48,298 nucleotides of DNA from an uncultured Victivallales bacterium (lineage in GTDB: Bacteria; Verrucomicrobiota; Kiritimatiellia; JAQICX01). The notes beneath the pieces were generated by a model. It did no database searches. It had not been told where the DNA came from and was given only the letters and a program-made list of their open reading frames with translations. The position numbers and the translations under genes were made by a program. The stretch lies in assembly GCA_964441455.1 (NCBI GenBank), contig CAYTUX010000282.1, positions 1 through 48,298 of the forward strand. Direction: 5' to 3'. This document shows positions 1-48,298 of the stretch, piece after piece (the first letter of the stretch is position 1; every line of letters begins with the position of its first letter).

Positions 1-240
1 TTCTAATGCGGACGCCGAGGACGTATTAGCTCCTGCCCTGTTTAGGGGAGGTGTCCGAGACACGACAAAGGAAGTGAGGCTGGAGCCTGCGACAGCAATA
101 AAAAGTAGTGTAATGTCCTACCGAGGACGGAGGGGTTCTTCCTCCCAAGTAAACCTTGCATATCAGTGTTAAATTGCAAGTTTACCCCGGGAGGGTCATC
201 GTCCCCGATGACTAAAATTAGGAAGAAACTGTAGGGATAC
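1..240. ncRNA. GC-rich structured element, copy A (cut by the window edge); paralogue of 40289-40484
   Basis: ORF-free GC-rich island. The reverse complement of 115-210 aligns with 40289-40390. Shared nested helices and a conserved hairpin loop. Strand unresolved. Confidence 0.45.
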
Positions 241-342
241 AAAAAAGTGGCTGTATCTCCTTGATTTATAAATAATTAGATGCAGGCTAGCCTGCAAACT
301 TTTGCCATAACCACTACAAAAACTACGAGAACAAGGAAAAAT

Positions 343-1404
343 ATGAAAATAGCGATAGCCTGCGGCGGCACCGGAGGACACATATATCCGGGATTAGCCG
401 TCGCAAAAGAGCTTAAAAGCAGAGGGTGCGAAGTAAGCCTGCTTCTAGCCGGTAAAAAAATTGAAAATCTTATTACAGAAGATTATGCAGACCAAATTAT
501 ATCTATATCCTCTTGCGGTATTACAGGCAAACATATCTCTTTTCAAACATTAAAATCAGCTCTTTTAGTACTTAGATCCACGGTGAGATTCTTATTTGCA
601 TTTATGTCTGAAAGACCGGACAGACTTCTGGCAATGGGCAGCTACTCTTCTGTCGGTCCTGTCCTGGCTGCAAAAATATATCATATTCCTGTTTTCCTGC
701 ACGAAGGTAATGCCGTCCCGGGAAGAGCAATTAAATTCCTTTCAAGATTTGCAGATAAAATTGCGGTATCTTTTAATGGTGTTGAAAAGTATTTTCCGCA
801 GAACAAAACAGTATTTACAGGATTCCCAATCCGAGATACGCTAAATCAAACTTTTACAAATGATGAATTTATTAAAACAAAATTTACAATTCTCATTATG
901 GGTGGAAGTCAGGGTGCCCATATGCTAAATGAGTTTATTACAGATGTTATATGCAATTCTGATAAAAAGGAAAAGCTTCAAATTATACATCTGACAGGTG
1001 ATCGTGATACCAATATGGTAAAACAAAAATATATGAATGCTAATGTCGATGCCTTAGTATTTCCATTCTTAAAAGAGATCGGCAAAGCATACAATGCAGC
1101 CGATATCGCAATATGCCGTTGCGGTGCTGCTTCATGTACTGAACTTGCCGCATTCAAAATTCCTGCAATATTTATCCCATACCCATATGCAATCGGAAAT
1201 CATCAGTTCCACAATGCAAAAAATGCAGAAAAAGAAGATGCGGCATTTGTTATAGAAGAAAAAAATCTGAATGAAGAAAAAATAATATCAGCAATTGAGA
1301 AACTCATCTCTCAACCAGCTCTTTTGAATAAAATGACTCAAAAAATGGGAAATCTATACAGAGAAAATCCCACAAAAAAAATCGCTGATCTAATTACTTC
1401 GTAA
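343..1404 (+). CDS. murG: UDP-N-acetylglucosamine--N-acetylmuramyl-(pentapeptide) pyrophosphoryl-undecaprenol N-acetylglucosamine transferase MurG
   Basis: MKIAIACGGTGGHIYPG N-terminus, GGSQGA motif and typical length. I chose the ATG at 343 because AAGGA lies upstream of it. The tracked 280 start is probably an extension. Confidence 0.93.
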   Translation: MKIAIACGGTGGHIYPGLAVAKELKSRGCEVSLLLAGKKIENLITEDYADQIISISSCGITGKHISFQTLKSALLVLRSTVRFLFAFMSERPDRLLAMGSYSSVGPVLAAKIYHIPVFLHEGNAVPGRAIKFLSRFADKIAVSFNGVEKYFPQNKTVFTGFPIRDTLNQTFTNDEFIKTKFTILIMGGSQGAHMLNEFITDVICNSDKKEKLQIIHLTGDRDTNMVKQKYMNANVDALVFPFLKEIGKAYNAADIAICRCGAASCTELAAFKIPAIFIPYPYAIGNHQFHNAKNAEKEDAAFVIEEKNLNEEKIISAIEKLISQPALLNKMTQKMGNLYRENPTKKIADLITS

Positions 1405-1424
1405 CGCTTAAAAAGATAAAATCT

Positions 1425-1600
1425 CTTCGACCCCATTGTGCCCGCAATGACGGAGCTGTAATCTTGTCTTTGCTCTGCCTGGCACATATGTCCCCATTGC
1501 CATCTTGTCTTCTGTCGCACCAATCGAGGCGACGGTGCCCATCAAGATTGCCGTGCCGCATACCGGCACGTCGAAGGCGGGTACATTCAGTCCATCTTAC
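1425..1600. ncRNA. GC-rich structured intergenic element (copy C), unclassified
   Basis: ORF-free GC-rich island between murG and the URO-D-like gene. Perfect 7-bp hairpin at 1552-1570. GCACC/GGTGC hairpin at 1517-1538. Two upstream copies of ATCTTG can each pair with CAAGAT at 1543-1548. Confidence 0.3.
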
Positions 1601-1699
1601 TTTTGATATGATTAGAACTGAATATATTGAAATTTGTACTTGAAACTCACAATAAGAAAATGATAATCTTAAAATTTAACAAATTATGATAAAAGGATC

Positions 1700-2653
1700 A
1701 TGACACATAGAGAAATATTTACAGCAACTCTTCAGCGAAGAACTCCAACTGATCGGGTTCCACACTTCGAACTTGAGTTTTTTCTTACAATGGAAGCTTT
1801 TGGGCGCGTGCACCCGGCTCACAGAAACTATAACCAATGGAATCAGATGAGTGATACCGAACGCAATCTACACATCAAAGATGTTGCAGATCTTCATGTG
1901 GAAACTGCAAAAAGATTTGGAAACTATGGTATGCTTTTTCATCCCGCCGGAGGATGGAAAGATGAAGATACAAGAAGATCCATCGAACATGTCAGGAAAC
2001 TTTCGGGGATGGAATACTTTGTTTCTGTGCATGGTGATGCAACATATTCTCTTCCAAATGGTGATAAAATGATGGATTTTGTTGTACAACTTGCCGACAA
2101 TCCTCAAGGTATGAAAGATGCTGTTCAAGCTAATGTGGATCGTGCAATTGACAGAGGTCAGGAAATCAAAAAATGGGGAACAGTTGATGGATTCTGTCTT
2201 TGTTCCGATTACTGTTTCAACACAAGCCCATTTCTTTCACCTGATATGTTTGATGAATTTGTAACACCATATCTAAAACAACTAATTAAGGGATATCGTG
2301 AAATGGGATTTTATGTTATCAAACATACAGACGGAAACATAATGCCTATACTTGATTCTTTAATAGATGCCAACCCGCATGCATTGCATAGTTTGGATCC
2401 ACAGGGAGGTGTTGATCTGGCTGAAATGAAAAGACTTGTCGGAGATAAGGTGTGCCTTATCGGGAATGTAAACTGTGCTCTACTGCAGACTGGCACAGAA
2501 GCTGAAGTTGTCGAAGATGTGAATAGAGCATTGACTGATGGCATGCCGGGGGGCGGTTATATATTTGGAACAAGCAACTGCATATATACAGGAATGAGTC
2601 TTTCAAGATATGAGTTAATGCTGGATATCTGGAAAAACAAAGGCAATTACTAG
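1700..2653 (+). CDS. uroporphyrinogen decarboxylase (URO-D) family protein, MtaA/CmuA-like
   Basis: Overall resemblance to URO-D/methylcobamide methyltransferase family proteins. AAAGGA RBS upstream. Confidence 0.7.
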   Translation: MTHREIFTATLQRRTPTDRVPHFELEFFLTMEAFGRVHPAHRNYNQWNQMSDTERNLHIKDVADLHVETAKRFGNYGMLFHPAGGWKDEDTRRSIEHVRKLSGMEYFVSVHGDATYSLPNGDKMMDFVVQLADNPQGMKDAVQANVDRAIDRGQEIKKWGTVDGFCLCSDYCFNTSPFLSPDMFDEFVTPYLKQLIKGYREMGFYVIKHTDGNIMPILDSLIDANPHALHSLDPQGGVDLAEMKRLVGDKVCLIGNVNCALLQTGTEAEVVEDVNRALTDGMPGGGYIFGTSNCIYTGMSLSRYELMLDIWKNKGNY

Positions 2654-2818
2654 TCCTCATATTTTAAAAATGGCTTTCCAAATCTCAAAATAAAAAATAA
2701 ATCAACCTGAGAATTAAGGTTTTTTCACTGGATTTTGCATTTAGATATTGAATATATGCTCAATATATTATAATATTAAGGTTTTACTTAAATTATATAT
2801 TGAAAGAAAGTATAAACA

Positions 2819-4165
2819 ATGATTAAATTTTTTAAAAACAGACTGATAATTTACATATTATCAACCCTTGCAATCTGTTCCTCTATCCTTGCAGAGACAG
2901 ATAATTCTAATGTTCTAAGGCTTATCAATGATGGAGATGTGAAAAGTCTTTCAAAACTTATCGAAGTTGCTCCGGACAAAATCTTTCAGGCAAAGACAGC
3001 AAACTCATCCGGTCCGCTACACTGGGCGGTAGCTCTAAACCAGCCAAAAGTATTGGAACTATTTATAGACAAAGGTTTAAGCCCCAATGCCAAAACAGTC
3101 AAAGGAACAACACCGCTACACTACGCAGCAAAAGACAATAATGTTAAAATTGGCAAGCTGCTTATTGCAAATGGTGCCGATGTAAATGCAAAAAATGAAA
3201 GTGGATACACTCCAATCTTCTTTTCGGCACTTAGCAATGATACTGATTTTGTAAGTATCTTAATCAAAAACGGTGCCGATGTAAATGTTCTGGCAGAAAA
3301 CAACACAACTCCTCTATACTGGGCGGCAAATGGTAATGCGACAAAAAGTGCAAACTACCTTATTAAAAGTGGTGCTATCGTTGATGTTGTAACAGTCAAC
3401 GGGCACACACCTCTTTATTATGCAGTTCAAAACCAAAATCTTAAAATGGTGGAACTGCTAATTAAAAATGGAGCAGATAAAACAAAAGATCCTGAGATTG
3501 CAACACTTCCAGTCACAGATCCAAAAATTTCACAAATTCTTGAAGAAACAACGGTTAAAACAGAAAAACCAAAAGAAACTGCCTCGGACAAAACAGTAAA
3601 AGAGCCCAAGAAAGCAGAAACTTTAAAAGAGGAAAAGCTGACAGAAGATCAGACCAAAACTAAAGAGTTAGCAGATAAGATTGCATTAGAGAAGCAGATG
3701 ATCAAAGAACATGGTGAGAAAAGATTCAAAGGGAGTATAACTTCTATGGATGGCTCTGTCTATAACGGGGATATTCTTTTAGGCAAACCTGATGGATTAG
3801 GTACAAAGCAATTCAGCAATGGTGACATATATTCCGGATACTGGGAAGATGGTGAAATCAGCGGAAAAGGAACATATAACTTTGCTGATGGGGGTGAGTA
3901 TTCTGGTTCATGGAAAGATGGAAAGTTTGATGGATTAGGAAAACTGACTTATGCCAACGGAGACTACTTTGATGGGCTTTGGAGTGATGGCAGATTTATT
4001 GAGGGCAAAGGAAAATACACATTTGCTGATGGTGATATATATGAAGGCAGGTGGGAAAATGATTATTTGTGGGGCGAAGGAAAGTATCAGATACGTGGCG
4101 GCTTGACTATTCATGGTATCTGGGAGCAAAATGATTTAATAGAGGAATTTAAAAAAGATGAATGA
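2819..4165 (+). CDS. secreted ankyrin-repeat / MORN-repeat protein
   Basis: N-terminal hydrophobic signal-like segment. About 5 ankyrin repeats (TPLHYAA...GADVNA). Lys/Glu/Thr-rich linker. About 6 MORN repeats (YxGxWxxGxxxGxG). Confidence 0.85.
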
Positions 4166-6683
4166 AAAATATCCATTTAGTGAGATAGAAAAAAAGTGGC
4201 AGAACTATTGGAACGATGAAGGCTTCTTCAAAGTAGACGAAAAAGATACTGAAAACAAATTCTATTGTTTAATGATGTTTCCATATCCTTCAGCAGCTTT
4301 GCATGTGGGACATGGAAGAAATTACATAATTGGAGATGCTGTTGCGCGTTACAAAAAAATGCAAGGTTTGAATGTTCTTAATCCAATGGGATGGGACTCT
4401 TTTGGACTGCCTGCAGAGAATGCCGCAATCAAATCAGGTATTCATCCAAAGAAAAGCACATTTGCAAACATTGAAACAATGAAAAAACAGTTAAACAGCT
4501 GGGGTGTATGTTTTGATTGGGATAGAGAGGTTGCATCCTGCACCCCGGAGTATTACAAATGGACACAATGGCTGTTTCTTCAGTTCTACAAAAAAAATCT
4601 TGCATACAAATCTCACTCTTCAGTGAACTGGTGTCCATCATGTGCTACAGTATTAGCAAACGAACAGGTTGTTGAAAACAGGTGTGAGCGTTGTTCATCT
4701 GAAGTTGAAGAAAAAAATCTTGAGCAGTGGTTTTTCAGAATAACAGAATATGCGCAACGACTGCTTGATGATTTGAAAAAACTCGACGGATGGCCGGAAC
4801 GCGTTAAAACAATGCAGAAAAACTGGATTGGAAGAAGTGTCGGTTCAGAAATTGATTTTGCACTTGTTCCGAGAACAGATGAACAAAAAGATTCTGCAGA
4901 TGTTGTTAAATGTTTTACAACACGAGTTGATACAATTTACGGGTGTACGTATATGGTGATGGCACCTGAAAACTCAGTACTTAAAGAGCTTGTTTCAGGC
5001 TTGCCAGAAGAAAAAGATGTTTTAAAGTTCATCACGGATGCTTCAAAAAAGTCTAAAATCGATCGTACAGATAACAAAGAAAAAAATGGTGTCTTTACAG
5101 GTAGATACGTTACCAACCCATATAATGGAGAAACCATTCCTCTTTGGGTTAGTGATTATGTAATCATGGATTACGGTAGTGGTGCGGTCATGGCTGTCCC
5201 TGCCCACGACACCAGAGACTGGGCTTTTGCAAAAAAATATGATTTGCCAATTAGAATATCAATTCAGAACAGCGAAGAATCTTTAAATTTAGATGATATG
5301 ACAGAAGCCTATACCGAGGATGGAATAATTGCAGACTCAGCTCAATTCACAGGCATGCCGAACAGAAAAGCTATTCCTGCAATGATTGCTTATGCACAGG
5401 AGCAAGGGTTTGGTAAATCAACTGTTAATTTCAGACTTAGGGACTGGTTGATTAGCCGTCAACGTTACTGGGGTGCACCAATTCCCATTATTTACTGTGA
5501 TGAATGCGGGGCAGTTCCTGTGCCTGAAAAAGACTTACCGGTTGTATTACCTGAAAATGTTGAATTTAAACCAACCGGTGATTCCCCGCTTAAAACATGC
5601 AAGGAATTCATGAACACTGCTTGTCCTAAATGCGGCAAAGCAGCAACTCGAGAGAGTGACACAATGGACACATTTGTGGATTCAAGCTGGTACTTTTTAA
5701 GATACCTGTCTCCTCACGATGATACACAGGCAATTAATACAGAGGCTTGTAACAATTGGCTGCCGGTAGACCAATATATCGGAGGAATTGAACATGCAAT
5801 CTTACATCTTCTTTATGCGCGTTTCTTTACAAAGGTAATAAATGACCTTGGTCTGATTGACTTTGATGAACCTTTTGCACACCTTTTCACTCAAGGCATG
5901 ATTTGTAAACGAAGTAAAAAAGATGGACAGCTTTATAAAATGTCAAAATCAAAGGGTAATGTTGTTTCTCCGGATGAATTAATAGAGCAATATGGTGCAG
6001 ACACAGTAAGGCTATATACACTATTTATCGGCCCTCCTGAAAAAGAAGCAGAGTGGAATGATTCAGCTATTGAAGGTGCATTCAGATTTTTGAAGAGAGT
6101 GTGGAGGGTTGTCTACTCAAACAAAAAAACTCTTTTAAAATATAAGGGCTCTTCTCCGGCAATTGATAAGATGGAGAAAGTTGAAAGAGATTTGTATAGA
6201 AAACTTAATGAGACAATTAAATCTGTTTCACACGATATGGATGGAAGTTTTCATTTCAACTCTGCCATTGCGCAGATAATGGAGCTTATGAATACTCTTG
6301 AAGCTTCCTCTATAGATGAAAACAGCACCGAGTCTCATAAAGTTGTCTTTAGAGAGACGATTGAATCTATATTGATTCTCCTTTCACCGTTTGCACCACA
6401 TATTGCTGAAGAACTTTGGAGAGAAATTGGTTATGATAACAGCATTCTGAATGCTACTTGGCCTAAATGTATTGAAAAAGCACTTGAGAAATCTGAGATA
6501 GATATCGTACTGCAGGTAAACGGCAAAGTTAGAGGTCATATCACAATACCAGCCGGAACATCACAAGATGAACTTGAAAAACTTGCGTTAGAAAACGAAG
6601 GTGTTGCTAAATTTACAGATGGAAAAACTGTAAGAAAAATTATTGTTATTCCAAACAAACTTGTCAACATTGCTGTGAGCTAA
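4158..6683 (+). CDS. leuS: leucine--tRNA ligase
   Basis: HVGH (HIGH) and KMSKS motifs, 841 aa. The start overlaps the upstream stop (ATGAATGA). Confidence 0.97.
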
Positions 6684-6720
6684 AGAAATACAAATGTTAT
6701 AGTGCTGACTAAATAAGAAC

Positions 6721-6791
6721 TATGAGAGTTATGGAAATTATATTTTGTGTTAAACATGTTACATAATTCCCATCGTTCACATGATTCCCAT
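6721..6791. repeat. three copies of the dispersed ATGGGAAYNATGTG core (one degenerate forward copy, two reverse)
   Basis: ACATAATTCCCAT at 6761-6773, CACATGATTCCCAT at 6778-6791, and degenerate TATGAGAGTTATGGAAATTAT at 6721-6741 in the opposite orientation. Confidence 0.5.
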
Positions 6792-6820
6792 TCTTTAAAT
6801 TATAGAACGAAACAAAAAAG

Positions 6821-7462
6821 ATGAAAATAGATAAAGTAATAACAGGTGAATTTCAAGTAAACTGCTTCATTGTTCATAATGATGGCAATGCTATTATTAT
6901 TGATCCGGGAGATGATGTTGACGTGATTGAAGCCAAAATAAAAGATCTAAACGTGACTCCTGTTCTATACATACATACTCACGGACACATGGATCATATC
7001 TCAGCACTGGCTGAATTACAATCGCGATTCAAAGCTCCGGTATATATGACGGAAGAAGATGCAAAATGGGCATTTACAGAAATAAACTGTATGCCGCCAT
7101 TCTTCCCAAATCCTCCCGAAAAAACTCCAATTGCAAAATATGTTGAAAATGGTGATGAATTCTGCTTTGACGGTCTACGTTTTAAGATAATTAAAACTCC
7201 CGGTCATACACCGGGAGGTATATGTATATATTTCTATGATAATCAGGTGCTGTTTTCCGGTGATACTGTTTTTGCCGGATCAGTCGGCAGAACTGATCTG
7301 CCGGGTGGTGACTCAAGAATATTGACAAATTCACTAAAAAAACTTTTACAAACAATACCAAATCAAACTAGAATCTACCCCGGACATGGACCGGCAACAA
7401 CAATGGATCTGGAAAAACGAAATAACTTCTATTTTCAGAATATTTCTACTAAAGAGGAGTAA
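6821..7462 (+). CDS. MBL-fold metallo-hydrolase (glyoxalase II-like)
   Basis: HTHGHMDH (HxHxDH) motif, about 213 aa. Confidence 0.88.
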   Translation: MKIDKVITGEFQVNCFIVHNDGNAIIIDPGDDVDVIEAKIKDLNVTPVLYIHTHGHMDHISALAELQSRFKAPVYMTEEDAKWAFTEINCMPPFFPNPPEKTPIAKYVENGDEFCFDGLRFKIIKTPGHTPGGICIYFYDNQVLFSGDTVFAGSVGRTDLPGGDSRILTNSLKKLLQTIPNQTRIYPGHGPATTMDLEKRNNFYFQNISTKEE

Positions 7463-7464
7463 GT

Positions 7465-7923
7465 ATGGAAAACATATCAATATTTGATATTGGAAGCAAC
7501 ATTGAAAATATTAATGCAGAAGAAATTGTTGCTGAAGTACAGAAAAAAGTTGAGCAAAATATGGAAAATGGTGTTTATCAGGATCCAACTATTGCTGCAG
7601 CCGAAAAACATAGACTTATAAATGTAAAAGGCATTGAAGATTTTACTCCCTATTTTATGTCTTGTCTAAAAGCATCCATCAATATTGATATCAATGATTT
7701 TGAAATTGTCGAAAAACGATCAAAATTCGGAAAAATACTTGTTAAATTTAAAACTTTGATATGGAAAAGCCTTAAATTTTATACCTATCGGATGTGGTCT
7801 CAACAAAACTATGTTAATTCCTTACTGCTTTCAGCTCTTGAAACTGTTGAACAGAATCATAGAATACAAATTGACGTTTTGCAGAAAAGAATTGAAGAGC
7901 TGGAAAAATCTAAAGATAATTAA
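7465..7923 (+). CDS. hypothetical coiled-coil protein of the kind found next to polysaccharide glycosyl/methyltransferase genes
   Basis: Start lies 2 nt after the MBL stop, with a GAGGAG RBS. The C-terminal segment KFYTYRMWSQQNYVNSLL...IEELEK resembles conserved accessory ORFs in glycan clusters, judged from memory. Confidence 0.6.
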   Translation: MENISIFDIGSNIENINAEEIVAEVQKKVEQNMENGVYQDPTIAAAEKHRLINVKGIEDFTPYFMSCLKASINIDINDFEIVEKRSKFGKILVKFKTLIWKSLKFYTYRMWSQQNYVNSLLLSALETVEQNHRIQIDVLQKRIEELEKSKDN

Positions 7924-7984
7924 GAATTAGTCTGATAGTTAGATGGCTGGTTAGGTTCGGAATTCGCAAAATGGGATACACATA

Positions 7985-8189
7985 GGTCGGTCTGCCCAGC
8001 TGTCAAACCCTGCGGGCAATATCTGCTGGCTGTGGCAGGCTTCGAAGTAAGTCCGGTCTCTGCTGAGACCAGCTACAGGTGCAGCAGACTGATCAATGTT
8101 TAATATGGTGATTAGCGTATTGTAGCCGAGGTCAGCCTGTCCAGCTGTCAAACCCTGCGGGGAATATTTGCTGGCTGTGGCAGACCTCG
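7985..8189 (+). promoter_or_regulatory. tandem pair of about 60-nt imperfect hairpins (7985-8044, 8127-8189) with a perfect small hairpin between them (8055-8070)
   Basis: The two units differ at 7 of 63 positions. The differences in the stem keep pairing only as G-U on the + strand. The second hairpin ends 6 nt before the AAGGA RBS of the GT4 gene. Confidence 0.55.
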
Positions 8190-8207
8190 AAAAAAAAAGG
8201 ATATTTA

Positions 8208-9374
8208 ATGAATATTGCTCTAGTTGTGCCAAGATTTGCAGAAGGAACAACACTGGGAGGTGCTGAAACACTTATGCGTGAAACAGCATTAAACCTGGCT
8301 GATTCCGGTCATAATGTCACTATCCTATCAACCTGTGCAACAAACCACTTTACTTGGAAAAATGAATTAGCTGCCGGGGAAAAAGAATTTGAAAATATAA
8401 AAGTTATTCTGTTCAAAGTAAATGAAGACAGAAATCTTGAACTATTCCATAAAATACAGACAAAAATTTCAAACTTTGAAGATGTAACTATTGAGGAAGA
8501 GGAACTTTGGCATAAGAATAATGTCGGTAGTGATGATCTGTACGAACATATTCGAAATAATACAAATTATGATAAAATAATTGTCAGTCCATACCTGTTT
8601 GGGCTTATATACTTTACTGCAAAGATTTATCCTGAGAAAACAATACTACTCCCCTGCCTTCATGATGAAGCATTTGCATACCTTCAAACAATTAAAAATA
8701 TGTTCAAAACTGTTCATTCATACATCTTCAACACTGAACCGGAAATGAATCTTGCAAAAAAACTTTATGACATTGACACATCCAGAGCAGCTGTTGTCGG
8801 CATGACAATTGAAGATTTCAATGTACAACCTGGGGAATTCAACAAAAAGAACAAAATAACATCACCATTTATATTGTATTGCGGAAGAAGAGAGGCTTTA
8901 AAAGGTACTCCTATGTTAATTGATTATTTTACTGCATTCCGAAAAAGGTCAGGTGTTGACCTGAAACTTGTGCTCACAGGAAAAGGTGAATTTGAAACAG
9001 ACGAAGATACCCGCAAGCATATAATTGATGTTGGCTTTGTCTCTGAAGAAGACAAACACAATGCAATGGCTGATGCTGTTGCCCTTTGTCAGCCATCTCA
9101 TAATGAAAGTCTGAGTATTGTAATTCTTGAGTCCTGGCTGGCCGGCAAACCTGTTATTGTGAACGGTCAATGTGAAGTGCTTAAACATCAATGCTCAAAA
9201 AGTAATGCAGGACTGTGGTTCTCCAACTTTCCTGAATTCGAGATCGAACTGAAACTACTTCTTGAAAATCCTAACTTATCAGAAACTCTTGCCAAAAACG
9301 GCAGAAACTTTGTTTTAAAAAACTATTCTAAAGCGGCAATCAAAAAAAAACTCAACAACGCCATTAAACTTTAA
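8208..9374 (+). CDS. glycosyltransferase family 4
   Basis: GT-B fold signature NESLSIVILESWLAGKPVIV (E-x7-E region), 388 aa. Confidence 0.88.
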   Translation: MNIALVVPRFAEGTTLGGAETLMRETALNLADSGHNVTILSTCATNHFTWKNELAAGEKEFENIKVILFKVNEDRNLELFHKIQTKISNFEDVTIEEEELWHKNNVGSDDLYEHIRNNTNYDKIIVSPYLFGLIYFTAKIYPEKTILLPCLHDEAFAYLQTIKNMFKTVHSYIFNTEPEMNLAKKLYDIDTSRAAVVGMTIEDFNVQPGEFNKKNKITSPFILYCGRREALKGTPMLIDYFTAFRKRSGVDLKLVLTGKGEFETDEDTRKHIIDVGFVSEEDKHNAMADAVALCQPSHNESLSIVILESWLAGKPVIVNGQCEVLKHQCSKSNAGLWFSNFPEFEIELKLLLENPNLSETLAKNGRNFVLKNYSKAAIKKKLNNAIKL

Positions 9375-9377
9375 AAA

Positions 9378-9749
9378 TTATATTATTCTACAGTCATAAG
9401 ATAAAAACTTTGAATCATCTGTAACAATTGGGTATCCATTAGAAAGACCTTGAGCTATCAGCATTCTGTCAAAAGGATCCTTATGATGAAACGGCATATC
9501 TTTCAGCAAAAGAGCATCTCCTCCCTTAAAGTCCAGTATTTCAAAACCACTTTCGAGAGCCACCTCAACAGAATCGAAATCACATATAAGTTTGCCTATT
9601 GAAGCTTTTATAGTTATCTCTGCAATACTAATAGAGCTAACATAAACAATATTAGACATAGTCTGAATGGCATCTATTTTCTGTTTATCAAGTTTTGATG
9701 GATCAGAGATTGACCAAAGAAAAATATGTGTATCAATTATTATCTTCAT
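9378..9749 (-). CDS. vapC: type II toxin VapC (PIN domain ribonuclease)
   Basis: IIDTHIFLW N-terminus, PIN-length (123 aa), 1-nt TAATG overlap with the upstream antitoxin gene. Confidence 0.85.
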   Translation of the reverse strand: MKIIIDTHIFLWSISDPSKLDKQKIDAIQTMSNIVYVSSISIAEITIKASIGKLICDFDSVEVALESGFEILDFKGGDALLLKDMPFHHKDPFDRMLIAQGLSNGYPIVTDDSKFLSYDCRII

Positions 9750-9979
9750 TACTCGGCACCATAAAACATATTGTTAATATCGTCATTCTCATCCATAAAA
9801 TCACTCGGTACTTCAAATTTACCTTTTAACAATCCAAGTTTTCTCTTACCAGTAGGCTTATGAATTACCAAGTCAGCAATTGGAAGATTGTGTTTGGCAA
9901 TTACAACCTTCTCGCCATGATAAACCATATCTATTAGCTTAGATAAATTTGTTTTTGCATCTGAAATATTAACTATCAT
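9749..9979 (-). CDS. type II antitoxin, Phd/YefM-like
   Basis: ISDAKTNLSKLID...GEKVVI signature. I chose the start at 9979 (MIVNIS) because a GGAGA RBS precedes it. The tracked 10018 start uses a non-ATG codon. Confidence 0.8.
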   Translation of the reverse strand: MIVNISDAKTNLSKLIDMVYHGEKVVIAKHNLPIADLVIHKPTGKRKLGLLKGKFEVPSDFMDENDDINNMFYGAE

Positions 9980-10080
9980 ATCTTTCTCCATATTTTTTAT
10001 TATGGTCTTTTGTACCAAAAGAGACTAAGTTAGTCAAGTTTTTTCACACCTGTTTTCTGTTGTGTGGATTGTAAAGCTTT

Positions 10081-11286
10081 TTACAAAAAGATACCAACGA
10101 TGCAGGCAGTCAGGACAGATGCGAAGAAACCGGCAACCATAGCTTTTAGTCCAAGTTTTGCAAAATCTTTGCGACGTTCCGGAACCAGAGTTCCTACACC
10201 ACCGACTAACAGACCAATTGTTGCAAGATTTGAAAACCCGCATAGTGCATATATTGCCAGAGTGTATGAACGATCAGATATCACATCCTTTAGCTTCAGC
10301 AACTCTAAATACCCTAAAAAATCACCGGCGATCACTTTAACTCCAAGAGTGCCGGCAACAGGCAGAACATCTTTCATCTCCACCCCCATTATCAATGCAA
10401 TAGGCGAAAGAATATATCCAATTATTCTCTGAAGAGTCATCTGCCCTCCAAAACCATCAGGAAGAATTGAGAACAGAGAATTTATTAATGCAATGACAGA
10501 AACAAATGCAAGCAGCACCGCCATAACAGTAAGGGCAAGTTTTAAACCTCTTTCAGCTCCTTTACAAGCTGCATCAAAAACATTTACAGCATCATTTGCA
10601 ACGGCAATATGACAAGAATCAATTGTCTTGGGTATAGAATCCTCTGGAATTAACAGCTTTGCCACAACCAGTGAGGCAGGTACTGACATTACAGTTGCAC
10701 TTACCAGATGTATTGCATTGAACCCCATATTGACATATGCGGCAAAGACACCGCCACCAATAGTTGCCATACCGCTGACCATTAAAACAAACAACTCTGA
10801 AGTTGTCATCTTACTTATATAAGGAAAAATAACTAGCGGTGCAACTGTAACACCAAAAAACATATTAGCAGAGGCAACCAGAGATTCAGCACCGGAGATT
10901 TTCAATGACTTATACATTATCAATGCAAAAAACTTAATAACTTTCTGTAAAATTCCAAGATAAAACAGAATACTCATTAAACAGGAGAAGAAAATTATTG
11001 CAGGTAGAACTTTTAAAGCAAAACAATCTGCGTAGTTATTGCCGAAAATATATGAAGCACCAACGCCGGAAAAACCAACTAATTTCAATGATAAAGCCTG
11101 AATTAATCCTCTGAAAAAAACTCCTGCTGAGGTTTTAAACATAAACAACGGTATTAAAAACTGAACCGAAAGAGCTATTAAGATAAGTCGCCATGATACT
11201 AATTTTCTTGACTTACTAAATAAAAACAGTATGAGAATAACAACTAAAACACCTGAAAAACTGGTAAACCGCTCTGAAAAATACAT
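10081..11286 (-). CDS. NupC/NupG family concentrative nucleoside transporter
   Basis: Polytopic membrane protein with CNT-like C-terminal half. I chose the ATG at 11286 (MYFSERF), which gives about 401 aa. Confidence 0.8.
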   Translation of the reverse strand: MYFSERFTSFSGVLVVILILFLFSKSRKLVSWRLILIALSVQFLIPLFMFKTSAGVFFRGLIQALSLKLVGFSGVGASYIFGNNYADCFALKVLPAIIFFSCLMSILFYLGILQKVIKFFALIMYKSLKISGAESLVASANMFFGVTVAPLVIFPYISKMTTSELFVLMVSGMATIGGGVFAAYVNMGFNAIHLVSATVMSVPASLVVAKLLIPEDSIPKTIDSCHIAVANDAVNVFDAACKGAERGLKLALTVMAVLLAFVSVIALINSLFSILPDGFGGQMTLQRIIGYILSPIALIMGVEMKDVLPVAGTLGVKVIAGDFLGYLELLKLKDVISDRSYTLAIYALCGFSNLATIGLLVGGVGTLVPERRKDFAKLGLKAMVAGFFASVLTACIVGIFL

Positions 11287-11559
11287 TTTTGTATCCCTGC
11301 CTTTCTTGGTTACATTTTTGAAACTAATATTTATCTGACAATTTCCTGACAAACTGAATTTTTATATCGTCAGATAGGATGTATTATTATAAAATCATCG
11401 CAAAACATAACACATATGAGAATATTAAGCAAATAATATATCTCAACAAAAAACTGGCACACTTGTTGCTATATAATTCACTAAAGTTAAATTTTAACAT
11501 TTGCTTTACGAATGATAACAAGCAAAGTGTAATAACAAAAAAAATAAGGAGTCATAAAA

Positions 11560-12318
11560 ATGACAAGAATAAAAACATTAACTGCAGTTTTAGCAGGTGT
11601 TGCAGTATTAGCAACATCAGCAATTGCACAAGAAGCGGCGGTAATGGTTGAAGAAGAAACGGCACCTGTAAGTTTATCTGTAGGAGTAGATCTTGCTTCT
11701 GCATACGTATTCCGCGGTGTGACATTTAATGATGGTATAGTTGCACAGCCCTGGATGGATGCGACAACAAGTTTTGGACTGAACTTTGGCGTTTGGGCTA
11801 ACTTTGACATCGACGATTATGATGGAACACTGGAAAAAAATCAGTTTTCTGAAATCGATATATATATTGGTTGGGGAACAACATTAGCTGACATGGTAGA
11901 TGTTGGTATAGGTTACTGTGAATACACATACCCAATGTACGGTGGAGAAGCTGACAGAGAAATTGCACTTTCTGCCGGTATGCCGCTAGGACCTATTGGA
12001 CTTGGTGTTGCTGCATATTTCGGTGTTGACGGTGGAATTGAAAAAACAATTTATCTGGAAGCAACAGCTGAATATGGGGTTGATATTACAGAAGAACTAA
12101 GTGCTGCAATTTATGGTTCAGCCGGATACTTAATTGACGACAACGATGGTGGCGAAAACGGATTTCAGGATTACACAGCAGGTGCATCTCTTTCATACGG
12201 AATCTTCGGTGCATCAGTTACATATATCGGACAGGGTGATGACAAAGTTCTACCTGAAGAACAATATGGATATGACGTAGAGGTTGTCGGTATGCTTTCT
12301 GTCGGATACGATTTCTAA
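11560..12318 (+). CDS. TorF-family putative outer-membrane porin
   Basis: Signal peptide ending AIAQE. SLSVGVDLASAYVFRGVTFNDG...QPW motif typical of the TIGR02001/TorF family. Strong AAGGAG RBS. Confidence 0.8.
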   Translation: MTRIKTLTAVLAGVAVLATSAIAQEAAVMVEEETAPVSLSVGVDLASAYVFRGVTFNDGIVAQPWMDATTSFGLNFGVWANFDIDDYDGTLEKNQFSEIDIYIGWGTTLADMVDVGIGYCEYTYPMYGGEADREIALSAGMPLGPIGLGVAAYFGVDGGIEKTIYLEATAEYGVDITEELSAAIYGSAGYLIDDNDGGENGFQDYTAGASLSYGIFGASVTYIGQGDDKVLPEEQYGYDVEVVGMLSVGYDF

Positions 12319-12345
12319 GAAAAGACTCCAGAATTATAATAGTTG

Positions 12346-12382
12346 ACCACTCAGTACATCTCGTGTTGAGTGGTTTTTTTTT
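12346..12382 (+). terminator. rho-independent terminator of the porin gene
   Basis: ACCACTCA/TGAGTGGT stem followed by a T9 run. Confidence 0.8.
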
Positions 12383-12562
12383 GGATCTCGAGTGACATTA
12401 AATTATAAAATCTATGAGATCATTCCAATTTGGGTGTCTAGAGATATTTATATAATACTTCTAACATTCCCTATATTTCTGTTGCTTCCACAGATTGAAT
12501 AAACATACCAATAAGGTTTCTATAAGGTAATCTAACAACACTAATAGGTTAAAATTTGTTTA

Positions 12563-13252
12563 TCATTTTTTTGCCGTTAGTTTTTGAAACAAATACCCTT
12601 TGAAAATCCAGAATCGTCGCATTCGATTAACCTTATTCAACAAGACTTGACGTTCTGGATCGAGCGGTTCTTTACACATTTTTTTCCATAATTTATAGAG
12701 TCCTGAATAATCTATGTTAAACAATTTTGCCTGTAACTTATGCGGCAACAAGGCAACCGAAATCATGCTCTGAAAATCAATAATTCCTGGTTTACCGTCT
12801 CGCTGGACAACCCAATTTGATGCACGTCGTAAATCAAGGTGAACCATTTTCCGTTTGTGTATTTCAGTTAGAATGCTTTCAGCTTCTAGAAAATAGCTTT
12901 TTGGAAGCCATTCTTTTTTACGGCGAATACTGCTAAGTGTCTCTCCCTCCAGATACTGGTAGCGTAAAGAAAAAGGAGAACAACGCTTAATTTTAGCAGG
13001 AACACCTGCAACTGCTGAAAGTCGCCGCAATGCAACAGCTTCTCGCCAAGTGAGGAAAATTCCTATAGTCCACCGAACCATAAATGAACGCATGCAAAAT
13101 CCTTTGCGAACGAACCATTGATTCTCTTTACAAAAAAGATAAACATTGGCATTAGCCCATTTTCCGAAATGGAGAAGGCTAATTTTCTTAGCTCCATCCA
13201 TCCAAGGAAGATATTGAAATTCGGAAGTCATATTATCTTTAGTCAAGTTCAT
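12563..13252 (-). CDS. Kdo/WaaP/RIO-like small protein kinase family protein
   Basis: HLDLRRASNW catalytic-loop-like motif and IIDFQ (DFG-like), 229 aa. Confidence 0.55.
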   Translation of the reverse strand: MNLTKDNMTSEFQYLPWMDGAKKISLLHFGKWANANVYLFCKENQWFVRKGFCMRSFMVRWTIGIFLTWREAVALRRLSAVAGVPAKIKRCSPFSLRYQYLEGETLSSIRRKKEWLPKSYFLEAESILTEIHKRKMVHLDLRRASNWVVQRDGKPGIIDFQSMISVALLPHKLQAKLFNIDYSGLYKLWKKMCKEPLDPERQVLLNKVNRMRRFWIFKGYLFQKLTAKK

Positions 13253-13412
13253 ATTTTATATAAAATTACCATAGTCGAATAACCAACTATCCTGTTTTTT
13301 CATGAAGTGGATTTTTTTCGACATATTATAATTCTCAAATTATTCTATTTCCTAAAGTTTACCATTCATTTTTAATGATCTATTGGTTATATTTTGGGTT
13401 CTTTCTTTGATA

Positions 13413-13775
13413 TTAAGATGTATTTTCATCTAACCTATTTAGTTGTTCTAATGTCTGCTGAGCTATTTTCATATTTTTATTAAAGTGATTTTTCAGACGT
13501 TTAATAAGTTGTGCTTGTTTTTCATGATCTTGTGCATAATACGGGTGGGTTTGAAGTCTCTCAACCCATTTCATATTTTCATCAATTTCTTCAGGAATTA
13601 ATTCGCTGTCGTGCCTGACTGCATCCCGAGGGCAAACGCTGTGACATATCCCGCATCGAATACAACTTTCCTGATTCAATTCTGCTTTTTGATCATAAAC
13701 TTTAATGGCATTGGCTGGACACTTTCGTTCGCAAATGCCGCATCCTGTACACATTGATGAATTAATCCATGGCAT
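13413..13775 (-). CDS. 2x[4Fe-4S] ferredoxin-domain protein with helical C-terminal extension
   Basis: CTGCGICERKCP and CIRCGICHSVCP cluster motifs. Confidence 0.85.
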   Translation of the reverse strand: MPWINSSMCTGCGICERKCPANAIKVYDQKAELNQESCIRCGICHSVCPRDAVRHDSELIPEEIDENMKWVERLQTHPYYAQDHEKQAQLIKRLKNHFNKNMKIAQQTLEQLNRLDENTS

Positions 13776-13787
13776 GGTTTTACTCCT

Positions 13788-13859
13788 TTATAATGTTGTT
13801 TTAATTTTAGTACGATAAGCCAGACTGTAAGCAGCTGACAAAAGTTGAATACTTAAAGT
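13788..13859 (-). pseudogene. relic 3' end of an RND permease gene
   Basis: Translates to ...LLSAAYSLAYRTKIKTTL*. The C-terminus of the intact RND gene is FLPATYSLAYRTKHVID*. The DNA matches 15268-15303 at 27 of 36 positions. Confidence 0.6.
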
Positions 13860-13865
13860 TTATTT

Positions 13866-15224
13866 TCATGAAATTCCTTTTATCGTTTTCTCACTCATGT
13901 ATTGAATGATATCTTCTTGAGTTAACACGTTTGTCGGACGACCTTGATCATCCGCAATAATCACCTTGTATTCATGGGTTCGTTTCATTTTGCCTAGTGC
14001 TTCTTTAAGGGGGGTTTTTGCAGTAGCGAAGGCAACGGGGTTCAGCGCCAGATTTACCAAAGGAGTGTCATATGGGGTTTCATCGGCCAGTGCATCCAGA
14101 ATGCTGGCGGAGGAAAGCATACCGATTGCTTTTTCGTGGTCGTCTAACACAACAAAAGAGTGGATATTTTCTTCTGCTAGCAGATTAAGGGCTTGTTTTA
14201 AAGTAGCACTTAAATGTAGCGAAAAGACTCCTTCAAGCATCAAATGACCAACGCTGACTTCCTGAGCTGGACCGAACAGGCGGTCTGTGAATTTGATATA
14301 CCAGGCTGCTGATTGTACCTGAATAATGTAGGCCAATGCTATAATCAGTGCGATTTCCGAACCATCTTTACCAAATGCGGTCATCGCGATAGCCAATGCA
14401 ATCGACAGGTTGCGCATCACAGTTCCGTAGACCAGAGCAATGGCATCTTCGCGATTAAAGAAAAGTTTTCCGATCAGAGTGCTCAGCATAAAATTGAGTC
14501 CGTAAAGAACGAGCAGCGGCACAATCAGTGTGACCAATTGCTTGGGATTCGAAATGATAGATTGTGCTTTAAGTGCCATTGCCACAAAAACTATTCCAAC
14601 GACACCCAAGGTGGAAAATAACGGAAAAATCGCCTTTAAGTCTTTTTGGTAATGTGCCGTTCCATAGCGGTGAATTATGAATCTCCGCGTTAGATTACCC
14701 ATAACAAGGGGGATTACCACCACAATCAAGATCTGCCTAAAGATCTTCACCATCGGAATTTCAACGACAGTTCCCATCAAACCTTTAATGTAGATAGGGG
14801 TTAGAATGGATCCGATAAGCAGCCCGAATACAGTCATTTTTACCGCAGCAGACATATTACCGCGTGCCATACCTGTCCAAGAAATGGTCATTCCAGAAGT
14901 AGGCAGAAGACTGGCCAACAAGAGCCCGATTGCTGCTAAAGGCAAATCTGGAAATGCAAGTTTTCCTATCCAAAATGCACAGAGCGGAATCACCGTGAAG
15001 TTGATCAATTGAGTAACCAACTGAACTTTGAAATCGCCGCCTTCCAGAACCTTTTTAAGCTGAAGGTTCACCATCATCGGATAAACCATCAGGAAGGTGA
15101 GTGGCATGATGAGTTGTTTTAATGGTGCCGGGTTGATTACGATCCCGTCAAAAAAACCAGCAATCATGACAACTGGAATCACAAATACCAGATATTTTTG
15201 AATTTTTTTTAGATAATGTAGCAT
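13866..15224 (-). CDS. SBF/ACR3-like (bile acid:Na+ symporter / arsenite efflux superfamily) transporter fused to a C-terminal CBS pair
   Basis: About 320-aa polytopic domain resembling BASS/ACR3 transporters, plus about 130 aa with a CBS-like pattern. Confidence 0.7.
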   Translation of the reverse strand: MLHYLKKIQKYLVFVIPVVMIAGFFDGIVINPAPLKQLIMPLTFLMVYPMMVNLQLKKVLEGGDFKVQLVTQLINFTVIPLCAFWIGKLAFPDLPLAAIGLLLASLLPTSGMTISWTGMARGNMSAAVKMTVFGLLIGSILTPIYIKGLMGTVVEIPMVKIFRQILIVVVIPLVMGNLTRRFIIHRYGTAHYQKDLKAIFPLFSTLGVVGIVFVAMALKAQSIISNPKQLVTLIVPLLVLYGLNFMLSTLIGKLFFNREDAIALVYGTVMRNLSIALAIAMTAFGKDGSEIALIIALAYIIQVQSAAWYIKFTDRLFGPAQEVSVGHLMLEGVFSLHLSATLKQALNLLAEENIHSFVVLDDHEKAIGMLSSASILDALADETPYDTPLVNLALNPVAFATAKTPLKEALGKMKRTHEYKVIIADDQGRPTNVLTQEDIIQYMSEKTIKGIS

Positions 15225-15252
15225 ATAAATGTCTCCTATGTATGTTTATAAA

Positions 15253-18200
15253 TTAATCTATAACATGTTTTGTTCGATACGCCAGACTATAAGTAGCTGG
15301 CAAGAATAGTAGGGTTAATAATAACGAGTAGATTAAGCCGCCGATGACCGCAATGGCCATAGTAACAAGCATATCCCCACCTTCGCCGATATTCATTGCC
15401 AGCGGAGTCAAACCTAGAACGGTGGTTAGCTGTGTCATCAAAATAGGACGAACACGTAATGGTGCCGCTTTGCGAATGGCATCCAAAGGCGAAAGTCCAT
15501 TACTGCGATATTCCTCCGCCAATGACAGAAGAACAACACCTTGTGATGTAATTCCTCCCATCATTACCAATACTCCTATTTGTACGGTGACTCCAATCGG
15601 GGCAGCAAATATGCCCAATGCAATGAAAACTCCTGTCAAAGTGAGTGGTACATTGAACATAATTAACAACGGCAGAATAAATGACTCAAATTGTATAGCA
15701 AGAATAACGTATGCGAACAATGCGGCAAAACCAAGAATCAGTCCCATAACCTGACGGCTTTCCGCCATCAGGCGAGCTTCACTGCCCATAGATACATCGA
15801 CACCGGAAGGTGGCTCTAGATCAGTTGCAGCTTGTTCTGCAAGTTTCAAAGCCTCTCCTACGCTGATTCCAGACGCATCTGCACGTACAATAACACGCAT
15901 GATTTGGTCTTCTCTTGATATTTCAACGGGACCAACAGCACGTGTTACCGAGGCAATATCACGCAAGTAAATTGGTTCACCATTACGAGTGTCAATAATT
16001 AGGTTCTGAAGATCCTGTTTGTTTCTCAGAGAAATTTCTGGCACCATAACACGGATAGGATAATATTCTGAACCTTCACGATACTGTGTTCCAACCACAC
16101 CCTGTACAAGAGAATGCATAACTGTCGCTACCTTATCAACTGAAAGTCCCATAGCAGAGGCCCGTGCACGATCAATATGAATCCGATATTCAGGTTTGGT
16201 CATATCCATCGAAATATTTACGCCTGACAATCCGGGAATCCGACGCATTTTATCAGCCAGTTCTTCTGAAAACTCATAAATGGCAACAACATCGGTACCT
16301 TTTATGTTCACTTCAACATCCTGTTCTCCGACTTTACGCATCCCTTTGATAGGTCTTGCTTTTACAGGAAGTTTGGCTCCAGGTTCGTCCGATTGAATTT
16401 TCTTGATGACAGGGCGAATCTTGGAAATAAATTCCGAGGTGCTGATTTTCCGTTGTCCTCGCGGCACAAGCTGAATGTTCAGATCGCCTTCATTGCCGAC
16501 TTCAAGTGTATAGAGACCAAAAACTCGCCCACCCGCCATTCTGAACATACTTTCTATTTCCGGAAGTCCTGCCAGTTTGTTTTCGACTCGCGTGAGGATT
16601 CGATCCACCTCAGCAACTGATGTGCCACTCGGTAACTTCAACTTCACCATAACACGACCATCATCCAGTTTTGGCAAAAACTCAGACCCTGATCGCTTGA
16701 CCATCCATAAACCTGAAAGAAAAATTATTAAACTAACTAGAACAACCAGCCATCTGATCCCCAGACAAAAGTCTAGCAGATGTTTATACCCCATAATAGA
16801 TATCTCAATTATGTGATCAAAGGTTCTAGCCACTTTGGATGCTTGTGCATTAGGCTCACTGCGCAACAGACGATCTGTCAAAAGTGGCGTAAGCGTGATG
16901 GCAACAAACAAGGAAATAACTACTACGCCGGCAACAACCAATACAAGTTCTTTGAAAAGAATTGCCGACATACCTGGAACAAATACAAAAGGAAGAAAAA
17001 TTGCAAGAAAGGTAAGAGTTGCTGTAACCACCGCGGAACCTACCTCGGCTGTTCCACGCTCAGCATAATCTTCAACTCCTTCCGCTTTAAGACGTGTTAT
17101 ATTTTCCAACACAACAATCGAGTTGTCTAGAATAACACCTAAAGCAACTACTAGACCACCCAGTGAAAAGACATTGATGGAAAATCCCGCCGCTTTCATT
17201 AATGCAAAGTTGGCAAGCAATGTGACCGGAAGAGCCACCATCATGACAACAACCTGACGCCATCTCCCCAAAAAAAGGTAAACGACAAAAATTACCAGTA
17301 TAGCCGCTATCAAAGCGGAATTCTTGACACTGCTGATAGCTCCCATAACATAGGTACTCTCATCTTCAACATATCCAAACTCAATTCCAGCCGGAATACT
17401 ACCCCTGTCTTTCAGCTCCTGTAAGCGTGCCTTGACTCCTTCTGCAACTTCAACGGCATTCGCGGCATATTGCTTGAGCACTTTGAATTCAATACAGGGA
17501 ATGCCATTGAAATGGGTCTGAATACGCATTTCCTCATGCGAATCTTCAACCCTAGCCAAATCGCGGACATAGACTTCCTCACCTGTAGACGTCCTAGCCA
17601 CAACAACATTTCTGATCTCTTCCAGATTTTCAAATTCCCCTACTGTCCGGGCAATAATTTCCAGTGGTTCAATAGTCACACGACCTGCAAAAGTTTCAGT
17701 ATTCTCGTCATGCAGCGCCTTGACAATGCTTCCTGGAGATAGTTTATACGCCTGCAGACGTTCCGGATCCAGATGCACACGAATTTCTCGTTCCAAACCT
17801 CCAACAATTTCTGCTCCCGCAGTTCCCGGCACAGTCGCCAATCGATCCATCAACCAGGTATCTGCCCATTCATAAAGTTCAACTGAATCATACGTATCAG
17901 AGGTAATCATAACTTCAATGACGGGCAACTGGGATGGATCTGCTTTTATAACAACCGGAGGATCCATGTCACGTGGCAGTTTTTTAGATACACGTCCCAT
18001 AGCTGCTACAACATCCTGAAAAGCAACCTCAACATCAACCCCATATGAAAAATTTATTAGCAGAGTGTACATACCTTCAATGCTTGACGATTCTATATAA
18101 TCAAGACCGTCAACAGTTGAAATAACTTCCTCCATCGGATCGGCAATATTTGTCTGTATGTCTTCTGCGGTTGCACCGCGCCACCAGACATGAACTTTAA

Positions 18201-18333
18201 CCATGGGATAAGAGATGGTTGGGAGATAGTTAACCTCCAGTTGCGACAAACTGAAAAGTCCCGTCGCAAACAAGGCAACTACCAGTACTGTAACAGCCAC
18301 AGGGCGTTTTAATGATGCTACTGTCAGTTTCAT
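15253..18333 (-). CDS. efflux RND transporter permease subunit (AcrB/HAE type)
   Basis: 1026 aa with 12-TM architecture and two large periplasmic loops. Typical N-terminus RPVAVTVLV. Confidence 0.95.
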   Translation of the reverse strand: MKLTVASLKRPVAVTVLVVALFATGLFSLSQLEVNYLPTISYPMVKVHVWWRGATAEDIQTNIADPMEEVISTVDGLDYIESSSIEGMYTLLINFSYGVDVEVAFQDVVAAMGRVSKKLPRDMDPPVVIKADPSQLPVIEVMITSDTYDSVELYEWADTWLMDRLATVPGTAGAEIVGGLEREIRVHLDPERLQAYKLSPGSIVKALHDENTETFAGRVTIEPLEIIARTVGEFENLEEIRNVVVARTSTGEEVYVRDLARVEDSHEEMRIQTHFNGIPCIEFKVLKQYAANAVEVAEGVKARLQELKDRGSIPAGIEFGYVEDESTYVMGAISSVKNSALIAAILVIFVVYLFLGRWRQVVVMMVALPVTLLANFALMKAAGFSINVFSLGGLVVALGVILDNSIVVLENITRLKAEGVEDYAERGTAEVGSAVVTATLTFLAIFLPFVFVPGMSAILFKELVLVVAGVVVISLFVAITLTPLLTDRLLRSEPNAQASKVARTFDHIIEISIMGYKHLLDFCLGIRWLVVLVSLIIFLSGLWMVKRSGSEFLPKLDDGRVMVKLKLPSGTSVAEVDRILTRVENKLAGLPEIESMFRMAGGRVFGLYTLEVGNEGDLNIQLVPRGQRKISTSEFISKIRPVIKKIQSDEPGAKLPVKARPIKGMRKVGEQDVEVNIKGTDVVAIYEFSEELADKMRRIPGLSGVNISMDMTKPEYRIHIDRARASAMGLSVDKVATVMHSLVQGVVGTQYREGSEYYPIRVMVPEISLRNKQDLQNLIIDTRNGEPIYLRDIASVTRAVGPVEISREDQIMRVIVRADASGISVGEALKLAEQAATDLEPPSGVDVSMGSEARLMAESRQVMGLILGFAALFAYVILAIQFESFILPLLIMFNVPLTLTGVFIALGIFAAPIGVTVQIGVLVMMGGITSQGVVLLSLAEEYRSNGLSPLDAIRKAAPLRVRPILMTQLTTVLGLTPLAMNIGEGGDMLVTMAIAVIGGLIYSLLLTLLFLPATYSLAYRTKHVID

Positions 18334-18335
18334 TG

Positions 18336-19631
18336 TTACTTGCCTTCCGATTTAGCTGTTTCAACATTGTTCGTTTTAATCTTGGCACCATTCTTCAGAT
18401 TCAGATTCCCCTCTGTCACAACAAATTCACCAGGTTCAACCCCTGTAATAATCTGAACTTGTTCCCCTTGTTCAAGACCTAAAGTCACTAGTCGCTTAAC
18501 GGCAACCCCTCCCTGATCAACAAACAAAACCTTATCGCCACGAGGTGTGGCTACAATAGCTTTGACCGGAACAACAACCGCATCGTCAGTAATCCGTCCA
18601 GTAAGAGACACTCGGGCAAACATACGAGGCAATAATTCCACTGGGTCTGTGATACGCAACTCAACCAGTCGAGTCCGGGAATTCATTTCCAGATTCGGAT
18701 AGATTCGTTCAATTACTGCAGAAAATGTTTTCCCCGGATAGGCATCCAGACTGACAGTTGCCGGTGCTCCCTGACGCAAATAAGTTGCACTCTTTTCAGG
18801 CAGACCTGCACGAACAACCAAACTGGTCGGATCCATTATTTTCAAAAGTGGTTGACGAGGAACCGCCATATCACCGGGACGAATATAAACTTGCGTAATA
18901 ATTCCGGCAAATGGTGCAGATATCAGACACTCATCCAGTTTGGCTTGCGCCATATCGCGACGGGCAACCACCGCATCAACAGTTGCCTGTGCCACGGCAA
19001 TTTCTGTTTTGGTCGGACCAGCCGCCAAAATCTTGACCTCCTCCTTTGCTGATTCAAACTGAGTCTTGCATTTTATATAATCTACATAAGCTTTTTCTTT
19101 GGTTTCAGCTGGCAGTGAACCGCTTTCCACCAGAGAACTTATTCTGTCAAGATCTGCCTTTGCAAACTTTGTGCAATCCGCAAAATGAAGCATAGTTTCG
19201 CGAGCCTGAGCAATCTCTTCCGGTCGGGCACCAGCTTTCAAATCGTCTAATTTTGCCTGCGCCACTGCACAAGCTGCATTTGCTTCAGCCAGCTCCTGAT
19301 TGTAAAGCGGACGACTGATCCTGATTAGGTCTTCACCCGCTTCACCAATTTTGTCGCCTTCTCTCCAGGGACAAAAAGTTATAGGACCCTCTACTGTCGA
19401 CTTAAGTAGAACTGTATTCATTGCCAATACATCGCCAGTTGTTAACAGCTGTTCTTCCAGACGAGTTTCAGTTGCCAGAGAGGTAACGACACTGCTGACA
19501 ACTGGAGGTTTGGTTTGTTGTTTCGAACCACAACCACTCAGTGTAGCAATTAATATCCCAAAACTCATTCCTACAAGAAAAAGCCGCGTCAGTGATTTGT
19601 GAGTTCTGTTCTTTATTCTAATTGATTTCAT
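18336..19631 (-). CDS. efflux RND periplasmic adaptor (MFP/HlyD) lipoprotein
   Basis: Lipobox LSGCGS, coiled-coil hairpin, beta-barrel C-terminus. Lies 2 nt upstream of the RND gene. Confidence 0.9.
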   Translation of the reverse strand: MKSIRIKNRTHKSLTRLFLVGMSFGILIATLSGCGSKQQTKPPVVSSVVTSLATETRLEEQLLTTGDVLAMNTVLLKSTVEGPITFCPWREGDKIGEAGEDLIRISRPLYNQELAEANAACAVAQAKLDDLKAGARPEEIAQARETMLHFADCTKFAKADLDRISSLVESGSLPAETKEKAYVDYIKCKTQFESAKEEVKILAAGPTKTEIAVAQATVDAVVARRDMAQAKLDECLISAPFAGIITQVYIRPGDMAVPRQPLLKIMDPTSLVVRAGLPEKSATYLRQGAPATVSLDAYPGKTFSAVIERIYPNLEMNSRTRLVELRITDPVELLPRMFARVSLTGRITDDAVVVPVKAIVATPRGDKVLFVDQGGVAVKRLVTLGLEQGEQVQIITGVEPGEFVVTEGNLNLKNGAKIKTNNVETAKSEGK

Positions 19632-19649
19632 TAATATATTTCCTTATAT

Positions 19650-20534
19650 TTATTTGTTTAATTGTTTTTTAAAATGATTTGGTACGAGAAGAACTGGAGC
19701 GGATGAGTGGCGAGCTATGTTGTGGCTTACACTTCCCATGAATATCTCACTGATATAACCTCGCCCATGTGTTCCCATTACTATTAAACTGGCCTGTTGT
19801 TCTTCTTTGAGAATTTCTTCTATCGGATTTCCGTGAGAAAGTTTCACGGAAATTGTTAAGCTGCCGACAGCTTCCAGCCGGGTTTTCAACTCATCAAGGC
19901 GTTGTTTATCAATTTCATCATATTCGTCGAGTCGTGGATCTATATGTTTTTTCCATCTCCTCAGATCTTGTGTATGCAGAAGAGTAATATGTTCAGCTCC
20001 TTTGCCGGCAATCTCGAGCAAATATTTAAAGGCTGCTTCCGCATGAACGGAAAAATCCGTCGGAAACAAAACATGCCTCATAAAATCACAGGAAGCTTCT
20101 TCAACACCGGTTTTTCCCGTTTTCAGATCTTTAGCTATGCGAATAATGAGCAAAGGCCGCGAAACACGGTGCAGAAGCTCCGAGGCCGTGCCACCAAGAA
20201 AAAGTTCGCTGCTGAAGTTGTGTCCCTTTGCCCCGACGACAATGAGCGAACAGTTCTCCTTGTCTGCTAAATTTGGTATTTCAAGAGCAGGTAAACCCGC
20301 TTCAACTACAACCCTTATAAGAAATCCCTGATTCTTCAGATTTTCCTGTATGGAAACAAGTGAAACCCGAATGCTTTCTTCTATCTCTGATGGAAAGGCA
20401 ACCTGCTCAGGAATCTGAAAACATTGGACAATCAAAGCTTCCTTGCTACCAAGTTTGCCTAAATTACCTGCACATGCAGCTACAATTTCTTTAGCTGGTG
20501 ATGAATCTACAGCTAATAATATTTTTCTGAACAT
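19650..20534 (-). CDS. tandem universal stress protein (2x UspA domain)
   Basis: Two repeats of the ILLAVD...G(x)HG...GS motif pattern, 294 aa. Confidence 0.85.
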   Translation of the reverse strand: MFRKILLAVDSSPAKEIVAACAGNLGKLGSKEALIVQCFQIPEQVAFPSEIEESIRVSLVSIQENLKNQGFLIRVVVEAGLPALEIPNLADKENCSLIVVGAKGHNFSSELFLGGTASELLHRVSRPLLIIRIAKDLKTGKTGVEEASCDFMRHVLFPTDFSVHAEAAFKYLLEIAGKGAEHITLLHTQDLRRWKKHIDPRLDEYDEIDKQRLDELKTRLEAVGSLTISVKLSHGNPIEEILKEEQQASLIVMGTHGRGYISEIFMGSVSHNIARHSSAPVLLVPNHFKKQLNK

Positions 20535-20546
20535 ATCAATACCTTT

Positions 20547-21899
20547 CTAAAAACTTTCCCCGATTGCCAATCTATATTGAGCATGTGCAATTTTATAATC
20601 GGATAAAGAACTATAATAATTCATTTGAGCCTCCAGCAAGTCCGATTGGGCATCAAGCAAGTCAGTAACCGACCCTTTTGCATAAATATGCTTTTCACTC
20701 TCGATTCGCAGACTTTCCTTAGCTTGTTCAATGCTTTTTCCTGTTGCACGAAGACGTTCGACAGATGAATTAATATTTAAAACAGCCGTTTCAACATCTA
20801 GCTGAATTTTCAATTCAAGTTGACGAAGCTTTTCAGATGCTGCAAATTGAATTGCTCTCTTTTCTCTGACCTGTGCACTAATATACCCTCCGTTAAAAAT
20901 GGGAATCTCAACTTCAAGCATGATACTTCCCGCCTCGTTGTTCTGATCAAAATCATGAGTATCCCACTGATTCCCCCAGACTCCTTTCAATGAAACCGAT
21001 GGACTTCTCTGTGCTTTGGCCGCATCTGTCTCACACTTCCTGGCAGAAAGAATGTCTTGCACAGCCAAATAATCAGGTCGCTGAATGAATGCTTTGTTCA
21101 GGGAGCTTTCTATCTCTGGAACTGTATCATCACCAGGCTTGAGTTCCCCGGCAGCCATCACCTGATTGTTTGTTGTATAATTCATTCCCATTAGATTGGT
21201 CAATAGACGATTCTGAATTGCTAGAATGTTTTTCGCTCGAGTCAAATCACACTGCAAAGCACTTAAACGAACTTCCGTACGTAAAAGATCATCATTGGTA
21301 GCTTTTTGTACACTAATCATTTTCTGTATTTGGGAACAATGCTCCTCCAAAGCCTTTTGCGAAAATTCGAATGACTCTATGATATGTCTTTGTGCAAGAA
21401 TACTGTAAAAAACACTGCTGATATTAAAAACCAACTCTTCACGATTACGGTTCAGCTGATGTCCGGATGCAGTGTATAACAGTTTTGCAGCACGGGTCTC
21501 GTTGACTAGACGCCCTCCCGTAAATAACGGCATGTGAACAACCACATCGCCCGAGAGCGGCTGGTCGGTAAATTGCAAAGTATCTCCATCGCCTGGACGG
21601 CGTGGCGCAATCATGCGGTCTTCATGATATCGCCCAAAGGAACTGTATAGATTGACATGTGGAAGTCTGGAACTGAATGTCATATCATAACGGGCATCGG
21701 CAACACTTTGCTCATAAGTCTTGGCAGCAATATCCGGATTGTTTGCCAAAGCTATTTCTATGACCTCGCTGAGTAACAGCGGTTCTGTTAATTTGTCAGA
21801 TGCAGCCCAAACAGTATTAATAATTAATAGGACAACCAAGATTAAAGTCCTCTGGATGAAATGCGGAGAAAACAGCAAACAAGTAAAGTTTGTTTTCAT
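20547..21899 (-). CDS. TolC-family outer membrane efflux protein
   Basis: Signal sequence, two OEP repeats, 450 aa. First gene of the efflux cluster. Confidence 0.88.
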   Translation of the reverse strand: MKTNFTCLLFSPHFIQRTLILVVLLIINTVWAASDKLTEPLLLSEVIEIALANNPDIAAKTYEQSVADARYDMTFSSRLPHVNLYSSFGRYHEDRMIAPRRPGDGDTLQFTDQPLSGDVVVHMPLFTGGRLVNETRAAKLLYTASGHQLNRNREELVFNISSVFYSILAQRHIIESFEFSQKALEEHCSQIQKMISVQKATNDDLLRTEVRLSALQCDLTRAKNILAIQNRLLTNLMGMNYTTNNQVMAAGELKPGDDTVPEIESSLNKAFIQRPDYLAVQDILSARKCETDAAKAQRSPSVSLKGVWGNQWDTHDFDQNNEAGSIMLEVEIPIFNGGYISAQVREKRAIQFAASEKLRQLELKIQLDVETAVLNINSSVERLRATGKSIEQAKESLRIESEKHIYAKGSVTDLLDAQSDLLEAQMNYYSSLSDYKIAHAQYRLAIGESF

Positions 21900-22021
21900 A
21901 AAATTCCTTATCTATTTTTTACTCATATATTGCATTATATCTCCTTAGGTTGCCATGTTTAAAATGACAAAATACAGCAGTCTTACAAACCAACAACGTA
22001 AGGAGTTAATAATTTTGTTAA

Positions 22022-22055
22022 CTAACTTTAAAAAGTTAGACTTTTCTAACTTTTA
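22022..22055. promoter_or_regulatory. candidate operator: 8+8 palindrome CTAACTTT-AA-AAAGTTAG plus an extra half-site
   Basis: Perfect inverted repeat at 22022-22039 and TCTAACTTTT at 22046-22055, about 125-155 nt upstream of the tolC-like start. Confidence 0.3.
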
Positions 22056-22276
22056 AAAATGGATATTATTAAATACTTCAAAAAAAATCAACAACTATTT
22101 TAAAAAAAACTTAACACATTACTATTAAACTATTTAAGCATTAAAAAGAATTTATATACCAGCATAAACGAATCAAAAAAATACTTTAACCCTATATGTT
22201 TTACAAATTTATTTTAGAAACTACTGACTGACTATGAATTTCGTTGTTTTATCGAAGATGTTAATAATTTGTTTGA

Positions 22277-22822
22277 CAAACCCCGGGAATTATTGCTGAA
22301 ATTGAAGAAAATCTGCGTTATATTGCAAAAGACATTGAATACGTATATAGACATTCTGATTTTCAATTGACATGGAAAATAGACAAACATTGGTCAATAG
22401 CTCCTACATTCAGATATACCGAAAAATATAAAAACAACACAACCACATCCATGCCGGGCGGATACATAGATATTAATAATAGCTATACATATATAAATTG
22501 TAATCTCAAAACAAGATTAAGACCTTTTTACGGAAAAACATCAGAAGGAGATGATGTGATAGACTTCAGACCAAAATTCACATTGCTAACAAACGATGCA
22601 TGGACAAAAGCTAAACTAAAACCATATGTTGCAGATGAAATGATGTTTGATCTCAACGATGGCCGACTTTACAAAAACAGACTTTCTGTTGGAATAGGTT
22701 CAACTATTTATAACAAGGTTGCGATAGGAATCTTTATTATGCAGGAAATGACTGAAGACAGCATTACACATGACTGGTCCGAGGCATACAACATAGGACT
22801 TAACACCCACTTCAAATTCTAA
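22277..22822 (+). pseudogene. DUF2490-like outer-membrane beta-barrel protein, apparently N-terminally truncated
   Basis: The open frame runs back to 22277 with no ATG and no signal peptide. The only candidate start is TTG at 22367. The alternating beta-strand pattern ends in F. Confidence 0.45.
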
Positions 22823-22873
22823 CATCACAAAAAAAGTATTGTTTGTATTTCGTGTTTAGCATATAATACCTAT

Positions 22874-23449
22874 ATGAAAATGATACTGGCATCAAAATCT
22901 CCTCGAAGAGAAAAAATTTTAAGCAACATATTTTCAGAGATTATCATATACAATCCCGACATTGAAGAGGTATGTATTGAGAGCAATCCGAAGAAAACAG
23001 CACAAACAAATGCATTGCTTAAAGTTGAAGTTGCAATATCAAGATTTCCTAAAGAATATATATTAGCAGCAGATACCGTAATATCATTTGAAAACAGAAT
23101 AATAGGTAAACCAAAAAACTTTGAACATGCTTATAAGATTTTTAAAGACTTATCAGGGAAAAAGCATGAAGTAATCACAGCTGTTGCATTTTATGAGCCA
23201 TTTAAGAAAAAAACAGATATTGATATGTGTAGAACTAATGTCTATTTCAAATCACTATCCGATAATGATATAAGGGAATATCACAAGCTGGTCTCACCTT
23301 TAGACAAGGCAGGTGGTTACAACATAGATGAAAGTGCTGATTTAATAATCGAAAAAATTGATGGATCAAAAACAAACGTAATGGGGCTGCCAATTGAAGT
23401 GGTACGCAAAATAAAAGATGACAATTTCAGAAAATTACAGAAGAGTTAA
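22874..23449 (+). CDS. maf: Maf-family nucleoside triphosphate pyrophosphatase
   Basis: ILASKSPRR N-terminal motif, 191 aa. Confidence 0.9.
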   Translation: MKMILASKSPRREKILSNIFSEIIIYNPDIEEVCIESNPKKTAQTNALLKVEVAISRFPKEYILAADTVISFENRIIGKPKNFEHAYKIFKDLSGKKHEVITAVAFYEPFKKKTDIDMCRTNVYFKSLSDNDIREYHKLVSPLDKAGGYNIDESADLIIEKIDGSKTNVMGLPIEVVRKIKDDNFRKLQKS

Positions 23450-24065
23450 AAATCAGATACCAGAAGATATAAAGATATGCGTTGTTGTCAAACGACGTAC
23501 AACAGAAGAAGTTCGTAAAGCAATTGAAGCGGGAGCTACAGATCTTGGCATAAATTATGTAAACGAAGGTATAGATTTATTCCGAGAACTGGGAGAAACG
23601 GCACCAATGGTAAACTGGCATCTAATCGGGCACTTACAGACCAACAAGATCAACAAGATAGTTCCTTTTATATCTTCTGTTCAGACCATAGACTCATACA
23701 AACTGGCAGAAGCACTTAATAAGCGTCTTGACAGAACTATTCCGGTATGCATAGAAATAAACTCCGCTCGTGAAAAGAATAAAAAAGGTGTGCTTCCTGA
23801 AGATACAGAACAACTTATAAGGGATTGTGCTCAACTTCCAAATGTAAAAATCAGCGGCTTAATGACAATGGGTGCATACTCTACGAATGCAGAAGATATG
23901 AGACAATACTTTAAGTTGACAAAAAAACTGTTTGACCATATCGGAACTTTAGGCATAAACAATGTTGACATGAAAACACTATCAATGGGAATGTCTGACT
24001 CATATGAAGTAGCCATAGAAGAAGGTGCAAACTTCATTCGTCCCGGAAGAATAATATTTGAATAA
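23418..24065 (+). CDS. yggS: YggS-family pyridoxal-phosphate homeostasis protein
   Basis: VVKRRT...GINYVNE...WHLIGHLQTNK...SMGMSDSYEVAIEEGANFIRPG pattern. Overlaps maf by 32 nt. Confidence 0.9.
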   Translation: MTISENYRRVKNQIPEDIKICVVVKRRTTEEVRKAIEAGATDLGINYVNEGIDLFRELGETAPMVNWHLIGHLQTNKINKIVPFISSVQTIDSYKLAEALNKRLDRTIPVCIEINSAREKNKKGVLPEDTEQLIRDCAQLPNVKISGLMTMGAYSTNAEDMRQYFKLTKKLFDHIGTLGINNVDMKTLSMGMSDSYEVAIEEGANFIRPGRIIFE

Positions 24066-24068
24066 AAA

Positions 24069-24995
24069 ATGGAACAAGAAAAAATGGAAGACAGCATAAC
24101 CGTTGGTTTAAGAATTGATGTAGATACTCTCAGAGGAACTATAAAGGGTGTACCTACTTTATGTTCTATACTTGAAAAAAACAAAATAAAGGCAACATTT
24201 TATTTTTCTGTAGGACCTGACAATATGGGTCGAAACTTGTGGCGACTTTTAAAACCGGCATTTTTAATAAAAATGCTGCGTTCAAATGCTGCAAGCCTTT
24301 ATGGATGGAATATAATATTCATGGGCACATTTTGGTCCGGACCTGAAATCGGAAAGAACAAAAAAGCTATATCTGCTATCAAACAGGCAAGCGAAAATGG
24401 TCATGAAATTGGTCTGCATGCCTGGGATCATTTTAGCTGGCAGGCAGACGTTGAAAAATGGAGTCCGGAAAGAATATATCAGGAACTGCAGCAAGCATAC
24501 TCAAAAATCAGAGAAATCACAGGTTCTGTTCCGAAATGCTCTGCATCGCCGGGTTGGCGGGCTACAGAAGAGGTTCTACTGCAGAAAGAAAAATTTAATT
24601 TTAAACATAATAGCGACTGCCGAGGTGAAGGAACATTCTATCCTATTATAAATGGGGAAAAACTTATTACACCGCAGATTGCTCAGAACCTGCCCACTTA
24701 TGATGAGCTCATCAATTCTGAAAATATAACAAGTGAGAACTACAACACCCATATTATAAAGCTGATAAAAAAGAGTAAAACACTTACAAACGTTTTAACA
24801 ATTCATGCAGAAGTTGAAGGTATATCCTGCAGTGAAATGTTTGAAAATTTTCTGCTTATGGCAAAAAAACAAAACATTTCATTTGTTCCTGTAAAAGATA
24901 TTATTTCTAAAGACATAAACAAAACAGGCAAAATAGTTCTCAAAGAGATACGCGGGCGAGAAGGAACAATAGCTTGCAGATCCGGCGACATATAA
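24069..24995 (+). CDS. polysaccharide deacetylase family protein, ArnD-like (4-deoxy-4-formamido-L-arabinose-phosphoundecaprenol deformylase)
   Basis: LRIDVDT...KATFYFSVGPDNMGRNLWRLLKPAFLIKMLRSNAASLYGW closely follows the ArnD N-terminal pattern as I remember it. Confidence 0.75.
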   Translation: MEQEKMEDSITVGLRIDVDTLRGTIKGVPTLCSILEKNKIKATFYFSVGPDNMGRNLWRLLKPAFLIKMLRSNAASLYGWNIIFMGTFWSGPEIGKNKKAISAIKQASENGHEIGLHAWDHFSWQADVEKWSPERIYQELQQAYSKIREITGSVPKCSASPGWRATEEVLLQKEKFNFKHNSDCRGEGTFYPIINGEKLITPQIAQNLPTYDELINSENITSENYNTHIIKLIKKSKTLTNVLTIHAEVEGISCSEMFENFLLMAKKQNISFVPVKDIISKDINKTGKIVLKEIRGREGTIACRSGDI

Positions 24996-25062
24996 AAAAA
25001 TGTTTAATGCTGAAGAAGCTCTGCCGGCAGGCAAGAATGATAAATGCTAACTTAAGGATATT

Positions 25063-26217
25063 ATGATGATATGGGACAAAAATATATTTGAAGAGATACC
25101 TGAAACATTTGAATGTTTACACCTTAAATCAAAAGGTTTGACACCTTTATTCTATTCGGGCGTGCCATACAAAGGAAATCCAACCCGAATTTTTGCATGG
25201 ATTGGTCTGCCGGATGGTGCAAGCAAAGACAAACCTGTACCGGCCGTTGTACTTGTTCATGGAGGTGGCGGAACAGCATTCGAGAACTGGGTGAAATACT
25301 GGAACAGATTAGGTTATGCAGCAATTTCAATGGATACATGCGGAGCAATGCCGCATCCTGATAATATCAGCAGATCAGATTCCAACTGGCCTAGACACAG
25401 CTACTCCGGACCACAGGGTTGGGGAGGATGGAATCAGATGAACGACAATCCAAAAGACCATTGGACATACCATGCCGTAAATGCCGTTGCAAGAGGACAC
25501 AGTCTCCTGGCTTCATTTCCGGAAGTCGACGAAAATAAAATTGGTGTTACCGGAATATCCTGGGGTGGTGTATTAACATGCTTATCTGCATCTCTTGACA
25601 GTCGTTACAAATGTGCCAGTCCTATTTACGGATGTGGTTTTATAGAAGAAAAATCAGGAATCGGATGGACTGATATCTTAAACAAAATGCCTAAAGAACA
25701 TCGAAAGTTCTGGAAAGATCACTGGGATCCTGCCGCATATTTATCACAGTTATCCTGTCCTGCACTATGGACAAACGGTACAAACGATTTTACATTTTTT
25801 CCTTCATCATGGCAGAAATCAATAGACATTACAAATGGCAAAAAATACCAAAACCTGAAGGTCAGACTTTATCACAATCATCTGCCGGATGGTGAGACTC
25901 AAAAAGAAACTGTTGTATTTATGGATAGCATTTTAAAAGGAAAAGCAGCTTATCCCGAGATAAAAGAGTGTATAATATCTAAAAACAAGGCTGCAGCGCG
26001 TGTCATCGCTGAAAAAGAAATATTAGATGCACAGCTTGTTGTAACTTTTGACAGGTGCGACTGGCCAAATAGGCAATGGCATATTTTATCGACTGACTTT
26101 AATAAAGCCACATTAACTGCTGAAACTGAAATCCCGGAGGGTGCTTCAGCAGCTTATATGCAGTTTCTGGATGAAAGAAAAATCTATATATCCTCAAAAA
26201 TAACATTCTTCTCTTAG
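25063..26217 (+). CDS. alpha/beta hydrolase (acetyl esterase / dienelactone hydrolase-like)
   Basis: GISWGG nucleophile elbow, VLVHGGGG oxyanion region. Confidence 0.75.
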   Translation: MMIWDKNIFEEIPETFECLHLKSKGLTPLFYSGVPYKGNPTRIFAWIGLPDGASKDKPVPAVVLVHGGGGTAFENWVKYWNRLGYAAISMDTCGAMPHPDNISRSDSNWPRHSYSGPQGWGGWNQMNDNPKDHWTYHAVNAVARGHSLLASFPEVDENKIGVTGISWGGVLTCLSASLDSRYKCASPIYGCGFIEEKSGIGWTDILNKMPKEHRKFWKDHWDPAAYLSQLSCPALWTNGTNDFTFFPSSWQKSIDITNGKKYQNLKVRLYHNHLPDGETQKETVVFMDSILKGKAAYPEIKECIISKNKAAARVIAEKEILDAQLVVTFDRCDWPNRQWHILSTDFNKATLTAETEIPEGASAAYMQFLDERKIYISSKITFFS

Positions 26218-26280
26218 ATTTCTTGTTGAGTGAATAAACATGAGATTAAATAAATAGAATTAGGGTTTGAATTATTTTTG

Positions 26281-26415
26281 ATCACCTTGTGGGTGATAAT
26301 GATGAAACATTATGATTCCGCTCATAGAACGGACACTACATTATTTGCGAATAATGCTGATTGTGGAAGCCCAGCCTTCACTTTGGATTAATAAGAGTCA
26401 AAGTAAAGGCGGGGC
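26281..26415 (+). other. two strong intergenic hairpins (26281-26297 and 26369-26415)
   Basis: ATCACC/GGTGAT stem. A second 17-position stem pairs GCCCAGCCTTCACTTTG with CAAAGTAAAGGCGGGGC, with two mismatches. Confidence 0.4.
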
Positions 26416-26560
26416 TGCCAAAAAGGGGATCCAACCAGAAAAACAGGGATTCTTCTAAAATTCGTTATTAAACATTGCAATTTCAATTCATAAATTATAT
26501 TCTACCCAACTTAATTATTTTTTGTTAATTTAATGCATAAATATTTTTGAGGGATGCAAT

Positions 26561-27652
26561 ATGTCGTCAGCACTAAAAGTAAATAATGTTGTCAAAAACT
26601 TTGATGAAGTTCAAGCTCTAAACGGAGTTTCGTTTGAGATAGAAAAAGGAGAGTTGTTCTTTTTGTTAGGTCCAAGCGGATGCGGAAAGACCACAATGCT
26701 TCGTATACTGGCAGGACTTGAAGAAGCCAATAGCGGTTCAATATACTTTTCCGGAGAGGATGTAAAGAATCTTCCTGCATATAAACGAGGGGCTCCAATG
26801 GTTTTTCAAAACTATGCATTATGGCCTCACATGACTGTATATGCAAATATTGCATTTGGTCTGCAGGAACAGAGAATAGCAAAAAAAGAGATTGAACATA
26901 AAGTTAATGATATATTAAAGCTGGTTAATCTGAATGGTCTTGGCAGCAGAACTCCCGGCGAGTTGTCGGGTGGGCAGCAGCAGAGAGTAGTTCTTGCCAG
27001 AGCTCTGGTACTAAATCCGGAAATAATACTGCTTGACGAACCATTATCAAATCTGGACGCGAAATTGCGACATGAGATGCGCCATGAAATTGAAGAGTTA
27101 CACAGAAACACAAATATAACTTTCATTTATGTGACTCACGACCAATTGGAAGCTCTATCGCTGGCAGATAGAATTGCAGTAATGGATAAAGGACGGATTA
27201 TGTCAACAGGAAAACCTGCCGAATTATATCATAATCCTGACAATTATTTTTGTGCAACTTTTTTAGGTGAAGCCAACTTTGTTGAAGGTAAAGTAATGCA
27301 AATTGATAATGAAAGAGTTATAGTTGATACAGAATACGGTCAATGGACTGCAAATTGCAATAATCACAATCTTACAGAGGGTGAATCTGTTGATCTGCTG
27401 ATAAGACCTGAAAATATTGATATATGCTCATATAACGATAATGAGGATTGCAACATTATAGAAGATTGTTTAACAGAAAAAGTCAGCATTAATGGATCTA
27501 CGATCAGTATAACCTTGTCAAAAAATGGCAAAAAACTTAAAGTAATAGATTTAAATCGACTTCCGAGCACGTCACATAAAAATGATACTGTAAATATTAA
27601 AATAAGATTTGAAAGAACAATCATAATTAAGAGGGCAAATAATGAAAAATAA
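26561..27652 (+). CDS. ABC transporter ATP-binding protein, PotA/CysA/FbpC-like importer type with TOBE-like C-terminus
   Basis: Walker A GPSGCGKTT, signature LSGGQQQR, Walker B ILLDEP, H-loop YVTHD. Confidence 0.92.
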   Translation: MSSALKVNNVVKNFDEVQALNGVSFEIEKGELFFLLGPSGCGKTTMLRILAGLEEANSGSIYFSGEDVKNLPAYKRGAPMVFQNYALWPHMTVYANIAFGLQEQRIAKKEIEHKVNDILKLVNLNGLGSRTPGELSGGQQQRVVLARALVLNPEIILLDEPLSNLDAKLRHEMRHEIEELHRNTNITFIYVTHDQLEALSLADRIAVMDKGRIMSTGKPAELYHNPDNYFCATFLGEANFVEGKVMQIDNERVIVDTEYGQWTANCNNHNLTEGESVDLLIRPENIDICSYNDNEDCNIIEDCLTEKVSINGSTISITLSKNGKKLKVIDLNRLPSTSHKNDTVNIKIRFERTIIIKRANNEK

Positions 27653-30131
27653 AAATGCAGCAATATTTATAGGTGGTTTTATATTTTTAGTAATTTTACT
27701 GATAATACTTTTTTCGGGCAATGGATTGTTAACAACGGGAGATGACTCAATAACAGGCTATGCTCGATTAATTGCTGATTTTCCTGCGTCATTTATAAGC
27801 GACTGGAACAGATTTTCTCTTTTAGGAGGTACAGGACGCTTTACCCCATTGCTTCCAACATACTTTACCCGTTTAATAAGCAATCCATTTATGTCGCACC
27901 TGAGCGGTTATTTTCTGAATGTTCTCTTTGTATTTATCGCCATGGTATATTTTTTAAGAGGAAAAAAGCTGTCATGGACAGCGTGTGTTGGCGGAGGCAT
28001 TGCCATGGCTCTATCCGGTTATTTTTTCACTCTTGTTTCTGCCGGACATCGGGGAATATTTCAAATGATGCCATGGGCTGTACTAATGTTTGCAACAATT
28101 GACAGAGGTTTCAGAAACAGACAGTTTTTTTATTTCGGGGTTACTGCGTTATGTCTTGCATGGGGATTTCCAAATCAGCCGGATATTATGGGCATGTTTG
28201 TATTAATACTTATGCCCTATGCCCTATTCAGGCTAATCCAAGAGTGGCGGATATCCAAGAATAAAAACCTTATAATTGTAACACTTTCCGGAGCTATATT
28301 TGCCGCACTAATATTTGGACTGGTTGCATTCCAAACAATTGACCAACTAATTAATGTTACAATGAAAGGCAGGGAACAACAGCTAAACGCAGGCACATCA
28401 TCTCAGAGCACTAAACTCACTCCTGAACAGGAAAAACAGAAAAACTGGATTTTTTGTACAAACTGGAGTCTTCCCCCGGCTGATGCAATTGAATTTATTG
28501 CTCCATTTATATATGGAGTTGAAACAGGAAACAAAACATATCCATACTGGGGACAGATTGGTCAAACCTATAAATGGGAAGAGCATCATCAAGGTCTTTT
28601 CAATCTAAGACAACATACAGTTTATATTGGTGCAATACAGCTGGTTTTTGCCATCTTTGCTTTAGTGATGCTTATATCTTATTACAGGAAAAAGGAGAAA
28701 ACTGAAGATACATTTCTATCAAACAGCAAGAATCGTGCAGAGCTGTTATTCTGGCTCATCACATTCATAATTGTACTACTGTTGTCATTGGGCAGATACT
28801 TTCCTCTCTATAAACTATTTTATATGATTCCGGGAGTAAATAAAATTAGATGCCCAATTAAGTTCCTGCATATGTGTAATCTAGCTGTTGCAATTCTCTT
28901 TGCATACGGCATTGACCTATTTACAGAAAGTTTAAAAGAAAAGAAAAAAAACGTCACAATCGTTTTTGGTTATACATGCCTTGTTATTTCTGTTATTATG
29001 ATAATATTGGCAGGTACAACGCTTAAAAGCACTGCTTTTGCAGACCAGCTTAACCAGATGGGACTTGGGGGAGTGTCTGCTAATCTCATTAAAATAAGAT
29101 CTTTTGGCTTCTTCTTTGGATTTATGACATTTGCATTCTGTGGAATACTTTTTCAAATAATATATTATATTGACAACTCAAATATAAAAAAATATCTGCC
29201 ATATATCATAGTTTTGGCGGTTGGAATTGAGATGAGTGTCGTTAATAAATACTTTATAAATAGACAACCTCAAATGATGCCGCTACTTGAAAAGAACTAT
29301 TTCATAAAATCTATAAAATCCGATGACAGTCTTTATAGAATAAGCTGTCCCACACAAGAGCCTCCTTTCAACTATTGGAAACGTTTTACATTTCCAATAA
29401 ATCTGATGAACGTAAGCGTACCATCAAACATTGAAAATCTGCCGGAAGATTACAAAAGTTTTTATGAGGCTGGTTTCAAAGATACAGCAAGATTATGGCA
29501 ATTGACCAATACCAAATATATAATTGCTCCTAAAAAAGGCATAATGGAACTCATAAAAGCTGACAAAGGATTCAAGTTGCATACTACATTTGATGTAAAC
29601 AACAACATGCAGGTAAGGGCACCAATGGTTATAAACAATGGTCAATTTGGTGTTGCCAGATATGAAAAAACACTGCCAAGAGCTGCTCTATATTACAATT
29701 GGAAAACTATGCCGCGAGATGATATGTTAACGGAATTAACATCTGGCTCATGGAATCCACAAACCGAGGTGCTTGTTACAGAAGAAATTGTTAATAAAAA
29801 TTCAGCAGTTATTCCTCCGTCCCCTGCAGAGATTATTAAATACCGCCCGGATAAGATTGTAATAAAAGCAGATGCCGATCAAAACGGTGTATTACTTCTT
29901 AATGATAAATTCGACACAAAATGGAAAGCAGAAATTGACGGAAAGCCGACAGAAATTTTTCCATGTAATTATATCATGAGAGGTATTGCTGTTGAAGCAG
30001 GCAAGCATACAATTACAATGAGATACACTCCATATATGAAAGCATTTATTTTACAGCTGCTTGGAATACTTATTATAATTAGCGTTATAATATATTCCAA
30101 ACTCAAATCAAAAAAAACAATACAACAGTAA
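27642..30131 (+). CDS. YfhO-family polytopic membrane protein (GT-C-like glycosyltransferase fold)
   Basis: 829 aa with many TM segments. C-terminal NDKFDTKWKAEIDGKPTEIFPCNYIMRGIAVEAGKHTITMRYTP matches the YfhO C-terminal pattern. Overlaps the ABC ATPase gene by 11 nt. Confidence 0.75.
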   Translation: MKNKNAAIFIGGFIFLVILLIILFSGNGLLTTGDDSITGYARLIADFPASFISDWNRFSLLGGTGRFTPLLPTYFTRLISNPFMSHLSGYFLNVLFVFIAMVYFLRGKKLSWTACVGGGIAMALSGYFFTLVSAGHRGIFQMMPWAVLMFATIDRGFRNRQFFYFGVTALCLAWGFPNQPDIMGMFVLILMPYALFRLIQEWRISKNKNLIIVTLSGAIFAALIFGLVAFQTIDQLINVTMKGREQQLNAGTSSQSTKLTPEQEKQKNWIFCTNWSLPPADAIEFIAPFIYGVETGNKTYPYWGQIGQTYKWEEHHQGLFNLRQHTVYIGAIQLVFAIFALVMLISYYRKKEKTEDTFLSNSKNRAELLFWLITFIIVLLLSLGRYFPLYKLFYMIPGVNKIRCPIKFLHMCNLAVAILFAYGIDLFTESLKEKKKNVTIVFGYTCLVISVIMIILAGTTLKSTAFADQLNQMGLGGVSANLIKIRSFGFFFGFMTFAFCGILFQIIYYIDNSNIKKYLPYIIVLAVGIEMSVVNKYFINRQPQMMPLLEKNYFIKSIKSDDSLYRISCPTQEPPFNYWKRFTFPINLMNVSVPSNIENLPEDYKSFYEAGFKDTARLWQLTNTKYIIAPKKGIMELIKADKGFKLHTTFDVNNNMQVRAPMVINNGQFGVARYEKTLPRAALYYNWKTMPRDDMLTELTSGSWNPQTEVLVTEEIVNKNSAVIPPSPAEIIKYRPDKIVIKADADQNGVLLLNDKFDTKWKAEIDGKPTEIFPCNYIMRGIAVEAGKHTITMRYTPYMKAFILQLLGILIIISVIIYSKLKSKKTIQQ

Positions 30132-30153
30132 GAATATTTTCAGAAAGAGACTC

Positions 30154-31059
30154 ATGGAATATTATACAAACATTTTAAATACAATTGGAAACACCCCCTT
30201 ACTAAAACTTGAAAAAATTTCTGATTTTCCAATATTTGCAAAGGCGGAATTCTTAAATCCTGCCGGAAGCGTAAAAGATCGTGTTGCTCTATATTTAATT
30301 GAACAGGCAGAGAAACGAGGAGAGTTGAAACCCGGAATGGTAATAGCAGAAGCGACCTCGGGCAACACAGGAATCGGAGTCACTTTTGTTGGTGTTCATA
30401 AAGGATACAGAGTTATTATTGTTATGCCTGAAAACATGAGCGAAGAACGTAGAAAGATTATCAAGGCTTTTGGTGGTGAATTGATATGCACTCCGACCGA
30501 AGAGAGCCTCAATGGTTGTCTTGCAAAACTTGAGGAATTAAAACAGGAAATTCCGGATCTATATATCCCAAATCAATTTAAGAATCCAGACAATCCGGAG
30601 ATACATTACAAGACTACCGGTGCAGAGATCTGGCATCAGATGGAAGGACAGGTAGATGCATTTGTAGCAGGAGTAGGCAGTGGTGGAACTTTAGCAGGCG
30701 TGGGAAAATTTCTTAAAGAGAAGAATTCTGATATACAACTTATTGCAGTAGAGCCTGCAAATGTATCTGCTCTGCTTGGTCAGGAACCCGGACTTCATAA
30801 AATAGAAGGAATCGGCGACGGATTTATTCCGGATATATTGGATGTTTCTCTGATTGACGACATAATCACCGTAACGGATGATGATGCAGTAAAGACTGCA
30901 CAGCAGATTACTCTCAAAGAAGGTGCACTTGTAGGAACGTCTGCCGGGGCTAATATTTGGGCAGCAATAGAGTTTGGAAAGAAAATTGGTCAAAATAAAA
31001 ACATTGTCACAATACTTCCAGATCGAGCCGAACGATACTTCAGCACAGCTCTGATTTAA
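30154..31059 (+). CDS. cysK: cysteine synthase A (O-acetylserine sulfhydrylase)
   Basis: SVKDR PLP-lysine motif, TSGNTGIG, GVGSGGT. Confidence 0.92.
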   Translation: MEYYTNILNTIGNTPLLKLEKISDFPIFAKAEFLNPAGSVKDRVALYLIEQAEKRGELKPGMVIAEATSGNTGIGVTFVGVHKGYRVIIVMPENMSEERRKIIKAFGGELICTPTEESLNGCLAKLEELKQEIPDLYIPNQFKNPDNPEIHYKTTGAEIWHQMEGQVDAFVAGVGSGGTLAGVGKFLKEKNSDIQLIAVEPANVSALLGQEPGLHKIEGIGDGFIPDILDVSLIDDIITVTDDDAVKTAQQITLKEGALVGTSAGANIWAAIEFGKKIGQNKNIVTILPDRAERYFSTALI

Positions 31060-31086
31060 AATTGTAAGAACAGGCAGGCACCAAGA

Positions 31087-31105
31087 CCAAGCACATAGTT
31101 CCCAT
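31087..31105 (-). repeat. copy of the dispersed ATGGGAAYNATGTGCTTGG core
   Basis: CCAAGCACATAGTTCCCAT on +, between the convergent genes cysK and mntP. Confidence 0.5.
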
Positions 31106-31117
31106 AATCTTAGCATT

Positions 31118-31672
31118 TCAGATGAAGTGAGTCACCAGAACTTTTATTCCAATCATAATCAAAATAACGCCTCCAAAAATCTCAACTTTACTCTCAAAAA
31201 TGTGTCCAAACAACTTGCCGATATAAGCACCTAAGAAAGAAAACACAAAAGTTATAATACCAATAAATAAAACTGGCAACAAAACTTTAACATTCAAGAC
31301 AGACAATGTAATTCCTACAGCAAAAGCATCAACACTTGTTGCAATTGCCATTATGAACAAAACATATATATTTAAGGGATTACTATACTTTGCTTCTGAA
31401 ATCTGATAACTTTCATAAATCATTTTTGTTCCAACAAAAACTAAAAGAACAAAAGCGATCCAATGACCAAAAAATTCAAGGAAACGACCTGCAAAGTTTG
31501 CCAGAAACCATCCAAGTAGAGGCATAACAGCTTGAAACAAACCAAAGAAACCTGCAATTAACAATGCGTGCTTAATATGCATTTTTTTTATCACGGCACC
31601 ACTACTTATGGAAACAGCAAATGCATCCATGGTCAACCCCAGGGCAATAAATATAATAGTAACTATTGACAT
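31118..31672 (-). CDS. mntP: manganese efflux pump MntP
   Basis: Two DAFAV motifs, 6 TM segments, 184 aa. Confidence 0.88.
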   Translation of the reverse strand: MSIVTIIFIALGLTMDAFAVSISSGAVIKKMHIKHALLIAGFFGLFQAVMPLLGWFLANFAGRFLEFFGHWIAFVLLVFVGTKMIYESYQISEAKYSNPLNIYVLFIMAIATSVDAFAVGITLSVLNVKVLLPVLFIGIITFVFSFLGAYIGKLFGHIFESKVEIFGGVILIMIGIKVLVTHFI

Positions 31673-31676
31673 AACT

Positions 31677-32156
31677 TTATCTTTCCGAACTCAGAAGAGC
31701 AATTGCTTGTGCCGCCATTCCCTCTTCTCTTCCAATTGCCCCCATTTTTTCAACAGTAGTTGCCTTAACAGATACACAACCAACATCAATTCCTGCGTAT
31801 TTTGCTAAAACATTTCTCATTTCTTCAATATATGGAGCCAGTTTTGGGCGTTCTGCCATAACAGTTACATCAAAATTATTGACTTCAAAACCTTTTTTAA
31901 GAACAATATCAACAACAGCCGACAGAAGCTCCACACTTTTTGCATTTTTCCATTTTGAATCGGTATCGGGGAAATGCTTTCCAATATCTCCCTCTGCGGC
32001 CGCACCCAGAAGAGCATCCATAACCGCATGAGTTATAACATCAGCATCCGAATGTCCATCTAACCCGAGATCAGATTCAATTTCCAATCCACCAAGCACC
32101 AGCTTTCGTCCCGCTTTAAATCTATGTGCATCAAAACCTATTCCAGCTCTTATCAT
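31677..32156 (-). CDS. ispF: 2-C-methyl-D-erythritol 2,4-cyclodiphosphate synthase
   Basis: GIGFDAHRF and HSDADV motifs. I chose the start at 32156 (MIRAG, AAGGA RBS). The tracked 32189 start lies inside a REP-like hairpin. Confidence 0.93.
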   Translation of the reverse strand: MIRAGIGFDAHRFKAGRKLVLGGLEIESDLGLDGHSDADVITHAVMDALLGAAAEGDIGKHFPDTDSKWKNAKSVELLSAVVDIVLKKGFEVNNFDVTVMAERPKLAPYIEEMRNVLAKYAGIDVGCVSVKATTVEKMGAIGREEGMAAQAIALLSSER

Positions 32157-32180
32157 ATTAAATTTCCTTTTTTCCTGTAC

Positions 32181-32291
32181 GGGCGACATTCTTGTCGCCC
32201 TTTTATCTTTCGGCAGACATTCTTGTCGCCCTTTTATCTTTCGGCCGACATTCTTGTCGCCCTTTTCTTGCGGGCGACAAGAATGTCGCCC
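32181..32291. repeat. array of four REP-like 20-nt palindromes: three direct copies with a 31-bp period, then one inverted copy
   Basis: GGGCGACATTCTTGTCGCCC at 32181. GGCAGACATTCTTGTCGCCC at 32212. GGCCGACATTCTTGTCGCCC at 32243. GGGCGACAAGAATGTCGCCC at 32272. The 11-nt linkers TTTTATCTTTC are identical. Confidence 0.85.
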
Positions 32292-33257
32292 CTACGCAAT
32301 CCCAAAACAAAACCCCTTTTCAATTCTATACCCTCTGACAAATGCAGAGCCTTCCATCTTTTTTTTTCCTTCAGGTTGCACAAATTCAAGACTTACGCAA
32401 CCATTCCCTGTCTGCACGACCGGAGAACCATCATCTGTAAAAGATATTACAGTTCCAGGCTTAGCACCAGATAAATCAAATCCGCACACAATTAATGAAT
32501 TCCAAATCTTTAAATTCTGCTCTTTTCCGTTAATGACACACGGGGAAAAACAAACAGGCCATGAATTCATTCCCCGTATCTGATTATGCACTTCCTTAGC
32601 AGACTTACTCCAGTCAATGAGTCCGTCACTTTTTTTAAGCTTTGCTGCAAAAGTAACTAAATTATGATCTTGAGGAATTCTATCATTTGTTCCATCAAAA
32701 ATTTCTGACAATGTTTCAACAAGCAATCTACTTCCTGCACTACTTAAATTATCATGCAGTATTTCCGCTGTATCATTTTCCCCGACGGCAACCTTTGTCT
32801 GCGAGATGATATCGCCATCATCCATTTTTTCATTCATATACATTACTGTTACGCCACTGACGGTTTCACCTGCAAGCACAGCACGCTGTATCGGAGCTGC
32901 ACCACGATATTTTGGAAGCAGCGATGTATGAAGGTTTATACAACCAAACCTGGGAACATCAAGAATATCCGGTTTAATAATCTGTCCATAAGCAACAACA
33001 ACAATAATATCGGGATTGAGATCTTTAATCATCTCAATACTTTCAGGAGAGTTTACGCACTCGGGAGTCATTACATTCAGACCATTCTTCAAAGCCAAAA
33101 CTTTAACAGCCGACGGCATTAGTTTCAACTTACGACCAAATGGTCTGTCAGGTTGACTAATTACGCCAACTATCTCAAATTTACCGCAATCGATGATTGT
33201 CTTCAAAGACTCTGCCGCAATTTCCGGAGTACCCATAAATAATATTTTCTTTTTCAT
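32292..33257 (-). CDS. fmt: methionyl-tRNA formyltransferase
   Basis: FMGTPEIAA N-terminus and HTSLLPKYRGAAPIQ motif. Confidence 0.95.
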   Translation of the reverse strand: MKKKILFMGTPEIAAESLKTIIDCGKFEIVGVISQPDRPFGRKLKLMPSAVKVLALKNGLNVMTPECVNSPESIEMIKDLNPDIIVVVAYGQIIKPDILDVPRFGCINLHTSLLPKYRGAAPIQRAVLAGETVSGVTVMYMNEKMDDGDIISQTKVAVGENDTAEILHDNLSSAGSRLLVETLSEIFDGTNDRIPQDHNLVTFAAKLKKSDGLIDWSKSAKEVHNQIRGMNSWPVCFSPCVINGKEQNLKIWNSLIVCGFDLSGAKPGTVISFTDDGSPVVQTGNGCVSLEFVQPEGKKKMEGSAFVRGYRIEKGFCFGIA

Positions 33258-33268
33258 TCAAAAATCCT

Positions 33269-35206
33269 TTAAAAAATCAACGGTCTTTCAGCACGAACAA
33301 ACTTTGATGGAATTTCCTTTACAAAACGGGAAGGATTACACGGAATGAAACCTCCTGTTTTAGCTCTGTTAATCTGAGGTACACACATACAGAGTTCATC
33401 TTCAGCACGTGTAACAGCAACATAAAACAGCCGACGCTCTTCCTCTATTTTATCAAGACTCTCTTCATCAATTGATTTTCTTGATGGAAACATTCCTTCC
33501 GCAAGCCACGGAATAATTACAACCGGCCATTCTAACCCTTTTGCCTGATGTATAGTACCAAGTCGGACAACATCCTGGTCAACCCCCATCTGCTGTTCCT
33601 CATCAAGAGAAGTCAGCAAAGCAACCTCATTCATAAAACTACTTAAACTATCATACTGCTTAATATATCCTGCAATTGCTGTAATATCTTCCATTCTTTT
33701 ATCTGCATTATCAAACTGGTCTTTTGCATATTTATCATAAAAAGTATCAACATATTCATTAACGATAAAAACACCATCAATATTATCTGACGAGATGGAA
33801 TCAAATATTTTGTCAATATCTTTCCAATGTTCTTTGGCGGTCGGTTTCAGCAGCAAAAGCAGATTTTCTCTATCGCTCTTACTGAAAACATCAAATGATG
33901 CACCCAATCTACGCCAAAGTCCGCTAGCTGACTTAGGTCCTACGCCCGGAAACATCATCATTAATCTTGCAAACGACAATTCGTCACCCGGATTTAAAAT
34001 CAGACGCAAAAAGGCACATACATCTTTTATATGAGCCTGTTCAAAGAAGCGTATACCTGATGTGACAATAAAAGGGATATTTTGTCGTACAAGAGCAAAC
34101 TCCAGCTCCATTGAGTGAAAGTGAGAACGATACAAAATGGAGATATCAGAATACTTATATCCTTCATGTTTCTTATTCATAATATACTGACATATATATT
34201 TAGCCTGGGCATCACCCGTGCGAACAGTCACAACAGAAGGCTTAATATATGAATCTCGTGTAGAACGTAAAACTTTCTTAAATTGGTTTATATTACCTTC
34301 AATACATGCATTTGCAACATCAAGTATCTCCGGAACGCTTCGATAATTGGTCTCAAGCATAAATTTTTGTGCATTTTCATATCTGTCAAGAAAAGACATA
34401 ATGTTTTCAAAATTTGCTCCTCTCCAAGAATATATACTTTGAAAATCGTCACCAACAACCATTAAATTATTATGTCCTTTAACAAGCAGATCAACAATAT
34501 TTCCCTGAATAGAATTTGTATCCTGATACTCATCAACAAGTACATAATCAAACTGAGCTTGATATCTTTCTGCAAGATCCGGATTCTCCCGCAGCAACTT
34601 GAGACATTTTTTCAAAATATCATCAAAATCCATAGACATCATATTAATCTTACGATTCTCATATTCATCATAAACTCTTATAATGTCATCCACATTATGT
34701 TCACCATCATTAAACCGCAGAAAAATCTGTTCTTCAACCGGCAATTCCATATTAACGGCCAAGCCGCAGACACCTAGAATCACTTGTGCCTTAGGGAACT
34801 CTTTTGCCTTAAAACCTAAATCTCTAATGCATTGTGTCATCAAAGTTTTTGAATCAGCACTATCCAAGATTGTATAGTTCTGATTAAAACCCACACGCTG
34901 TGAATGCTTTCTTAAAATTCTATTTGCAAGGTGATGAAATGTTCCACCCCACATACCATAAATATCCTGTCCTGCAAGAACATTTACTCTATCAAGCATT
35001 TCCCTGGCAGCTTTATTAGTAAAGGTAAGCAGAAGAATTCTCTCCGGCTTCATTCCATGTTCAAGCAGATATGCTACCCTATGGACCAAAGTATGTGTTT
35101 TACCCGTACCTGCCGCAGCAAGCACAAGCAGCGGTCCATGACCAGATGTAACAACATTGTACTGTTCCTCATTTAAAACTGATTTAAAATCTATCTTATT
35201 CATCAT
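33269..35206 (-). CDS. UvrD/PcrA/Rep-family ATP-dependent DNA helicase
   Basis: AAGTGKT Walker A, VDEYQDTN motif II. The start is probably MMNKIDF (35206/35203). The tracked 35236 ATG sits in the loop of a REP-like palindrome. Confidence 0.9.
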   Translation of the reverse strand: MMNKIDFKSVLNEEQYNVVTSGHGPLLVLAAAGTGKTHTLVHRVAYLLEHGMKPERILLLTFTNKAAREMLDRVNVLAGQDIYGMWGGTFHHLANRILRKHSQRVGFNQNYTILDSADSKTLMTQCIRDLGFKAKEFPKAQVILGVCGLAVNMELPVEEQIFLRFNDGEHNVDDIIRVYDEYENRKINMMSMDFDDILKKCLKLLRENPDLAERYQAQFDYVLVDEYQDTNSIQGNIVDLLVKGHNNLMVVGDDFQSIYSWRGANFENIMSFLDRYENAQKFMLETNYRSVPEILDVANACIEGNINQFKKVLRSTRDSYIKPSVVTVRTGDAQAKYICQYIMNKKHEGYKYSDISILYRSHFHSMELEFALVRQNIPFIVTSGIRFFEQAHIKDVCAFLRLILNPGDELSFARLMMMFPGVGPKSASGLWRRLGASFDVFSKSDRENLLLLLKPTAKEHWKDIDKIFDSISSDNIDGVFIVNEYVDTFYDKYAKDQFDNADKRMEDITAIAGYIKQYDSLSSFMNEVALLTSLDEEQQMGVDQDVVRLGTIHQAKGLEWPVVIIPWLAEGMFPSRKSIDEESLDKIEEERRLFYVAVTRAEDELCMCVPQINRAKTGGFIPCNPSRFVKEIPSKFVRAERPLIF

Positions 35207-35221
35207 TCCCTTAAATTTTTC

Positions 35222-35249
35222 GTACGGGCGAGACATGTCTCGCCCCTAC
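35222..35249. repeat. REP-like palindrome GTAC-GGGCGAGACATGTCTCGCCC-CTAC
   Basis: Perfect 8-bp arms around CATG. Fills the yihY/helicase junction and reads MSRPY on both strands. Confidence 0.8.
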
Positions 35250-36700
35250 ACCACAAAATCCCTCAAAGAGACATCCTTAAAGTCATCTCTTAAAGCATTA
35301 TCAATCTTCTCCACTAATTCCTTTATATCTTTTGGAACTCTATTCAAACCGGCATCTGAATTATTCAATCCCAATCTTGCAAAATCTCCGGCTACCTTTG
35401 CAACGGTCAAATCAGCCGGCGAACGTTTAAAACAATATACACCGGGTTGTGCTTCAACAGCAGATATATAATTCAAACTCTCCAGATACGAGATAGCTTC
35501 ATTAAGCAGACGTATCGGCAATGTATATTTCTTTGCAAAATACTCAACAGAAAAATTCTGTCCATCTTTATTAATCATCAAATCGATATTATCAATAATA
35601 ATTGCCATAATCAAAGTTAACTTGGATGCAAAACTGACATTTTTTCCATCTACACTATAGTCACAATCCATATCATTCTTCAATGCCGAAGCAAATTCTG
35701 CTCCATAAAGAATAATCTGCCAGCTAATCAAAACCCATAACAGAATAATAGGAAGAACCGCCAAACTACCATAAATACGACTTGCCTTAACAACACCAAT
35801 CTGTAAAGCCATACACAACCATAGCCACCCTGCCAGCAGGAGTGCCGCAACAAAACCACCAACTAATGCATGAGTAAATTTTACCTTTGTGTTTGGAATA
35901 ATGATATAAACCAAAGCAAAAACAAGGGAAACGCCGGCTAAAACAAGACACTTGTTTATAAATGCATTGTTGACAGCAACATCAAGAACATTAGCAGCCT
36001 TACTATAAAAAAGATGGTTAATCATATCCAAAACCGGAAGCGACAGAAAAATTGAAAGAAGTGCTGGCACAAGAAGTATGATTGCCAGATAATCTGCAAA
36101 TTTTCGCCATATAGGACGACCTTTAACAACCCCCCAAATTTTATTAAACGTCTTTTCAATCTTAGATAACATTGAAATAACCATAAAGATCAACCCGCCA
36201 AAGCCAACAAACCCCAAAGCTTTAAAATTCAGTTCACTGATCCTCTTCAGCAGTTTTTCAGAAGTATTTTTTAAATCTACGGTGAAAGATTGAGCAAAAA
36301 GCAAATCACTGCTTACCGAATCTGTCGTGTTGGTCTTTCCTCCATGCTGAAGCTTATATCTATCTGTAGCCATCTGTTCAATATTTTGGGCAACATCAGA
36401 AGTCAATTTCATAACCTTGTCCTGCAAAAGCTCCTCGCCACCGAAAGCACGACCAAGGGCAATAGTTACAACTAGTATAGGAATAAATGCAAGAAGTGTA
36501 TTGTAAGTCAAAGCTGTGGAGTGTAAAGGACATTCATCTCTACCAAAACTTCTAATTGAAAGATAGAAGGCTCTCAAAAATTTTAGTGCATGTTTTTTTA
36601 AACCACCATAATCTTTCATGTAACTTTCATCAAAAATTTTGGATAAAAAATCATGCCGTTTTTTTTGTACATCTAAAAATATTTTCTTTATATCAATCAT
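35246..36700 (-). CDS. YihY/BrkB-family membrane protein with extra C-terminal soluble domain
   Basis: YihY-type N-terminus (ALTYNTLLAFIPILV) with about 6 TM segments, then about 130 aa of non-membrane tail. Confidence 0.8.
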   Translation of the reverse strand: MIDIKKIFLDVQKKRHDFLSKIFDESYMKDYGGLKKHALKFLRAFYLSIRSFGRDECPLHSTALTYNTLLAFIPILVVTIALGRAFGGEELLQDKVMKLTSDVAQNIEQMATDRYKLQHGGKTNTTDSVSSDLLFAQSFTVDLKNTSEKLLKRISELNFKALGFVGFGGLIFMVISMLSKIEKTFNKIWGVVKGRPIWRKFADYLAIILLVPALLSIFLSLPVLDMINHLFYSKAANVLDVAVNNAFINKCLVLAGVSLVFALVYIIIPNTKVKFTHALVGGFVAALLLAGWLWLCMALQIGVVKASRIYGSLAVLPIILLWVLISWQIILYGAEFASALKNDMDCDYSVDGKNVSFASKLTLIMAIIIDNIDLMINKDGQNFSVEYFAKKYTLPIRLLNEAISYLESLNYISAVEAQPGVYCFKRSPADLTVAKVAGDFARLGLNNSDAGLNRVPKDIKELVEKIDNALRDDFKDVSLRDFVV

Positions 36701-36794
36701 GTATCACTCCATTAAAAAGTTCTAATTTCAAGAAAATTGCAAACTATTGTGTTGCTTCGCAGCTTGTCTAATATTTTCTATTTGAAAAGCAAAA

Positions 36795-36819
36795 CACATC
36801 ATTCCCATAAGCCCCATAG
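36795..36819 (-). repeat. copy of the ATGGGAAYNATGTG core with a phased second unit
   Basis: The - strand reads CTATGGGGCTTATGGGAATGATGTG. Lies between the glcD-like stop and the yihY start. Confidence 0.5.
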
Positions 36820-36858
36820 TTCACATTTTTCCTCTTAACTCTTAGCACGTTTCACTTG

Positions 36859-38298
36859 CTATGGCATATCAAAAATTTTACCCGGATTCATAATATTATT
36901 AGGATCAAAAGTTTTCTTAATTCCCTTAAGCAATGCCATATATTCAGGGGAAACAACCTGATCCATATACTTTTTACGTTTATGTCCGATACCATGTTCA
37001 CCTGAAAGCATTCCACCATTCTCTTTAAGCATTGCATAAATTTCACCAAGAATTTTGGGTACGCTATCGTGCCATTTTTCATCAGACCAATCTTCCGGAC
37101 AAGTTACACGAGCATGTATGTTACCATCACCTGCGTGACCAAAACATGGAATTATTATACCATACTTTTCAGAAATATTTTCTAAAAATCTGATTGCATC
37201 AGGAATTTGTGCCGGAGGCACAACAATATCTTCATTACACTGGCGTTTGGAAATCAAATTGAATGCTTCGGCAATATTTCTTCTGACACTCCAAATTCTT
37301 TCAGAAGTTGAAGTATTGTCAGCAACATAAACTTCTGTTGCCCCACCCTCTTTGCAAAACTTACCAATTGTTATATACTGTTGTTCAATCTCCTCCATAT
37401 CAGTTCCGTCAACAGAGATCAGAAGCATCGCACCGCAATCCTCATAAGGAAGGCTCTCATTCAAATACTCACATCCGGCTTTTACAGAAAGCTTATCCAT
37501 AAACTCAACAGATGTAGGAATTATTCCACCCTCTGTAATTATCTTCGGTACCATTGAGATTGCAGCATCGCTTGTTTTAAATAGACATAGCAAATCAGCC
37601 TGCAATGTCGGTTTAGGTATCAGTTTAAGAATAATCTTTGTAAAGATACCCAATGTACCCTCGGAACCAACCATAAGCTTAACCAAGTCATAACCGGTTA
37701 CATTCTTCACAAGTTTGCCGCCCAGTTCAACAATATCACCTGTTGGAGTAACAACTTCCAGACCAAGAACATATTGTGCGGTAACGCCATATTTAATAGC
37801 TTTTCCGCCACCGGCATTCTCCGCAACATTTCCTGCTATATAACAAGTCTCAACACTCATTGGATATCCGGCATAAAAAAGACCAGTTCCATCAAGATGC
37901 TCATTAATGTCATTTGCAACAACACCGGGCTCTACAACAACCATCATATTCTTTGTGTCAATCTCAAGAATCCTGTTCATTCTATCAATTGAAATAACAA
38001 TACCCTTGCAGCATGGAACACAACCACCCGAAAGACCACTACCGGCACCACGTGGTGTCAAAGGAACATTTTCACGATTAGCAAGCTTAACAATCTCTGC
38101 AATCTCTTCTTTGTTCGCAGGGCGTACAACAGCTTCCGGCATTGTTCTGTATGCTGGATCAGGAACTTGATCTCTTGAATACTGTTCCAGACTATCTGCA
38201 TCATCAAAAATAACATACTTATCGCCAACAATTGCTTTAAGCTGATTTACAATATTCTCAGTAACAGGATTAAAATTATACAATTCAAATTCTTTCAT
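36859..38298 (-). CDS. FAD-binding oxidoreductase, GlcD / D-lactate dehydrogenase (LctD-like)
   Basis: PCMH-type FAD domain (PRGAGSGLSGG), 479 aa, TAATG overlap with etfA. Confidence 0.88.
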   Translation of the reverse strand: MKEFELYNFNPVTENIVNQLKAIVGDKYVIFDDADSLEQYSRDQVPDPAYRTMPEAVVRPANKEEIAEIVKLANRENVPLTPRGAGSGLSGGCVPCCKGIVISIDRMNRILEIDTKNMMVVVEPGVVANDINEHLDGTGLFYAGYPMSVETCYIAGNVAENAGGGKAIKYGVTAQYVLGLEVVTPTGDIVELGGKLVKNVTGYDLVKLMVGSEGTLGIFTKIILKLIPKPTLQADLLCLFKTSDAAISMVPKIITEGGIIPTSVEFMDKLSVKAGCEYLNESLPYEDCGAMLLISVDGTDMEEIEQQYITIGKFCKEGGATEVYVADNTSTSERIWSVRRNIAEAFNLISKRQCNEDIVVPPAQIPDAIRFLENISEKYGIIIPCFGHAGDGNIHARVTCPEDWSDEKWHDSVPKILGEIYAMLKENGGMLSGEHGIGHKRKKYMDQVVSPEYMALLKGIKKTFDPNNIMNPGKIFDMP

Positions 38299-39368
38299 TA
38301 TAAGCCCTCCCTGCTTCTTGCCTTTTCAGAATGACCTGTCATGCCCTTACGCAGTGGTTTTATCTTGCCCTCACGCAGTGAGTTGCCCTCACGCAGTGAG
38401 TTTATTAAGACAGGTAAAACTTCAAAAAGATCTCCTACAATTCCAATATCCGCAACCTTAAAAATTTGTGCATCCGGATCACTATTAATGACAACAATAT
38501 TTTCAGCAGTCTGCATACCTGCAAGTTGCTGGATTGCTCCCGACACTCCGACAGAGACACAAAGTTTAGGACTAATCGTCTTGCCGCTCAAACCAACCTG
38601 ATGCAGATAGCTCAACCAGCCTCGGTCAACCACATCACGTGTGGCACCCAATGCCGCACCCAACAGATCACAAAGTTCTCTGACAAGCTTAATGTTCTCC
38701 GCACGCTTAATTCCGCGTCCTACAATAACAACCTTATCTGCTTCCTGAAGAAGCAGCTCCTCTTCAGAAAGTACGAGCTCTTTTCTAACAACATTGGATG
38801 CAAGATCAAATTCATTTCCCTTAATCCTAAGAATCTCACCATTTCTGCCGGCAACAGGTTGAGCAGGTTTGGAAGAGTGAGGGCGAACAGTAGCCATCTG
38901 GGGCAAAAAGCCTTGAGTTCTAATTGTCGCCATAATATTTCCACCAATAGCCGGTCGAGTCTGAAGAAGCTTACCCTCCTCATCAATATCAAGAACAGTG
39001 CAGTCAGCTGTCAATCCGGTATGTGCAGTCATGGCAACATAAGGCATGAGAGTTCTGCCGGTACTGGTCGCAGCAGCAATAATAATCTCCGGCTCATACT
39101 TGTCAATCAGACTAAGCATACACTTGGAATATGCCTCATTATCAAAATATTTCAATTGTGGATCTTCAATTGCAACAACATAATCAGCTCCACATGAAAT
39201 CAGCTTCTGCAATTCATCCTCAGAAAGCTTATCACCAAAAATAATCGCAGCAACATCACAACCTTTTTTTTCTTTTAAAGAAGCTGCTCTACCAAGCAGT
39301 TCATAAGAAACTCTTGAAATTTCACCTTCAAACTGCTCCGCTAAAATCCATAATTTTGCATTAATCAT
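38298..39368 (-). CDS. etfA: electron transfer flavoprotein alpha subunit (EtfA/FixB-like) with repeat-derived C-terminal tail
   Basis: The EtfA FAD-binding C-terminal domain pattern (VGLSGKTISPKLCVSVGVSGAIQQLAGM) is present. The last roughly 30 aa are encoded by tandem hairpin repeats. Confidence 0.9.
   Translation of the reverse strand: MINAKLWILAEQFEGEISRVSYELLGRAASLKEKKGCDVAAIIFGDKLSEDELQKLISCGADYVVAIEDPQLKYFDNEAYSKCMLSLIDKYEPEIIIAAATSTGRTLMPYVAMTAHTGLTADCTVLDIDEEGKLLQTRPAIGGNIMATIRTQGFLPQMATVRPHSSKPAQPVAGRNGEILRIKGNEFDLASNVVRKELVLSEEELLLQEADKVVIVGRGIKRAENIKLVRELCDLLGAALGATRDVVDRGWLSYLHQVGLSGKTISPKLCVSVGVSGAIQQLAGMQTAENIVVINSDPDAQIFKVADIGIVGDLFEVLPVLINSLREGNSLREGKIKPLRKGMTGHSEKARSREGL
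38343..38402 (-). repeat. three tandem hairpin units inside the etfA 3' end
   Basis: GCCCTCACGCAGTGAGTT occurs twice, identically, at 38367 and 38385. A diverged copy lies at 38343. On the - strand each is A-CTCAC-TGC-GTGAG-GGCAA. Confidence 0.8.
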
Positions 39369-40165
39369 TATAGAACCTCCCTTGAATCCAGAAATGAAAA
39401 AACTTTTTCAACACCATCATGAATAGCCTCATCATCCTTGCCGAAAATCAACTCACACTCTCTTGTGACTTTCGGTCTGAAAATCTTTGCTACTCTTGTT
39501 GGAGACCCATTCAGTCCAATATAATCAGGGTTCAACTGAAGCATATCAGCAGTTATCACATCAAGTTGAGTAGCTTTTGCTCTAATTTTTCCATCAAGAG
39601 TAGGCAGACGAGGAGTGGCAATTTCTTTAACAACAGTAAGTAGACAAGGCAACTTCACATCAAGCAGTTCATCACCCTGCTCAACCTGTCTGGAAAGAGA
39701 AATTCTGCCATCAGAGACAGAATAAATTTTATTTACATAACTGGCAACCGGAATTTTCAGATGTGCGGCAACCTCCGGTCCTACCTGACCTGTATCGCCA
39801 TCTGTGGCACGTTCGCCGCAGATAATCATATCAACATCGCCGAGAAACTTGACTGCCTCACCAAGAATATATGCCGTTGCCCAAGTATCAGAACCGGCAA
39901 AAGCCCTATCACTGATCAAAACACCCTTATCAATTCCCATCGACAAAGCTTCTTTAATACAAATATCTGCTTTAGGTGGTCCCATACTGACAGCAACAGT
40001 TTTTCCGCCATACTGATTTTTCAAGCTTATGGCAACTTCAATAGCATACAAATCCAGAGGATTCACAATCGACTCCACCCCTTCGCGAATAACTGTACCG
40101 GTCTCCTCATCCATCTTAACAGATTTTGTTTCAGGAACCTGTTTAATTAAAACAACAATCCTCAT
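39368..40165 (-). CDS. etfB: electron transfer flavoprotein beta subunit (EtfB/FixA-like)
   Basis: MRIVVLIKQVPE N-terminus. I chose the ATG at 40165 because GAGGA lies 6 nt upstream. TAATG overlap with etfA. Confidence 0.92.
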   Translation of the reverse strand: MRIVVLIKQVPETKSVKMDEETGTVIREGVESIVNPLDLYAIEVAISLKNQYGGKTVAVSMGPPKADICIKEALSMGIDKGVLISDRAFAGSDTWATAYILGEAVKFLGDVDMIICGERATDGDTGQVGPEVAAHLKIPVASYVNKIYSVSDGRISLSRQVEQGDELLDVKLPCLLTVVKEIATPRLPTLDGKIRAKATQLDVITADMLQLNPDYIGLNGSPTRVAKIFRPKVTRECELIFGKDDEAIHDGVEKVFSFLDSREVL

Positions 40166-40288
40166 AATATTCCTCAAAATTTCAACATTTAAAAATCTTC
40201 TGAAATTTTACAAAAAAACATACATCAAGTCTATCCCTAAGTTGAAAAAGGAAGCTTTTACGTTGATTTGACTGTTGAATTGTTTTTC

Positions 40289-40484
40289 GGTTGCCGGGAA
40301 CGCCAACCCTCTCTATTAAAACTGCAATTTAACATTAGTCTGCAAGATTCATTAGGGAGGGATGCTGTCCCCGGCGTCCGAAGGTAACGCAACGATCTTC
40401 GTTGCAAGTACAAAACACCACCTAGCTTTGCTAACAACAATTCACAACTTGCCCCAACGCAGTTGGTGCCGCCAAGCAGTAACC
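40289..40484. ncRNA. GC-rich structured element, copy B (paralogue of 1-240)
   Basis: Helices GCCGGG/CCCGGC (40293-98/40370-75) and CCCTCTCT/AGGGAGGG (40307-14/40354-61). Conserved-loop hairpin at 40321-40350. Perfect 7-bp hairpin at 40389-40405. CCAAC-GCA-GTTGG at 40454-40466. Confidence 0.5.
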
Positions 40485-40521
40485 AAAAAAAAAAGGAATC
40501 AATTTCAATTGATTCCTTTTT
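40485..40521. terminator. bidirectional rho-independent terminator
   Basis: Perfect 10-bp inverted repeat GGAATCAATT/AATTGATTCC flanked by A10 and T5. Follows the DUF1080 gene on the - strand. Confidence 0.8.
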
Positions 40522-40538
40522 GTGTTCAACATAGAGAA

Positions 40539-41279
40539 CTATTTAGCTTCGCCTATTTCACGATACCAGATGTTTCTGAATCTTACAAGGTCGCCATGAT
40601 CTTGAAGAGCCAGAGGCAGTTTAGCATCATGATGAACGTATTTAGTTGTGACTCTGTGATCTGTTGGTCCTTGAAGGACTTGAGCATTTTGTACAACAAC
40701 ACCATTAAGAAGGATTGTAGCCCTTGCCGGTGAAATCAATTTTGTTTCATCAAACTTTGGAGCTTCCCAGATAATGTCATAAGTCTGCCATTCGCCTGGT
40801 TTTCTAGAAGGATTTACAAGTGGCGGATACTGACCATAGATACTGCCAACTGTTCCGTCAGAATATGTTGGGTTATCAAAGCAGTCAAGAACCTGAAACT
40901 CATATTTTCCCATTAGGAAAACGCCGCTGTTGCCGCGACCTTGACCATCACCTTTAACAACTTCAGGTGCAGCAAATTCAACGTGAAGCTGGCAATCACC
41001 AATAAGTTCTTTAGTCTGAATGTCACCTGTACCTGGAACTACTTCCATGTAACCATTTTCAACTTTCCATCCGGCAGGAGTACTTGCGTCACCTTTTTTT
41101 GTCCAACCGGAAAGATCTGTTCCGTCAAACAGAACAACTGCATCTGAAGGAGGAAGCATGTAAAATTTTTCCTGTGACCATTCTGTTGGTTCAACAACCT
41201 TAGGTTGTGGACGCTCTCCGTCATGTACTTTATATATTGACCCCGGAATTGTCGGAGTATCATCGTATCCTAGACTCAT
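40539..41279 (-). CDS. DUF1080 (3-keto-disaccharide hydrolase-like, LamG jelly-roll) protein
   Basis: The C-terminal [18 protein letters not shown] motif is typical of DUF1080. I chose the start at 41279 (MSLGYDD, AAAGGA RBS). The tracked 41363 start runs into a conserved non-coding leader. Confidence 0.85.
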
Positions 41280-41327
41280 TATTATCAGTCCTTTCGTTTT
41301 TTGTTTATTTTTAAATTTTTCTTTGTA

Positions 41328-41413
41328 AGTGAGATACGAGATGTGTGATATAAGATGCTTCATCGCTTGGCTACGCCAAGCACATCATTCCCATAAATCC
41401 CATATTTCCCATT
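41328..41413 (-). promoter_or_regulatory. conserved leader element upstream of the DUF1080 gene (paralogue of 45509-45573)
   Basis: Both copies share, in the same order, the blocks AAGTGAGAT, ATCGCTTG, the hairpin GCTTGGC-GTA-GCCAAGC and CACATCATTCCCATA. Three phased 9-nt units follow. Confidence 0.55.
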
Positions 41414-41514
41414 CCTTGCTCATTTTATTTTTTGCAAACTTACGCATGAAGAATTGAATTAACCCTCCGTCCACGCCGTCATTTGCTGTTTGTGTTCCAA
41501 TATTAACCATTACC

Positions 41515-42774
41515 TTACAGTCTTCCATCAACAATATCTTTTGGAAGACAATTTTTTATATCATAAATAACAGCATCTTTACAAGCAAGCTTTGAAAGGT
41601 CTAAGCTTTCAAACTGTTTATGTGCAACAGCAAGTACTATTGCGTCATAGTCGTCACATAGCTCGTCTTCCGGAACAATTGAGAGCCCATACTCTTCAAA
41701 TACCTCTTCCGGATCTGCCCATGGATCGTAAACTTCAACAGTTACACCAAAATCTGCCAGGGCTTCTGTCAGATCAATTACTCTTGTATTACGAATATCA
41801 GGGCAGTTTTCTTTAAAAGTAACACCCAACATAAGCACTTTTGAGTTTTTAACAATATGCCCGCGCTTAATCATTAATTTGATAATTTGAGATGCAGCAT
41901 ATTCCCCCATTCCATCATTGAGCCTTCGACCTGCAAGAATCATTTCAGGATGGTAACCAATTTCCTGTGCTTTGTGAGTTAAATAATATGGATCCACACC
42001 AATGCAATGCCCACCAACTAAACCCGGCTTGAATGGCAGAAAATTCCATTTGGTACCGGCTGCTTCCAAAACATCATGTGTGTCAATTTTAAGTATTGAA
42101 AAGATTTTTGCAAGTTCGTTTACAAAAGCAATGTTTAAATCACGCTGAGTATTTTCAATAACTTTTGCAGCCTCGGCAACTTTTATTGAGGCAGCTTTAA
42201 AAGTTCCCGCCTCTATAATAGTTCCATACAAATCATCAACAATATCTGCAATCTCAGGTGTGGAACCACTTGTAATTTTTCTGATTTTAGTTACTGTATG
42301 TTTTTTGTCCCCGGGATTTATTCTTTCAGGACTATATCCGCAGAAAAAATCTTCATTAAATTTCAAGCCGCTGAATAATTGGAGAACCGGCACGCACTCT
42401 TCTTCAGTACATCCCGGAAAAACAGTACTTTCATAGATTACAATATCATTTTTTTTCAACACTTTTCCAACGGTTTCGCTTGCCATTTTCAATGGAGTCA
42501 AATCCGGTCTTTTGTTTTTGTCGATTGGTGTCGGAACTGTAATAATAAAAACATTGCAATCCTTAATATCGTCTACAGTGCATCCATATGATAAACCTTT
42601 TGATGATTTCAGCTGTTCAGCTGTAGTTTCAAGCGTATGGTCATGAAAAGACTCAAGTTCCCTGATCCGCTTTGCATTGATGTCAAATCCAACAACAGTA
42701 TACTTTTTACCAAATTCTACAGCTAAAGGTAAACCCACATACCCCAGACCAATTATTGCAATTTTTTTATTCAT
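41515..42774 (-). CDS. nucleotide-sugar dehydrogenase (UDP-N-acetyl-hexosamine 6-dehydrogenase-like; TviB/WbpO/CapL type)
   Basis: [14 protein letters not shown] Rossmann motif and catalytic [12 protein letters not shown] chose the ATG at 42774 for its AGGAAAG RBS. Confidence 0.88.
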
Positions 42775-42814
42775 ATCTTTCCTGTTTATCAATTTCTAAA
42801 TTGTTTTTTTATAT

Positions 42815-42873
42815 GGGCGAGGAAGATCTAGCCCCTACATCTTAATGCAATTTGGGCGAGATGCATCTCACCC
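42815..42873. repeat. two REP-like palindromes of the GGGCGA...TCGCCC family
   Basis: GGGCGAGGAAGATCTAGCCC-CTAC at 42815-42838. GGGCGAGATGCATCTCACCC at 42854-42873. Confidence 0.7.
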
Positions 42874-42958
42874 TCGAGTTTTTATTACATGCTGCGTATT
42901 AATGTGACTTTGTCAATCTTTTACTTAACACTTAGCTCGTAACACTTAACACAATCTT

Positions 42959-45460
42959 TTACATATCAAACGAAAGCTGATCTGCCAACTCTCCGGGTTT
43001 CTTCTTTTTATATCTTTTTCTGGCAATTTTTGGTTCACCTGAATCGCCATGTTCAGATTCTTCGAGATTTTGCAATATATCTTTTGCTCTGTCAATAACT
43101 TCTTTCGGCATTCCTGCAAGTCTTGCCACTTGTATACCATAACTCTTGTCTGCACCTCCCGGAACAATCTTTCTCAAGAAGGCAATCTGGTCATCTTTTT
43201 CACTAACCAGAACCTTATAATTCTTAACTCCGGACATCGTTAATGCAAGATCAGTCAACTCATGATAATGAGTTGCAAAAAGTGTTTTTGCTTTAACTTG
43301 GTTATTATTGTGAAGATACTCCGCAACAGCCCAGGCAATACTTATTCCATCAAATGTACTTGTTCCTCGTCCAATCTCATCCAAAACTATTAAACTTTTA
43401 TGAGTTGCATTATTCAGAATATTTGCAGTCTCCTGCATCTCAACCAAAAAGGTGCTTCGCCCCCTTGCCAGATCATCACTGGCTCCCACTCTGGTAAAGA
43501 CTCTGTCAACCAATGAAATATCAGCATCGGTTGCCGGAACAAAGCATCCAATGTGTGCCATAATTGTAATAATTGCAACCTGTCTGATATAGGTTGATTT
43601 ACCTGCCATATTCGGTCCGGTGATTATAATCAGTTGATTTTCACTGCAATCAAGAAGCGCATCGTTGGGAACAAACCTTTCCGAGTCCGGCATCTCTTCA
43701 ACAATCGGGTGCCGTCCTGATTTGATATTAAGTATTCCTGAATCATTCATTTTCGGTCTGACATACCTCATTGCAAGTGCCCTGTCTGCAAATGCTGTTA
43801 AAATATCTAGTTCAGCAATAGCTTCTGCTGTCTTAAGAATGTCATTCATCTTCTCAACGGCTTTTGATCTGACTTCCTGAAAAATCTGATATTCAAGTGC
43901 TTCTGACTTATCTTTTGCTCCAATAATTTTTATTTCATAATCTTTTAATTCAGGAGTGATAAAACGTTCAGCATTAACAAGAGTCTGTTTGCGAATATAG
44001 TCTTCCGGTGCATTATCTGCCTGACCTTTTGAAATTTCAATATAGTAACCAAAAACTTTATTGTGTTTAACTTTTAAATTCTTTATTCCTGTTCTTGCAA
44101 TCTCTTTAGTCTGATATTCGGCAAGCCATTTTCGTCCATCAGCAGATATCGAACGGAGTTCATCAAGTTCTTCAGAGTACCCGCTCTTAATTATGCCCCC
44201 CTCTTTTATGGTCACAGGAGGTTCATCAATTATTGTCTCATCAATCAGTTTAAGCAGTTCATTCTGAGTGACAAGCATTTCGGCTAAATCTGCAAGTTTT
44301 TCAACTTCGTGCCCCTCAATTACTTCTCGAAGGAGTGGAATAGTTCTTAAGGATTGAGCAATGGAAATCATATCTCGGGCGTTACCGGAACCGGAGTCAA
44401 TACGAATAATAATTCTTTCAATGTCTCGAATCATAGAAAGACGTTCAAGAAGTTCATGCTGTAAAATTCTGTCTTTCATGATTGCTTCTACTGCATCATG
44501 TCTGGAATTAATCTGTTCTACAGATCTTAACGGATGTAATAACCAGTCCCGCAGATGTCGACCTCCCATAGATGTTTTAGTCACATCAAGAATCTTGAGA
44601 AGAGACATGCCTGTTTTGCCGGGCAAATTTACCAGGTCAAGATTTCTGCATGTTGTTTCATCAAGCGTTACGTAGTTGTCCGCATTTCTGTATTGTAAAG
44701 ATTTTATATGATCAACTTTTCGGCGCAAATCTTCTTTAACATAAAACAGGACTCCGCCAACTGCACCTATAAGTGCGTTAAAACCTTCACATCCAAAGCC
44801 TTCTAGAGAGTGAACTTTGAAGTGTCTTTTTATGTAGTCATAAGCTGCATCATATTCAAATGTCCAATCTTCACATGATGTTATTCTATCTGACTGGTCA
44901 GGAGAAAGACCTACTCGGATCTCTTCGTCATTAACACTTGTGGATGGAAGCAGATATTCCCCGGGTGCAAATCTGATTAAACTGTCCCATACCTCACTTG
45001 AACTATCAACTTCGCTGCAAATAAAGTTGCCTGTCGAAAGATCTAGAAGTGCATATCCAAATTTTTTGCCTTTTTTGCATACACCTGCAAGATAGTTATT
45101 TTGGCGTGCATCAAGAATTGTATCTTCAGTTATTGTGCCGGGGGTAACAATGCGTGTTACTTCCCGCTTGACAATACCTTTGGCTTCAGATGGATCTTCC
45201 ATTTGCTCACATATGGCAACTTTACTCCCTGAACGAATAATTCTGGCAAGATAACCATCGGAAGCATGATGCGGAATTCCGCACATAGGCACATTGGCTC
45301 TTTTAGTAAGTGCAATATCTAAAATGCCGGAAGCACGCTTTGCATCTTCGAAAAACATTTCATAAAAATCGCCCATTCGAAAAAACAAGATTACATCTTC
45401 CGGCAATTCAGATTTTATGCGCCTATACTGCCGCATCATAGGTGTAAGTTTTTCTGCCAT
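42959..45460 (-). CDS. mutS: DNA mismatch repair protein MutS
   Basis: TPMMRQY N-terminus, GPNMAGKST Walker A, 833 aa. Confidence 0.97.
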
Positions 45461-45508
45461 ATTATTTTAGTTTATCGTTGGTCGTTAGTTTTAAATAGCG
45501 AGATGAAA

Positions 45509-45573
45509 GAAGTGAGATGTAATATGCGTTATCGCTTGACTGTGCCAAGCACATAATTCCCATATCTCTCATC
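45509..45573 (-). promoter_or_regulatory. conserved leader element upstream of mutS (paralogue of 41328-41413)
   Basis: Same block order as 41328-41413. The hairpin GCTTGGC-ACA-GTCAAGC keeps pairing only as a G-U on the - strand. Confidence 0.55.
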
Positions 45574-45623
45574 ATTTGTGAATTCTTTTATTTCTTATCT
45601 GTCTTTTTCCTTACATTCCTTCT

Positions 45624-46511
45624 TTATCCCTGCAGTTTCCCGCCTAATTCTTTAATCATAGATTCCATTCGTCTGCCATATTCAACATATGCATCATATT
45701 TAGCTTTTTCAGATGCAGATGGTCCATCGGATTCATGGAAAACAGCTTTTAGATGTGGTTCAATAGAGGTGCCTCCATCATAACCGGAGTCAATCAAGTC
45801 CTTCATAATCTTTTTGACGTCACCATCACCTTCTCCGCAATATGTGAAAATACAAGCCTGATTTTCAGCATCCCAAATGCCGTCTTTGATATGTATATAA
45901 TCAATATAATCTTTTACATTTGAGTAAAATTCCCAAGATGACTGTTTTGGATATGGTTCAGGTTTTGTAAAATCATCTGCAAATACAGGATTACCTGTGT
46001 CAAAAACAAGTCTAAGTCCAGGGACGTTTTCAACAAGTTTAAGAGTATATGTATACCCCATACCACCATAGTTCATACAGTTTTCATGAACAGGTGTAAT
46101 ACCGGCATCTTTAAAACGTTTAACAACTTCTCGTAATCTCCTGAAACGCTCTTCTTCCATCTGATCATCCGGTCCTCTATCCTTAAGAACAGCATAACTC
46201 ATAATACGAATCAGCTTTGAGTTTAGCCTATGCATTCTAGGAATAGTTCTTTCAATCTCTTTAACAGTAATGTCAAATGGGTCTGTAATCTGTTTTCCCC
46301 AATTACATATAGTAGAACCAAAGCAGTTTACTTTAATCTGTGCTTCATCTAACTTTGCACATGCAATATCAAAAGCTTCATCACTGATGTCATGAATATT
46401 CACCCCATCAATTGCTCTTGATTCAATGTTTGACCAACCTAGTTCAAGTGTAGCTTTTATCTGACCATCTAAACCGGTTGAAGCTTCATCAGCAAAACCT
46501 GTAAGATACAT
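45624..46511 (-). CDS. sugar phosphate isomerase/epimerase (xylose isomerase-like TIM barrel)
   Basis: AP-endonuclease-2/xylose-isomerase-like TIM barrel pattern (HENC..., IHIKD, EPH). Confidence 0.8.
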   Translation of the reverse strand: MYLTGFADEASTGLDGQIKATLELGWSNIESRAIDGVNIHDISDEAFDIACAKLDEAQIKVNCFGSTICNWGKQITDPFDITVKEIERTIPRMHRLNSKLIRIMSYAVLKDRGPDDQMEEERFRRLREVVKRFKDAGITPVHENCMNYGGMGYTYTLKLVENVPGLRLVFDTGNPVFADDFTKPEPYPKQSSWEFYSNVKDYIDYIHIKDGIWDAENQACIFTYCGEGDGDVKKIMKDLIDSGYDGGTSIEPHLKAVFHESDGPSASEKAKYDAYVEYGRRMESMIKELGGKLQG

Positions 46512-46540
46512 TATATATTCCTCTTTTCTAAATTAATTAT

Positions 46541-46561
46541 GCTCTGCATGTTCTGCAGAGC
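46541..46561 (-). terminator. intergenic hairpin, weak terminator or processing site
   Basis: GCTCTGCA/TGCAGAGC 8-bp stem. Only an AT-rich tail follows, with no clean U run. Confidence 0.3.
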
Positions 46562-46573
46562 AAATATAAAGTT

Positions 46574-47353
46574 TTATTTATAACCCATTGCACTAACGTT
46601 TTGATAACTCTTGCTTAGACAATCAAATGGATCTGCTCCATAACTATCGTCCTGCTCAACAAGCATAAACTCAACGCCAATTTCTTCAGCTGTTTTCAGG
46701 ATTAATTCCCAATTCAGGTTACCTTCTCCAACCGGACAAAAGATCTGCTTACCCTCTTCGTTGATTGTCATATCTTTAAGATGCAGAAGAGGTTGACGAT
46801 CTGCATATTTTTTCATCCATGCAGCAGGGTCTCCGCCACCGGCCGTTACCCAGAAAACATCAAATTCAGCTTTTAGAACAGAAGCATCAATCTGATCATA
46901 TAAGTTTGCTAACCAGACTTTTTTTCCTCTTCTTTTAAATTCCCAGTTATGGTTGTGATAAGAAAAGTCCATGCCAGCTTCAGCAAGTCTTGCCGCAACA
47001 GGTGTAAGCTCTTCTTTTAGAACCTCAATTCCATTTGGATTGTTCATATACTTTTCCTGATCTAAAGAACCGACAGCTGCATGTTTACAGTTCCAAGCCT
47101 GATGCTCTGCAATAACATTTTCAAGGTCGTTTAAAAAACGATCCCATGGATAATGTGTACAGCATGCGTGAAGACCGGCATCATCAAGCACCTCTGCCAT
47201 CTCGTCTGCCGGCAGCTTGACGCCGATTCCCGAAAGCTGAACAGTTGTATATCCAATGTCTGCAACTTTTTTGAATGACTCAATTAAATCTTCTTTTGTT
47301 TTAGTGAATTCTCTAATGGTGTACAATTGTGCACCTAGTACCGGTTTTTCCAT
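46574..47353 (-). CDS. sugar phosphate isomerase/epimerase (xylose isomerase-like TIM barrel)
   Basis: TIM barrel pattern (YHNH, LHLKD, VEQD), 259 aa. Confidence 0.8.
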   Translation of the reverse strand: MEKPVLGAQLYTIREFTKTKEDLIESFKKVADIGYTTVQLSGIGVKLPADEMAEVLDDAGLHACCTHYPWDRFLNDLENVIAEHQAWNCKHAAVGSLDQEKYMNNPNGIEVLKEELTPVAARLAEAGMDFSYHNHNWEFKRRGKKVWLANLYDQIDASVLKAEFDVFWVTAGGGDPAAWMKKYADRQPLLHLKDMTINEEGKQIFCPVGEGNLNWELILKTAEEIGVEFMLVEQDDSYGADPFDCLSKSYQNVSAMGYK

Positions 47354-47407
47354 TTTAATGACTCCTTTATTTTGTTGTTTTTAGTTTGACTGTATCTTAA
47401 ATAAATA

Positions 47408-48181
47408 TTATCCGTCAAGCTTAGCAAGAATAAGTTCTGCCGCACGCTGTCCTGACATGAACATTCCTCCAAAAATTGGTCCCATACGTGCTGAACCAAA
47501 TACACCATTTGCTGCCATACCGGAAACAAATAAGCCAGGATAAACTTCTTTAGTATTCTCAACTGTTGCAATTTCACCCTTTTCCGCCCACATTGGTTTT
47601 TCTCCAATAACGCCGCCTGTCGGTGTATCAAGTTTGATTCCGGCTTTTCTTGCAACTTTGTCAGTTAACAATGCATCATGCCCTGTTCCATCTAAAACGC
47701 ACTTTGCACAAATCATTAATGGATCAACATGCCAGTTGTTTGGATATAAAACAGGTGCCCAGTTAATAACAACTCCACCTATAGAATCTTCCTTGTATAG
47801 AACATCTTCAACAACAATGCCATTAAATATTGCAGCACCTGCATGCACGGCTCCGTATATCAAAGCAGAAGCCGTTTCAACAGAGTCTGTCTTAACAAGA
47901 CCTTCTCCCACACCACTATATCGTATTCCATACTCATCAAGCATAGGTGTAACTTCTTCCTGAATGATGATATCATTATTAAGCATCGCACCACCCCAGA
48001 TCCCTCCGCCGGGTGCAAGTTTCATCTCAAAAAGTGAAACCTTTTTGCCTGCTTCTGCAAGAATCTTTGCACAAATCAGGCCACTTGGACCTGCACCTAC
48101 AATCGCCACATCACTATCAACAGCTGCTGAAAGTTTAGCCGCAAAGCCGGAAATTATTGACCTTGATATATGTTTTTCCAT
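47408..48181 (-). CDS. thi4: thiazole biosynthesis enzyme Thi4 (ADP-thiazole synthase), non-cysteine type
   Basis: [11 protein letters not shown] dinucleotide motif and DGTGHDA active-site region. I chose the start at 48181 (MEKHISR). Confidence 0.88.
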
Positions 48182-48298
48182 TATATTATTTTCCTTATTA
48201 ATTATGTAACTTCTCAATAAGTCTTTGATCAACCGCTGAGCAAGATTATTGATATATAGCTGCAATATATTAAAAGTATGGGGGGATGTACAAGAAAA

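Follow-up and report, generated by a model that had tools for sequence, protein, structure and literature searches.

A probable truncated composite MITE upstream of murG in an uncultured Victivallales bacterium, and the placement of its family near Shine-Dalgarno sequences

The window, which is the whole stretch of DNA analysed here (48,298 nt), is contig C282 of MAG G000, an uncultured Victivallales bacterium with 298 contigs, 2.9 Mb, 87% completeness and a GC content of 37.3%. The gene murG is located at 343-1404 on the plus strand, as a 353-aa ORF. Upstream of it, the GC content of positions 1-240 is 0.50, compared with 0.30-0.44 in the remaining first 2 kb and 0.373 genome-wide, and the sole ORF in these 240 nt is an open-ended frame of 56 aa. 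This is in agreement with an earlier note on the same DNA, which had described a GC-rich region without a credible ORF. The mirror copy reported there is also real: the arms at 141-184 and 40317-40360 are complementary at 77% with the repeat finder, and one profile matched at full length both at 121-217 on the plus strand (copy A, E = 4.8e-18) and at 40285-40380 on the minus strand (copy B, E = 4.5e-23), showing that A and B belong to the same family. Copy B is a stand-alone member of the repeat M3, without surrounding MITE TIRs. The string described as common to both copies was found as well, with GGACGCCGAGGAC at 10-22 resembling GGACGCCGGGGAC on the minus strand of copy B. Copies A and B share one structured element, and copy A is cut by the contig end in the probable 5' region of murG, as had been proposed. 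The element also reaches to the right, up to position 312 and not only to 240.

The window copy begins with the last 6 nt (TTCTAA) of a MITE left arm at 1-6 on the plus strand, which were recognized from sister copies in contigs C99, C208, C145, C214, C110 and C131. The missing part of this arm lies past the contig end and amounts to about 45 nt, with the left TIR GGTTCTGTCAAAAGTTTT among them; the sister copies read ...GGTWCTGTCAAAAGTTTTATGAAAGAATATGAAAACAAGAAGTTTTCTAA there, and then the similarity ends. All further parts are on the plus strand. The 5' half and the loop of the M3 hairpin H1 (TGCGGACGCCGAGGACG) occupy 7-23, and are followed by two nested short repeats: M1 at 24-59, with the hairpin CTCC-TG-CCCT GTTT AGGG-GAGG and its flanks, and M2 at 60-120, which is 61 nt long and carries GGCTGGAGCC and GTAG...CTAC. 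The rest of the cargo M3, the core common to copy B, occupies 121-213, with CCTCCC at 141-146, the central hairpin AAACCTTGCA...TGCAAGTTT at 151-183, GGGAGGG at 189-195 and the hairpin H3 (GGTCATCG-TCCC-CGATGAC) at 194-212. The MITE right arm, in its variant B, is located at 214-294 and aligns with the right arms of C53, C145, C252 and others; it contains a hairpin GGGATAC...GTATCTCC, the conserved CTTGATTTA at 259-267 and the hairpin GCAGGCTAGCCTGC at 282-295. A degenerate right TIR, CAAACTTTTGCCATAACC, follows at 295-312 and is identical to AAAACTTTTGACAGAACC at 15 of 18 positions; the TIR scan found no other TIR-like site in C282. The flank at 313-337 reads ACTACAAA-A-ACTACGAG-AACA-AGGA, with the Shine-Dalgarno (SD) sequence AGGA at 334-337.

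An internal repeat of CCGAGGACG had been noticed earlier, and its second copy is indeed at 121-129, but the first one lies at 15-23 and not at 16-24. Uninterrupted M3 copies read GCGGACGCCGAGGACGGCATCCCTCCC across H1. In the window copy, M1 and M2 break into H1 behind CCGAGGACG, and H1 then continues with the second CCGAGGACG, so the duplication of this string is explained by the interruption of M3.

Window 1-312 is very probably the right-hand ~87% of a composite non-coding MITE of about 360 nt, and not an RNA switch specific for murG. In sister copies the backbone is composed of a left arm of about 60 nt and a right arm of about 100 nt, each ending in the 18-bp TIR GGTTCTGTCAAAAGTTTT. The canonical copy at C208:3065-3362 (298 nt) starts with GGTTCTGTCAAAAGTTTT and ends with AAAACTTTTGACAGAACC, has a perfect TIR (18/18), and is flanked by the direct repeat (TSD) AAATAGAA. 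There were 97 TIR-like sites in the genome with three or fewer mismatches. Among the 24 inward-facing TIR pairs in G000, the 8-bp TSD was perfect in seven and had one mismatch in three, and it was perfect in 14 of 17 TIR pairs from JGI metagenome contigs, where the elements were 199-550 nt long. These comprised 21 independent contigs, picked by a right-arm pattern with 25 specified bases. Element sizes ranged overall from 148 to 705 nt, and the interiors had short spurious ORFs only, with no transposase ORF. The earlier note had allowed that the extended sequence might prove to be part of a mobile element, and the TIRs and TSDs of the sister copies show that it is.

The composite structure is clear from the size classes. 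The 252-254-nt forms consist of the left arm, an uninterrupted M3 and the right arm; the 323-nt form (L062) adds M1, and the window type adds M2 too. In an alignment of 14 copies, M1 and M2 were present or absent as whole blocks within an otherwise collinear unit of about 300 nt. M1 is absent from the 252-254-nt forms; M2 is absent from C99, C208, C185, C145 and C86 and present in C53, C214 and C82. Both also occur elsewhere: the M1 block (window 8-65, core 29-59) had about 70 genome matches at 90-100% identity, and the M2 block (window 60-121) about 25 separate copies in G000. The other blastn match blocks were M3 (window 122-240) and the right end (window 233-298). Same-genome matches to the region numbered 170 by blastn and 135 by nhmmer, many of them at contig ends, while a genome search with window 1-300 gave 51 BLAST places, compared with the 170 of the separate blastn. 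The composite itself has multiplied, since window-type copies (C53, C214, C82 and others) share 85-97% identity with the window copy.

The left end of the window copy is off the contig and its own right TIR has three mismatches; its membership in the MITE family rests on the 95-97% identical sister copies in C53 and C214. The element runs past position 1, as the earlier note had stated: the sister copies are similar for a further ~45-55 nt to the left and then the similarity stops, and the missing part is therefore probably short. The contig end falls inside a repeat, which explains the assembly break at position 1. No other assembly encoding exactly this MurG was found for extending the contig to the left, and the unique right-flank junction was absent from the JGI metagenome contigs. 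Matching left arms were found at the ends of C110 and C214, but the left flanks there (CATTAAAT and AATAAATT) differ from the window's right flank ACTACAAA, and no join was proved.

Nucleotide-precise, orientation-specific placement relative to the SD was seen in three independent data sets. In G000, 26 of 27 right arms faced a start codon 17-27 nt away. AGG started exactly 12 nt past the right terminus in 22 G000 copies, and at 11-15 nt in 30, while such a spacing was found at none of the 33 left ends. The congener had AGG at 12 nt in 8 of 11 cases, and most of the 21 independent metagenome contigs also had the 12-nt spacing. When 64 unique flanks were pooled, AGG was at 12 nt in 35 and at 11-14 nt in 46, with the flank logo N8-NNNA-AGGA. 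These 12 nt, always in one orientation, consist of the 8-bp TSD (flank positions 1-8) and 4 nt more, which places the end of the staggered cut 4 nt ahead of AGGA.

For two copies, C208:3065-3362 and L011, the target lay within the last codons of an upstream dihydroorotase-like gene, the stop of which was 4-5 nt before the next ATG; the gene now ends in the element-encoded ...RRFCQKFYERI and a stop. The orthologous dihydroorotase-like junction of the congener has a diverged element at the identical 12-nt distance. Repeated use of one site was also seen. Two tandem MITEs in L064 (JGI contig Ga0209414_1001816) share the TSD AAACAAAT, present three times, and the end of C110 has tandem MITEs around a shared target, TGACAGAACC-CATTAAAT-GGTACTGTCA. 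In both tandem arrangements a single 8-bp target has been entered again.

The spacing in the window copy is atypical, with the SD 21 nt from the terminus, against 12 in the family, and ACTACAAA-A-ACTACGAG between. In these 9 additional nt the 8-bp target seems to be present a second time in diverged form, and the flank may be the trace of an SD-proximal tandem copy that has been lost.

We read the 12-nt rule as a probable target-site specificity: the MITE family would insert one-way, with its right end 12 nt upstream of the SD AGGA. A DDE transposase would then read the ribosome-binding site (RBS) as its target, in one orientation, with the duplicated 8 bp ending 4 nt before AGGA and with re-entry possible; we give this proposal about an even chance. 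From such one-way insertion at SD-12 we infer that the link with murG is a target-site preference and not a function specific for murG.

The main rival to targeting is that the 12-nt spacing comes from function. The right arm would be a portable expression module, which could be an outward promoter, an RNA processing site or a translation enhancer, and the present copies would be the survivors of selection at a working distance from the SD. We consider this unlikely. The TIR does have a perfect TTGACA with its 3' end 17 nt from AGGA, and ends of the IS6 family commonly form hybrid promoters (PMC7986276), but the sequence 17 nt past TTGACA is AGGANN and not a -10 hexamer, and no sigma-70-type promoter was called inside the element. 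Neither a sigma-70 promoter in the element nor a hybrid TTGACA/-10 promoter at the junction was supported by the consensus scans and the flank logo. No other part of the MITE is as conserved as the right arm, which is found also as solo units, and most MITE copies lie between co-directional genes, where polarity would matter; both points fit a module, but a spread of +/-1 nt over more than 60 independent sites would be hard to reach via selection on random insertions, and the same is true of re-insertion into the identical 8 bp in L064.

Turning to the enzyme behind the preferred reading of targeted insertion, the MITE must be moved in trans, because it encodes nothing. The 8-bp TSDs together with the TIRs are the signature of a DDE transposase, and we infer from the termini a mobiliser of the IS6 or ISL3 type. 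The TIR GGTTCTGTCAAAAG matches the IS6/IS26 consensus (GGTTCTGTTGCAAA) exactly in positions 1-8 and 12-13, including the invariant G1, G2 and G7; like IS6/IS26 ends it begins with GG, has G7 flanked by T and holds an outward -35-like hexamer. This TIR consensus and an 8-bp duplication are known for IS6/IS26 (PMC6807381, PMC7986276), an A at TIR position 10 occurs in IS6 clade III (PMC6807381), and IS6 elements have MITE derivatives and an outward -35 in the TIR (PMC6807381, PMC7986276, PMC8477213). Two MITEs, with lengths of 227 and 336 bp, appear in the review of IS6 (PMC7986276, PMC6807381). The present elements are matched with IS6/IS26 (or ISL3) MITEs in being small (199-550 nt), non-coding and multi-copy with an 8-bp duplication. 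On the other hand, the TIR does not follow the IS6/IS26 consensus in positions 9-11 and 14, and no IS6 transposase was present in the searched genomes: IS6 transposase (PF13610, DDE_Tnp_IS240) had no match in G000, an 87%-complete MAG, and in the congener G001, also an incomplete MAG, the PF13610 match was weak and atypical (36 bits, in a 514-aa ORF only).

An intact ISL3 element was found at C115:417-1760, with a 410-aa transposase (PF01610 at 259 bits), the inverted repeat GGCTCTGTCACGG (ends GGCTCTGTCACGGTTTGTGTGGATG) and the 8-bp TSD ATAATAAT. The MITE TIR shares 9 of its first 10 nt (GGYTCTGTCA) with this element, and the likeness ends after these 10 nt. The C115 element is not SD-proximal and sits in a repeat-rich intergenic region. 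No autonomous element with the MITE TIRs was found in G000 (87% complete), the congener or the metagenome contigs, and the TIR pairs 0.6-3 kb apart in G000 and the metagenome loci enclose repeats or ordinary genes, with no transposase. Two further features separate the family from IS6 and ISL3 MITEs: palindromic repeats of unrelated sequence make up its interior, and one-way insertion 12 nt upstream of an SD is undescribed for either family in the searchable papers. Right after the 18-bp TIR, the left arm of L053, L069 and G000 C208 reads ATGAAAGAATATGAAAA(A)CAAGAAAATTAA, and this mini-ORF may be a remnant of the start of the parent transposase.

The cargo M3 is a palindromic, REPIN-like repeat of about 96 nt. 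An iterated nhmmer profile found it at 127 or more distinct loci in G000, 60 of them near full length, either stand-alone or in mosaics; copy B is among them. Its order is H1, CCCTCCCG, central hairpin, CGGGAGGG and H3. H1 is GGACGCCG-AGGA-CGGCATCC and is followed by CCTCCCG; the centre is a variable hairpin around AATGTTA or AATATTA, after which come CGGGAGG and H3, GTTGGCG-TCCC-CGCCGAC. H1 is an inverted copy of H3, with compensatory stem variants, so the unit is a REPIN-like doublet. When helix pairs were counted in 21 diverse copies against slid-partner controls, standard pairs filled 88% of cells (33-49% in the controls), pairs with both sides changed numbered 11 (1-5 in the controls), and the covariation score was 0.234 (at most 0.099 in the controls). 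One mismatch recurs: on the plus strand it is C.A in H1 and G.U in H3, and on the minus strand the two are exchanged, which agrees better with an inverted doublet of DNA than with an RNA read in one direction.

The great majority of M3 loci lie between genes, and 73 of 127 are near contig edges. Loci off the contig edges showed no clear departure from the shares of intergenic DNA among tandem, divergent and convergent gene contexts. The exact pattern of the M3 centre had no match outside G000 in a scan of one genome per GTDB species, and the family is therefore narrow. Among 30 relatives searched, the modules were present in one congener only, and two genomes from other families of the class had a 35-nt match resembling the left arm.

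Because M3 resembles a REPIN, the whole region could be regarded as a REP/BIME mosaic moved by a RAYT or IS200-like Y1 transposase and not by a DDE enzyme. We regard this as improbable for the whole, while it may hold for the cargo alone. HUH/Y1 transposition gives no target duplication, but the outer element has TIRs and 8-bp TSDs, unlike such products. G000 has 20 Y1_Tnp matches, and two of these are true RAYTs (NF047646, 119 bits), at C74:~300-830 and C173:~7630-8100. Their flanks are arrays of GTAG-type REP hairpins in inverted doublets, the spacer of which, CTTGCACTTTAATGTTAGTTTGCAG (CTTGCA.TTTAATGTTAG.TTGCAG), closely matches the M3 centre, and the modular mosaic build is also like that of BIMEs. 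However, no GT(A/G)G adjoins the M3 hairpins, and none of the Y1 genes examined (RAYT and IS200-like) has M3-type hairpins on its flanks; the flanks carry other REP types, and these genes were rejected as M3 mobilisers. Compared with the REP, REPIN and BIME elements of E. coli and Pseudomonas, M3 is similar in being an inverted doublet of ~20-nt hairpins with a conserved mismatch around a spacer, in its hundreds of intergenic copies, in its mosaics with other motifs and in the presence of RAYT genes in the genome; it differs in lacking GT(A/G)G and a RAYT flanked by M3 hairpins, and in riding within a TIR/TSD transposon.

Separately, a protein of 360-385 aa was observed in at least eight copies of two subfamilies (C110, C119, C77, C258, C16, C225, C166 and C233). 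Its N-terminus is weakly RAYT/Y1-like (52-55 bits, below the cut-off), no REP-type hairpins were seen on its flanks, and it may be another mobile gene family.

That the region is a cis-regulatory leader, a riboswitch or attenuator controlling murG, with copy B controlling the etf operon, is scarcely credible, for although it is GC-rich, lies directly upstream of murG, has covarying helices and folds strongly (RNA fold of 1-320, z = -3.3), its family occupies at least 127 loci beside unrelated genes, is missing upstream of the congener murG, has no Rfam match, shows no called terminator or U-run on the murG strand, favours neither strand as RNA, since the arms are inverted copies whose C.A/G.U mismatch swaps with the strand, and has TIRs and TSDs that show transposition. 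In Rfam, the whole window had no match at gathering score and 1-400 had no meaningful one at E <= 10, and ARAGORN found no tRNA or tmRNA, so known RNAs such as rnpB, ssrA and riboswitches were set aside. The hairpin GCAGG-CTAG-CCTGC at 282-295 and the AAACTTTTG after it are present as the earlier note described, 48 nt before the murG ATG at 343, but they are not an attenuator. Because the right TIR of the window is 295-312, they correspond to the inner right arm and the TIR, a conserved part of the MITE; the same hairpin variant adjoins the TIR also in at least seven other copies (C53, C192, C259, C268, C286, C261 and C284), and no U-run follows on the murG strand. A false riboswitch candidate is thus removed from the annotation.

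The closest public MurG is that of 'Kiritimatiellae bacterium GH20' (75% identity). Upstream of the GH20 murG there is an 880-nt repeat-rich region facing a divergent gltB, without M3 and without a MITE end, and a promoter-like TTGACT-16-TACAAT lies about 50 nt before its ATG. The MITE is before murG in G000 and absent before murG in the congener; the exact empty site was not alignable. In G000 the folded element is probably carried in the leader of the murG transcript, or it parts murG from its former promoter, and any effect on murG expression would be a by-product.

Pneumococcal BOX and Neisseria Correia elements have known side effects on the expression of neighbouring genes (PMC3049150). 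The present family is like them in its modular or nested and highly base-paired build and in its insertion within or between co-transcribed genes; it is unlike them in sequence, host and target site. The target duplicated by Correia elements is TA, and no fixed spacing to the RBS is reported for BOX or Correia. The REP2 of Neisseria is known as a dispersed repeat always lying just 5' of coding sequences in one orientation; the RBS is part of REP2, and TIRs or TSDs are not known for it. In the present family, by contrast, the RBS is host sequence outside the element. In the searchable literature we found no description of SD-anchored target choice, the only paper returned on this being a survey of pneumococcal repeats, and a full-text search gave no relevant description of Kiritimatiellae repeats.

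A truncated nested mobile element is ordinary when taken alone, and the SD-anchored, orientation-locked placement is the part worth following up. If the RBS is truly the target, the family would form a class of RBS-homing transposons. Such elements would settle at operon junctions, where the gene downstream survives the insertion, and would carry structured repeats as cargo into 5' leaders genome-wide. If the placement is targeting, it would also offer a natural system for a DDE transposase reading an asymmetric short motif, a route for selfish DNA to spread inside essential operons, and a source of lineage-specific structured 5' leaders, which may be co-opted for regulation.

The repeat set is unusually rich across the whole clade. 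The murG-gltB intergenic region of the congener (L017, 900-1400) is packed with further short repeats, GTCATGAGTCATGAGTCGTGAGTC and CCGTGTTTATCAGTGTCAATCCGTGGCTAAG among them, and relatives of these also flank the ISL3 element of C115. Another hairpin repeat, GGGCGACA...TGTCGCCC followed by a T-run, occurs in the window at 32172-32295, 35217-35249 and 42806-42838, with four copies in tandem and others single; it also adjoins the MITE copy at C145, and it looks terminator-like.

Follow-up and report, generated by a model that had tools for sequence, protein, structure and literature searches.

Two GC-rich structured elements in the window (the whole 48,298-nt stretch analysed here), copy A upstream of murG and copy B upstream of etfB, are members of one family of about 112 nt. 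They are probably non-coding, multi-copy, modular palindromic repeats of the REP/REPIN-MITE kind, carried by a narrow clade of uncultured Kiritimatiellae. The family is new in that it has not been described before, while its kind, the REP/MITE-type selfish repeat, is known; a full-text literature search returned nothing relevant on the core sequence or on REP in Kiritimatiellae. On this reading, REP/REPIN- and MITE-type repeats would extend to an uncultured lineage of the PVC group. The features of both copies are listed in Table 1.

The A/B pair forms the longest inverted match in the window (141–184 against 40317–40360; 44 nt, 77% complementary), followed by a chance pair of 41 nt and 71%. 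Both copies contain CCTCCC-N8-CTTGCA-N6-TGTTAAATTGCA, and a search of the window with the 24-nt pattern CTTGCA-N6-TGTTAAATTGCA returned two matches only, A and B, both exact, against a chance expectation of 0.21 at ≤3 mismatches. A covariance model (R2), built from six metagenome copies with A, B and the orthologue of B left out, matches B on the minus strand (90.5 bits, E = 2e-27) and A on the plus strand (67.3 bits, E = 1e-19), and thus confirms the paralogy proposed by the first-pass annotation. On the opposite strands the model scores only 53.7 bits (B) and 36.7 bits (A), which settles the strand of B, previously left open, as minus and that of A as plus; both copies are oriented toward the next gene, as had been stated. 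The 3′ hairpin of B ends at 40289, 124 nt before the etfB ATG (40165), and that of A at 213, 130 nt before the murG ATG (343), in keeping with the 115–140 nt first estimated. In homologues this distance ranges from about 113 to >400 nt, and spacing to the start codon is therefore not constrained. Compared with shuffled sequence, folding gives z = −5.1 for B and −3.4 for A. The region originally delimited around B, 40289–40484, is indeed a GC-rich island free of credible ORFs: its GC content is 0.495 against 0.385 across the whole window, and the sole overlapping ORF is a mechanical 123-aa frame (40362–40733, plus strand), antisense to the 3-keto-disaccharide hydrolase gene and without support.

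Table 1. Features of copies A and B and their surroundings (window positions; a dot marks a feature given without strand).
Feature	Position	Strand	Basis or remark
Core unit, copy B, ~112 nt, three hairpins	40276..40387	-	model R2; MFE
5′ arm of B, GGACGCCGGGGACAGCATCCCTCCC, inverted copy of 3′ arm	40355..40379	-	motif scan; half-to-half alignment
Central hairpin of B	40314..40354	-	most conserved block TTGCAGACTAATGTTAAATTGCA at 40323-40345
3′ arm of B: GAGAGGG, hairpin GGTTGGCG-TTCC-CGGCAACC (40289-40308), GAAAAA tail	40283..40313	-	
19-nt hairpin module TGCAACGAAGATCGTTGCG, abutting B core	40388..40406	.	exact copies elsewhere
Rest of GC-rich island	40407..40484	-	read from sequence
Predicted intrinsic terminator, upstream 3-keto-disaccharide hydrolase gene	40490..40521	-	14-bp stem, then T run
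etfB promoter-like site TAGACT-17-TAAAAT, downstream of B	40205..40233	-	consensus scan
Core unit, copy A	109..226	+	model R2; fold z
P2, conserved core and 3′ hairpin of copy A	P2 CCTCCC 141-146 / GGGAGG 189-194; conserved core 156-178; 3′ hairpin 194-213	+	
Canonical 5′ end of unit A, detached from the core, TTCTAATGCGGACGCCGAGGACG	1..23	+	identity to L014, L026 units
Repeat modules inserted in unit A, incl. hairpin CTCCTGCCCTGTTTAGGGGAGGTG	24..108	+	recur elsewhere
Degenerate right inverted repeat of long unit around A, AAACTTTTGCCATAACC	296..312	+	

The core is an inverted doublet of modules, each comprising GGGAG (or CUGUAG) and a 7–8-bp hairpin, placed around a central hairpin, and this arrangement resembles that of REPINs. 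In every unit the 7–8-bp hairpin directly follows GGGAG(G), or CUGUAG in the L001 subfamily. The two halves of a unit are inverted copies of one another: when the 5′ half is compared as its reverse complement with the 3′ half, z reaches 10.2 in B, where the alignment spans 38 nt and none of 300 shuffles attains this value, and 10.9 in L001a, with 5.4 in L048 and 4.7 in L014a. According to the folding models, one unit strand can adopt either three hairpins or one long rod; the MFE structure of B (−47.3 kcal/mol) is the single rod. Compensatory changes support the three-hairpin fold, most of them falling in the 3′ hairpin (helix 4), where four of eight pairs have changed on both sides across the family (GUCAUC/GAUGAC, GUCAGC/GCUGAC, GUUGGCC/GGCCGAC, GAUAAUG/CAUUAUC). 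The family alignment, in which 93% of cells are paired, has a covariation score reached by 0 of 500 shuffles; the conserved nested architecture first drawn for A and B thus extends to the wider family, with covariation to support it.

Conservation is unevenly distributed along the unit. The apex of the central hairpin (UUGCA...AAUGUUAAAUUGCA) is the best-conserved part of the core, and the UGCA/UGCA pairs of this hairpin are invariant in nine copies. The arms differ completely between subfamilies (CCUCCC/GGGAGG vs CUACAG/CUGUAG), while the central block stays the most conserved; units L048 and L014c have a different centre and retain the arms. The hairpin loop UCCC/UCCU is kept across subfamilies, three G-U pairs are kept on the unit strand, and the alignment fold energy is −25.8 kcal/mol on that strand vs −17.9 on the opposite one. 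The tail of the 3′ arm, CAACCGAAAAA, is found again in L001, L044 and L045. Pairing of the 5′ GGGGACG with the 3′-hairpin loop into a pseudoknot was considered and rejected: the complementarity is real, arising from the inverted-doublet symmetry, but there are no linker nucleotides for a true H-type knot.

Beyond its core unit, the GC-rich island around B contains further repeat modules. Exact copies of the abutting 19-nt hairpin module occur elsewhere, three in tandem at 35-nt intervals in L053 and L054, two in L049 and one in L001. The remainder of the island had no BLAST match beyond the window's own strain; on the minus strand it opens with GGTTACTGC (40476–40484), probably a degenerate form of GGTACTGTC, the inverted repeat that bounds long units elsewhere. 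Copy A is likewise composite. It is a canonical unit in which an insertion of ~85 nt has separated the 5′ end from the rest: window positions 1–23 share 95–96% identity with the 5′ ends of the units in L014 and L026, and pieces of the inserted sequence recur at unrelated loci (L049 30–75, 98%; L038 12765–12795; L041 4913–4937). A four-copy tandem array of a module related to this insert is present in L038. The left inverted repeat of the long unit around A, GGTACTGTCAAAA, lies 42 nt past the left edge of the window (L008 8259–8271), the sequence left of the window having been taken from L008.

Four to five related metagenomic lineages carry further copies, located at unrelated loci, three of them in L014 and others in L017, L024, L026, L044, L048, L053 and L001. 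Multiple copies at unrelated loci are 85–97% identical; L014a and L026 share 97% identity over 129 nt despite different flanking genes. The ~67 kb covered for the window's own organism contain three clear copies, each of them between genes, plus one or two weak ones. The metagenome scan comprised 26 matches, 22 due to chance and four true, and in viral contigs the core pattern gave two chance matches only. No copy was seen in 21 kb of L057, the 1.6-Mb contig of a more distant relative (71% UvdE identity). Cores occur alone, as half-units, head-to-head, or within composites of 290–420 bp together with other repeat modules. The genes downstream of the units are unrelated in function (EtfB, MurG, AP_endonuc_2, D-lyxose isomerase, DUF4838, PAS, PNP_UDP_1, Metallophos and PNPOx), and of 12 independent copies, 11 point in the same direction as the gene that follows.

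Presence/absence polymorphism was observed at the orthologous murG, etfB and uvdE–PNPOx sites. The element is missing upstream of murG in all three relatives compared (L042, L043 and L044; 86%, 83% and 75% MurG identity). Upstream of etfB it is found in one of three relatives (present in L038 and L039, absent in L040 and L001), being kept at 87% EtfB identity and absent at 96%, in the closest relative, and at 85%. In L048, from the window's own organism, and likewise in L051, the uvdE and PNPOx-like genes overlap; ~255 bp carrying a unit lie between them in L053, L054, L055 and L024. Empty uvdE sites have a single ACAAAAGGAA-like motif, and filled ones have it on both sides of the insert. A 45-nt 5′ half-unit in L048 is missing from L049, UvdE being 100% identical between the two samples. 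These comparisons show that intergenic gain and loss of cores takes place within short evolutionary times. They also illustrate how such elements remodel DNA close to promoters, as where genes that once overlapped are now apart, and natural pairs of filled and empty sites such as uvdE–PNPOx would be useful for working out the mobilising enzyme.

The long units in L014, L017 and L026 and the one around A are delimited by inverted repeats of 13–16 bp, GGTACTGTCAAAA(GTT) and its inverse, with intact pairs in L014, L017 and L026. These repeats are clear in only four of ~15 units (L014a, L017, L026 and the unit around A); B and L053 have degenerate versions, L024, L044 and L048 have none, and in L038 they are absent or degenerate. 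Judged against published IR sequences only, GGTACTGTCAAAA resembles the IR of IS26, GGCACTGTTGCAAA, and an IS431-like IR, TGGTTCTGTTGCAAAGT (PMC7864471; PMC10581047). The 8-bp repeats flanking the L017 unit, ATTAGGAT and ATTAGAAT, match at 7/8 positions, 8 bp being the typical size of an IS6 duplication, and those of L026 at 6/8; the duplication at the uvdE site is about 10 bp and of low complexity. The sequences duplicated at the uvdE site and at L017 are A-rich. No target duplication was found at A or L014a, two of the four long units. The right end of the long unit always lies 26–58 nt before a start codon. Gene tables of the retrieved loci contain no Y1_Tnp match, and no IS6-type transposase, RAYT gene or parent IS was found in these loci. 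The first-pass annotation had held that the element is not a MITE. That view does not hold up against the 85–97% identical copies at unrelated loci, the clean insertion/indel polymorphism and, in some copies, the terminal inverted repeats and short direct duplications; the grounds for refutation named in that annotation are partly borne out.

A transposase acting in trans could recognise the hairpins and/or the terminal repeats and move the element. For the IR-bounded composites, the mobiliser would be an IS6-type DDE enzyme, and for the bare doublets a hairpin-binding HUH enzyme. Copies would then persist where they do no harm, between terminators and promoters, and co-orientation with genes could result from strand-specific insertion or from selection acting on copies that are transcribed. 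If etfB or murG is affected at all, this would be incidental, for instance through RNA hairpins that alter stability or read-through, with no dedicated regulation. According to consensus scans, B sits between the predicted terminator of the upstream gene and a conserved etfB promoter-like site, the hexamers and spacing of which recur in L038 and in L040, the latter without B, and B is predicted to lie outside the etfB transcript. This position, together with the unrelated downstream genes, argues against a dedicated regulator.

Like REP, REPIN and BIME elements, the units are extragenic and short, and combine a short motif (GGGAG or CUGUAG here, GTAG in REPs) with an imperfect palindrome. They likewise occur as inverted doublets able to form a long hairpin, as singlets (L049) and as mosaics with other motifs, with compensatory changes that keep the hairpins and a patchy distribution between close relatives. 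Unlike in REPINs, the spacer between the arms is itself a conserved hairpin, and its apex, not the REP-like arms, is best conserved, which is atypical. Some insertions carry apparent 8–10-bp direct duplications and DDE-type IRs, which are not products of HUH/RAYT transposition. The non-coding long units resemble MITEs derived from insertion sequences of the IS6 family (IS26, IS257/IS431) in their bounding IRs and in the putative L017 duplication, and differ from them in the scarcity of clear IRs, in the two long units without duplication and, compared with random MITE insertion, in the constant proximity of the right end to a start codon. As in BOX elements of Streptococcus pneumoniae, ERIC/IRU of enterobacteria and Correia (NEMIS) elements of Neisseria, the organisation is modular, with boxA-boxB(n)-boxC-like shuffling and tandem modules, and the units are imperfect palindromes of 100–150 nt in putatively transcribed intergenic DNA, with stable predicted RNA folds that could alter neighbour-gene expression. 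There is no sequence relation to these elements, which belong to different phyla from the PVC group, and the orientation bias toward the downstream gene is stronger here than reported for them.

Several observations weigh against a mobile repeat: no transposase gene lies near any copy in the retrieved loci, B has degenerate terminal repeats only, A and L014a show no target duplication, the uvdE duplication is of low complexity, the centre is better conserved than the arms, nearly all copies are co-oriented with the next gene, and B persists at etfB across lineages differing by 13% in EtfB. The G-U pairs and the better fold of the unit strand are as consistent with a strand-specific RNA role as with single-strand DNA recognition. 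A functional structured RNA family is, however, rather unlikely. Its members would be multi-copy small RNAs with their own promoter, or 5′/3′ UTR elements for a common protein, with the apical loop and the UCCC tetraloop as recognition sites and the signs of mobility reflecting spread or domestication of a useful module. The compensatory changes, the G-U pairs and better fold of the unit strand, the co-orientation with genes, the conserved UCCC/UCCU loop and a −10-like box (TCTAAT; TATAAT in L024 and L053), located 2–3 nt before the first structured nucleotide of canonical copies, favour such a family. Elements recognised as folded ssDNA should show hairpin covariation just as much, though, and the −10-like box stands alone, is restricted to canonical copies and is missing in B and L038; the units have no −35 element and no terminator. 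For A and B in particular, the promoter scan found no sigma-70-like site upstream and no terminator follows the 3′ hairpins on the unit strand, so that neither has the own promoter and intrinsic terminator of a stand-alone small RNA. Nor is the earlier suggestion of a plus-strand sRNA running into a bidirectional terminator (40485–40521) supported, since the family orientation of B is minus and the scan calls the terminator on the minus strand only. Patchiness at orthologous loci, half-units and split units, and the unrelated downstream genes also speak against an RNA family. Rfam 15 contains no matching family, as anticipated by the first-pass annotation: there was no match at gathering score anywhere in the window, noise only at E ≤ 10 around A and B, and no match at E ≤ 1 in five homologous loci.

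In a related and distinctly doubtful scenario, the unit would be a domesticated, strand-specific RNA or ssDNA module of ~110 nt, with its apical loop AAUGUUAAAU and UCCC tetraloop bound by a dedicated protein. If true, this would imply a new multi-copy regulatory RNA class ahead of many unrelated genes or, alternatively, a new hairpin-guided mobile element with its recognition site in the centre instead of the arms. A function may yet emerge from the strong gene co-orientation and the conservation of the central hairpin.

We consider it very unlikely that the unit is a double-stranded DNA site, at which a recombinase or DNA-binding protein would recognise the central TTGCA-N14-TGCAA palindrome, as at the multi-copy pdif sites of Acinetobacter plasmids. 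A conserved centre between completely different arms would be expected of such a site, and the loop TAATGTTAAAT matches 10/11 bases of the XerD arm of E. coli dif (TTATGTTAAAT). However, no XerC-like arm is found at the distance such a site requires, the dif-like bases belong to a predicted loop, and L048 and L014c keep the arms around different centres; one 11-mer match among many known motifs is not significant and gives a weak lead only. It is more improbable still that A and B are a gene-specific cis-regulatory leader, a riboswitch or attenuator common to murG and etfB, as the shared orientation and distance to the start codon had first suggested. The etfB copy is conserved in one relative, and GC-rich structured islands with nested helices and some covariation before genes do recall Rfam riboswitches and 5′ leaders. 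Orthologues of both genes lack the element, however, the downstream genes have no common function, the spacing varies, and B is located upstream of the etfB promoter-like site, which is conserved even where B is absent. Chance similarity of two unrelated GC-rich intergenic hairpins can be discounted, because a model from other organisms' copies matches both and the 24-nt pattern occurs well above expectation, even if the raw inverted match is barely longer than the next pair.

Other motifs were considered and rejected on inspection. A sigma-54 promoter, TTGACAG as a sigma-70 −35 element, hammerhead or HDV-like ribozymes, CRISPR repeats and Cas12a-type repeats all had the wrong spacing or position, and in a putative integron attC site GTTRRRY would lie in the loop instead of at the base.

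For annotation, the repeat interpretation means that a GC-rich structured island in one of these AT-rich Kiritimatiellae genomes is no riboswitch candidate, such islands being mosaics of mobile hairpin modules. They also break assemblies: contig ends fall inside or beside copies at the window edge, in L007 (which starts at window position 191), in L039 and in L048.

Copies A and B, the repeat units in front of murG and etfB, probably belong to a new family of mobile repeats that are intergenic, modular and palindromic and have a REPIN-like core, which sometimes lies within IS6-like, MITE-type composites. The strongest test was a covariance model (R2) built on alignment A3, which holds metagenome copies only (n=6). 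It recovered B at 90.5 bits (E=2e-27) and A at 67.3 bits (E=1e-19), with 53.7 and 36.7 bits on the respective opposite strands, so the similarity of the two is real and B is assigned to the minus strand with etfB, A to the plus strand with murG. The first-pass annotation had already treated them as paralogues but had left the strand undecided. Its statement that they match no known RNA family also holds, as Rfam 15 gave nothing at gathering score in the window, and noise only at E<=10. No third copy was found in the window. Both copies fold far better than shuffled sequence, and the region 40289-40484 has a GC content of 0.495 (0.385 for the whole window). Several JGI and Logan assemblies contain the same DNA; a contig from Logan begins within copy A (window position 191) and the window itself begins within copy A's repeat cluster, an early sign that repeated DNA interrupts assembly here.

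Coordinates of repeat units, neighbouring genes and other repeats (window positions unless a homologous locus, L, is named)
Feature	Position	Strand	Remarks
Copy A, R2 match	109-226	+	
Copy A, split-off 5′ end	1-23		
Hairpin CTCCTGCCCTGACTTAGGGGAGGTG in copy A's insert	29-52		
Copy B, R2 match	40276-40387	-	
19-nt hairpin adjoining B	40388-40406		
Degenerate ends of B	40484-40476; 40211-40196		GGTTACTGC; GTAAAATTTCAGAAGA
dif-like loop	156-178; 40323-40345		
murG	true ATG 343	+	left edge of window
etfB	true ATG 40165	-	
etfA and FAD-linked oxidase gene		-	with etfB
3-keto-disaccharide hydrolase gene			precedes etfB group
Predicted intrinsic terminator of upstream gene	40521-40490		consensus scan
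etfB promoter-like site, TAGACT-17-TAAAAT	40233-40205		consensus scan; conserved with or without B
GTAG + GGGCGAC-loop-GTCGCCC hairpins	32172-32295; 35217-35249; 42806-42838		four copies clustered in first
63-nt direct repeat	7984-8046; 8129-8191		89% identical
ATTCCCAT-type tandem repeats	6754-6801; 31086-31124; 36789-36827; 41375-41413; 45497-45572		intergenic
Long units	L014 2603-3025; L017 1382-1707; L026 2517-2822; L008 8259-8613		
111-nt tandem units	L038 4020-4470		four copies
Central-hairpin relatives	L008 7552-7680; 4574-4657		divergent
PF05635 gene	L038 8749-8955		68 aa

In the consensus fold, a small 5′ hairpin is followed by a long central one, which CUCCC/GGGAG and UUGCA/UGCAA close and whose apex is conserved; the third hairpin, at the 3′ side, has 7-8 bp and a loop of UCCC or UCCU. 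The sequence of the canonical unit is TTTTCTAATGCGGACGCCGGGGACGGCATCCCTCCC-ATGTGAACATTGCAGGTTAATGTTAAATTGCAGGTTTAACC-GGGAGGGTCATCGTCCCCGATGACCGAAATGAAA. Standard pairs fill 93% of the pair cells in the nine copies that align well, and seven pairs have changed on both sides. The covariation score was reached by 0/500 shuffles, and sliding the fold lowered the paired fraction to 29-49%. The nested hairpins drawn in the first-pass annotation are thus borne out by compensatory changes, which lie mostly within the 3′ hairpin (GUCAUC/GAUGAC, GUCAGC/GCUGAC, GUCGGC/GCUGAC, GUUGGCC/GGCCGAC; GAUAAUG/CAUUAUC in L044; CGUCGGUC/GACCGACG in L001). Each half of the unit is an inverted copy of the other: B's 5′ half, reverse-complemented, aligns across 38 nt to its 3′ half (z=10.2), and the same symmetry recurs in units L001a (z=10.9) and L014a (z=4.7) and in L048, from the window's own organism (z=5.4). 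With GGGAG or CUGUAG plus a hairpin, each half is built like a REP, and the complete unit is a REPIN-like doublet. A candidate pseudoknot between the 5′ GGGGACG and the 3′-hairpin loop was rejected, its complementarity being simply this symmetry.

Of 26 matches to a sequence pattern in metagenome contigs, four were true homologues (L014, L017, L024, L026). When loci surrounding orthologous genes were searched with the model, two more units turned up in L014, along with others in L038/L039, L044, L048/L049 and L053-L055, and a divergent subfamily in L001. L014a and L026 are 97% identical across 129 nt next to different genes. Its range seems limited to a narrow clade, for the family has no copy in 21 kb of a 1.6-Mb contig from a more distant relative (UvdE 71% identity). 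The clearest case of gain or loss is the uvdE-PNPOx pair: these genes overlap by a few bases in L048 and L051 and stand ~255 bp apart in L053, L054, L055 and L024. The segment opens with a degenerate end of the GATACTATAAAA repeat and closes with another GTAG-hairpin module, and it contains a full unit scoring 88-120 bits; a ACAAAAGGAA-like motif occurs once in empty sites and on both sides of the insert in filled ones. A 45-nt 5′ half-unit is present in L048 and missing in L049 (UvdE 100% identical). Units are also modular. In copy A, a canonical unit, an insert of ~85 nt has split off the 5′ end; pieces of this insert recur at L049, L038 and L041, and the 19-nt hairpin adjoining B forms tandem triplets in L053 and L054 and is found in L049 and L001. 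The 111-nt units upstream of etfB in a relative (L038) share hairpin CTCCTGCCCTGACTTAGGGGAGGTG with copy A's insert. Just left of the window, one central-hairpin relative in L008 lies between CCTACA and TGTAGG before a glutaredoxin-like gene; the other lacks GC-rich arms (14-17 bits).

Units L014a, L017, L026 and A lie inside long units of 320-420 bp with ends GGTACTGTCAAAA and its inverse, which resemble published IS6-family inverted repeats (GGCACTGTTGCAAA in IS26, TGGTTCTGTTGCAAAGT in an IS431-like element; PMC7864471, PMC10581047). The 8-bp flanks are ATTAGGAT/ATTAGAAT in L017 and GTATATTG/GTATTTGG in L026; none are duplicated around A and L014a, and B has degenerate ends only. The mobilising enzyme would be an IS6-type DDE transposase and/or a hairpin-binding HUH transposase. 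The first-pass annotation is confirmed as regards a structured family, but its verdict "not a recent MITE copy" sits poorly with the multi-copy occurrence, the insertion/indel polymorphism and the terminal inverted repeats of some units. In GGTACTGTCAAAA-bounded units the right end always stops 26-58 nt short of a start codon, and the gene concerned is co-oriented. The units share a conserved block at that end (CTTAGAAC..TAGGTCTGAA..GTATAAAAC), which might be a promoter that the element carries and that faces outward; B's equivalent contains the etfB promoter-like site. No paper in the literature searched describes the element and Rfam has no family for it: the family is new, its kind (REP/REPIN, BIME, BOX, ERIC, MITE) already well known. 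Two atypical traits, the conserved centre and strong co-orientation with genes, merit a genome-wide census.

By the R2 strand, 11 of the 12 independent units for which a downstream gene could be identified run in the direction of that gene (exception, L001c), a bias beyond chance (binomial p about 0.006). This is the main point favouring a strand-specific role; other possible sources are strand-specific single-strand insertion acting together with gene-strand bias, and selection for copies that are transcribed. The main rival, a functional multi-copy RNA module, would accommodate the strand bias, three G-U pairs conserved in the family, a -10-like box (TCTAAT/TATAAT) that immediately precedes the fold in canonical copies, and a central apex conserved to an unusual degree. 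We nevertheless consider it unlikely, as units have neither a -35 element nor a terminator, half-units and split units exist, and the distribution is patchy. The alignment folds at -25.8 kcal/mol on the unit strand vs -17.9 on the complement, and the unit strand folds better in 8/12 single copies. The mobile repeat might still have some RNA-level consequence.

A dif/pdif-like DNA site is improbable. The conserved loop TAATGTTAAAT matches the E. coli dif XerD arm (TTATGTTAAAT) at 10/11 bases, but there is no matching XerC arm, so the resemblance is probably coincidence.

The shared cis-acting leader of the first-pass annotation, specific to etfB and murG, is very hard to maintain. Upstream of etfB the unit is retained in L038/L039 (87% EtfB identity; 80 bits), but it is missing in L040 (96%) and L001 (85%); the window EtfB is 85% identical to that of a Kiritimatiellae MAG. 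The glutaredoxin-murG neighbourhood is kept in L041/L042 (MurG 86%), L043 (83%) and L044 (75%), all of which lack unit A and carry other GC-rich hairpin modules in the murG spacer. In L040, window homology ends ~30 nt 3′ of the unit and the promoter-proximal part, including the promoter-like site, is retained; B thus appears to sit between the upstream gene's predicted terminator and a promoter-like site conserved with or without it. Unit-to-start-codon distances vary from about 113 to >400 nt, and the downstream genes (EtfB, MurG, xylose-isomerase-like protein, D-lyxose isomerase, DUF4838, PAS protein, nucleoside phosphorylase, metallophosphatase, PNPOx-like protein) are unrelated in function and form no regulon.

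Chance likeness of A and B is a negligible possibility in view of the R2 scores and of CTTGCA-N6-TGTTAAATTGCA, which matches twice in the window vs 0.21 expected. The two are the window's longest inverted pair (141-184 vs 40317-40360, 44 nt, 77%) and share CCTCCC-N8-CTTGCA-N6-TGTTAAATTGCA.

Other repeats were also observed. The multi-copy GTAG hairpins recur at orthologous spots in L038 and before murG in L043; at 32295 and 35249 the minus-strand gene before the hairpin has the TAG of GTAG as its stop codon. These hairpins may be REP elements, or else conserved terminators that lack a U tract. The 63-nt direct repeat, which contains CAGCTGTCAAACCCTGCGGG.AATAT, is a separate family, related copies of which occupy two further intergenic stretches of its contig (L008 4717-4785, 8060-8100). 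Between its oxidase and BrkB-like genes, L038 encodes a 23S rRNA-intervening-sequence-type protein (PF05635), where the window has only a 158-nt spacer (36701-36858). The ATTCCCAT-type tandem repeats lie mostly beside gene starts, and relatives carry other 7-8-nt tandem repeats immediately upstream of genes: CTTAGAAC (L014, L026, L038), TTTACMG (L014, L042), GTCATGA (L044) and TATGGGAC (L043).
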